Of a stretch of 44,986 nucleotides of DNA, positions 1-44,986 are shown piece after piece. This DNA is from an uncultured Clostridia bacterium (GTDB taxonomy: Bacteria > Bacillota > Clostridia > Christensenellales > CAG-917). How positions within the stretch are numbered: the first letter of the stretch is position 1; the number at the start of each line of letters is the position of its first letter. Where the stretch lies: assembly GCA_947589395.1 (NCBI GenBank), contig CANQAA010000003.1, positions 1 through 44,986 of the forward strand, written 5' to 3'. Position numbers and translations under genes: made by a program. The notes under the pieces are model-generated. The model worked only from the letters and a program-made list of their open reading frames with translations. It did no database searches and was not told where the DNA came from.

Positions 1-22
1 AATGAGTTGTTCGTTGAACAAT

Positions 23-60
23 GCCCTCCGGACTTGCGCTTTGCAAGTCCTTACGAGGGC
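23..60. other. Nested hairpin downstream of the HxlR gene (possible terminator or REP-like element)
   Basis: GGACTTGC-GCTTT-GCAAGTCC (30-50) enclosed by GCCCTC/GAGGGC; no clear U-tract. Confidence 0.35.
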
Positions 61-83
61 GGCGCGGTTTTTGAGCGGAATTT

Positions 84-410
84 TCAGCGATTTTTGTCGC
101 CCCAATCGCACATCATGTCGAGAATTGGCATGAGCGATCTGCCTTTTTCGGACAGGCTGTATTCAACCTTTGGCGGAATTTGCGGATATTCCTTGCGCAC
201 GATGAGTTTGTCGGCCTCGAGCTCTTTCAAAGTGAGACTCAGCGTCTTGTATGAGATCCCTTTGATGTAGCGTTGCAATTCATTAAAACGCACTACGGAA
301 AACTCCATGAGCGTGTAAAGTATCGTCATCTTATATTTGCCGTTTATCAACGACAATGTGTACGAAAATCCCGTATCCGCAAGATTTTCATTGGCGATGC
401 AGCGTTCCAT
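84..410 (-). CDS. HxlR-family winged-helix transcriptional regulator (108 aa)
   Basis: Motifs GKYKMTIL, RFNELQR, ISYKTLSLTLKELE, YPQIPPKVEYSLSEKG; start reassigned to ATG at 410 (MERCI) with GGAGG at 415-419. Confidence 0.9.
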   Translation of the reverse strand: MERCIANENLADTGFSYTLSLINGKYKMTILYTLMEFSVVRFNELQRYIKGISYKTLSLTLKELEADKLIVRKEYPQIPPKVEYSLSEKGRSLMPILDMMCDWGDKNR

Positions 411-461
411 ACGCCCTCCTTCACTATCTAAACTGTAAGTACCCAACATAAATGTGCGTAC

Positions 462-490
462 TTCACAAGTCAATTATACTATGTTAAAAT
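462..490 (+). promoter_or_regulatory. Sigma-A promoter for the 520..903 gene, next to a probable HxlR operator
   Basis: TTCACA-17 bp-TAAAAT with TG extension; AAGTAC...GTACTT inverted motif at 437-463 overlaps the -35 edge. Confidence 0.5.
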
Positions 491-519
491 GCATTCGTCA
501 ATAAATTCAGGAGGCTACT

Positions 520-903
520 ATGAGAGCAACGATCAAAGATTATCAAGAAGTGGAACAAGCGGCAATGAACTTTGTAAAAAGCGTCGCAGAAGGCAACAGC
601 AAATACGCAAAAGCGCTCTTCAGAGAGGACGCGGTGCTGTTTGGAGTCCTGAACGGCGAGCTCGAGCATGGCTCTATCGAGCAATTCTACAAAAACGTGG
701 ACTCCGTCGGCGCAGACAAAAACTTCAAAGCGCGCGTGGACGTCGTTGACGTTGAGGAGACGCTCGCGGTGGTGCGCGTGCTCGAAGAAGGATGGGGAGG
801 CAGCATAGACTTCACGGACTATCTGCTGCTTTTGAAACTGAACGGCGAGTGGAAGTGCGTAGCAAAAGCCTACAATCAAAACTCCGACACTGTAAAGCGC
901 TGA
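520..903 (+). CDS. NTF2-like / putative lumazine-binding family protein
   Basis: 127 aa, AGGAGG RBS; C-terminal FTDYLLLLKLNGEWKCVAK typical of the family; divergent from HxlR. Confidence 0.8.
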   Translation: MRATIKDYQEVEQAAMNFVKSVAEGNSKYAKALFREDAVLFGVLNGELEHGSIEQFYKNVDSVGADKNFKARVDVVDVEETLAVVRVLEEGWGGSIDFTDYLLLLKLNGEWKCVAKAYNQNSDTVKR

Positions 904-922
904 CCTCGCCTTACAAACAAAG

Positions 923-946
923 ATCCCCGAAATTCGGGGATTTTTT
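923..946 (+). terminator. Intrinsic terminator
   Basis: ATCCCCGAA-A-TTCGGGGAT followed by a T-run. Confidence 0.8.
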
Positions 947-1024
947 GCATATATAAGCATATAAAAGACCCTTTCAAAGTTAAATTTGTTTGCTTAAATG
1001 AAAAGCGGCGGGATGAAAAATTTG

Positions 1025-1091
1025 TTGTCAAACGGCAAGCTTGATGATATTATGATAATATATTTATTTTTTATCAAGATATAATCAAGCT
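1025..1091 (+). promoter_or_regulatory. Sigma-A promoter overlapped by a 20-bp imperfect inverted repeat (operator)
   Basis: TTGTCA(1025-1030)-17 bp-TATTAT(1048-1053) with TG; arms 1039-1058 and 1071-1090 match at 17/20. Confidence 0.55.
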
Positions 1092-1118
1092 ATATATAGG
1101 CTAAATAAAGGAGGCCTT

Positions 1119-3356
1119 ATGAAAAGAAAAACCGTAATTTCGATCTTGGGCGCGGCGATGATTTTGATGATGCTCGCGACGCTGTTTACGGCGGGCGACC
1201 CAAAAGAAAATCTGTTCAAAGTCAATTATGACTTGGGCGAATATGTCGGCGAGGGCGCGCCGCCAAAGGGCATCGAGGTGGAGAGCGAAGTCACTTTGCC
1301 TCAAGTCGGCGTTGAGTGGAGCGAGCACGAGTTCACGGGCTGGAAGGCGGACGGCGAAGGCGAGCTCATCATGCCCGGCGACGTCGTGGCGGTCACAAAG
1401 GACGTGACGTTTGTGGCGCAATGGGAGTCCGCGCTGCCGCCGCCGTCGGACAAGATCGCGCTGTTCATGTACGGCGACCTTTACGAGAACAAAATGCGCA
1501 CGATCTACGCTCAGCTTAACGGCGTAGAGGGCAACCTCAATTGGGAGTCCGACAACATAGAAGTCGTGGAAGTGTCCGATATCGTCTACGAACAAGGCGA
1601 CATGCCCGAGATGTTCCTGACGGCAAAGGGCGTCGGCAAGGCAAATATCAAGTGCTATCTGCAATCCGATCCAACAATATACGCCGTCTATGAGATCGAA
1701 GTCAAGGCGATAGACGACGGAGAGACGCTGCCGAAGTCAATTTACGACGGGATCGGAGGCGGAGTTAAGGTGACTTCCATCGACAGCGGCCTCGTGTTCA
1801 ACAAACGCTATAACGAGAGCGTGGCGTTTGAGGATAAGCTGACGAACGTATACGCCAACACCGTTATCGAGGGCGATCCCGACCTCACGGACGCTTTTTA
1901 CTTCGAAGCGGAGACCGACGGCGTCGTGAGCGCAAGCTACTCTTTCGTCAACAGCGAAGGCTACGTCGCAAGACAAAGCCTCGACTATCACAACCGAGTG
2001 GTGAGCGAGCGCGCCAAAAACAGCGACGGCTTCAATATCGCATGGAACGAATCCATTTACTTCAATCCTTTCTCGGGATACGATCCCTGCTACGCGGCGG
2101 ACAATTGGAGAAGCTACGACGGCGGCAAGACCTACCACTTCGTCGGCTACGACCTCGACGCGGGCGAGCTAAGCAGGATCTTGTATCTGATAAACGGACT
2201 TTCGCCCGACGATATGTACTTCACGGTCGAGGACGGCGAGATCGTCTCGTTCACGACTTTCATCGACCCATCGAATTACAATCGCGGCACAAACCAAAAG
2301 TACGGACGCAGGATCGTCTCCACGTTCACCGAGCGCGGCACTGCCTCAATTGAAGCGCTTGAGCCATACGCTCACGAGGACTTTCACGATCAAATTGCAA
2401 CCGTTATAGAAAATATGGCGAATCTAAAGAGTTACAAGGCGACCTACAATTTTCAATCCCTGTTCAACGGCGAGCAAACGTTCATCTACACCTTCACTCC
2501 CGACACGGTGGACGTCGTCGTAAAGCAAGCGGGAAGGACCAAACAGCATACGGGCGCGCACGTCTATCAAAACAGCGACGGCTACACCTACTATAGCTAC
2601 GACTATAACGACGAGACCAAAGAGCTCAAGGTCACCGAGCTGCACGACACGGCTTGGGACAACGACACCGTTCACCGCTACCCCACCTTCAACTTTGCCG
2701 CAGAAATTTTTGTCGCGACTGCAAATCCCAACGAGTTCGTGACCCGCGCTGCATTCGGAGCGTTCGTGCAAGAGACGATATATGCGAGTTGGTACGGCGT
2801 ATCCTGCCTCGACGTAGGCAAAATCAAGATAGACGGCGACTATATCACTGAAGTTTCGACCACCACCACGATCACGGACGAGGACGACTCTTACACCTAC
2901 AATCTGCGGGTCGCCTTCAGCGAGTTCAACGAGACCTCGATCGATATCGACTTCGACACCGCAATATTCCCGACCACGCCCACAAATTGGCAGGACGGCT
3001 CGGCAGAATTGTTTGAAGATATGCAGGCATGGAATATACCAGAACTACCCTACTTGCATCCTGAGGAGGGATGGACATCTTACATTACAAGAGATTCCGA
3101 CGATCCGACCCACGCAAGTTTCACTACCGACTCATTCAGCAAGGACGAATTGAGAGATCAATATATAGAAGACTATCAACAGTTGTTGCTATCTTCTGGC
3201 TGGATAGACACCAACACGACGGACGCAGACGGCAATAAACTCTATCAAAAGGGAGATTATCAAGTGTCGGTGGGATTGGAAATAGGTTGGTGGAGTTCCG
3301 CTCCGACAGGAAGAGTTCAAATCAACGTGTACAGCAATCTTTTGACTCCAAACTGA
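1119..3356 (+). CDS. Secreted/surface protein: InlB B-repeat-like domain, Ig-like (Big_2-like) domain, two beta-rich domains and a C-terminal domain shared with the neighbouring lipoprotein
   Basis: AAGGAGG RBS; signal peptide; FTGW...PGD...FVAQW (B-repeat-like); WESDNIEVVEV...AKGVGKANI (Big_2-like); acidic composition. Confidence 0.8.
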   Translation: MKRKTVISILGAAMILMMLATLFTAGDPKENLFKVNYDLGEYVGEGAPPKGIEVESEVTLPQVGVEWSEHEFTGWKADGEGELIMPGDVVAVTKDVTFVAQWESALPPPSDKIALFMYGDLYENKMRTIYAQLNGVEGNLNWESDNIEVVEVSDIVYEQGDMPEMFLTAKGVGKANIKCYLQSDPTIYAVYEIEVKAIDDGETLPKSIYDGIGGGVKVTSIDSGLVFNKRYNESVAFEDKLTNVYANTVIEGDPDLTDAFYFEAETDGVVSASYSFVNSEGYVARQSLDYHNRVVSERAKNSDGFNIAWNESIYFNPFSGYDPCYAADNWRSYDGGKTYHFVGYDLDAGELSRILYLINGLSPDDMYFTVEDGEIVSFTTFIDPSNYNRGTNQKYGRRIVSTFTERGTASIEALEPYAHEDFHDQIATVIENMANLKSYKATYNFQSLFNGEQTFIYTFTPDTVDVVVKQAGRTKQHTGAHVYQNSDGYTYYSYDYNDETKELKVTELHDTAWDNDTVHRYPTFNFAAEIFVATANPNEFVTRAAFGAFVQETIYASWYGVSCLDVGKIKIDGDYITEVSTTTTITDEDDSYTYNLRVAFSEFNETSIDIDFDTAIFPTTPTNWQDGSAELFEDMQAWNIPELPYLHPEEGWTSYITRDSDDPTHASFTTDSFSKDELRDQYIEDYQQLLLSSGWIDTNTTDADGNKLYQKGDYQVSVGLEIGWWSSAPTGRVQINVYSNLLTPN

Positions 3357-3408
3357 GTTAAACTACGCTCCTTCAAAATGAGGAGCGAAGCCGCTTAACG
3401 CATACAAC

Positions 3409-3434
3409 AAAAATCCCCGAAATTTGGGGATTTT
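3409..3434. terminator. Bidirectional intrinsic terminator between convergent genes
   Basis: AAAAATCCCCG-AAATT-TGGGGATTTT; near-identical to the terminator at 923-946. Confidence 0.75.
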
Positions 3435-3470
3435 CGTTTGCATTTTTACGGATTTTTCAATACATGTGCG

Positions 3471-5528
3471 TTAAATTGCCGATATCTCAATATAAATCAT
3501 GTTTCCGGATTGAATCCAGATCTCGATCTTATATTGACTTGCAGGCGACACATAGAACACATAGTCGGAAAGGTCGTCGGTATAATCGTCGGATTGCGTA
3601 AAGCCCGCCGCTTTAAGAGCTTCCTCATATGCCGCTCTTTGCTGTTCTGCCTCGTCTGAATCTGCGCATTCCACGCTTATTTGCAGGCAATCGGGATTGT
3701 ACATCGTGCCGAATTTATATTCATACGTCGCCCCTGCGACCTCGAGGGCGGGAAGTTCATCGGTGAAGCCGCGCTTAAGCAGTTCTCCGCTCACCACGTT
3801 TGAAGGCCAAACTTTGGGTGAAGCCGCGCTGAAGTAAACGTATATCGCGCCGTCCTCTTCAAATGACGGCAAGACATAAAGCTGTCCGTTTGGCGAAAGA
3901 TAGAGACCTTCGTCGCCGTACACAGTGTATCCCGCCTTTATAATCGTTGCCTCATATGCCGCGAGCGCCGCTTCCTCCTCGCCGACCGGAACAAATATCT
4001 CAACATACGCGCTGCTTAATATCCACGCCTCATGTACGGCATATCCCGAAGCGTTCGTGCCCTCGTAGGCAGGAACTACGTCCGTGATGTACGGGTCCGC
4101 AATGAGCTCGACAATGTCGTCATAAGGCCAAGCGGGCAACGGCTTGTCCTTCAAATAGAGATAGACGTTGATATGGACCGCCTCATCCGTATATTCGATG
4201 TCGATAGTCGCAATTTTGCCTTCGATCTCTTTATTATATACGCTCACGTCGCCTTCGTCGGCAAGCGTCCATCCGTTGTCTTCAAGTTCCTCAAGATATG
4301 CGTTGTAGATAGCCTCGTCCGCGCCGTACGCCTCGATGACGACCCTCATCAAAGTCTTGTCAGTTATATAATAAATGAGGTCGTTTTCATCTTCATAGCC
4401 GATATACAGAGCTCCCTCGAAGTCAAAGACGGGAATGTCGAACGCCGGCCAATTGTACGCGGCAAACACGTCGGGCAACCACTCTCCCGGCCATTCGGCT
4501 TCGGGAATGAGCTTTGGAATGATGATGTAAATTGCAAGGCCTCTGAGCGACGTGTTATACTTGAACGACACGCCAAACGCGTTATCGCTTGTGTACGCGT
4601 TGACAAAGCCGCCCTCGTCCTTTTCCTCGTCAACGCTCCAATTTGCATTTGTCAGGATGTCCTTATATTTTTTCTCGGCGGCGGCGTCCGTCGTGTAGCA
4701 AAGGACCGCGATGAGCTCGTTGTTGTAAGAATCGGAGTATTGAGTCATAAGGTAATGATCGGACTCGAATGCGGGGATTTCCTCGTTCGAGCCGAACATA
4801 TCCGACGTGAAAATTGCAAATATATCCGTCGGAAACTCATACAAATACGGATCGTAAGCTGTGAGAGCAAAAGACCCGGTCGCGGTGAGCGCGGGATCGC
4901 CCTCCTCATCGAGCGCTCCAAACTCGGCATAGACATACCTTATGCCGTCATCGGTCTGCACTTGTTTTTCAAACGCGTACCAACCGACGGGCATGCCTCC
5001 TTCGTACATATCCGACGCGTCCTTCCACTCGCCCGACGTCATATATATTGCGGCATACGCTTTCACTTCTTCAAAAGTCACGGTCGCGCCCGCAACGACG
5101 AGCTCGCCCGAATCGTCGTCAAAGTCAACTTTGTTGTTGTCCTTGTCAAAATACGGCAACACGACGCCATGCAAATGAGCCCGCATTATCTCCTTTTCGT
5201 CCTCACGCCAATCGGGAAGAGGCGTATGAAATACGGCAAGAACCGACACGGACGCTTTGGGCTCATAGCCCTCTTGCACCTGTTCATCGCCGACAAACCA
5301 ACCGTCGAAAATCTCATCGTCATGCCCGCCCGGAGCTACGGGGATCTGCTCCGCAGTCAGTTTGTCGCCTTCAGTCACGTCGACATGACTCACTTCGTTC
5401 GCGCCGTCCAAAAACCTGACGGTGTATATCTTTGGGTCGGGAGTCTTGTCTTTTTCGCCGCACGCGACAAGACATATCGCGCTGATCAAAAGCGCCAACG
5501 CTATCAATATGATTTTTGACCTTTTCAT
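3471..5528 (-). CDS. Surface lipoprotein (685 aa) with an InlB B-repeat-like domain and five tandem ~110-aa repeats
   Basis: Start reassigned to ATG at 5528 (MKRSKII) with AGGAG RBS; lipobox LVAC; YTVRF...FDGWF; repeats of W/FP...(L/I/V)P...Y...L...GW/Y/F. Confidence 0.85.
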   Translation of the reverse strand: MKRSKIILIALALLISAICLVACGEKDKTPDPKIYTVRFLDGANEVSHVDVTEGDKLTAEQIPVAPGGHDDEIFDGWFVGDEQVQEGYEPKASVSVLAVFHTPLPDWREDEKEIMRAHLHGVVLPYFDKDNNKVDFDDDSGELVVAGATVTFEEVKAYAAIYMTSGEWKDASDMYEGGMPVGWYAFEKQVQTDDGIRYVYAEFGALDEEGDPALTATGSFALTAYDPYLYEFPTDIFAIFTSDMFGSNEEIPAFESDHYLMTQYSDSYNNELIAVLCYTTDAAAEKKYKDILTNANWSVDEEKDEGGFVNAYTSDNAFGVSFKYNTSLRGLAIYIIIPKLIPEAEWPGEWLPDVFAAYNWPAFDIPVFDFEGALYIGYEDENDLIYYITDKTLMRVVIEAYGADEAIYNAYLEELEDNGWTLADEGDVSVYNKEIEGKIATIDIEYTDEAVHINVYLYLKDKPLPAWPYDDIVELIADPYITDVVPAYEGTNASGYAVHEAWILSSAYVEIFVPVGEEEAALAAYEATIIKAGYTVYGDEGLYLSPNGQLYVLPSFEEDGAIYVYFSAASPKVWPSNVVSGELLKRGFTDELPALEVAGATYEYKFGTMYNPDCLQISVECADSDEAEQQRAAYEEALKAAGFTQSDDYTDDLSDYVFYVSPASQYKIEIWIQSGNMIYIEISAI

Positions 5529-5579
5529 ATTCTTTCTCCTTGTATAAAGAGTATCAACAATTATATTATGTTTTCTATA

Positions 5580-5609
5580 AATATAACCCCCCCCCCAACG
5601 TTTTGTCAA
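5580..5609 (-). promoter_or_regulatory. Sigma-A promoter with a G10 homopolymer in the spacer
   Basis: TTGACA (5609-5604), 18-bp spacer containing the tract at 5587-5596, TATATT (5585-5580). Confidence 0.65.
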
Positions 5610-5774
5610 CGCATTTTGCATAAATATTTGAAAGCGCACTTAAATATTGAAGAAATATTGCATAAAATCGTTATATATGCAACATTTTATGCAAAATTAT
5701 GCATAAAATTGCAGACTTCCGTTTTCCCCGAATTGAGAGCTGCGCTGAAAGGTGTAAAATCGGCTCAAACGGTG

Positions 5775-5803
5775 TTGAAAACTGCGTTAAGTCGATGTAT
5801 AAT
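5775..5803 (+). promoter_or_regulatory. Sigma-A promoter of bsh
   Basis: TTGAAA-17 bp-TATAAT, then GGAGG RBS. Confidence 0.7.
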
Positions 5804-5819
5804 ATAGGCGGAGGGCAAT

Positions 5820-6794
5820 ATGTGCACAGCGGTAAGTTACAAAACAAAAAGTCACTATTTCGGAAGAAATCTGGACTATGAATATTCCTATCACGAGACG
5901 GTCACGATCACGCCGCGCTCCTATCGATTCAGCTTTCGCCAAGCGGGCGAGAGCCGTCGTCACTACGCGATGATCGGCATGGCGTTTTGTCAAAACGACT
6001 ATCCTCTTTACTACGACGCGACAAATGAGAAGGGGCTAAGCGTCGCGGGGCTCAACTTCCCCAAAAACGCCTGCTACAAGGACGCCGATCCGAACAAGGA
6101 AAACGTAGCGCCGTTTGAGTTTATCCCGTATATCCTCGCGGACTGCAAAAGCGTCGAAGAAGCGCGAAAAAAGCTGAAAAACGTCAACCTGTATTGCGAA
6201 AACTTTTCAAATGAGCTTCCGCACTCCCCTTTGCATTGGATAATTTCGGATCGAGACGAGAGCGTCACAGTCGAGCCGCTCGCAAGCGGACTCAAGGTGT
6301 ACGACAATCCGGTCGGCGTGCTCACAAACAACCCGCCGTTTGACTTTCATATGCTGAATCTTGCAAATTACATCAATCTGACCCGCGACGAGCCCACGAA
6401 CCGCTTTGCAAAGGACTTCGACCTCGCCCCGTACAGCAGAGGCATGGGCGCGATAGGACTGCCCGGCGACCTCTCTTCCGCGTCAAGATTCGTCAAGGCG
6501 ACGTTCACAAAGCTCAACTCCGTCTCAAAGGACGACGAGACGTCAAGCGTGAGCCAATTTTTCCACATACTCGGCTCGGTCGAGCAACAGATGGGCTGCT
6601 GCCGCGTCGAAAGGGGCTTTGAACATACGATCTACTCCTCTTGCTGCAACACCGACTCGGGCGTCTACTATTACACCACCTACAACAACAGCAAGATCGT
6701 GGGCGTGGACATGTTCAAAGAAGACCTCGACTCCGCCTCGCTCATCTCCTACCCCCTCCTCACGCAGAACTCCCTCTTCATCCAAAACGCATAA
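5820..6794 (+). CDS. bsh: Choloylglycine hydrolase (bile salt hydrolase, Ntn hydrolase, C59 family)
   Basis: N-terminal nucleophile Cys2 (MCTAV), FGRNLD, NEKGL, GLNFP, LTNNP, SRGMGAIGLPGD, SRFVK; no signal peptide. Confidence 0.9.
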   Translation: MCTAVSYKTKSHYFGRNLDYEYSYHETVTITPRSYRFSFRQAGESRRHYAMIGMAFCQNDYPLYYDATNEKGLSVAGLNFPKNACYKDADPNKENVAPFEFIPYILADCKSVEEARKKLKNVNLYCENFSNELPHSPLHWIISDRDESVTVEPLASGLKVYDNPVGVLTNNPPFDFHMLNLANYINLTRDEPTNRFAKDFDLAPYSRGMGAIGLPGDLSSASRFVKATFTKLNSVSKDDETSSVSQFFHILGSVEQQMGCCRVERGFEHTIYSSCCNTDSGVYYYTTYNNSKIVGVDMFKEDLDSASLISYPLLTQNSLFIQNA

Positions 6795-6810
6795 ATTTTG
6801 TAAGCACAAA

Positions 6811-6842
6811 AAAAAATCGACGCTTGTACGTCGATTTTTTTA
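6811..6842. terminator. Bidirectional intrinsic terminator
   Basis: AAAAAATCGACG-CTTGTA-CGTCGATTTTTT. Confidence 0.85.
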
Positions 6843-6864
6843 TTAGCTTATGATTTTTATATAA

Positions 6865-8928
6865 TTACTTGTTGATTTGCATAGCCGTCTCGTACGCGCC
6901 CCAGATGACGGATCTCAAATTGCCGACGCTCTTGCAATCGCCCACGAGATAGACGTTTTTGCCGCTTTCGACGACGGGCGCGGGGACGTAACCTGCGGAA
7001 CTTATCACGCTGTCGCAGGCGATCTCGACCGTCTTGCCGTCCTTGTCCTTGCAAACGACCGAGCCGTCCTTGACCTCCAAAAGCGATGTCTCGAGATACA
7101 CGGGGACTTTGTGAAGCTCAAACCACTCCCTGAGATAAGAGCTGTTTGCAAGGCAGACGCCCTTTTGCGCGATGAGGTCGTTTTTCATTTCCACAATGAC
7201 GGGTTTTTTGCCCATGAGCGCGAGTTCATAGGCTATCTCGCACCCCGTGAGGCCGCCGCCGACGATGACCACTCTCTCGCCGATCTCGGATTTGTTGTTC
7301 AAAAAGTCGCACGCTTCGATCATCTTTTCGTGACCGGGAACGCTCTTCAAAATTCTCGGCACGGCGCCTGTTGCGACGACCACGTCCTTGCCCGCAAATT
7401 GGGATATGTCTTTGATTTCGGCGTTGAGATGCACCTCTATATCCAACTTTTGCATTTGCGAGATATACCACTTGAGCAACGCCCTCAACTTGCCCTTGTA
7501 GCTCTCCGCGCTCGCGGGGATGAACGTGCCGCCAAGCTCGCCGCTCTTTTCATATATGACGGGATTGTTGCCCTGCAACTTCAACACTCTTGCCGTCTCC
7601 ATGCCGCCGATGCCGCCGCCGATGATGGCAACTGTTTTTGGCGATGAGGTCTTGTCTATGTGGTGCTTGTTCCATTGCATCATCTCCGCGTTTACCGCGC
7701 AGCGAGCGAGATGAAGGCTGTCGCTGAGGTCCTGATCGTTTGGCACGCCCTTGTAGTGGCACATATTGAAGCAGCCGTTGTGGCACAAAATGCAGGGACG
7801 GATGTCGTCCTCCCTCTCCTCGATGAGCTTTGTGACCCACTCAGGATCGGCAAGAAATTGTCTTGCAAAGCCCGCGCCGTCCAACTTGCCCGCCGCGATC
7901 TCCCCTGCGGCGACGGCGGGATCGAGCCTGCCCGCGCACACGACGGGAATGTTGCAGAAGTTTTTGATGTGCTCAACGTCCTCGAGATTGCAATTTTCCG
8001 GCATGTAAATGGGCGGATGCGACCAATACCACGCGTCATAAGTGCCGTTGTCGCAGTTGAGCATGTCGTAGCCCGCCTCCTCGAGCAGCTTGACCGCCTG
8101 TTCGCTCTCCTCCATATCGCGCCCGACCTCTTTGAACTCCTCGCCGGGCAAAGCGCCCTCTCTGAAGCCTTTGGTCTTTGAAACCACGCTGTATCTCAGC
8201 GACACCGGGAAGTCCTTGCCGCACTCGGCTTTTATCGCCTTGACGATGTCCGTTGCAAACCTATATCTGTTTTCGAGCGAGCCGCCGTATTCGTCCTTGC
8301 GCTTGTTGACGTACTTGAGGGTGAATTGATCAAGCAGATACCCCTCATGCACCGCGTGGATTTCAACGCCGTCCACGCCCGCGTCCTTGAGCTTTTTCGC
8401 GCACTTGGCAAACGCCTCGACAAACTCCTTGATCTCCGGCACGGTCATCTCTCTCGACGGCACTTTGTCCGACCAACGATTGGGTGAGGCGGAAGCGGAA
8501 GCAGTGATCTTGTCAAGGTCCATGACCGGCTTTGCGAGCGCCCTGAGCACGGGATTGACGTAGAGCTTTTCCATCATCTCGGAAATGGTGAACGACCTGC
8601 CAAAGCCCGCCGTCAGTTGCACGAAGAGCTTTGCGCCCGTCTTGTGAAACTCGGGCGTCCACTCGGCAAGTTTTTGATACATCTTATCGTTTTTGAAAAG
8701 CCACTGCCCAAACATCGGGTTGTAAACGGGCTGGCAGCCGGGAAGCACAAGTCCCGCATTGTTTTTTGCGACTTCGAGTATAAAGCGCGCGCCCGCCTCG
8801 TCAAAATGGTTTTTCTCCATCCACCCCAAAAGGTTCGTGCCGCCCATAGAGGTCAACACTATGCGGTTTTTGATCTCGCAATTGCCGATTTTCCAAGCGG
8901 TGAACAGCGGTTCGTAAACTTTTTTCAT
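6865..8928 (-). CDS. NADH:flavin oxidoreductase (Old Yellow Enzyme barrel + 4Fe-4S + FAD/NAD domains), 2-enoate reductase-like
   Basis: EIHAVHEGYLLDQF, NKRKDEYGGSLENR, CILCHNGC cluster motif, GGGIGG and GGGLTG Rossmann motifs; start reassigned to ATG 8928 with GGAGG RBS. Confidence 0.9.
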   Translation of the reverse strand: MKKVYEPLFTAWKIGNCEIKNRIVLTSMGGTNLLGWMEKNHFDEAGARFILEVAKNNAGLVLPGCQPVYNPMFGQWLFKNDKMYQKLAEWTPEFHKTGAKLFVQLTAGFGRSFTISEMMEKLYVNPVLRALAKPVMDLDKITASASASPNRWSDKVPSREMTVPEIKEFVEAFAKCAKKLKDAGVDGVEIHAVHEGYLLDQFTLKYVNKRKDEYGGSLENRYRFATDIVKAIKAECGKDFPVSLRYSVVSKTKGFREGALPGEEFKEVGRDMEESEQAVKLLEEAGYDMLNCDNGTYDAWYWSHPPIYMPENCNLEDVEHIKNFCNIPVVCAGRLDPAVAAGEIAAGKLDGAGFARQFLADPEWVTKLIEEREDDIRPCILCHNGCFNMCHYKGVPNDQDLSDSLHLARCAVNAEMMQWNKHHIDKTSSPKTVAIIGGGIGGMETARVLKLQGNNPVIYEKSGELGGTFIPASAESYKGKLRALLKWYISQMQKLDIEVHLNAEIKDISQFAGKDVVVATGAVPRILKSVPGHEKMIEACDFLNNKSEIGERVVIVGGGLTGCEIAYELALMGKKPVIVEMKNDLIAQKGVCLANSSYLREWFELHKVPVYLETSLLEVKDGSVVCKDKDGKTVEIACDSVISSAGYVPAPVVESGKNVYLVGDCKSVGNLRSVIWGAYETAMQINK

Positions 8929-8957
8929 ATATTCCTCCCTAATCTCAAATCGCAATT

Positions 8958-8986
8958 ATTATAACATTCCAAAAACGATAAGTAAA
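8958..8986 (-). promoter_or_regulatory. Sigma-A promoter of the oxidoreductase
   Basis: TTTACT-17 bp-TATAAT with TG extension. Confidence 0.55.
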
Positions 8987-9041
8987 TACGCAAATTTCAA
9001 TTTTTTCCTCTGTTTTGCCATAATATTTCAAACGAGCGAAC

Positions 9042-9297
9042 GCAAAATTTCGGTTATCTAATGCTGTGGTTTTCAAAAGATGCGACAAAGGTTCATCTTC
9101 TTTTTCAAAAGGGATTCAGTCACAAATTGAACGACAGTCCGACTTGGTTTGTGAAGACATCTTAAGTAGGCGTTATTCATATTCCTTTTTCTTTCCTTTT
9201 GAAATTTTCCTTTCTTTTTTAATATAAGATATAATATAATTCTCGCTCAATGTTTGCAAAATTTCGGCTATCTAAACGGGCAGTTTTCAAAAGTTGC
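9042..9297 (+). repeat. Two copies of a ~40-bp bipartite direct repeat, 214 bp apart
   Basis: GCAAAATTTCGGYTATCTAA-N7-GTTTTCAAAAG-N-TGC starting at 9042 and 9256. Confidence 0.7.
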
Positions 9298-9392
9298 CGC
9301 ACGCTTTTTCACTCCTCTCATATGCGCGCAAGAAAAATCAAAAAAACCTTGTGCAATTTGAAAATTTGCGGTAAAATTTTGTCGGAGGGCTT

Positions 9393-9815
9393 ATGTACAC
9401 CGACCTGAACGAGTTTTTGAAAGCCAACAAAAAAGAGGACAAGCAAATTTACGCGTTCGTGCGCGTAAAGTTTTCTTTGAACGGCTACGGCTATTGCTAT
9501 CTGACGGACTCCGACGCGAACGCGGGCGATTTTGCCCTCATCAAGGTGGAAAACGGCTTCAAGATCACCGTCGTCACGGAAGTCATCTACGCCACTCAAA
9601 GCGAAGCGCCGTACGACTTTGCAAAGATAAGCAAAGTGGAAAAGATCGTCCCCTACGGCGCTCCCGCGCACAAAAAACTCCTCGCCCTGCTCTTCAAGGA
9701 CGGCAACTTTTTGAGATCCCTTCCCGACGACCTCGCGAGCCCTGCGTCAAACGTCCCCGACGACGAAGGCGAGGACTTCGACGAGGACTTTGACCCCGAA
9801 TCTTTTGAAGAATGA
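9393..9815 (+). CDS. Hypothetical protein, small beta-rich domain with an acidic tail
   Basis: GGAGG RBS, promoter TTGTGC-17 bp-TAAAAT (9349-9377), host-like codon use, downstream terminator. Confidence 0.75.
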   Translation: MYTDLNEFLKANKKEDKQIYAFVRVKFSLNGYGYCYLTDSDANAGDFALIKVENGFKITVVTEVIYATQSEAPYDFAKISKVEKIVPYGAPAHKKLLALLFKDGNFLRSLPDDLASPASNVPDDEGEDFDEDFDPESFEE

Positions 9816-9836
9816 TCTTTCAGATCGCCCAAAACC

Positions 9837-9877
9837 TCACTCGCCTATCTACTTAAAAGAGCGGCGAGTGATTTTTT
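9837..9877 (+). terminator. Intrinsic terminator
   Basis: TCACTCGCC...GGCGAGTGA followed by T6. Confidence 0.55.
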
Positions 9878-10043
9878 AATTTAGCTCCGCTCCTGCTTAC
9901 GTCAAGCAGGTATCTCGTCAAAGCACGCCTTTAGATCGCTTGACCATGCACTTTTTCCAGAAACTCTCGTTTTCAAGCGAGCTTGTTTGAGTCAAAACGC
10001 TTGTCTTTCAATGCGCTTCGCTTCCCTATTGAGCCTCACTGCG

Positions 10044-10169
10044 TTTGCCGTTATCGGCAAAAATCACTTGATTTTAACTTAATATTGCACATATTTTTGC
10101 CGTTATCGGCAAATATTATCATTTTTATCGGTATATATCGTTGCGTTTTTGCCGATAATGTGATATACT
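10044..10169 (+). promoter_or_regulatory. Promoter with repeated palindromic operators upstream of the HTH-Fic gene
   Basis: TTTGCCGTTATCGGCAAA at 10044-10061 and 10096-10113; partial copy TTTGCCGATAA at 10148-10158 inside TTGCGT-17 bp-TATACT (10141-10169). Confidence 0.7.
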
Positions 10170-10184
10170 ATGTCAGGGTGAAAT

Positions 10185-11054
10185 ATGAACTATATATCCG
10201 TAGCCGAAGCGGCAAAAAAATGGAATATCTCCGAGAGGAGCGTGCGAAACTACTGCGCTCAGGGCAGGATCGAGGGCGCTTTTGTCACGGGCAAGACCTG
10301 GAACGTCCCCGCCGACGCGCAAAAGCCCTTGAGGGCAACGGCAGACCTTCTTGACGTCCTCACGCACGAGATGCAAGCTAAGATTGCGGGCGGGATCTAC
10401 CACAAGGTGCAAATCGAGCTCACCTACAACTCCAATCACATCGAGGGCAGCAAGCTCACGCAAGACGAGACGCGCTGCATCTTCGAGACCAACACCGTCG
10501 GCTTGAACGGCGCGGTCAGGGTGGACGACGTGGTGGAGACGGCAAATCACTTCAAATGCGTGGATCTGATCCTTCAGAACGCCAAAAAACCGCTCACGGA
10601 AGCCTTCGTCAAGACCTTGCATCTGTCCTTGAAAAACGGCACTACGGACTCCCGCGAGGGTTGGTTTAACGTCGGCGAGTATAAAAAACTTCCAAACACC
10701 GTCGGCGGGCGCGAGACCGCAAGCCCACAAGAGGTCGGGGACAAAATGCGAAACCTCCTCGCCTCCTACAACGCGCAAAAGGTCAAAACGTTTGAGGATG
10801 TCGTCGCCTTTCATTGGAACTTCGAGCGCATACATCCCTTTCAGGACGGCAACGGCAGGATAGGACGCCTTTTGCTCTTCAAGGAGTGTCTGAAGCATGG
10901 CGTCGTGCCTTTCATCATCGACGAGGAGCTGAAACTCTATTACTATCGCGGGCTCAAGGAGTGGGAAAACGACCGCGCCTACCTTCTCGACACCTGCCTC
11001 GCCGCTCAGGACAAGTTCAAAACCTGGCTGGACTATTTCAAAATAAAATATTGA
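10185..11054 (+). CDS. Fic-domain protein with an N-terminal excisionase-like HTH
   Basis: Canonical Fic motif HPFQDGNGRIGR; inhibitory motif SNHIEG; N-terminal SVAEAAKKWNISERSVRNYC...GKTWNVP. Confidence 0.92.
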   Translation: MNYISVAEAAKKWNISERSVRNYCAQGRIEGAFVTGKTWNVPADAQKPLRATADLLDVLTHEMQAKIAGGIYHKVQIELTYNSNHIEGSKLTQDETRCIFETNTVGLNGAVRVDDVVETANHFKCVDLILQNAKKPLTEAFVKTLHLSLKNGTTDSREGWFNVGEYKKLPNTVGGRETASPQEVGDKMRNLLASYNAQKVKTFEDVVAFHWNFERIHPFQDGNGRIGRLLLFKECLKHGVVPFIIDEELKLYYYRGLKEWENDRAYLLDTCLAAQDKFKTWLDYFKIKY

Positions 11055-11092
11055 TCTATCCATTTAGAATGCTTTTTTGAAAAGTTTGTAAG

Positions 11093-11122
11093 AAAAATCC
11101 ACTCGGGTCGGGTGGATTTTTT
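11093..11122. terminator. Bidirectional intrinsic terminator
   Basis: AAAAATCCACTCG-GGT-CGGGTGGATTTTTT. Confidence 0.8.
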
Positions 11123-11153
11123 GATGTGGAATTTTTTGAGATATGGGCGGATA

Positions 11154-12992
11154 TCAGAGGAACATGAGGAGCATGATTACGACGGCTATGCCCATCACGC
11201 CGCTCTCGCGCACGCTTTGCATGAGGGATTGCGCCTCATCTTCGGTCATCTCGCCCTCGAAGATCGGCTGTTTTGCAAACTCCTCGAGTTTTGTGCCTTC
11301 CCCACCGTAATAGTCCTCGATGAACAAGTTGATGTCCCTGACGGAGAGGTCGAGATAGCTTGTCATCATGCTTCTGACCGCGTCGTTGCCCCTGTTGATG
11401 TAGTCCTCATACCACGCCTCGAGCAAGGTCTTGTTGTTGTCGTCCGGGCAGGGGAAGGAATAGTTGTACTCCGTGACGGCGTACTTGCCCTCCACGCCGA
11501 ATGTTTCAAACGAGCATCTGTCAAAGGCGGAATACAGCTGATAGAAGGTTATCTGCCCTTGATTGAACTCGTAGTACGCCTGCTTGAACTTTTCAAACCG
11601 CGAGGGATAGCCGAGCATGCTCGCGATCTTCATGAGCTTGTTCACGCCGTTCTGCCCGTAGCCCCAGACCTCAGGATGCACGGCTCGCACGTCCTCGTCG
11701 CTGAGCTCTGCGCTCGAGAGCATTTTCGAGAGGTTGAGGGTGAGAGCGAGGGCATACATCGGCACTGCCCTTTGCTCGTCCAGCCTGCCGTCATGTAGCG
11801 CAGAGCTTTTTGCGTCGTCGAAGATTTGCTTTAGGGACGCGGCGTCGTAGCGCTGTGCGACTTTCACGATCGCCCTTGACGAGAGTATCAGCACGTTGAT
11901 GAGCTTTGTTGTGTCGTCGCCCGCAAATGACAGCTTGAGGTCGTCGAAGAAGCCCTCGTCGGTCGTTATCTCGCCCGCGTAAGTGATGACGTCGCAAATT
12001 GTGGGAATGAGCTCAACGACCATGTTGGCGTATTTTGCGTACGAGACGATCTGCGCGTAAAGAGCGGAATTGATCACGTTCACGTCAAACGCGTCGATGA
12101 TGCGGGCAAGCGCGTTCGAAAGTTTTTTTGTGTTCTCCCCCTCGACGGCGCTCTTTAGCTCCGACACGTTGGACAAGAGCGCCCGAACTATCGTCGAAAG
12201 CTCGCCGTCCGAGATGTTTTGCAGCGCTCCCGCACCGTTTTCAGAGCCGAATATGGCGCTGTTGAGCTCGTCCGTGATGAGGTCAAGCGACATGTTGTAC
12301 GCAAACGCGACCACAGCCTCAAAAGCCCCGCGAGCCTCCTTGAAGGCGTCCAAAGTTTGCTGTTTTTTTGTGGGAGTCAGCGAAAATCTGATGAGGGTGA
12401 GCGCGGAATTGACGGACGCGCGCGACGCGTTGAGACTGTCCTTTGCCTCAAGCGAGACGTTTTTGTCGTTGATCAAAAGCTGAAGCCGCCTGAACATCGC
12501 GTCCAGCGTCTCCTCCCCCTTGTCCACTACGGCGACGAGCAAGTCGTACACCAAGTTCGAAACGTCGCTTTGCGTGAAGCCGACGCTCCTTAGCAGCGGA
12601 ATAAGCAGCTCCGCGTTCTCGGAAAAATTGTCAAAGAGCTTGTCCGCGTCTTGAGAATTGAACGCGTTGCCGAGCGCCTCGAGCTTTGCCGTTTGAAGGG
12701 AGGAATCCTTGACGACTTTCAAAATGAGCTCCGCCCAACCGCTGCTCACGACGTACTCGCCCGCGCTGTCCATGTTGAGAAGCTCCCCGTCGCTCATCTC
12801 GCCCGTCCAGTCCTCGTTGAACTTTGAAAGCACGACGTCGCGAATGGAGTTGACGGCGATCGTGCGCCGCGAGACGTCCTCATCCCGCTTGTCGTTGCAC
12901 GCCACAAGCGAGATAGCCGCGATCGCAACTATCAGCGCGACCAAAACCAAAATCAAAATCCGTTTGCCTTTCACTTTCATCTTTTTATCCAT
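11154..12992 (-). CDS. Hypothetical alpha-helical lipoprotein with a hydrophobic C-terminus
   Basis: Basic N-terminus, hydrophobic stretch, lipobox LVAC; ends GVMGIAVVIMLLMFL; 4 bp downstream of the permease. Confidence 0.8.
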   Translation of the reverse strand: MDKKMKVKGKRILILVLVALIVAIAAISLVACNDKRDEDVSRRTIAVNSIRDVVLSKFNEDWTGEMSDGELLNMDSAGEYVVSSGWAELILKVVKDSSLQTAKLEALGNAFNSQDADKLFDNFSENAELLIPLLRSVGFTQSDVSNLVYDLLVAVVDKGEETLDAMFRRLQLLINDKNVSLEAKDSLNASRASVNSALTLIRFSLTPTKKQQTLDAFKEARGAFEAVVAFAYNMSLDLITDELNSAIFGSENGAGALQNISDGELSTIVRALLSNVSELKSAVEGENTKKLSNALARIIDAFDVNVINSALYAQIVSYAKYANMVVELIPTICDVITYAGEITTDEGFFDDLKLSFAGDDTTKLINVLILSSRAIVKVAQRYDAASLKQIFDDAKSSALHDGRLDEQRAVPMYALALTLNLSKMLSSAELSDEDVRAVHPEVWGYGQNGVNKLMKIASMLGYPSRFEKFKQAYYEFNQGQITFYQLYSAFDRCSFETFGVEGKYAVTEYNYSFPCPDDNNKTLLEAWYEDYINRGNDAVRSMMTSYLDLSVRDINLFIEDYYGGEGTKLEEFAKQPIFEGEMTEDEAQSLMQSVRESGVMGIAVVIMLLMFL

Positions 12993-12996
12993 ACAA

Positions 12997-15435
12997 CTAT
13001 AATTTTTTTATGCTGTAGCCCCTCTTGAAGCGCATGACGAGCGGGACGATGGAAAATAGCGCCGCCATAACCGCGCCCACCGCGACGGTCACCCAAATCT
13101 CATACATATAGCCAAAATACAGCCCGAAGAGCCTGAGAGCAACGATGAGACAATATGTGAGAGGCGCGCTCGCGATCAGCGCTACCGAAAACGCCGCAAA
13201 CGAAACGATGATATGCTCCGCTATCTCCTCTTTCAGTAACGCGTTTTTTGACATGCCGGCGTTGAGCAAGGCGTTTCTTCTCTTTTCTTCCGTCCCTCTT
13301 CCAACGAGGGTCGCCGCCACCGTGATGACGAGTATGAACAGCGCGACCACCGCCGCATACGTCCCCACGAGGTCGAACACGGACTGCGTCGACTGCATCT
13401 CCCACTTGTAGGCGTCAAGCGTTTTTATCACATAAAAGTTGCGGGAGGCGAACTTCGAGCGAAGGGCGTTTGAAATTTCGTCTATGTCCCCTTTCACGCT
13501 CAAAACGACCGTGTCGGGCTTCACGCCCAACGTCTTTTCAAGCGCGACTTCGGATATGACGATATATTGCCCGTTGAACAGCCTGTGGCTCAAAATTCCG
13601 CCGACTTTAACGCGCTTCGTCTCGTTTTGCAAAGTCAGTTCTATCTCGTCGCCCTCATTGACGCCGTAGAGCTTTGAAAACGCCATATCAGCAAAAACGT
13701 AAGGTTCATCGGACGAAATGCGCTGATAAACCGTCTCTTTTGAAGTTACAAATTCAAAGTCCACAAGCTCGAGCGCGTCCTTTGAGCCGAGCACGTTGAC
13801 GGTTTTGTCAAATCCGTCGCCCTTTAGTTTCCCCTGTTGCCAGACGATCTTCGCCGCAAGCTCGACGCCGTCGAACTCCTTGAACTCGTCCACGTTCGTG
13901 CTCGCCTGAACGTTGTTGACAAAGATCATGTTGCTGAAGTCGTCGACGTAGGACGAGAAGATGCTCGTTGTCAGCGACCATGCCATGAACAGCAACATGC
14001 AAACCGTCATGCCGACGGCAAGCAGCGTCGCCGAGCGCGCGTGGCGCTTTATCCTCGTCACGCTCGCGCATGAGATAACTCCTATTTTGCCCGTCCGCTT
14101 TGCCACGTTGCCAAAGAGCTTCATGACGGGCGACGCAAAAAGTCCCACCGAGACGAGAAGCGCGGCAAGTCCCGCAACTCCCAATATTGCCTGCGCCGTG
14201 ACGGAAATATCACCAAAGGCGCTCACGGCGAGCAAGACGACGTCGCAAATCGCCATGACGGCGCATGCGATGTATGAAGATTTGGAGGGCTTTTCCCCTC
14301 CCAATTGGTTGCTGCGTATGCTGCCGCCAAGCGCCCCGACGATTGGCAAAAGCGAGCTCGCCACCGCCGCGACAAGCCCGATGAGCGCGGCAACAAACAG
14401 CAATATCAACGGGATCTTATAACTCACGACGCTTGACAACGTGACCTTCAAAATGAGGGTGAACGCGCCCGCCGCAAGTCCGAGACCTATGAGCGCTCCC
14501 GCCGTAGACAAGAGAAGGCTCTCCGTCAAAAAGATGAACACAAGTTGCTTTTTTGTCGCGCCGATCATTCTCAACTTCGAGATGAGAGCCACCTTCTCGG
14601 GCTCGCTCATGAAGAACAAGAGGAAGATGATCGCCAAACTCAGCACGAGCACCGCCGCGCCCGCAAGCACGATGGGGGCGGTCAGCGAGTCGACCTCGTT
14701 TGAGATGTAGCCGTCGTCGCCCGCGAGTCGCACGAGCATGTCGGAATATATTTCGGATATCTTGTCGAGGGCGAGGAGTTTGTCCACTCCGGGCTTTAAT
14801 TTGACGTAAATTTCGTTGCAGACGTCCCTGAGTCCCACGCTTGAGAGCAGCCTCGCCACGCCGTCCGTGATATGTCCCACAAAAAGATAGGGCGCGTCGC
14901 TCAAAAAGTAGCCGTCGCCCTTTGCCACTCCGCCTATGATCAGGGGCGCGGAATTTGCGCCGAGCGTGAGCTCCACCCTGTCGCCGGGCTTGAGTCCGAA
15001 GTGCTTTGCGGCGGACGTCGAGATGACGACGTCGTCCTCGCGAAGATCACCCACGCTTGAGACCCCCTCCCTGAAGGAGACTATGTCCAGCTTTTGCAAG
15101 TCCTCGATATGCCCTTTTTCAAACCCGCGCACGCGGACGTATTCGTCGTTGTACGTCGCATAAAGCGACAGCGACGCCGTCATGCGCTCTATCTCGTCCA
15201 TTTCGTACAGCGGCTCGGCGACTGAGGTTATCCTGTCCGACGAGGAGTTCACCCCGACAAGGATGTCGCTCTCGCCCGATATTGCCGTTTCCGATGAAAA
15301 AATGTAGTCGTAGATCGCGCCCTTCATAGAGAGCATACAAAAGATCATCGCAACGGCGACCGCAATGGCAAGCGCCGTAGCCACCGCCCTGAAGGGCCTG
15401 TAGACTATGTTTTTTAGCGCAAGTCTGAAAGTCAT
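12997..15435 (-). CDS. ABC transporter permease, FtsX/MacB family (two MacB_PCD + FtsX units)
   Basis: N-terminal ALKNI..RPFR TM, two extracellular domains, LRMIGATKKQL and LLNAGMSK FtsX-type motifs. Confidence 0.88.
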   Translation of the reverse strand: MTFRLALKNIVYRPFRAVATALAIAVAVAMIFCMLSMKGAIYDYIFSSETAISGESDILVGVNSSSDRITSVAEPLYEMDEIERMTASLSLYATYNDEYVRVRGFEKGHIEDLQKLDIVSFREGVSSVGDLREDDVVISTSAAKHFGLKPGDRVELTLGANSAPLIIGGVAKGDGYFLSDAPYLFVGHITDGVARLLSSVGLRDVCNEIYVKLKPGVDKLLALDKISEIYSDMLVRLAGDDGYISNEVDSLTAPIVLAGAAVLVLSLAIIFLLFFMSEPEKVALISKLRMIGATKKQLVFIFLTESLLLSTAGALIGLGLAAGAFTLILKVTLSSVVSYKIPLILLFVAALIGLVAAVASSLLPIVGALGGSIRSNQLGGEKPSKSSYIACAVMAICDVVLLAVSAFGDISVTAQAILGVAGLAALLVSVGLFASPVMKLFGNVAKRTGKIGVISCASVTRIKRHARSATLLAVGMTVCMLLFMAWSLTTSIFSSYVDDFSNMIFVNNVQASTNVDEFKEFDGVELAAKIVWQQGKLKGDGFDKTVNVLGSKDALELVDFEFVTSKETVYQRISSDEPYVFADMAFSKLYGVNEGDEIELTLQNETKRVKVGGILSHRLFNGQYIVISEVALEKTLGVKPDTVVLSVKGDIDEISNALRSKFASRNFYVIKTLDAYKWEMQSTQSVFDLVGTYAAVVALFILVITVAATLVGRGTEEKRRNALLNAGMSKNALLKEEIAEHIIVSFAAFSVALIASAPLTYCLIVALRLFGLYFGYMYEIWVTVAVGAVMAALFSIVPLVMRFKRGYSIKKL

Positions 15436-15436
15436 A

Positions 15437-16108
15437 TCAGATGATTTTGCCGTCCTCCATTCTCACGATCCTATCTGCATAAGCCGCGTGCGCTTCGGAG
15501 TGCGTGACCATGATGAGAGCGACATTCGTGCGCTTGTTGATGTCGATCAAAAGTTCCATGACTTGTCTGCCCCGCTCCTTGTCGAGACTGCCCGTCGGCT
15601 CGTCGAGGAAGATGACCTTCGGCGATGTCGCAAGCGCGCGGGCGATCGCGCAACGCTGTTGCTCGCCACCGCTTAGCTGACGAGGATAACTTGAAAGTCG
15701 CTCGCCAAGCCCGAGATATTCGAGAATTTCAAGCAACTTGTCTTTGATCTCGCCCTCCTTTTTTCCGTCCAACAGGAGAGGCAGGGAGACGTTTTCGTAC
15801 ACAGTCAGGTTTGGGACGAGATTGTCAAATTGATACACAAACGAAAAGTCCCGCCTGCGCATTGCGGCAAGTCGCTCGTCAGAGAGAGTCAAAAGGCTCT
15901 CGCCAAGCAGTTTGACGTCGCCCTCGTCGGGCTTGTCTATGCCCGCGAGAATATAAAGAAGGGTGGATTTGCCCGATCCCGATTCGCCGAGAATGGCCAC
16001 AAACTCCCCCTCGTCCACGCAAAAATCCACGCCGCGCAACACTTGCGTTTGAACGTCGCCGCTCAAAAAGCTCTTTTTGACGTTTTGGGCTGTCAACACG
16101 TTTTTCAT
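15437..16108 (-). CDS. ABC transporter ATP-binding protein, LolD/MacB family
   Basis: Walker A GESGSGKST, signature LSGGEQQR, Walker B IFLDEPTG, VTH; promoter TTGTTA-17 bp-TATAAT at 16164-16136. Confidence 0.95.
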   Translation of the reverse strand: MKNVLTAQNVKKSFLSGDVQTQVLRGVDFCVDEGEFVAILGESGSGKSTLLYILAGIDKPDEGDVKLLGESLLTLSDERLAAMRRRDFSFVYQFDNLVPNLTVYENVSLPLLLDGKKEGEIKDKLLEILEYLGLGERLSSYPRQLSGGEQQRCAIARALATSPKVIFLDEPTGSLDKERGRQVMELLIDINKRTNVALIMVTHSEAHAAYADRIVRMEDGKII

Positions 16109-16200
16109 AACCGCCTCGTCCTCTTTATTAAAAAAATTATATCATATACGTTTCAATTTAACAACAGGAAAAAAATCCGCCCTCAAAATTAATGTATTTG

Positions 16201-16230
16201 TTGAAAAGACTTGGCAAGTTATGCTATACT
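16201..16230 (+). promoter_or_regulatory. Sigma-A promoter of queH (probably leaderless transcript)
   Basis: TTGAAA-18 bp-TATACT with TG extension; ATG 6 nt after the -10, no SD. Confidence 0.55.
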
Positions 16231-16236
16231 CATTTT

Positions 16237-16821
16237 ATGCAAACAGTGGACGAAGTCATAAATCAACAAAAAAATCCCCGCCTTCTTCTTCACGCGTGCT
16301 GCGGGCCCTGTCTCGCGGGAGCGCTTTCGAATATTGCGCGGCATTTTGACGTGACCGTCTACTTTTTCAATCCCAATATTATGCCGAACGAGGAGTTTAT
16401 CAGGCGATTTGAGGCGCTTAAAGTGGTCGTTGAGCATTTTGGCGTCAAACTCGTCTTGCCAAAACAAGATGTAAGTCAATATCTCGAGCTCGTGCGCGGG
16501 CTTGAAAACCAACCTGAGGGCGGAGATAGATGCGCGAAGTGTTTTGAACTAAGACTGAGATCTACGGCGGAATATTTTTTGAAGACGGCGGAGTTTGACT
16601 TTTTTGCGACGACGCTTACTTTAAGCCCGCACAAGGACGCAAAGCTCATAAACTCCATCGGCGAGCAAATAGAGCGCGAGACGGGCGCAAAGTATCTCGC
16701 CTCCGACTTCAAAAAGCACGACGGATTTTTGCACTCCGTGCAACTTTCAAAAGAGCTTGACATATATCGCCAACGCTATTGCGGATGCAAATTTTCGGAC
16801 AATGCTTCTCAAAACGATTGA
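16237..16821 (+). CDS. queH: Epoxyqueuosine reductase QueH (DUF208)
   Basis: LLLHACCGPC, YFFNPNI, EGGDRCAKCFELRL, TTLTLSPHK, YRQRYCGC; start placed at ATG 16237 because the longer ORF runs through the promoter. Confidence 0.9.
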   Translation: MQTVDEVINQQKNPRLLLHACCGPCLAGALSNIARHFDVTVYFFNPNIMPNEEFIRRFEALKVVVEHFGVKLVLPKQDVSQYLELVRGLENQPEGGDRCAKCFELRLRSTAEYFLKTAEFDFFATTLTLSPHKDAKLINSIGEQIERETGAKYLASDFKKHDGFLHSVQLSKELDIYRQRYCGCKFSDNASQND

Positions 16822-16860
16822 ATTTTTGCATATTTATGATATGATGATGAAAAGGTGAGT

Positions 16861-17877
16861 ATGGACATTTTCAACGTAAGCGGCAACAATTACCAAATGG
16901 GGTTCACGATCGGCGAACATTTCAAGTCATATCTCAAGTTTGCGACGCGCGAGTTTGAGACGCCGCTTTCAAGTTGCATTGAGCGCATAAGGCTGCTCGA
17001 GGGCAAGCTGAAGAGCTCTCTTCCCGGCTGTCTTGACGAGCTGTACGGCAGAGCGGACGGCGCGGGAGTGGACAAAGACGTCATGCTGCTCTATATGTTC
17101 CCGGAGATCTTGGGCAGGACGGACGGCTGCACCACCTTGACTCTCAAGACCCGCGATAACGTGCTGTTTGCTCACAATGAGGACGACAGGGGCTTTTCAA
17201 AGGACAACGTCGCGCTCGTGAAATATTGCTACGACGACGGCTTTACCTTTGCGTACACTATGGCGAGCCGCATGGCGGGCAGCGCGTACGCTTTCAACAG
17301 CTACGGCTTGGCGTTTTCAAGCAACTATATCTTCGGCGGAAGGCTGGAGCTCGACAACGTCTCCCGCTATATCATTCTTCGCGACGTCATCAACGCAAGA
17401 TCCATTTGCGAGGTCGAAAAAAAGCTCAACGCGTTCAGCGCCGCGTCGCCTTTCAGCCTCAACGTCATAGACCTTCGCACCCTCGAGGCGAAAAACTTTG
17501 AAAAGGACATCGAAACGCTGTATCAATTTGACGTGCAGGACAGGTTTGCAAGAAGCAACCACTTCGTTTTGAAGGACGCGCCTCTCACGAGAGTGCCGAA
17601 AAACTCCGTCTTTCGCCGCGAAAAGTCCAAAGAGTTGCTTGACGCGCTCAAGGACGAGAGCGTGGAGGCGCTTCTTGACATACTCGCGTTTGAGCAGGAC
17701 GAGATGGACAACTCCGTCTTCCAAAATCCCGACAAATATCCCGACAAGATCGTCACCGTCTCTAACTTCGCCGTCGACGCGAAGGCGGGCAGGTTTATCG
17801 TCAACGACTTCATAGAAAAAAAGCGCTACGTCTTTGACTCCTCCGCCACTCTCCTTGACGAGCAAAACATAATGTAA
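16861..17877 (+). CDS. C45-family autoproteolytic Ntn hydrolase/acyltransferase
   Basis: G..YQMGF.IG, ELYGRADGAG, DG-CTT cleavage site with Cys nucleophile, AHNED, RSNHF; AAGGTG SD favours ATG 16861 (GTG 16855 is an alternative). Confidence 0.8.
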   Translation: MDIFNVSGNNYQMGFTIGEHFKSYLKFATREFETPLSSCIERIRLLEGKLKSSLPGCLDELYGRADGAGVDKDVMLLYMFPEILGRTDGCTTLTLKTRDNVLFAHNEDDRGFSKDNVALVKYCYDDGFTFAYTMASRMAGSAYAFNSYGLAFSSNYIFGGRLELDNVSRYIILRDVINARSICEVEKKLNAFSAASPFSLNVIDLRTLEAKNFEKDIETLYQFDVQDRFARSNHFVLKDAPLTRVPKNSVFRREKSKELLDALKDESVEALLDILAFEQDEMDNSVFQNPDKYPDKIVTVSNFAVDAKAGRFIVNDFIEKKRYVFDSSATLLDEQNIM

Positions 17878-17889
17878 AATCCACTTCCC

Positions 17890-17913
17890 GCCCCATTTCG
17901 GGGCTTATTTTTT
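17890..17913 (+). terminator. Intrinsic terminator
   Basis: GCCCC-ATTTC-GGGGC then TTATTTTTT. Confidence 0.55.
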
Positions 17914-18059
17914 ACCCAAAATCAAAACCGACGAGCGCTTTTTCAAAGCATAAGACGTGCACTCTTTGAAGACCTGCTTGAGCATGATGTTCCCCATTTG
18001 AAACATAATTAACGCACACTTAATAGAGGACGCCTTTAGCCGAAGTATAGTTTGACAAA

Positions 18060-18372
18060 CCCCTCAGTCTATCGACAGCTCCCCTAACTTTACCCCACAA
18101 AAACACAAAGTATTTTTGCGGGGACCCCATAAGGGCAGCCTTGCTATGGGAATATTAAGCGTGTTCTCTGTTTAGGCAAAGTTAGTCAATTAGTTTTATT
18201 TTCAAGATTTCTCAAGCAGGAATAGCTAATTTCAAAAATCTTCTATTTTCTCATTTGGTCATCAAAGTTAGCTTCAACTCGGTTACTTGGTGGTTTTCCA
18301 AAAGCCTCCTTTCGAGGCCGCCCTTAGTAAGGGGAACTGGCTGCGCCGCTTAGGCGGTCGCAGACTGAGGGG
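18060..18372. repeat. Inverted pair of REP-like elements; the left copy carries an inserted hairpin unit
   Basis: Left CCCCTCAGTC...CAGCTCCCCT...TAAGGGCAGCC (18060-18140); right reverse complement CCCCTCAGTC...CAGTTCCCCTTACTAAGGGCGGCC (18372-18316); insert at 18092-18128 matches the unit of the 41034 array. Confidence 0.75.
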
Positions 18373-18606
18373 ATTGTAAGCGAAAACATATTACGGGTTG
18401 AAAACTTTTTTCAAACTAAAACTCAGAGCGAGTGTAAATCCAATCACACAAAATAGCAAGCGGGCGATAACAAGCAAAATGAGTGGAAATTGACCTTAAT
18501 ATCGTAAAGCGAAGCGTATATTTTGCGTGCGCGGAGTGGCGATAAAATTGCGGTGCGCTCATAACCGCTTTCGACAGGAAAGCGTTGATCGCTGAGCAAT
18601 TTTGAG

Positions 18607-19002
18607 CTAATTATGCATTGGATTTTTGTAGCGTTTGCCGCAATTTGGACAGACGAGGGTGGGATCTTTTGTGACATCTATGGGTGCGCCGCACTCCGGG
18701 CACTCCACGACGTCGACTTGCGCGTCATTGCCCTGCCCTTCGTAGTTGTCGGAAAGCTGCATATATTTCGCCGCCTGACGGGCGCGTGCTTCGCGATTGA
18801 TCTCGGTCAGCTTCATGCCGTAAATAATGGTTCTTGCAAGCGCGCTTGCCAAAAGCCCTATCGAAAGGACGATAATTTCTACGCTATTCGAACGCCAATA
18901 GAAACGGCCTGCGGTGTAAATAATCAATGTCAAAGCGACCGCCATCCATATAACGCTCAACGCGAGCTTGAACCTAACTTTTTCCTTGTTATCGTTTTTC
19001 AT
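18607..19002 (-). CDS. Two-TM membrane protein with a C-terminal zinc ribbon
   Basis: Start ATG 19002 with AGGTGG SD; two hydrophobic helices; CPECG-x10-CPNCG. Confidence 0.75.
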   Translation of the reverse strand: MKNDNKEKVRFKLALSVIWMAVALTLIIYTAGRFYWRSNSVEIIVLSIGLLASALARTIIYGMKLTEINREARARQAAKYMQLSDNYEGQGNDAQVDVVECPECGAPIDVTKDPTLVCPNCGKRYKNPMHN

Positions 19003-19075
19003 AGTCCACCTGCCTTTTATATTTCGCACGATATATCATCGAACGAGATTTTGCCGTGCGCTCCTCACCCACAAA

Positions 19076-19423
19076 TCAGTTTGTTTTCTCGCCCTCTTCG
19101 TCGTCTTCGGGCACGAGACGGATGTAGCGCTTCGCCGCTTTTACGCTCTCAACTCGCGCAAGCTCTGAGATCTTCATGCCGTAGATAATGGTTCTTGCAA
19201 GCGCGCATCCGAATATTCCTATCGAGACGATTATCACGACCGCCATGACGTAAACGCCGTAAGGGTCGGTCGTTTTTATGGAATAGCCGCCAATGTTGAC
19301 CATATCGTAGTTTTTTTCTTCCATACAAGCTGAAAAAATGATCAAAGTCAAAGCGACCACCATCCAAATTATGCCGGAAAAGAGCTTGGTTTTGATTTTT
19401 TCTTTACTCTCATTCACTGTCAT
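19076..19423 (-). CDS. Two-TM membrane protein, paralogue of 18607..19002, lacking the zinc ribbon
   Basis: Start ATG 19423 with AGGTGG SD; shares KEK..KL...IWM.VALTLII and ALARTIIYGMK...AA..Y with its neighbour. Confidence 0.75.
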   Translation of the reverse strand: MTVNESKEKIKTKLFSGIIWMVVALTLIIFSACMEEKNYDMVNIGGYSIKTTDPYGVYVMAVVIIVSIGIFGCALARTIIYGMKISELARVESVKAAKRYIRLVPEDDEEGEKTN

Positions 19424-19430
19424 GATCCAC

Positions 19431-19484
19431 CTACCTTTTTTATTATAATCGTACAATCTACCTTTTTTATTATAATCGTACAAT
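19431..19484. repeat. Exact 27-bp tandem duplication in the promoter/5' UTR
   Basis: CTACCTTTTTTATTATAATCGTACAAT at 19431-19457 and 19458-19484. Confidence 0.95.
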
Positions 19485-19497
19485 ATGCGATTGTCAA
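19469..19497 (-). promoter_or_regulatory. Consensus sigma-A promoter with a candidate XRE site
   Basis: TTGACA-17 bp-TATAAT; ATATGCGATT at 19483-19492, repeated at 19513-19522. Confidence 0.75.
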
Positions 19498-19540
19498 GAC
19501 AGAAATCACCTTATATGCGATTATTGCAAGGGGTGATAAT

Positions 19541-19753
19541 ATGGAACTGAAAGACATTCAGCAAAGGTTAAGACAAGCGATAAAACAAAGCGGCTTGCAA
19601 CAAAATTACATTGCAAAGTGCGTGGGCGTGTCCGCTCAAACGGTGTCAAAGTATATGCGTGAGGATATCTTTCCCGCCCTCGATACGTTTGCAAAACTTT
19701 GCGCTCTCATAGACGTGTCCGCCGATTACATTTTGGGAATAAGCAAAAATTAA
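19541..19753 (+). CDS. XRE-family HTH transcriptional regulator (70 aa)
   Basis: RLRQAI..SGLQQNYIAKCVGVSAQTVSKY...P.LDTFAKLC..IDVSADYILG; GGGGTG SD. Confidence 0.9.
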   Translation: MELKDIQQRLRQAIKQSGLQQNYIAKCVGVSAQTVSKYMREDIFPALDTFAKLCALIDVSADYILGISKN

Positions 19754-19856
19754 CGCGCAACTCGTTTTGCGATTTGCGCGCCGATTTCATTTTTAAGCAA
19801 TGTTTGTTTTAAAAGAGTTTTTGTAAACTCAAAATGCTCTCGCTTTGACGCAAAAC

Positions 19857-20540
19857 TTATTCGCCCGGCGAGACTTGATTTTCGGGCGAGGTTTGAATTT
19901 CGCAAGAAGCGCTTTTTTGCGCGGGCTTCTTCAGATTGCCAAGCCACTTGAGCGAGGGAATGACGAGCCCTCCGATGGAATTCCCCAAAATGATGAGCAC
20001 GATAAAAACCAACACTTTCCAAAATACGAGCCCTTTGATCGTGGCGGAAAAATAGAACATATCCGCGATGGAGTGCTCAAAGCCGCTCATGATGAAGGCG
20101 GGAATGCCGAGAATCACGCCAAGCGGGGACTTGTGATTTGCAAAGATGTCCACCGCGACGTAGATGAGCACGCCGCAGAAGACAGCGCGGATGAAGCTGC
20201 TGAGATACCCCTGCTCGAGCTTTGCCGTGCACACGCTAAGCGCCGCGTCGTGAAGCTGAGGTATGGCATATCCAAGCAGATATCCAACGACGAGCGACGC
20301 CACGCCGTTGCCCAAAAGCCCGAACACGAGCACGAGGATGTCGTCCTTAGAGTGCTTTTCAAAGAGCAGCCCTATCTTGCCCGTGTAAAGAGAATAGCCC
20401 TTCAGACACACAGTGAGCAGTCCTATCGTGAACAAAAAAGCGCCCACCGCCTTGTAGCCGTCCAAGCACATCAAAAACGCCGCGCCGCCGATCGAGATCA
20501 TCAAGCCCGCAAGCAGGCCGTCCACAAATTTTTTTATCAT
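19857..20540 (-). CDS. Formate/nitrite transporter (FNT) family channel
   Basis: [31 protein letters not shown]; ATGA overlap with subunit D. Confidence 0.9.
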
Positions 20541-21178
20541 TGTCCGTTTTCCTTTTGTTGTTCGAGCATGGCTTTGACCTTCATGAGTCTTGTGGTCGCC
20601 CCCCTCTCGTTTTCATCGAGTTTCATGGTGATATACTTTATGGTCTCCTCAAGCTGAGGGATCATGACGTACTCGAGCGCGTTGACCCTGCGGCGGTTTT
20701 TTTCTATCTCATCCGCAAGCAGATTGCAGGTTTTTTCGACTTCGGCGAGCTTCAAGAGCTTTGGGATCAGCTCGGAGAGCGACGCGATAGAGCCGTCCAG
20801 CTCCCCCGTCACGCTCGCAAAAGAATACGGATATTTCTCGTCTCCCACGATCGAGACGTCAAAGACGGGCACTTCCACGCTCATTTCGCTCTTCGACGAG
20901 GCTTTGAGCATGGCCCTCGTGCCCGGCATGGACACCGCCTCCTCGAGCGCGTCGTCCGACGACACGGCGCGGGCGAGCATAAAGGACTTCATCGCCGCCT
21001 TAAGCTCCACCTCCACCTCTTCTCTCAGTCGCCTGTTCTCTTTGACGTAAAGCATAAAGCGTCTGATCATTTCGTCAGATTTATCCTTCAACAGCTTGTG
21101 TCCGCGCACGGCGGTCCTCAGCCTGTTTTTGAGAAGCCTGAGCTCCATTCTTGTGGGATTGACGTTGAGCTTTGCCAT
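20537..21178 (-). CDS. ntpD: V-type ATPase subunit D
   Basis: [25 protein letters not shown]. Confidence 0.95.
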
Positions 21179-21179
21179 A

Positions 21180-22556
21180 TCAGTCCTTGTCTTTGTCGAG
21201 ATACTTTTCGAGATATTCGTCTCTTATCCTCTTGAGTTCTCCTCTTGGAAGCAGTCTCAAAAGTTTCCAGCCCAAATCAAGGGTCTCCTCGATGGAGCGG
21301 TTGACGTTGAAGCCCTGCGAGATATATTGTTTTTCAAACTCGTCCGCAAACGCCGCAAACTTTTTGTCCGTGTCCGTGAGCGCCGCGTCGCCGAGAATTG
21401 AGCTGAGCTCCTTTGCCTCCTTGCCCTGAGCGTACGCGCTGAAGAGCTGGTTCATCGTGTCCGCGTGATCCTCTCTCGTCTTGCCCTTGCCGATGCCCTT
21501 GTCCTTTAGACGACTGAGCGACGGCAAAACGTCGATCGGCGGCACGATCCCGCGTTTATATAGCTCTCTTGATATGATTATCTGCCCTTCCGTGATATAG
21601 CCGGTGAGGTCGGGGATAGGGTGAGTCTTGTCGTCTTCGGGCATCGTGAGGATGGGAATTTGCGTGATAGACCCTTTTTTGCCGACGATGCGCCCCGCCC
21701 TTTCGTACATGCTCGCAAGGTCGGTATACATATATCCGGGATAGCCGCGCCTGCCGGGAACTTCCTTTCTTGCGGCGGAAATTTCCCTCAAAGCCTCAGC
21801 GTAGTTGGTGATGTCGGTGGTGATGACGAGCACATGCATGTCCTTTTCAAACGCGAGATATTCCGCTGCGGTGAGCGCCATTCTCGGCGTGGAGACGCGC
21901 TCGACTGCGGGGTCGTTTGCGAGGTTTATAAACATGACCGCGCGCTCGATAGCTCCCGTCTTTCTGAAATCGTTGATGAAAAAGTCCGCTTCCTCAAAGG
22001 TTATGCCGACTGCCGCGAATACGACCGCAAACTTCTCGTTTGAACCCAAGACCTTTGCCTGTCTTGCGATCTGCGCCGCGAGTTCCGCATGAGGCATGCC
22101 CGACATGGAAAACACGGGGAGCTTTTGCCCTCTGACGAGGGTGTTGAGCCCGTCTATCGCGCTTATGCCCGTTTGAATGAACTCGTTTGGATAGTCGCGA
22201 GAGACGGGGTTGATGGGCTGACCGTTGATGTCAAGCCTCATTTCGGGAATGATCGGCGCGCCGCCGTCGCGCGGATTGCCCATGCCGTCAAAGACTCTGC
22301 CCAGCATATCCTCGCTGACGCCAAGCTCAATGCCGTGTCCCAAAAAGCGCGCTTTTGCGGACGTCATCTTGATGCCCTGCGACGGCTCGAAAAGCTGAAC
22401 GAGCGCCTTGTCGCGGTTGATCTCGAGCACTTTGCCGCTGCGGATCTCCTCGCCGCATCTTATCTCGACAAGCTCGTTGTACTTCACGCCCTCAACGCCC
22501 TCGACGAGCATGAGAGGTCCGACTATTTCCCTAACGGTGTTATATTCCTTCAGCAT
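21180..22556 (-). CDS. ntpB: V-type ATPase subunit B
   Basis: [46 protein letters not shown]. Confidence 0.97.
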
Positions 22557-24322
22557 CAGATCTGTCCTCCTTCGCTAAGCGCGGACATCTCGCTCTTGAT
22601 TTGTTTTTTGAGTTCCTCAAACTTGTCCATTTCCTCTTCGGGGATATATTTCGCCCTGCCTATGCTCTCTCTCACCGGCAACTCGAGGATGTCCTCGATG
22701 TCGATGTTCTTTTCAAGCGCGTCCAACGCGAGATAGTGGAAAGTCATTATGCACGAGAGCATGTTCTCCTGCTTTTTGAGGGAGGAATATGTGTCCACCT
22801 CGTGGAAAGCGTTTTGATGCAGATAGTCTTCTCTTATCGACTTTGCGGTCTCCATCGTCAGCCTGTTCGAGGGGGAGAGCGCGTCCATGCCCACGAGGCG
22901 CACGATCTCGTTGAGTTGCGCCTCCTCTTGCAATATCTTCATGCACTCGGCGCGAAGTTTGAGCCACTCGTCGCCCATATTTTCGGCGTACCACTCCGAG
23001 AGCCTGTCCGCATAGAGGGAATAGCTCGTGAGCCAATCTATCGCCGGGAAATGACGCCTGTACGCAAGCGAAGCGCTAAGTCCCCAAAACACTTTGACTA
23101 TCCTCAAAGTCGCCTGAGACACGGGCTCGGAAAGGTCGCCGCCCGGAGGAGACACCGCGCCTATCGCCGTGATAGAACCCGTCTCGCCCTTTCCGCCAAG
23201 CACTTTGACGACGCCCGCGCGCTCATAAAACTCCGCAAGTCTCGAGCTGAGGTACGCGGGATAGCCCTCTTCGCCGGGCATCTCCTCGAGCCTGCCCGAC
23301 ATCTCTCTGAGTGCCTCCGCCCAACGCGAGGTGGAGTCCGCCATGATCGCGACGGAATATCCCATGTCGCGGAAATACTCCGCTATCGTGATGCCCGTGT
23401 AAATGGACGCCTCTCTTGCCGCAACGGGCATATCCGATGTGTTTGCGATGAGCACCGTGCGCTTCATGAGGGGCTGTCCGCTCTTTGGGTCGATGAGCGC
23501 GGGGAACTCGTTGAGCACGTCAGTCATTTCGTTGCCGCGCTCGCCGCAACCGATATACACGATTATGTCCGCGTCCGCCCACTTCGCAAGCTGATGCTGA
23601 ACGACGGTCTTGCCGCTTCCAAACGGTCCGGGAACTGCCGCGACGCCTCCGCGAGCAATGGGAAAGAGCGTGTCGATGACGCGTTGCCCCGTGACAAGAG
23701 GAGAGGACGGGGAGAGTTTTTCCGCGTAAGGTCTGCCCTTTCTGACAGGCCATTTTTGCAACATGCATACGTTTTTGTCGCCTTTTTCGGTCGAAATGAC
23801 GGCGATGGTCTCGTCAACCGTGAACGAGCCCCTTTTGATCTCCTTGACGACGCCCTTGACTCCGTAAGGGACCAATATCTTGTGTTCAATGAGCACGTTT
23901 TCCTGCACCGAGCCGAGCTTTGTGCCCGCTTCGACTGTCGCTCCCACGCTCACGCACGGGACGAACTCCCACTTTTTTTCGTGGTCGACGGCGGGCGCGT
24001 ATACGCCCCTCTCTATTCTGTCGCCCGCGATCTCTTTGAGCTTTGCAAGCGGACGCTGAATGCCGTCGTAGATGCCCTCGATAAGTCCGGGAGCGAGCTC
24101 GACCGAAAGCGGCTCTCCGAGCGAATACACTTCCTCGCCCGGACCGAGACCGCTGGTCTCCTCATAAACCTGAATTGACGCTTTGTCGCCTCTCAGCTCG
24201 ATGATCTCGCCGATCAACCTCTTTGCGCTGACCTGCACGACGTCGTACATCTTGCAGTTCGCCATGCCCTCAGCCACGATCAAAGGACCGGATACCTTAA
24301 CAATTCTGCCTGTTTCCATCAT
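22556..24322 (-). CDS. ntpA: V-type ATPase subunit A
   Basis: Walker [41 protein letters not shown]; no intein visible. Confidence 0.97.
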
Positions 24323-24648
24323 TTTTCCTCTTTGTCAACGAATATATCTGCGCCGATCGCCTTTTCTATATTCTCTTTTATCAATTTCATTCCAAGTCCC
24401 GTGCCGCCGTCCGCTGCGGGAATGGGCACTATCACGGGATAGGGACGGGAGCGATATCTCTTTATATACGCGTCCGCCCAAAGCGCCACCTGCTCGGTGA
24501 CGAAAATGACCGAATACGTCCTCGCAAGCGCGTGCACGGTGTTTGCCGCCTCGACCTCGTCGCTCACGGCGTATACGTCCACTCCGACCGCCTTGAAAGC
24601 AAGCACGGAATCTTTATCCCCGACGACGGCGATCAACCCTTCACGCAT
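24319..24648 (-). CDS. ntpG: V-type ATPase subunit F (NtpG in Enterococcus nomenclature)
   Basis: [17 protein letters not shown] ... IEKAIGADI; operon position. Confidence 0.9.
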
Positions 24649-25594
24649 AGACATCTCTCAACCTTTCCCTTATAAGTTCGCTCTCGACGCCGTTTTTCAC
24701 GCCCGCCACGATGACCTTTGCAACTTTCAGCTCCGCCACCTTCGACATATAATACGCGACGATGGGCGCGACCTCGAAGAGCTCGTTTTTCATGCCCTTC
24801 CAATAGGCGAAAAGCGCGTTGTCGCAAGCTGTCTCAAAAGCGGCTATATTGCCCGAATCGAGGGTTTTTAGCGCCTCTTCTTCAAGTTCAAACCCCTTTA
24901 TGCGCTCTTTGAGCTTTTCGTCGCTCTCGCCGTACGCGTCGTCGAGTTTGAGCCTTCCGCCCTCGATATAGCCCTCGTGATAAAAGTTCGCCGAAAGAGC
25001 GAGCCTTTTGCATCTCAAAAACGAATCGAGGTTGACAAAGTCGACGTTTCTCACGAGATACTCCCTCATCAACTTGTCTTTTTTCTTCAGCCTCGAAAAG
25101 CAGTACGCATACATCGCCTTGTCCATGAGCGAGTCGATAAGATGCGGACTGCACTTGCCATCTTCGGCATTCTTTCTCAAAAATTTTATGGGATCTCCAA
25201 AGCCGCTCAGCACTTTATCCGGCTCGTCGGACTCTATCGCGCAAACGAGCTCGTCCGCCTTGAATATCCCCTCGACGGCGATCTCGGGATAGGGCTTTGA
25301 AGAGAGCTTCGCCTTCAAAAGTTTTTTGATGTTCACGAGGTCGAACTTCAGCAAAATGAGCGCGTCGAGCGCGCCGCCCACGTTGAACTCGTCCAAAAAC
25401 TCCCGCTGCTTTTTTTCCTCCGTCACGAACATCTTCTCAAACCCTTCTTCCAAAGAAAAGCCCATATCGGCAAGCGCATGCTCGAGCGCGTCGAGGTTTT
25501 TGCACTCCAAAAGCCTCTGCGCGGACTGAGCAGACATTAGCTTTGCCTCCATAGACTTGATTCTTGCATTGTTGAAGACGAACTCTGACGACAT
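24641..25594 (-). CDS. ntpC: V-type ATPase subunit C
   Basis: NARIKSMEAKL N-terminus, [11 protein letters not shown]-terminus; operon position. Confidence 0.9.
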   Translation of the reverse strand: MSSEFVFNNARIKSMEAKLMSAQSAQRLLECKNLDALEHALADMGFSLEEGFEKMFVTEEKKQREFLDEFNVGGALDALILLKFDLVNIKKLLKAKLSSKPYPEIAVEGIFKADELVCAIESDEPDKVLSGFGDPIKFLRKNAEDGKCSPHLIDSLMDKAMYAYCFSRLKKKDKLMREYLVRNVDFVNLDSFLRCKRLALSANFYHEGYIEGGRLKLDDAYGESDEKLKERIKGFELEEEALKTLDSGNIAAFETACDNALFAYWKGMKNELFEVAPIVAYYMSKVAELKVAKVIVAGVKNGVESELIRERLRDVYA

Positions 25595-26169
25595 CAGGCA
25601 AAAATTTCTCCCGCGATTTTTGTTTCGTACTCTTCTTTCAAGAGTTGCACCTCGACCTCGAAGGTGAGGTTTTTGTCGACTCCTCCGCCTCTTAGGATCA
25701 TTCCGCCCAAAAAGCTTTCCGCGTCCTCGCAGAGAGTCACTTTCACTCCCCTCTTTGCCGTCGCCCTGTCGACGGCGGCCTTTGTGAGAAGCGCCTTGCC
25801 CCTCTCGTTCAGCACAATTACGTCGCCGTCTTCGGCAAACTTGAGCATGCCGAGCAACAGCTTTTTCATTTGCGCGTCGGGAAGTTGCGTGAGCTTTTCA
25901 AGCGTTCTTGCAAAAATGGAGTCCAAAATTTCCTGCTTCTTTTTCAAAAGCAGTTTTCTTGCGTCAAGTTCCGCTACGGTCTTCGAGCGCGAAAGGATAT
26001 CCTCACTCTCAAGCGCGATCTCCGCTTGGGAGCGATAAAGGATATCTTTGCACTGCTCGGCGGCTTCGGATATGAGCCGCTCCGCTTCCCGATTCTGCTC
26101 CTCGAGGAAGCTGTCCGCCTTGAGCTTGGCGTCGTCAACGATCTTGTCGATTATGGCTTGTTTACTCAT
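25594..26169 (-). CDS. ntpE: V-type ATPase subunit E
   Basis: IIDKIVDDA coiled coil, GGMIL...NLTFE; operon position. Confidence 0.88.
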   Translation of the reverse strand: MSKQAIIDKIVDDAKLKADSFLEEQNREAERLISEAAEQCKDILYRSQAEIALESEDILSRSKTVAELDARKLLLKKKQEILDSIFARTLEKLTQLPDAQMKKLLLGMLKFAEDGDVIVLNERGKALLTKAAVDRATAKRGVKVTLCEDAESFLGGMILRGGGVDKNLTFEVEVQLLKEEYETKIAGEIFA

Positions 26170-26171
26170 AA

Positions 26172-26660
<489 letters not shown>

Positions 26661-26667
26661 TTACCTC

Positions 26668-28722
26668 CTAACTGAGATATGTATATTTTGTTTTCGTTCC
26701 GTAGGGCATGAACATGTGTCCGCCGCCCTCGTAAAACTTTCCGTAAAATTCGATGTATTGCAACCTGCAATTGTGCACATACGCGCCAAGCGTGGATATG
26801 GCTATGTTGAAGACGTGCCCCACGATGAATATCGGAACGCAAATCACATACCCTATCGCCGTGAACGCGCCGCCCGCAGGCAACAAGCCTATGACCACTT
26901 GGCAGATCTGATTCACGACGAGCGCAACGACGCTGCCGGACAGTCCCAACCCGAACAGTCTCGCGTACGAGAGGATGTCGGAGAGTATGTTCATGCCGTC
27001 GTACAGCTTTCCGAATCCGCCGAAAAATCCCATTATCTTTTTTGCGCCCTTCTTGCCGCGCATGTTGGATATCGGGATCAAAATCGCGCCCACCGCAGCG
27101 ATCGCAATGCCCAAAAACTTCACCCATGTCGCTTTTTTGAGGAAAATGAGCCCGATCGCAAGGATGATTATACCGGCAAAGACGAGATACCAAGTGCCAA
27201 CTTCGCTCAAGGCGTCAAGCACTCTCTTCTTTCTTATCAAGTTGATCGCGTTGAGCAACATTCCGACCACTATGTGCACGAAGCCTATGCCAAACGAGAT
27301 GCCGAGCAAGATGAGAGGTCCGTTGCCCTCGAGGGGATTGATGAGCCTTATCGCGCTCAAAACGCCGTCAAGGTGCAGCCACTTCATTATGTTGCCGTCA
27401 AATTGCAAGCCGAACCAGCCGCCGAATATCGCGCCCCAGATGACCGTGCTCAGCCCTCCCATCGCGATGACGAGAAGAAGTCTGCCCTTGCCCGGCACGG
27501 GTTTTTTGATTTTGTACAGGATCAACCCGCCGAGCGCCAGAAGTATGCCGTACGCGGCGTCCGCGATCATCATGCCGAACATCAAAAAGTAGAAGAACGA
27601 CATCACGGGGTTGGGGTCGAGGTCCACGCCGTACTTTGGCACGCTATAAAGATTTGTGACGTCCTGATACGGCTCGACGATCTTGCTGTTTTTGACAAGA
27701 CTCGGCACTATCTCGCCCTCTTTCGGTTCTTCGAACTCATAGACGAGATGTTCGGACACTCCGTCGAGCGTCTCCTTGAGCTTGTCCTCGAAGTCCTTTG
27801 GATACCACGCCTCCATAACGAAAGCCAGGTCCGTCGTCGCAAACTTGTCCGTTGACGAAAGCGCGTCAAGCTCTATCATATAGTAGTCGTAAAGGAGTTT
27901 GAGATCGCGAATGAGCGGTTGCTTGACGAGCGCGCGGGTGAGGAGCTGTTCGTATTCGAAGTCGAGTTTTTTGAGCTCGCAAAAAAGCCTCTCTTCCTCC
28001 TGCTTGGGGGTGAGGTTTGAAACAATATTTATCCTTGTCGCGTCAAAGCCCTGCAACGCGCTCAAAACGTCCGCCGCCGCGTCCTTGTGCGCAACGAGCA
28101 CGAATGCTTGAATGCTTCCGGACTCTTTGAGAACATACTCGGATAGCTCGCATCCGTCGAGATATGCCTTCATCTCGGCGCTCCTGTTTGATGGAACGCT
28201 GCCGATGACCGTGACGGTCTTGACTGTGTCCGAATAGAAAGAATACGGCTCTCTCAAAAAGCCGTAGAGGTCGTGAAGCTCCCTTTGCGCTTTGATATTT
28301 TGTTTTTCCTTTTCAATTTCCTTGAAGCGGCGGTCGATGTCCTCGAGATCCGCCACGTTCGCCATGAGCTCGACCTCTTTTGTGGAGATCAAAGAGAAGT
28401 CGTCGAATGACATTCTGTTGATCTGTCCGAGAGCCTCGCCCTTCAGCGGCGTATAGATGTAGGGATGCTCCGTCTTTTCGGTGCGTTTGGCGCGAATTTG
28501 CGCCTTTGACGCGACGTCCTTCAAAAATGAAAATGCAAAACGTATGCGAGAAAGCTCGAGGTTGATGTGCTCAACGTCCCGAGTGTGGTCGAGCCGCGCG
28601 GTGTTTTCTATCTCCCGCGTCCTTGCTATCTCGACGTTTTTTGTTTTGAGCAGTGCGTCGAACAGTTTTTGCCGCACACTGCGGTGCCCGATCAGCACCA
28701 GTTTTTTCATTTCGGCGATCAT
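26668..28722 (-). CDS. ntpI: V-type ATPase subunit I
   Basis: FGMMIADAAYG, DILSYARLFGLGL, VHNCRLQYIEFYGKFYEGGG. Confidence 0.95.
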   Translation of the reverse strand: MIAEMKKLVLIGHRSVRQKLFDALLKTKNVEIARTREIENTARLDHTRDVEHINLELSRIRFAFSFLKDVASKAQIRAKRTEKTEHPYIYTPLKGEALGQINRMSFDDFSLISTKEVELMANVADLEDIDRRFKEIEKEKQNIKAQRELHDLYGFLREPYSFYSDTVKTVTVIGSVPSNRSAEMKAYLDGCELSEYVLKESGSIQAFVLVAHKDAAADVLSALQGFDATRINIVSNLTPKQEEERLFCELKKLDFEYEQLLTRALVKQPLIRDLKLLYDYYMIELDALSSTDKFATTDLAFVMEAWYPKDFEDKLKETLDGVSEHLVYEFEEPKEGEIVPSLVKNSKIVEPYQDVTNLYSVPKYGVDLDPNPVMSFFYFLMFGMMIADAAYGILLALGGLILYKIKKPVPGKGRLLLVIAMGGLSTVIWGAIFGGWFGLQFDGNIMKWLHLDGVLSAIRLINPLEGNGPLILLGISFGIGFVHIVVGMLLNAINLIRKKRVLDALSEVGTWYLVFAGIIILAIGLIFLKKATWVKFLGIAIAAVGAILIPISNMRGKKGAKKIMGFFGGFGKLYDGMNILSDILSYARLFGLGLSGSVVALVVNQICQVVIGLLPAGGAFTAIGYVICVPIFIVGHVFNIAISTLGAYVHNCRLQYIEFYGKFYEGGGHMFMPYGTKTKYTYLS

Positions 28723-28725
28723 ATG

Positions 28726-29055
28726 TCAGCTATACTTTTCCAACAAAATTTCCACGAGTTTGTCTGCCGTCTCCTCTATCACGGAGTTTTTTTGTTCCGC
28801 GAGTTCGCTTGCCGCCTCCTCGCCCTTTTTGAGTATGACTTTTCTTCTTTCCGCCGCAAGGTCGTTTGCGTCTTTGAGCGCCTTTTTTCTGTCCGCTTTG
28901 ACGGATTCCTTTGTGAGGGCGAGCTGCCTTTGCGCTTCGGCTTCGGCGGACAAGACGGCGTTTTTGCCGTCCTGATACGCTTGCTTTTCAAGGTCGTCGG
29001 CAAGTTTTTCCGCTTCCCTTATATCCTTCAAAACGTCCTCAATCATGTTTTCCAT
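28726..29055 (-). CDS. V-type ATPase peripheral stalk subunit G/H
   Basis: 109-aa charged coiled coil (IREAEKLA) directly before subunit I. Confidence 0.75.
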   Translation of the reverse strand: MENMIEDVLKDIREAEKLADDLEKQAYQDGKNAVLSAEAEAQRQLALTKESVKADRKKALKDANDLAAERRKVILKKGEEAASELAEQKNSVIEETADKLVEILLEKYS

Positions 29056-29497
29056 ACATAGCCTCGATGTCGCTTATCTGATCTATGCGGCGCTGATGCC
29101 TGCCGCCCTCGAACTGCGCGTTATACCATATTTTCACAAGCTCTTTTGCATATTCGGGCGTTATCACCCTGCCGCCCAAAGCGATCATATTGGCGTCGTT
29201 GTGCCGCTTTGTCATCTCTGCCATAAATTCGTTTGTGACGACGGCGCATCTGACGCCCGGCACTTTGTTCGCGGCAATGGAAATGCCGATGCCCGTGCCG
29301 CACATCACCACGCCCAGATCGCACTGTCCGCTTGCGACAGCCTGAGCCGCTTTCAAACCGTATTCGGGATAATCCACCGAAACCTCCGCCCCGAAGCAAC
29401 CGAGATCGACCACTTCCGCGCCGAGTTCTTTCAATGCGGCTTCGACCGCTTCCTTCAAAACGTAACCGCCGTGATCGGCGCCTACAGCGACTTTCAT
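29039..29497 (-). CDS. rpiB: Ribose-5-phosphate isomerase B
   Basis: GADHGG, VDYP, CGTGIGISIAANKVPGVRC, HNDAN, FEGGRHQRR; start ATG 29497 with GGAGG SD. Confidence 0.95.
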   Translation of the reverse strand: MKVAVGADHGGYVLKEAVEAALKELGAEVVDLGCFGAEVSVDYPEYGLKAAQAVASGQCDLGVVMCGTGIGISIAANKVPGVRCAVVTNEFMAEMTKRHNDANMIALGGRVITPEYAKELVKIWYNAQFEGGRHQRRIDQISDIEAMYGKHD

Positions 29498-29518
29498 ACC
29501 CCCTCCGATATCCTTAAT

Positions 29519-29547
29519 ATTATACACCCATACTTTTAATTAAGCAA
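29519..29547 (-). promoter_or_regulatory. Sigma-A promoter of the rpiB-ntp-FNT operon
   Basis: TTGCTT-17 bp-TATAAT. Confidence 0.65.
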
Positions 29548-29640
29548 CACATTTTTTTGCAGCCCTATATAACATTAGAATACAGTATATAAATATATGA
29601 TATAACAATATAAAACGGACTGAAGAACACATATTTTAAG

Positions 29641-29676
29641 ACAAAAATCAAGCGCGGCAAAGTATTGCCGCGCTTG
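29641..29676 (-). terminator. Intrinsic terminator of the giant surface protein gene
   Basis: 12-bp stem CAAGCGCGGCAA/TTGCCGCGCTTG followed on the minus strand by ATTTTTGT. Confidence 0.75.
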
Positions 29677-29707
29677 GATCGGAGTTGCATTTTGCATGTG
29701 AATTTTG

Positions 29708-32700
29708 TCACCTGTATTTCTTTTTGTCGAGGCGCCCGAGTTTGGACTTTCTCGCGATGAAGGCGACGAGCACTCCGAGCACAAACACGATGATCAAGCT
29801 GCCCGCGCCGATGATCAGATAGTTCAACCAGTTCGGGAGCGTGGGCTGTTCGACGTTGACGAACACGAGCGCGCCGAGATAATCCGTCTCATACACGATG
29901 CGTCCTTCCTCAAGATCGTACTCCAACTTTTCAAGGCCGCCTTCTGAGGTCTGCTTGTAGACCACAGTGCCGCTCATATCCTCTTTCACGCTCGAAGGCA
30001 ACGCCACGCTGAGTTTGAGCTTGACGCCCGTCGTGTTGACGATCTTTGCGTCGTAGTAGAGCGCGATCTGCAAGATGGAACTGACTCTGGCGTACTCATG
30101 GATCTTTGGCATATACGCCGCGATCGCGTTGTACACCGCACTGTCGTTCGCCGTGCCCTCTTGGGTGACGCTGTGCACGATGATCCTGTTGGCGATGAGC
30201 CTGGAGTCGTCCATGACCTCGACAGTCGCTCCGACCGCCACGTCGCCGTTTTTGTCCACGTTGTCATCGCCTGAGATGTCCAGCTTCTTTGCGAACAGCT
30301 CGAGCACGCCGGACTCGCCCGTCAACCTGTAGTTGCCCTGAATGTCGTCGGGCAAGGTCACTCTGAAGGTGTATCTGCCGGGCGCGTTGACGACCGTGCC
30401 GTCCTCCTGTTCGCGCATGAACTTCACGCTGAAGTCCGTCTTTTGGAGCTTGCCGTAGTTTTTGATGTTCAAATCGGGCTGATTGAAGGTGAAGTCGACG
30501 GTATATTCCTTGTCTTCGTAATATGTGCCGACAAACCTCTTGACAGCGCCTGAGTTCGCGTCCTCTTCGAGCTCCGAGCCGCCCGTGATGGAAATTTCGA
30601 CCACCGACGGCAACACGCTGTAGTCCGCGCTGACATAATACGCTCTGCCTTCGCTCTCGGTGATGAAGTTGCGCGCGAGCATATTTTCGCCGCCCTCGAT
30701 ATAGGAGAACTTGTCGCTGTTGATTGAAATCTCGACCCTGTACGTTCCCACATTCGCTTCCTTGAAGGCTTGCTCCGTGAGACGGCTCTCGCCTTGATAG
30801 AAGTTGACGTCGAACATCTCCGCCGTGATATTTGCGGCAAGAGGAATGTCGCTTCTCCAGGACACGAGGTCTGCCACGTCATACGCCTGTTCGAGCCCGT
30901 ACGAGCTGCTGACGGGAAGCGCCGAAAGCCGGATGTCCGCCTTTTCGACGATGAATGTGACGATCGCGTTGCCGTACCACACGACCTCTTTGCCCTCGTC
31001 GCCGTCGTCTATTTTGATCTTTCTTGTGAGCTTGACGGTGCCCGCGTTGCTGCCAACGTTGACGGTGTCAAACGCGACGTCCTCTTCACTCACGAGCCCG
31101 ATTTGATCGCCCTCGATATAGCCCATGATCGCGCTCGCAAGCTGATCTTGACCGTTATATGTGAATGTATACTCCGTGTTTGGCACGGACACGCCGAGCG
31201 TGCTCGGATCGGGCAAGGTCAGATTGAGCGTCGCTGTGGGGACCGTCTCATAATCCACGTTGTTGCCGAAATACGCTTCGCACTTATACTTGAGATAATA
31301 TTTTCCGTCTTCAAACTCAATGCCGCTGTCAAAGAAGGTGAACTCGTCGCCGAAGATGGTCGAGTCGCCCTCATATTCGTTTTCGCCGATGTGGAAGTAA
31401 TAGTTGATTATCTTATCCCTGTAGGCGTCAAGTCCGCCCGCGACGGAAGGCAGCCTCAACCTTGCAACGTACGCGCAATTTTCATCGAGTTCGGACGTGA
31501 GCTTGGGATATGCGCCGACGGATGTTATCTCGCCGCTCGCGCTGTTGAAGATCACCCACTCCACAACGGGGCTGTAGTCCACGCCGTCGATGATGAACAC
31601 GTTTGAGATGTTGTCCCACGAGGCGAGCGGCGTCAAGTTGCCGTTGCGGTCGTAGAACACGATGTTGTATGCGGGTCTCCAAGTTGCGCCGTAGCTCGCT
31701 TGATACTCCGTCTTTGAGACGACGTCGATCGAAACGTACAAGTGTCTCCTCTCGACGGTGAGCGAGCCCTCGTTGACGTAGGCGAACGTGAAGAATTGAC
31801 TCTCGCCGCCGTTGAGCACAAAATGTTCGTTGTCAACGACAGTGCCCGCGTTTGGCCTTGCCGTATCAAACGTTGCGGTCGCGTACGGCAGGCTCATTAT
31901 CGCGCCCTCGAGACGGATATATTCTCCGCTTTCGCTGTCCACTCTCTCGCCGCTTTCTCCGAAATTAAATCTGAATGCGTTGAGGCGCTCGTAGGAACTC
32001 TCCTTGCCGGTAAATTTATCGTCCGTCTTATAGCCCATTGCCTCGCAGAAGTCCTCATACTTCATATAGAAGTACATCTCGCCGCCGTTGCTGAACAGCG
32101 TGACTTCTTTGTCGCCGAGCTTATACGCTATCGTATAGTTGCTCTCGGCGATCCTGTTGTTGTCATAAAGCAACGTGCCGTACTCTATGCTGCCGTCCTG
32201 CAAGATCGCGCTGAGGTGCAGTTTTGAGATCGATCCTTGATAGGAAGCGCTCAGCCTCGAGCCCGCTTCGATGACCTTGTAGTTTGCGGACTCGTCCTCG
32301 CCTGTCTCCTGATTGCCGAAGATCTCATCGATGTTGAACGTGACAGCCGAAGCGTCCGTACCCGCGCTGTTGAAGCTTGCGACGATCGACTTGATCTTGA
32401 CCTTGCCAAAGTCGCACTCGACCAATCCCTTGATCGCGTCGTCACTGAAGAAGTAGTCCTTATATCTTTCGCCAAAGAACAGATCCGTGCCGTCGTAGAC
32501 CTTGTGGAAGGGCGCGGGATTGATGATGTGAAGTTTGTTTGCGTCAAGATAAACTTCCTTTTGCTCTATCTTGCCGCTCTCAAACGCGAGATACGTCACC
32601 GTGCTTGAAAGCGTCCCTTCGCCTCCGTCGCCAAGATACACAGTGCCGCCGCCGTAGCTGTACGCGCTGATTATCTTGTTCGCGTTGTCTTTATTATATT

Positions 32701-35700
32701 CACTATAGTAGTTGCCGACGATGGGAAGCGGATAATAGTAGACTATGCTCTGCCCGCTCGCCAAGCCCATTTCGGGAGCAGTGCCGGAAACAGTTCCTTG
32801 CGGATTGACATAGCTGCCATTCTGAACAGCCTCCTCTTCCTCTTTGGTCGGGAATCTATAGTACGCTCTGAGGAGCACCTCGCCGCTTGCAGAGACGATC
32901 TCGAACATGTCGGGAGCGACTTCCCTCTTTTCGCTTATCACGACGAGCTCATAGTCCATATCGCCCGTGCGGTTGTTGCGAAGCGTCGGGTCGATGACCG
33001 CGCCGCGTTTTGCGATTATGTTGCCTTCCGCGTCAAATTGCACGTTCTTGTCCGTGAAGTACGCGCCGCCTCTTGCCCACAGCGAATATTTCGCCTGATC
33101 TCCCGCGATGAAGTGAGCGGAGTTGAACTCATAGCTCACCGCCGACGGGTCGATGTTGGGCGTGCTGTCGTAGACCTTGTCCTGCACGACGACTGTTGCG
33201 CTGACGGGGCGTTGCTTGATCGTGCCCGTCTTTTCGCGGCTGTAGGTCAACGGCTCGTAGTTTTTGAGCATGATCTCGCCTGCCGCCGCGTCCTCGCCCG
33301 TGTAGTTGAGTTTGGGCATTTCGGTGAAGCGGATGGGGATGTTCGTGCCTGCGTTTGCGTACACGAAGTTTGCCGCCGCCATGATGGACAGATACGGTCT
33401 ATCCTTGTCCGCGACGAAGAACCTGTTCTCCTCGTCGAGGTCGTTTTCGGGGATGATGACCGTTATATCCACGCTCGTCGTGCCGTCGTAGACCTTGTCC
33501 GGGATGATGATGGACTCCTCGAGCACCTGGAAGGCGCGCCTTGTCAAGGTCATGACGCCCTCGAGCTCGAAGTCCGCGATCGGCTCTTCTCCAAACGTTT
33601 CGTTTTCTATCTCTTGATACTCGCCGTCCGCAAATCTCACGCCGTCGAGGGTGTAGTTTTTGAGATAACCGTTTTCATCTTTTATGCTCATGCCCTTGAA
33701 GATGACGTTGTGCTCCGCAACCGCCTCGCCGTCAAACATGACGTTGGGGTTTATCTCGCCCTTGTCGGAGAGGAAGATTCCGCCGTCGTCTGCAAAGGAA
33801 ACGACGAGTTTTTTAAGCTCCGCCCTCAACTCGGTGAAATCGTTTTCCGAGTCGTCTATCAGTCCGTGCTCGTGGCCCGCGAGCGTGAGGGTGAAAGACT
33901 TGCGGTCTGCAACTTTGACGTCGTACAAGACGTTGCCCTGCTCGTCCTTTTGGATCGCGCCGTCAACGCGCTTGGGAGTGAAGTAATAGATCGGCTCGCC
34001 GTTTTCGTCAAGAAGCGTGACGTACGTTAGACCGTCGTACATCCTGTTCTCAAAGCGTCCCAATATGCGGAGTTTTGCCTTTGAGATGACGACGTCGAAG
34101 AAGAGGCTGTCATCGCCCTCGTTCTTTATGTCGCTTCCGTCTTTTTGGACATACGCCGAGAACACTCTGCAGATGGAGTCCATGTCGAACTCAAAGTCGC
34201 TCGCGTTTGCGCCGACGGCCTCGACCTTGTCGATGACGACCATCCATGTGCCCGCGTCTTGGGTGTGCTCGCCCTTCTCGTCGACGGGGTGACCCGTGAC
34301 CCTGATCCTTCTTGCCGCGTTCGCGAAGTCGGGAAGTTTGGCGTTGAAGGTCGGCACGACGTTGATGCCGTCTTTGGCGTTGTACTCGCGATCTTCCGCG
34401 TCCATCTTGTCAAAGTAGCTCGCGTCGACCATGAGCGGCGTTATCTGCGCGGACATATTTGTGAAGATGACGTTGATGTACTCGCCCTTGTCGTCCGTTG
34501 TGCCCGTCCTGTAGGCTATGCCGCTGTCAGGGATGAGTCTTGAGCCAAAGTGCGTCGCGTTTTCGACGTAGAAGCGGAGGGTGAAGCCGATGTGGTAGTT
34601 GCCGAGTGCGTGCACGTCGGAGTATGCCGGGACGCCCACGTTATGCGCGACTTCCGCGCTTCCCACGAGATACACTTCGCCTATCCCGCCTTCCTTGTTG
34701 AACTCGTTGTAAAGCACGGCGTTGCTGCCGCTCTCCTCCTCGCGCAGGTAGGTGAACGTGATGTTGCCAATATACAGCAATCCGTTGTTGTCGTAAACCT
34801 TTGTTATTGTGAAGTCGCTCTGTTTCAACACGATGTTGACGCCGGTGATGACGATCGCCTCCGTGTTGTCCCCGTTTTTCATATAGAAGATGATCGCGAT
34901 GATGTCGTCGTTTTCGGCAAACTTGAGCGAAGGTTGCTTTTCGCCCGCCTCGCCGTTTTTGAGCGTTGCGTTGAACGAGACCTCGCCCGCCGCGTTGGGG
35001 TTGACGATCTCAAAGAGCTCGTAGTTCATCACTCTTGCGCCATTGAGGCGGATATTCGAGATGATGATGCCGACGTTTGTGTCCTCGTGAGCGACGCCCG
35101 CTTGGTCGTACACCGCGTCAAAGACGAGTGTGATCGCGTCGTTGTTGAGGATGTCGCCGTCATCAAAGATATACGTCACGGGGTTGGGGATGACGGCGTC
35201 GCCGTTGTACATCTTGCCCGCGCCCCTGAAGTTGTTGAGGGTGATGGTGAGCTGCTTTTGTTTGATCTGCAAGCGCGTGGTCTTGCCCTCGTCCGCCGTG
35301 ACGGAGAGGTTGGAGTCGTTCGAGCGGATGCCGTTGTTGTACAGCGCGTAATAATAGTCGTCCGAGACTACCTCGCCGCCCTCGAGCTTGAACGCGACGC
35401 CCATATCGTCAGACGCGTTGTCGAATTGGCTGCTGCCCGACCTATAGCCGTCGCCCGCCACGTTGTAAAGCGCGCGGACGTAGCTGCCCGTGATCTTGCT
35501 CTTCAGAGTCGCGTAGCCCATATCCGCGAGAGTGCTACCCTCGTTGAACTCCTCGCCGTTGACCTCGTAGATCTCAAAGTTAATGCCGTAGGCGCTTTCC
35601 TGCTCGCCGTAGGTCTTGAAGTTTTGCGAAAGTGTAGCTCTCACTTTGACCGCCGCCGGGTTGTAGGTCACGGGGACTGCCACGACGTTGACCGTGACGG

Positions 35701-38700
35701 CTTGAGTTTTCGCGTCGTTTTGGACATCGACGCCGCCCAAATACATGTGCGCGTTGACAAATCTCGCCTCGTATGCGCCGACGGTGGGATATTGCTCGCT
35801 GTAAGGCGCGTTACGGCTGTACAATTGCACTTCCCAAGTTATTCTGTCGTACTTGGGCATCTTTGACTCGTCGCCGTCCGCCCTTTCGAGGGTGAACGCG
35901 CCCGCGACGAACTTGAGCCAATCGTTGTCCCACGCCATGCCGTAGTTTTTGACGAGCGCGCCTTCGTTAAATCTGACGAGGATAGCGTCGCCCGCCGAGA
36001 AGAGGAACAAATAATATTGTTCTTGTTCTATAATATACTTTACATTCGGTGTAATATAGGTGTGACCGTCATCGTCGACGCTGTCGCCCGCCGCAAATGT
36101 GATGAGGGATCTGAGCACCGCGCTGTAGTCGTCGTAGCCGACGGGATTTTCCCATCTTATGGCTTCTCCGAGCATGATTTTGCCCTTGACCTGCTCTAAG
36201 ATCGTATTTTGCATGGCCACGCTCAAGCTCAATTCCTTATCCGAAAGCGACGGGTCCGGAATGTACTTGCTCACATCATCGACGCTCGGCTCTGCCATAT
36301 AGCCCATGACCGTTGAGCCGCCGACGACCAAGACGACCTCTCTTTGCGTGATGGTGAACTTGCCCGTCGAGCTCACGAATGTTATCGGCAAAATGGCGTT
36401 CGCGCCCGCGAAGTTTGCGGTCTCGGCATAGTCATACGACTTGACGTCCTTTGTCGCGAAGTCCTTTCTCTTGATAATGCTGTTTTCGCTGCCCTCCACC
36501 TCGAAGACGAAGTAGCCTGTATCTTCGTCAAAGTCATATCTCGTCGAAAGTTCGTGGTTGCCGGGATGCGGCGCGTAGTTTGAAAGCGAGAGGTCGAGGA
36601 TAAACAAAATGCACTCGTCGATGTTCCCCGCGTCCTTAAGGCAGCTCCAAGCGGGGCTATTTTCAAATTGCGATCTCTTCACGCCGTATTTGTAGACCTC
36701 GACGGGGTCGCCGTACACGCCTTGCGCGTTGAGGGCGTCCACTTTGAGCTCGTTTGGCGTGATGTTGAAGTTGTAGACTTTGTCAAGCGTGACGGTGTAG
36801 TTGTTGCAATTGAACGAGAGCAAAATCTGATAGCTTGTTTTGCCAACGCCGAGCTTGAGGATCTCGAGCGCGTTCTTTGCCTCTATCTGCTCCCAATCTA
36901 TGCCCGTACCCGTGAGGTCGAGGCTCAAATCGAATTTGAAACCTTCCGCCTCCGCGATCTCGGCTGTGAAGTTGTCGTCCGTGTATCTGATCAAGCCGTT
37001 CAACATATCGGGGTCGAATTTCCCGTAGACGGCCTTCGCGTTCTCTTCGTTTATGGACGCGGTCACGGCAAGAGGCGCAATGACAAAATCCCATTCGCTT
37101 ATGCCGTCAAAAGTGAACGCGCCATCGCTAAATGCGTACGACCAATCCATGACCAAGCCGCTTTCGCCCTCTTCCTCTTCCCTGAGCTTCAACTTCGCGC
37201 CCTTGAAGACGTAGCTCGTGTTTGCGGTTACTTTTTTGCCTTCCTCGTCAACTTCGCCGTTTGGGATATATGCGAGCACATAGTATGTGCCGCTGTCTTT
37301 CATATTGTCTTTGTCTATTTTCGTTAGCTTCTCGCCGTCAACTTTGAAGTACAAGAACTCGAACGCCTTCCTCAAATTTTCCGTGTTATCGGCAATGCCG
37401 GAGATCGGGTTCACTATAAATCTTGGCTCTTGCGAATTTCTGTTGTAGAACACGTTTCGTGAGCTCGCGTCCATGAGATACCAATCGATAGGGGCGGTGG
37501 TTTCGTCCACTCGATAGGTTTCGTCCACGATCAACCTGCACGCGAGGGTGAATGTGACGGCGTTGCCCAACTTGCCATAGCCGTTGTTGTCGAGGACATA
37601 GGAGAAGGAGCTTGTTCTGCTCGTATCGTCAAAGCCATCGTTGGCTCCCGAGATGAGCGAATCATACCCCTCCGCAATTTGCCACTTGCACGCCGCCGAA
37701 TAGTTGAACAAGATGACGTCGCTGTTGAGCATGAGTTTGAATGGGGCGTACATGCTGCCAAACGTCATCGTGACATTGACGGTCCCTCCCCTCTTGACAG
37801 ACGTTTTATTCGCCGTTATGCTCGCAATCCCCGCATTGTCGGCAATGTCGTTTTTCTCGATCGCCGTGCTCACATCATAATCATTCGCGTCCGCGAGGAT
37901 GACGTAGGAGCTGCACCCCGAGTACAATCCCGCCTGGTCCTTTGCAAACAGCACGACGAGCTTTATGCCCACGCTATTTATTGAGTTGAGCGCGACGGAA
38001 GCGGTCGTGTCGTTGCCTAAGTTGAGTTGTTGCTGATTATCGTTTATTGCATGTCCGAACAATTGCCATGCGTTTTTTTGCATGTCGTCAAACGAGTCTG
38101 CCGTCTGAAAGAAGGTTTTGTTATCTTTGTTGGCTGTTATGAACGTTTTGAATTCATCGAGGGTGGCGAACGTCTTCACTCTCCAGCCGACGTAGAAGTT
38201 GTTCTTGTACGCCTTGTCCTCCGCTTCGCTTGCCAAAAACGCGTCCGCGTATGCCTTGACGACGGTTGAGAACGTCACGGAGTCCGTATACCACAATTTG
38301 TCAATGGAAAAGTCCTCGCCGAACACGCTGTTTTCTTTTGTTTGCAACTTCTCCGTCTCGCCAAACGTGGGAGTGTCGGGGGCGTGCCTGTCTATGAGGA
38401 CGTAAACGCCCGTGTCCATATATTTCGAAACAGTGTGTTTGTCATTGCTTGGGTTTACAAGACTTTCAATAGGCGTCCAGCCTGTGGGAGCTTGCCAAAC
38501 GCCGGGCAAGCTGTTGCCGTTGCCGACCGTCAAGCCGCCGCTCTCCAAGCCTTTCTTGGCGACGTAAGTCGTGTTGAAGTCGACAAAATCAAATTTGTCG
38601 CTGTCCTTCACGCCCAATTTCAACTCGTACATTCTGTCTTCCGACCCGCTTTGAGTGAACTTTAGCGTTATGATTATATCATGATTTGCGGAGTCCGTGC

Positions 38701-41017
38701 ACTTGAGCTCATACGTCCCGTCCGTAGCAGGCTCAACGGAAGTTGTGCCGCTAAACACTTTTATGTCCGCGCTCCAAGTGCCGCTTTTTTCCGAGACGGT
38801 GTAGCTGCTTGTGAGGATAATGGTGAAGGAAGAGTCTCCCACCTTGAAGTACACGGTGTTGCCCATATAGTTGAGTTCCACCTTGAAGGTCATGGAGAGC
38901 TCTCCCGTCGCCCACACGCGACTTTGAACGTTCGCGTCGGACGCGTTTTGCGGCAGCGGGCCGTTTGTTGAAGACAAGATTTGCACATTCCTCCCGCTCG
39001 CGTCGTCATCATATGACATATTGTAGTCAATGCTCAAATTTTTGTAGTCCACCTTGACAAAGTAGCTCTTGACGCGCGACATGGTCGTATCCGTCGTGTT
39101 GTTGCCCGCGAGGTCGTATGTGTAGAAGTCAAAGCGATAAAATCCGTCGCCCGTGACCGGATTGCTGTCTAAATTGCCGGATTTGTCATACACAGTTCCG
39201 CTTGACGACTTTGCGCCCGCTTTGCCGTCCGTAAAGCTGTACACAAAACTCATGCTGTCAAACGAGAGCACGTCCAGCTTGCCCGTTTTGACGTATGTAT
39301 CGTAAAAATCTTTTGCCGAGATGTCCGCAAGCGCTTTTAGCGCCGCCAAATCGTTTGTCCTGCGCACCGCGTAGTACCAAACCTGTTGCGAAACGCCGCC
39401 GTTGCTGTTGTTTGCAATTGAGAGCTCGTCAAAGACAGTCGTTTGCAGCCAATTTGCGGACTCAATGTTCTTGTCCTGTTTTGCAGTGCTGTTGTTGTTC
39501 AACGTAACTTCGGTTGTCGGATCGTTGGGGTCAATGCCGTCCACATTCAATGTGAATGATATCGAAGTTTTGTCCGGACCGAATTGCGTAATAGAGATAG
39601 CAACTCCACCATTTTTGGTTTCGCTGTTGTACGGCGCATTATCCGCAAAATATAACGTTGCCTGCACTGTCGCGTAATCGGTGATTTCAATCTTTATCCT
39701 GCCAACTTCTTTGTTGTTGGCTCTTAGTGGCAGCACTTTATTTTTTCCTGTGGATAAACTGCTTGCCACATAAATCGTGGCGTCGCTTCCGTCGCCGATT
39801 TTTATCACCCTCAAGCAGTTTTGTTTGTTTGACCCGCTATTCAATGTCAAAGCGGCTTGTTTATACCAATTATAATCTTCTCCATTGAGGTTCACGGTTT
39901 GTTTATCTTTGTTACCAACATAAGAAATCATGTTGATGACTGTCGAATCGGATATTGAAGGTAAATTGTCTTTTTTTTCATTAATAGCGGCGATGATTTC
40001 ATCGTTTGGCGCATAAAAAGAATAATTGTCTTTGTTGCTTTCGGTTACGTCCTCTGTCCTTGTGTTTGGAGTATAAACGCCCGTTGCCTTTGGATCGTTA
40101 GTGTTGCTTGTATTGTTCAAGGTCACGGTATACTTTATTGTCAATTCGGACAGATAGATCCACACGTCATCACCGGACGCTATAAACGACGGTTTACTGT
40201 GTGATACCTTTCCTCCCGCCAAAATGTATCCGGCGCCATTATAGTCATTAATTGTATAGGTATAGCTCACATTATCCGATTCTCCGGCACTGTTATTGTT
40301 TTTAATATCTTTTAAATTTTTCGTGCTAAGATTTTCAAATTCCTTTCCTTCATGGCTTGCCGACGATGAGGTTGAAAAACATGCATACACATGCTTTGAA
40401 GCCCCACTCCATCTTATATTGCCAAATGTAACTTCGATTTTAATCGTAAAAAGATTGTTTTTATCTTCTTTTGCAAGTTGATTGAGTTGCGTCGGCACTT
40501 GATACAATATTCCTATTGCAAAGTGCAATTCACTCGTGAATGGTTCTTTATTTCCGATTTCCCACATGTTATATTGTGTATTTTTATCGGTAGAAGATCG
40601 CACATAGGTATTGTTACAATTGCTTTTGTAAGCGCCTTGATTGTCCAAAGTAACTTTATGATTGTTGAATGTTTCCGTAAACGTCCAGGATGTCGATGTG
40701 GATTGTTCAAGACCGACGCCGCTATCATCTTTCAATGTGTTCAGATCAAAATCCCCATTGTCGCCTTGAATTGGGCTCATGGTCAAAAAACTGCCGGCAG
40801 TGCCCGATTGCCAGCCCGGAAGACTACCATTTGGAACCTCATCGCCGGGCGTATGTGTTGCCTCCGCGACATTGCCGACCGAAGCGTCGGGAGCGTCAAA
40901 AACCCCCTCGCCAAACGCAAGCGACAGCGTGAACACCGCAACAAAGCATACCGCGATAAGCGCAAGCCTCAATGCATTGAAAAGTCTGTTCCTCTTTTCA
41001 CCAACGATCCTCATCAT
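29708..41017 (-). CDS. Giant (3769 aa) membrane-anchored surface protein / putative adhesin with Ig-like, MBG-like and YDG-like repeats
   Basis: Uninterrupted ORF; GGGGTG SD; N-terminal signal/TM; recurrent K/R-x-Y-D/N-G motifs (GKMYNG, NRMYDG, DKVYDG, HKVYDG), xYG motifs (QGVYGD, FKTYGE), DLAGN/DQAG; C-terminal TM plus basic tail, no LPxTG. Confidence 0.9.
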   Translation of the reverse strand: MMRIVGEKRNRLFNALRLALIAVCFVAVFTLSLAFGEGVFDAPDASVGNVAEATHTPGDEVPNGSLPGWQSGTAGSFLTMSPIQGDNGDFDLNTLKDDSGVGLEQSTSTSWTFTETFNNHKVTLDNQGAYKSNCNNTYVRSSTDKNTQYNMWEIGNKEPFTSELHFAIGILYQVPTQLNQLAKEDKNNLFTIKIEVTFGNIRWSGASKHVYACFSTSSSASHEGKEFENLSTKNLKDIKNNNSAGESDNVSYTYTINDYNGAGYILAGGKVSHSKPSFIASGDDVWIYLSELTIKYTVTLNNTSNTNDPKATGVYTPNTRTEDVTESNKDNYSFYAPNDEIIAAINEKKDNLPSISDSTVINMISYVGNKDKQTVNLNGEDYNWYKQAALTLNSGSNKQNCLRVIKIGDGSDATIYVASSLSTGKNKVLPLRANNKEVGRIKIEITDYATVQATLYFADNAPYNSETKNGGVAISITQFGPDKTSISFTLNVDGIDPNDPTTEVTLNNNSTAKQDKNIESANWLQTTVFDELSIANNSNGGVSQQVWYYAVRRTNDLAALKALADISAKDFYDTYVKTGKLDVLSFDSMSFVYSFTDGKAGAKSSSGTVYDKSGNLDSNPVTGDGFYRFDFYTYDLAGNNTTDTTMSRVKSYFVKVDYKNLSIDYNMSYDDDASGRNVQILSSTNGPLPQNASDANVQSRVWATGELSMTFKVELNYMGNTVYFKVGDSSFTIILTSSYTVSEKSGTWSADIKVFSGTTSVEPATDGTYELKCTDSANHDIIITLKFTQSGSEDRMYELKLGVKDSDKFDFVDFNTTYVAKKGLESGGLTVGNGNSLPGVWQAPTGWTPIESLVNPSNDKHTVSKYMDTGVYVLIDRHAPDTPTFGETEKLQTKENSVFGEDFSIDKLWYTDSVTFSTVVKAYADAFLASEAEDKAYKNNFYVGWRVKTFATLDEFKTFITANKDNKTFFQTADSFDDMQKNAWQLFGHAINDNQQQLNLGNDTTASVALNSINSVGIKLVVLFAKDQAGLYSGCSSYVILADANDYDVSTAIEKNDIADNAGIASITANKTSVKRGGTVNVTMTFGSMYAPFKLMLNSDVILFNYSAACKWQIAEGYDSLISGANDGFDDTSRTSSFSYVLDNNGYGKLGNAVTFTLACRLIVDETYRVDETTAPIDWYLMDASSRNVFYNRNSQEPRFIVNPISGIADNTENLRKAFEFLYFKVDGEKLTKIDKDNMKDSGTYYVLAYIPNGEVDEEGKKVTANTSYVFKGAKLKLREEEEGESGLVMDWSYAFSDGAFTFDGISEWDFVIAPLAVTASINEENAKAVYGKFDPDMLNGLIRYTDDNFTAEIAEAEGFKFDLSLDLTGTGIDWEQIEAKNALEILKLGVGKTSYQILLSFNCNNYTVTLDKVYNFNITPNELKVDALNAQGVYGDPVEVYKYGVKRSQFENSPAWSCLKDAGNIDECILFILDLSLSNYAPHPGNHELSTRYDFDEDTGYFVFEVEGSENSIIKRKDFATKDVKSYDYAETANFAGANAILPITFVSSTGKFTITQREVVLVVGGSTVMGYMAEPSVDDVSKYIPDPSLSDKELSLSVAMQNTILEQVKGKIMLGEAIRWENPVGYDDYSAVLRSLITFAAGDSVDDDGHTYITPNVKYIIEQEQYYLFLFSAGDAILVRFNEGALVKNYGMAWDNDWLKFVAGAFTLERADGDESKMPKYDRITWEVQLYSRNAPYSEQYPTVGAYEARFVNAHMYLGGVDVQNDAKTQAVTVNVVAVPVTYNPAAVKVRATLSQNFKTYGEQESAYGINFEIYEVNGEEFNEGSTLADMGYATLKSKITGSYVRALYNVAGDGYRSGSSQFDNASDDMGVAFKLEGGEVVSDDYYYALYNNGIRSNDSNLSVTADEGKTTRLQIKQKQLTITLNNFRGAGKMYNGDAVIPNPVTYIFDDGDILNNDAITLVFDAVYDQAGVAHEDTNVGIIISNIRLNGARVMNYELFEIVNPNAAGEVSFNATLKNGEAGEKQPSLKFAENDDIIAIIFYMKNGDNTEAIVITGVNIVLKQSDFTITKVYDNNGLLYIGNITFTYLREEESGSNAVLYNEFNKEGGIGEVYLVGSAEVAHNVGVPAYSDVHALGNYHIGFTLRFYVENATHFGSRLIPDSGIAYRTGTTDDKGEYINVIFTNMSAQITPLMVDASYFDKMDAEDREYNAKDGINVVPTFNAKLPDFANAARRIRVTGHPVDEKGEHTQDAGTWMVVIDKVEAVGANASDFEFDMDSICRVFSAYVQKDGSDIKNEGDDSLFFDVVISKAKLRILGRFENRMYDGLTYVTLLDENGEPIYYFTPKRVDGAIQKDEQGNVLYDVKVADRKSFTLTLAGHEHGLIDDSENDFTELRAELKKLVVSFADDGGIFLSDKGEINPNVMFDGEAVAEHNVIFKGMSIKDENGYLKNYTLDGVRFADGEYQEIENETFGEEPIADFELEGVMTLTRRAFQVLEESIIIPDKVYDGTTSVDITVIIPENDLDEENRFFVADKDRPYLSIMAAANFVYANAGTNIPIRFTEMPKLNYTGEDAAAGEIMLKNYEPLTYSREKTGTIKQRPVSATVVVQDKVYDSTPNIDPSAVSYEFNSAHFIAGDQAKYSLWARGGAYFTDKNVQFDAEGNIIAKRGAVIDPTLRNNRTGDMDYELVVISEKREVAPDMFEIVSASGEVLLRAYYRFPTKEEEEAVQNGSYVNPQGTVSGTAPEMGLASGQSIVYYYPLPIVGNYYSEYNKDNANKIISAYSYGGGTVYLGDGGEGTLSSTVTYLAFESGKIEQKEVYLDANKLHIINPAPFHKVYDGTDLFFGERYKDYFFSDDAIKGLVECDFGKVKIKSIVASFNSAGTDASAVTFNIDEIFGNQETGEDESANYKVIEAGSRLSASYQGSISKLHLSAILQDGSIEYGTLLYDNNRIAESNYTIAYKLGDKEVTLFSNGGEMYFYMKYEDFCEAMGYKTDDKFTGKESSYERLNAFRFNFGESGERVDSESGEYIRLEGAIMSLPYATATFDTARPNAGTVVDNEHFVLNGGESQFFTFAYVNEGSLTVERRHLYVSIDVVSKTEYQASYGATWRPAYNIVFYDRNGNLTPLASWDNISNVFIIDGVDYSPVVEWVIFNSASGEITSVGAYPKLTSELDENCAYVARLRLPSVAGGLDAYRDKIINYYFHIGENEYEGDSTIFGDEFTFFDSGIEFEDGKYYLKYKCEAYFGNNVDYETVPTATLNLTLPDPSTLGVSVPNTEYTFTYNGQDQLASAIMGYIEGDQIGLVSEEDVAFDTVNVGSNAGTVKLTRKIKIDDGDEGKEVVWYGNAIVTFIVEKADIRLSALPVSSSYGLEQAYDVADLVSWRSDIPLAANITAEMFDVNFYQGESRLTEQAFKEANVGTYRVEISINSDKFSYIEGGENMLARNFITESEGRAYYVSADYSVLPSVVEISITGGSELEEDANSGAVKRFVGTYYEDKEYTVDFTFNQPDLNIKNYGKLQKTDFSVKFMREQEDGTVVNAPGRYTFRVTLPDDIQGNYRLTGESGVLELFAKKLDISGDDNVDKNGDVAVGATVEVMDDSRLIANRIIVHSVTQEGTANDSAVYNAIAAYMPKIHEYARVSSILQIALYYDAKIVNTTGVKLKLSVALPSSVKEDMSGTVVYKQTSEGGLEKLEYDLEEGRIVYETDYLGALVFVNVEQPTLPNWLNYLIIGAGSLIIVFVLGVLVAFIARKSKLGRLDKKKYR

Positions 41018-41033
41018 ATTTCACCCCATTTGT

Positions 41034-41385
41034 ACCCCACAAAACCACTTCGTAATTTTGCGGGGACCCCGATTTTATTGCCCCACAAAAACATTGCATA
41101 TTTTTGCGGGGACCCCGAATTTTTGCCCCATAAAAACAGACAAGCTGTTTTTGCGGGGACCCCGATTTTTGCCCCACAAAACCACTTCGTAATTTTGCGG
41201 GGACCCCGATTTATTACCCCATAAAAACAGACAAGCTGTTTTGATGGGGACCCCGATTTTTGCCCCAACAAATCGACAAAGCAATTTGTTGGGGACCCCG
41301 ATTTATTACCCCACAAAAACATTGCATATTTTTGCGGGGACCCCGATTTTTTCCCAAAAAAATTATCGCATAATTTTTTTGGGGA
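41034..41385 (-). repeat. Tandem array of 7 complete + 1 degenerate ~45-bp hairpin units with variable loops
   Basis: Plus-strand unit CCCCAYAAAA-loop-TTTTGCGGGG-ACCCCGATTT; stems start at 41035, 41081, 41126, 41172, 41217, 41263, 41309, 41353. Confidence 0.95.
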
Positions 41386-41523
41386 AAATCTCAATCTTTT
41401 TGTTTTTGTTCCCACAAAACATTTTATGCTTTTGCAAGGAAAGTTTTTTTGTTCTTCCCTTTTCGGGAAATTTGATCTATTTTTCAAACTCTTCAAACTT
41501 TAGTAAATCATCTTGGGTCTTAT

Positions 41524-41744
41524 GCGCGCTTGCGTGAGAATTCATGCCTTGCACCGCGCAACAATTTGTCTCCCTCTCTCACGCGCTTTGTGACTCGTCT
41601 CTCTCGTTGTTCGCACGCGCTGTGACTCGTTCTCGTATTCGCACGCGCATGCTTTTATAACTCGTTTTTCACGCGCCTTTGTAGCTCGTCCTTCTCGTTT
41701 CTTTCAAGCGTTTTGCAACTCGTTCCCGCACGCGCTTGCGTGAG
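41524..41744. repeat. Degenerate tandem repeat (CACGCGC-TTTGTGA-CTCGT) bracketed by a 14-bp direct repeat
   Basis: Units at 41580, 41614, 41642, 41670, 41705, 41729; CGCGCTTGCGTGAG at 41525-41538 and 41731-41744. Confidence 0.75.
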
Positions 41745-41773
41745 CATAGGCGCGCACATAATTATGCAATAAT

Positions 41774-41803
41774 ATATTACAACAACATATCGACCTATGT
41801 CAA
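41774..41803 (-). promoter_or_regulatory. Candidate sigma-A promoter for the giant gene (implies a ~750-nt leader)
   Basis: TTGACA (41803-41798)-18 bp-TAATAT (41779-41774); no better promoter seen nearer the ATG. Confidence 0.5.
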
Positions 41804-41895
41804 TACCCAATTTTTTCCGCGCGGTAATTATTAAATTTTTCCTGCGCGAAAATCGCCGCCTGCAGACGGCTGAAATCTTTCTTTGAAAAGAAAAT

Positions 41896-43155
41896 TCACC
41901 AATTCAAAGTTTTTTCGGGGTTGAGGAGGAAGTCCGAGAGGGAGGCGATCAAAATGCCCTGTTCGTTGTAGCCCGTCATCACCTCGTCGCCGACGATGAT
42001 GATCTTTTTGAACGCGTCGCCGATGGAGAGCAAAGAGGCTTGTTCCTGCTTGCGCTTTAGCTCGTCCGGCATGCGATAGGCGCATTGAATGTAATATCTG
42101 CGATCTCCCAAATTTGCGACGAAGTCCACTTCAAGCTGTTTGCGGGACGACTCGCCGTCGAGATTTACGCTTGCCTCGACCACGCCCACGTCGACGGAAT
42201 ATCCGCGCAACTTCAATTCGTTGAAGACCACGTTTTCCATGATGTGATTGTACTCCTGTTGACGGAAAGAGAGCCGCGCGTTTCTCAGCCCCATATCCAC
42301 AAAATAATATTTCGACGGGGTGTTGATATACTTTTTGCCCTTGATGTCGTAGCGCACGGCGCGCTCGATGAGGAAGGAGTCCTGCAAACAGTCGAGATAT
42401 GAGGATATTGTGTTTGCGGAGATCTTCACATTCTTTTGCGAGTTGAATGTGTTTGAGAGCTTCAGCGGGTTCGTGAGAGACCCTATCGACGAGGCGAGAA
42501 CGTCCGTCAGCTCGCCTATCTCGGCGTTGCCGCGCAAGTTGTTGCGATTGATTATGTCCGCAAGATAGGTCGTCGAAAACAGGTCTTTCAAATATTTCAT
42601 CTTGTCCTGCTCGGACTTCATCGTGAGGCAAAGCGGCATTCCGCCGTACGTCGCAAAGTTGCGCCACGCCCTGCCAAACGGCGTGTTGGGGTCGAGAGTG
42701 GAGCTGTATTCCGCAAAACAAATCGGATAAACGCGTATCTCGTCCCCCCGCCCGCGAAACTCCGTGATTATGTCGCTCGAGAGGAACTTCGAGTTGCTGC
42801 CCGTCACATAGACGTCCGCGTTCGGAATGTGCAAAAACCCATTGACCACGCTCTCGAAATCGGGCACGAGCTGTATCTCGTCCAAAAGGATATAATACAT
42901 CTCGCCGTCCTTGATCTGCCCCTTGACAAACGCGTAAAGCTCGTTGGGGTCTTGCAACTTTTTGTTGCCGTAATCCTCGAGCGAGACCTTGACGACGTGA
43001 TCCTCGCGCACGCCCTCTTTCAAAAGATGCCGATAAAACAACCCGAACAAAAGATACGACTTGCCGCATCTGCGCACGCCCGTGACGATCTTGACCATGC
43101 CGTTAAGCTTGTGGTCTATGAGTTTGTTGAGATACAAGTCCCTTGCAATTTCCAT
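41896..43155 (-). CDS. AAA_14 + DUF4143-type ATP-binding protein
   Basis: Walker A GVRRCGKS, Walker B LLDEIQ, VTGSNS, YGGMP, KYYFVDMG, ENVVFNEL, EVDFV..YYIQC. Confidence 0.9.
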   Translation of the reverse strand: MEIARDLYLNKLIDHKLNGMVKIVTGVRRCGKSYLLFGLFYRHLLKEGVREDHVVKVSLEDYGNKKLQDPNELYAFVKGQIKDGEMYYILLDEIQLVPDFESVVNGFLHIPNADVYVTGSNSKFLSSDIITEFRGRGDEIRVYPICFAEYSSTLDPNTPFGRAWRNFATYGGMPLCLTMKSEQDKMKYLKDLFSTTYLADIINRNNLRGNAEIGELTDVLASSIGSLTNPLKLSNTFNSQKNVKISANTISSYLDCLQDSFLIERAVRYDIKGKKYINTPSKYYFVDMGLRNARLSFRQQEYNHIMENVVFNELKLRGYSVDVGVVEASVNLDGESSRKQLEVDFVANLGDRRYYIQCAYRMPDELKRKQEQASLLSIGDAFKKIIIVGDEVMTGYNEQGILIASLSDFLLNPEKTLNW

Positions 43156-43173
43156 ATATCCCTCGCATTTAAC

Positions 43174-43248
43174 ATTGTAGCAACCAAAATAGCCCCTGTC
43201 AACCCTCTATTGAGAATTTTTCGCAAAATGTGCAAAAATTCTCAATAG
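43174..43248 (-). promoter_or_regulatory. Promoter of the ATPase gene with an adjacent perfect 15-bp inverted repeat
   Basis: TTGACA(43202-43197)-17 bp-TACAAT(43179-43174); CTATTGAGAATTTTT-N12-AAAAATTCTCAATAG (43207-43248). Confidence 0.7.
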
Positions 43249-43292
43249 AAAAACGTTTCACCTTTGGTGAAATTGGAATGAAATTTCGCATT

Positions 43293-43322
43293 AAAAAAGC
43301 TCCCCGAGCGGGAAGCTTTTTT
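43293..43322 (-). terminator. Intrinsic terminator of the DUF2804-like gene
   Basis: Plus strand AAAAAAGCTCCCC-GAGC-GGGAAGCTTTTTT. Confidence 0.7.
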
Positions 43323-43357
43323 CCTTTCCAAAATGCGGAAAAATCAATTCTGAATTT

Positions 43358-44485
43358 TTACCACTTGTTTTCAACATACTCGCAAAATGCGTACATGTCT
43401 TTGATTTCAAGCTTCGTGCCGTCCTCAAGCTCCACTTTTCCGCTCCAAAGTCCGTGCACTTGATGAGCGTGCATGCGGAAGAGATTGATGACGTTCGTGT
43501 CCGTGTGATGAACATAGAAGGGCTTCATGACCATGTCGAATTTGCCGTCATCCGAGATGAAGTGCCAATCTTTGTCCCACTTGTCGTCCTTTGGGAAGAC
43601 CTCCACGTCAACAGAGCCTATCTTGCTCGCCTTGCCGTCGTAAAAGAGACAGGTCTCGGTCGCGTTGGACTCGTCGCCGATCGCCCAAGTGATCTCAAAA
43701 CCGAAGATGTGATCCTTGCCCTCCGCGTCCTTGATGTGCTGAGCGCCGTTGCCCCAATACCACACGTTTTTGTACGGCCACACGCCTCTGCCCCAGTCCA
43801 GCACGGCGAATGTGTCCTGCTTGTCAAACGCGACCGTCTCCTCGCCGACTTTGAAATAACCCGAAGCAGGCATGCAATTTTGCTTCATCGTCATGAAGAA
43901 ACGGGTGGGCTTGTAGTCGCCCTTCTTGTTTTTGAAGGGGGTGACGATTGTGATGTTTTCATGATCGTCAAACAAGTCCATCTCGAACTTGGTCTCCACC
44001 GTCTTGCCCTTGTACGGGCCCGTGAAGAAGATCGTGCGCTTTTTGTCCGTCGTTTCCGCGCGGAAATGGAATTTGCCCTTTTTGTACTCCGATACGTTCG
44101 GGTGCCCCTGATCGCAATTTTCAGCCATCACGACCTTGTTTTTGCCGCCCAGCCACAACGCCATGCTGCTGATGACAGGCTTGCTCTTGTCCGTGAGGTC
44201 CACGAGCACCGCCGACGCGTAGCCGCCGATGGAAATGTTCGCCATCGAGATCTGCACCATGTATCTTCCGTCTGACACCTGATAGAAGTCCCACTCCTTG
44301 CCGCGCCATTGAGGACGCGCCGCAGTGCGATCGTACTCGAATACGTTGTGCCTTGCCCAGCCGCCCTTGACGAGCAAATTGCCCTTTTCGTCAAGCAACT
44401 TTGTGGGCTGCTTGTACTCGATCTGTTTGCGCTTTTCGGGTAGCTCTTGCCAACCGACGTAAGTTTTTTTGCACGCTTTTGCCAT
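43358..44485 (-). CDS. DUF2804-like beta-sheet protein
   Basis: LLDEKGNL..GWAR, KEWDFY, LDWGRGVWPY..WYWG, HQVHG.WSG, FCEYVENKW; start ATG 44485 with GGAGG SD; promoter TTGAAA-17 bp-TACAAT at 44577-44549. Confidence 0.82.
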   Translation of the reverse strand: MAKACKKTYVGWQELPEKRKQIEYKQPTKLLDEKGNLLVKGGWARHNVFEYDRTAARPQWRGKEWDFYQVSDGRYMVQISMANISIGGYASAVLVDLTDKSKPVISSMALWLGGKNKVVMAENCDQGHPNVSEYKKGKFHFRAETTDKKRTIFFTGPYKGKTVETKFEMDLFDDHENITIVTPFKNKKGDYKPTRFFMTMKQNCMPASGYFKVGEETVAFDKQDTFAVLDWGRGVWPYKNVWYWGNGAQHIKDAEGKDHIFGFEITWAIGDESNATETCLFYDGKASKIGSVDVEVFPKDDKWDKDWHFISDDGKFDMVMKPFYVHHTDTNVINLFRMHAHQVHGLWSGKVELEDGTKLEIKDMYAFCEYVENKW

Positions 44486-44672
44486 AAATTTTCCTCCCAA
44501 TTACAATAGCCGCCGACATTTTCCTGCCGCGCTTTAAGTTGTGATATAATTGTATAATATTTCGTCGGATATTTCAACCTAATTTTTTTATTTGCGAAAA
44601 ATAATTACTTTCCTTTGAAAATTTTCAACGGAAAAATTTGACGGTACGGGGCGGGCAATCGCGCTCAGCGCC

Positions 44673-44701
44673 TTGAAATGCGCGCCGTGCTTTGCTATAA
44701 T
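44673..44701 (+). promoter_or_regulatory. Strong sigma-A promoter firing into the CGACA array
   Basis: TTGAAA-17 bp-TATAAT with TG extension. Confidence 0.75.
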
Positions 44702-44730
44702 ATATCAGGCAATGGAATATAGTAGGCAAT

Positions 44731-44986
44731 GGCGACATATTGCGTTACGGCGACATATTGCGACAAAATCCGACATGATGCGACAATCCATTCGCTCCTG
44801 TCGACATAGTTCGACACAATATGGCAAAATGCGGCAATCTAATCGCTTGCTTCAACATAAAACGACATAAATCGACGAACTAACTGCTCGTTTCGGTAAA
44901 ATTCGACATAAATCGACTTAATGCGACCGACCCGTTCGCGCTTGTCGACATAAATCGACATAATATGACGAAATGCAACAATCTAA
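44731..44986 (+). repeat. Nested periodic array: CGACA pentamers every 10 bp, grouped in blocks of 3-4 with a ~51-bp super-period (truncated by the window end)
   Basis: Pentamer starts 44751/61/71/81, 44802/12/22/32, 44853/63/73, 44894/904/914/924, 44946/56/66/76. Confidence 0.9.

Follow-up and report, generated by a model that had tools for sequence, protein, structure and literature searches.

Capped palindromic hairpins in a head-to-tail array upstream of a giant gene of an uncultured Clostridia bacterium

A row of hairpin-forming units stands directly upstream of the ribosome-binding site of a giant gene in an uncultured Clostridia bacterium (Christensenellales, CAG-917), which raises the question whether these units form a regulatory leader of that gene or a local cluster of a dispersed repeat. 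The stretch of DNA that was analysed, referred to as the window, comprises 44,986 nt (positions 1 to 44,986 of contig CANQAA010000003.1, assembly GCA_947589395.1). The giant open reading frame (29708-41017, minus strand) encodes 3769 amino acids with a signal-like N-terminal segment and a C-terminal membrane anchor. Its start codon (ATG, 41015-41017) is preceded by the ribosome-binding site GGGGTG (41022-41027, minus strand). Because Pfam gives only a YDG domain and NCBIfam nothing, the product is regarded as a putative adhesin.

Structure of the array and its allelic forms

Tandem Repeats Finder delimits an array at 41023-41362 with a period of 46, 7.5 copies and a score of 282. The whole array extends over 41035-41439 and consists of seven canonical units of 45-46 bp, one degenerate unit and one decayed unit. 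The hairpins of units 1 to 8 start 46, 45, 46, 45, 46, 46 and 44 bp apart, and the gap between unit 1 and the ribosome-binding site is 7 nt (41028-41034). Coordinates read directly and the repeat finder thus agree with the preliminary description of this DNA, which reported eight hairpins at 44-46 bp spacing about 7 bp from the Shine-Dalgarno sequence. A unit is built from a 14-bp hairpin with CCCC/GGGG caps and a linker that forms GGGG(A/T)CCCC. On the minus strand it reads (A/T)TCGGGGT, CCCC, stem, loop, return stem, GGGG and the TA-rich linker, which begins with UA(A/C)AA or CAA. The palindrome GGGGACCCC, originally ascribed to every unit, is located 3' of units 1-7 on the plus strand (seven matches) and is missing from unit 8.

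The loops follow one another in the order A,B,C,A,C',D,B,E, as a comparison of the units confirmed. Except for unit 8, all units are placed on the minus strand. Unit 2 (hairpin at 41081-41111; stem type 1, GCA triloop) is identical in 38/38 bases to copies on contigs C1 and C6 of the same genome. The same holds for unit 7 (41309-41339), which is of the same type, is 97.7% alike to unit 2 and scores 68.7 bits with the covariance model R1 of the family. Unit 5 (41217-41249, type 3) matches C1:54657-54696 in 40/40 bases. Unit 6 (41263-41294, type 2) shares 97% identity with copies on C17 and C20, so that its stem change, once taken as compensatory, represents a separate stem subtype that is itself dispersed. 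Units 1 and 4, in contrast, have no close copy elsewhere in the genome: unit 4 (41172-41202) is a local duplicate that equals unit 1 (41035-41065; type 1, GAA triloop on the minus strand, 66.4 bits with R1) in 41/41 bases. Unit 3 (41126-41158) is a chimera of type 3 and type 1 arms with two mismatches, its 5' arm being that of unit 5 and its 3' arm that of units 1 and 2. Unit 8 (41353-41384, no strand assigned) is a degenerate, near-perfect palindrome with CCC/GGGG caps that has no relative elsewhere in the genome, and unit 9 (approximately 41410-41439) is a decayed type 1 hairpin with mutated caps. The array is therefore a mosaic of dispersed subtypes (units 2, 5, 6 and 7), local duplication (units 1 and 4) and recombination (unit 3). 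The suggestion that it grew by the addition of one unit at a time is partly supported: the closest or equally close relatives of units 2, 5, 6 and 7 reside at other loci, units 1 and 4 form the local duplicate pair and unit 3 is the recombinant.

A sense frame of 160 codons is open through the array (41014-41496, minus strand), and its TGA stop overlaps the ATG of the giant gene (ATGA). Mycobacterial MIRUs share an open sense frame whose stop overlaps the start of the next gene; Supply et al. are said to have described them in 1997 as tandem intergenic units of about 46-53 bp. In the present array, chance suffices to explain the open frame: stop codons are almost absent from the units, and a frame likewise stays open in 17081 of 20000 random unit orders. 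A translated, MIRU-like array was rejected for this reason, and no plausible start with a ribosome-binding site was seen.

Short contigs from an independent sequencing run (X3) confirm the junction between the gene start and unit 1 (40909-41051), units 3-4 (41149-41201), units 4-5-6 (41173-41267) and units 5-6 (41227-41301). The whole array is spanned by no read or contig, and a single short-read assembly underlies the number of units and their succession. A shorter allele is present in contigs of two further runs, X1 (contig of 4017 nt) and X2 (9138 nt), which match 40863-41029 and 41393-41978 with 97.6-99% identity (differences at 4/167 and 6/586 bases, respectively). The matched flanks, the second of which includes unit 9, are separated by 88 nt in this allele as opposed to 363 nt here, and 35 of the 88 nt align to unit 8 in inverted orientation; no other unit of the array aligns. 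The related strain therefore keeps the promoter, leader, ribosome-binding site and signal-peptide region with room for at most two units. Since the X1 and X2 contigs stop matching on the gene side of 40863 (upstream of 40863 in window coordinates), the gene body differs in this strain, too. The number of units hence differs between strains; as to unit order, the X3 contigs confirm four junctions but not the whole succession. A metagenome scan for other alleles with a 21-mer of the gene-side flank gave one match, a chance hit on an unrelated marine scaffold.

Distribution, fold and strand asymmetry of the hairpin family

The units belong to a family that is dispersed over the genome. In the assembly of 1.32 Mb and 97 contigs, 41 copies of the motif GGGG(A/T)CCCC were counted; they form 21 clusters, are spread over 14 contigs and often sit at contig ends. 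Capped hairpins number 44 with up to one mismatch and 49 with up to two, and three main stem types recur across the genome. The covariance model R1 finds at least 45 copies in this genome (G000) and matches 35 of 51 other genomes of the genus, with counts per genome from 1 to at least 130; the highest are at least 130 (G008), at least 128 (G007) and at least 114 (G059), all counts being lower bounds from the scoring of 122 candidates per genome. Beyond the genus, 3 of 150 genomes sampled evenly from the phylum match at E ≤1e-5. BLAST with the array sequence yielded hits in 12 of 24 genomes of the same genus and in none of 16 genomes from other families of the order. The motif count, the hairpin finder, the unit copies at other loci and model R1 consequently agree with the earlier proposal of a REP-like dispersed family. 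In the whole window, no Rfam family matched at the gathering score, and the array overlaps only chance-level matches (E ≥0.087 in a search up to E 1); a scan for tRNA and tmRNA genes found none. A literature search by motif strings and keywords, outside supplementary files, found no description of the capped-hairpin family. Together with the Rfam result, this fits the view that the family may be undescribed.

All 20 checked clusters in the genome are intergenic. A hairpin census assigned 29 hairpins to gaps between convergent genes and 5 to gaps between divergent genes; in the gaps of tandem genes, 19 units point in the same direction as the genes and 11 in the opposite one. The census used crude open reading frame calls, and 29 hairpins fell 'inside' such frames. 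There is no clear tie of unit orientation to the direction of transcription, and the 19 co-oriented versus 11 anti-oriented units may reflect a mild bias at the RNA level. Among each other, the units are strictly ordered: all 28 neighbouring pairs (≤62 bp apart) share one orientation, 23 of them at a spacing of 45-46 bp. The 94 sampled loci comprise 70 single, 17 double and 6 triple loci, and the array at the giant gene, with its seven canonical units, is the largest.

Some units are embedded in composite elements. A second family locus in the window (18056-18380, no strand assigned) is an element of about 325 bp with inverted ACAA(T/A)CCCCTCAG ends, one type 1 capped hairpin (18093-18123) and an AT-rich core. 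Composite elements with inverted ACAATCCCCTCAG ends, such as this one and C20:15604-16107, hold units at several loci. The end motif CAATCCCCTCAG has 31 copies in the genome and sometimes forms a bare palindrome of 38-41 bp (C9, C23 and C47). Neither CAATCCCCTCAG nor any other shared end module was found beside 41023-41440. Two further repeats were observed in the window. A perfect 27-bp tandem duplication (19431-19484, 2.0 copies, 100% match) is located just upstream of the second of two look-alike small hydrophobic open reading frames on the minus strand (approximately 18607-19029 and 19076-19483). The non-coding end of the window contains a cluster of 10-bp (T/G)CGACATAA(A/T) boxes (44699-44963), several of them in tandem pairs, which look like putative iterated protein-binding sites.

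The 441-nt array region folds far better than shuffled sequence (z = -6.9 on the minus and -7.9 on the plus strand), with none of 100 shuffles folding as well. Single units distinguish the strands: units 1, 2, 4 and 7 reach -17 to -18 kcal/mol on the minus strand as opposed to -9.4 to -9.7 kcal/mol on the plus strand, with -18.3 versus -9.4 kcal/mol for unit 1. These energies bear out the reading that an A.C mismatch on the plus strand is a G.U pair on the minus strand, and that folding is strand-specific and favours the strand of the giant-gene mRNA.

At the family level, an alignment was made of 70 distinct units, drawn from the window and from 370 kb of genome G008. In the 14-pair helix, 96.4% of the cells pair, compared with 87.0% after shuffling (500 shuffles, none as high) and 43-58% with slid partners, and both sides have changed at 7 of the 14 pairs; as the units were chosen by a finder that demands pairing and are related by descent, this statistic is partly built in. 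Stronger than this is the one-strand asymmetry: the GGGGT tag 5' of the hairpin and the wobble pairs share a strand in 72 of 73 informative hairpins. A U.G pair occupies one inner position in 55 of the 70 units, and pair 5 is G.U in 30. Of 104 hairpins, 89 (55 of the 65 unique ones) are more stable on the tagged strand, with a mean difference of 4.2 kcal/mol, and DNA parameters give the same direction for type 1 units (-8.7 and -9.7 versus -5.8 and -6.8 kcal/mol). In the window, the tag lies on the sense strand of the giant gene. GNA triloops, pointed out early for single units, are the norm of the family with 50 of 70 units, 35 of which are closed by C-G. DNA mini-hairpins with C(GNA)G triloops were reportedly found by Hirao and colleagues to be unusually stable. 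A G-quadruplex formed from paired GGGG runs, which had also been considered, finds no backing: no motif with loops of ≤12 nt exists on either strand of the array, and only long-loop patterns (≤36 nt) occur, on the minus strand.

The hairpin is not confined to the genus. A scan of a species-genome collection with a 17-mer covering the 3' arm and the palindrome returned at least 128 exact matches at no fewer than 117 loci; according to our own arithmetic, about 70 chance hits of a 17-mer would be expected in that collection. Among the matches listed, 84 of 128 have a matching 5' arm, and 65 of these 84 carry the same A.C/G.U mismatch. By lineage, the mismatch is found, again among the matches listed, in 3/3 from Dehalococcoidales, 4/5 from Saccharimonadales, 3/3 from Bacteroidales and 2/2 from WOR-3/Stahlbacteria; Bipolaricaulota and Dormiibacterota are represented as well. 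A record of the cultured Carboxydothermus islandicus contains three tandem units with the same mismatch. Not counted were twelve listed matches from Bifidobacteriaceae MAGs, in which the arm is a longer variant; the remaining 32 listed matches are chance-like. Contamination of genome bins is argued against because each phylum has its own loop length.

Candidate mobilising enzymes and known repeat systems

Only the distribution of the family suggests that it is mobile. The link to HUH enzymes of the RAYT type, raised in the preliminary description, did not withstand examination. The own genome (92.7% complete) has no match to Y1_Tnp (PF01797), the domain occurs in 3 of 12 repeat-rich genomes of the genus (≥21 units) versus 9 of 40 others, and no units lie within 1.5 kb of four Y1 genes. 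RAYT was rejected as mobiliser for the genus on these grounds of absence, distribution and distance. Single-strand nucleases of the Ssn/GIY-YIG type were rejected as well. A single GIY-YIG match was found in the own genome, within an open reading frame of 618 aa; small GIY-YIG genes are present in 3 of 12 repeat-rich genomes versus 8 of 40 others in the genus, and one of six examined loci (in G059) has units close by. The gene at this locus, which encodes 93 aa (L157, G059:C9, 1379-1873), is bracketed on both sides by a different element, a complete palindromic module of about 85 nt (GGGGGATTCCTCGAC ... GTCGAAACATCCCC), each copy of which is then followed by a capped hairpin. This module is absent from the genome of the window. 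The layout at G059 resembles the repeat-flanked ssnA genes described in PMC11893778. A recurrent neighbour gene was sought by an all-against-all comparison of 376 open reading frames within 1.2 kb of units (117 loci), which gave only repeat-derived frames. Comparison of one G008 locus with five related genomes revealed neither a clean empty site nor a target duplication; the coding flank is 74-87% identical and the intergenic part is full of other repeat families.

In its behaviour, the family is closest to the pneumococcal BOX elements, a comparison made by description and not by sequence. The boxB module has a size of 45 bp. In the family studied here, a locus holds 1 to 7 units with a period of 45-46 bp, and the allele in X1 and X2 is shorter. 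BOX of Streptococcus pneumoniae (boxA - boxB(n) - boxC) is, according to Croucher et al. 2011 (PMC3049150), a head-to-tail arrangement of a hairpin module in variable number, which differs between strains, most so in large arrays. The same paper describes BOX elements as intergenic, co-transcribed with their neighbours, containing fortuitous open reading frames and exerting orientation-dependent effects downstream, and reports composite loci with other modules and inverted ends, to which the ACAATCCCCTCAG-ended elements correspond. In contrast to BOX, the array at the giant gene has no flanks like boxA or boxC and mixes several stem subtypes, and the capped-hairpin family extends over several phyla, BOX over a few streptococci only (PMC3049150).

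REP, BIME and REPIN elements are imperfect palindromes of 20-40 nt, extragenic and present in high copy number, with enrichment between convergent genes, an unpaired tag at one end and several families per genome, as Di Nocera et al. 2013 (PMC3733652) describe them. The capped hairpins are 31-33 nt long, extragenic and present in many copies. They differ from REP and REPIN elements in three of four features tested, namely the tag, the RAYT gene, a Y1 (HUH) transposase gene that such repeats often flank, and the inverted pairing. The tag is (A/T)TCGGGGT in the 70-unit alignment instead of GTAG or CGTC (PMC3733652), RAYT is absent from the own genome and not associated with the repeats across the genus, and neighbours are always direct (28/28) instead of inverted doublets. 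NTS/SRM repeats, which are cut by Ssn GIY-YIG single-strand nucleases, are short tagged hairpins, too; according to Chenal et al. 2025 (PMC11893778), they number hundreds of copies, act as single-stranded DNA, cluster around particular genes and occur in several phyla. Their CGTC tag and ATTCCC...GGGAAT stem, as given there, are unlike the capped hairpins, and the own genome contains no small ssnA-like gene flanked by units. With regard to MITEs, which combine terminal inverted repeats with a target-site duplication, the hairpin arms are inverted repeats, and none of the compared sites is clean enough for a duplication to be read. The capped-hairpin family finds its best place among the small interspersed palindromic repeats, a known kind of which it would be an undescribed member.

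The putative leader of the giant gene and the meaning of the array

A probable promoter of the giant gene is located at 41774-41803 (minus strand) with the sigma-70-like elements TTGACA and TAATAT separated by 18 nt. It is part of a block that recurs upstream of giant genes in G017 and G060, distant relatives with 27-28% identity to this one at the N-terminus, and that comprises an A-rich stretch, TTGACA, a spacer, TAATAT or TATCAT and then ATTATTGCATA..TGCGCGC. The sharing of this block suggests that it is the giant-gene promoter and that the array lies in a 5' leader of about 750 nt. Further features of such leaders were observed. Purine-rich 28-bp tandem repeats are present at 41520-41700 within the putative leader (repeat finder row 41580-41648, minus-strand reading), and purine-rich tandem repeats likewise lie between promoter and start of the distant G017 giant gene (L129:1290-1450). 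Upstream of another giant open reading frame in G008 (L003, G008:C8, approximately 1390-1400), a run of 11 G precedes a terminator-like hairpin; the leader in the window has no such tract. When the whole 791-nt leader is folded (40980-41770, minus strand), four of the six bases of the ribosome-binding site pair (P unpaired 0.06-0.14) with a partner located upstream of the array.

The position of the array makes a co-opted cis-regulatory leader conceivable, in which seven sense-strand hairpins would tune the giant gene via mRNA stability, ribosome access or copy-number (phase-like) variation. The array separates the conserved promoter block from the ribosome-binding site and stands in the best-folding orientation; its sense orientation and its distance of 7 nt from the ribosome-binding site are compatible with a local function, it is the largest of the 94 sampled loci, and its unit number varies between strains. 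A precedent is provided by boxB modules, which can inhibit downstream expression depending on their orientation, the larger BOX arrays being the most strain-variable (PMC3049150). Other giant genes argue against such a role: the three units upstream of the one at G008:C8 are antisense, and those at G060:C7 lie upstream of the promoter and are antisense as well. Moreover, the related strain keeps promoter, leader and signal-peptide region with 88 nt in place of 363 nt, and the same units are found at unrelated intergenic sites. Sequestration of the ribosome-binding site by CCCC runs, an early suggestion, is not borne out by the folds, in which its bases remain unpaired (P 0.66-0.94) with 1 to 9 units present. 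An intrinsic terminator or attenuator was rejected, as none of the three terminator-like sites in 40900-42000 falls within the array and the sense-strand units are followed by UA(A/C)AA, not by a U run. The idea of a co-opted or conserved structured leader is thus unlikely to be correct, and the evidence stands mostly against a dedicated regulatory role at the giant gene.

The regular 45-bp period, the conserved flanks with variable centres and the strand-specific structure would also suit a small-RNA or CRISPR-like array, in which each unit or 'loop' is an informational element processed from a precursor. Yet the variable centres measure 3-13 nt and are identical at other loci, no Rfam family matches, 70 of the 94 loci are single units and the 376 open reading frames within 1.2 kb of units (117 loci) include no recurrent protein family, which leaves this explanation scarcely credible. 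A CRISPR array in the strict sense was rejected on the 45-bp period and on centres of 3-13 nt that recur elsewhere, as compared with unique spacers of about 30 nt or more. An assembly artefact would mean that short-read metagenome assembly took a chimeric path through dispersed repeats and so produced the array, or the number and succession of its units. Such an artefact is suggested by stretches of 38-44 nt that units share identically with other loci, by the many family copies at contig ends, by the array being unspanned by any read or contig and by the shorter form in X1 and X2. It is nevertheless very unlikely: four junctions are confirmed by the independent X3 contigs, the linkers differ between units so that paths longer than about 45 nt are unique, and tandem arrays in the 45-bp register exist at 23 other loci of at least two units.

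We consider it likely that the array is a local head-to-tail cluster of a non-autonomous and probably selfish palindromic micro-repeat, which accumulated in the leader of the giant gene and whose effect there is incidental. On one strand, the 45-bp unit is made up of (A/T)TCGGGGT, a 14-bp stem with CCCC/GGGG caps, usually a C(GNA)G triloop, G.U/G.T wobbles at fixed positions and a TA-rich linker. Dispersed copies would have supplied units of several stem subtypes, through repeated insertion or gene conversion, to the long untranslated leader of the giant surface-protein gene, where local duplication and recombination added to them. The active form would be a single strand. We lean towards single-stranded DNA, given that C(GNA)G triloops and G.T pairs speak for hairpins of DNA and that the units are oriented independently of transcription. 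By analogy with boxB arrays, the effect of the array on the gene is probably incidental and would at most modulate mRNA stability or translation. A further-reaching proposal, put forward tentatively and with more doubt than belief, is that the capped hairpin is the substrate of an undiscovered single-strand-specific mobilising or processing enzyme, neither RAYT nor Ssn, which would spread the micro-element across at least six phyla and insert it beside its own copies into 45-bp head-to-tail arrays. The (A/T)TCGGGGT tag, the fixed wobbles and the C(GNA)G triloop would define the substrate of such an enzyme, and the array at the giant gene would be a live hotspot that alters surface-protein expression between strains.

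For the likely case of an accumulated micro-repeat, the locus carries a warning that a striking structured leader need not be a dedicated regulator, since the array is strain-variable and probably incidental. The units also have practical consequences: they break short-read assemblies, as is seen from the many copies at contig ends, and they can mimic RNA genes or open reading frames in annotation. The main interest resides not in the giant-gene locus but in the conservation across phyla and the question of the mobiliser. One tiny hairpin, its mismatch and tag unchanged, is shared by gut Clostridia, Dehalococcoidales, Saccharimonadales, Bacteroidales, WOR-3 and Carboxydothermus, and as no known mobilising gene was found beside the family, the spread of gene-less palindromic repeats becomes a testable question.
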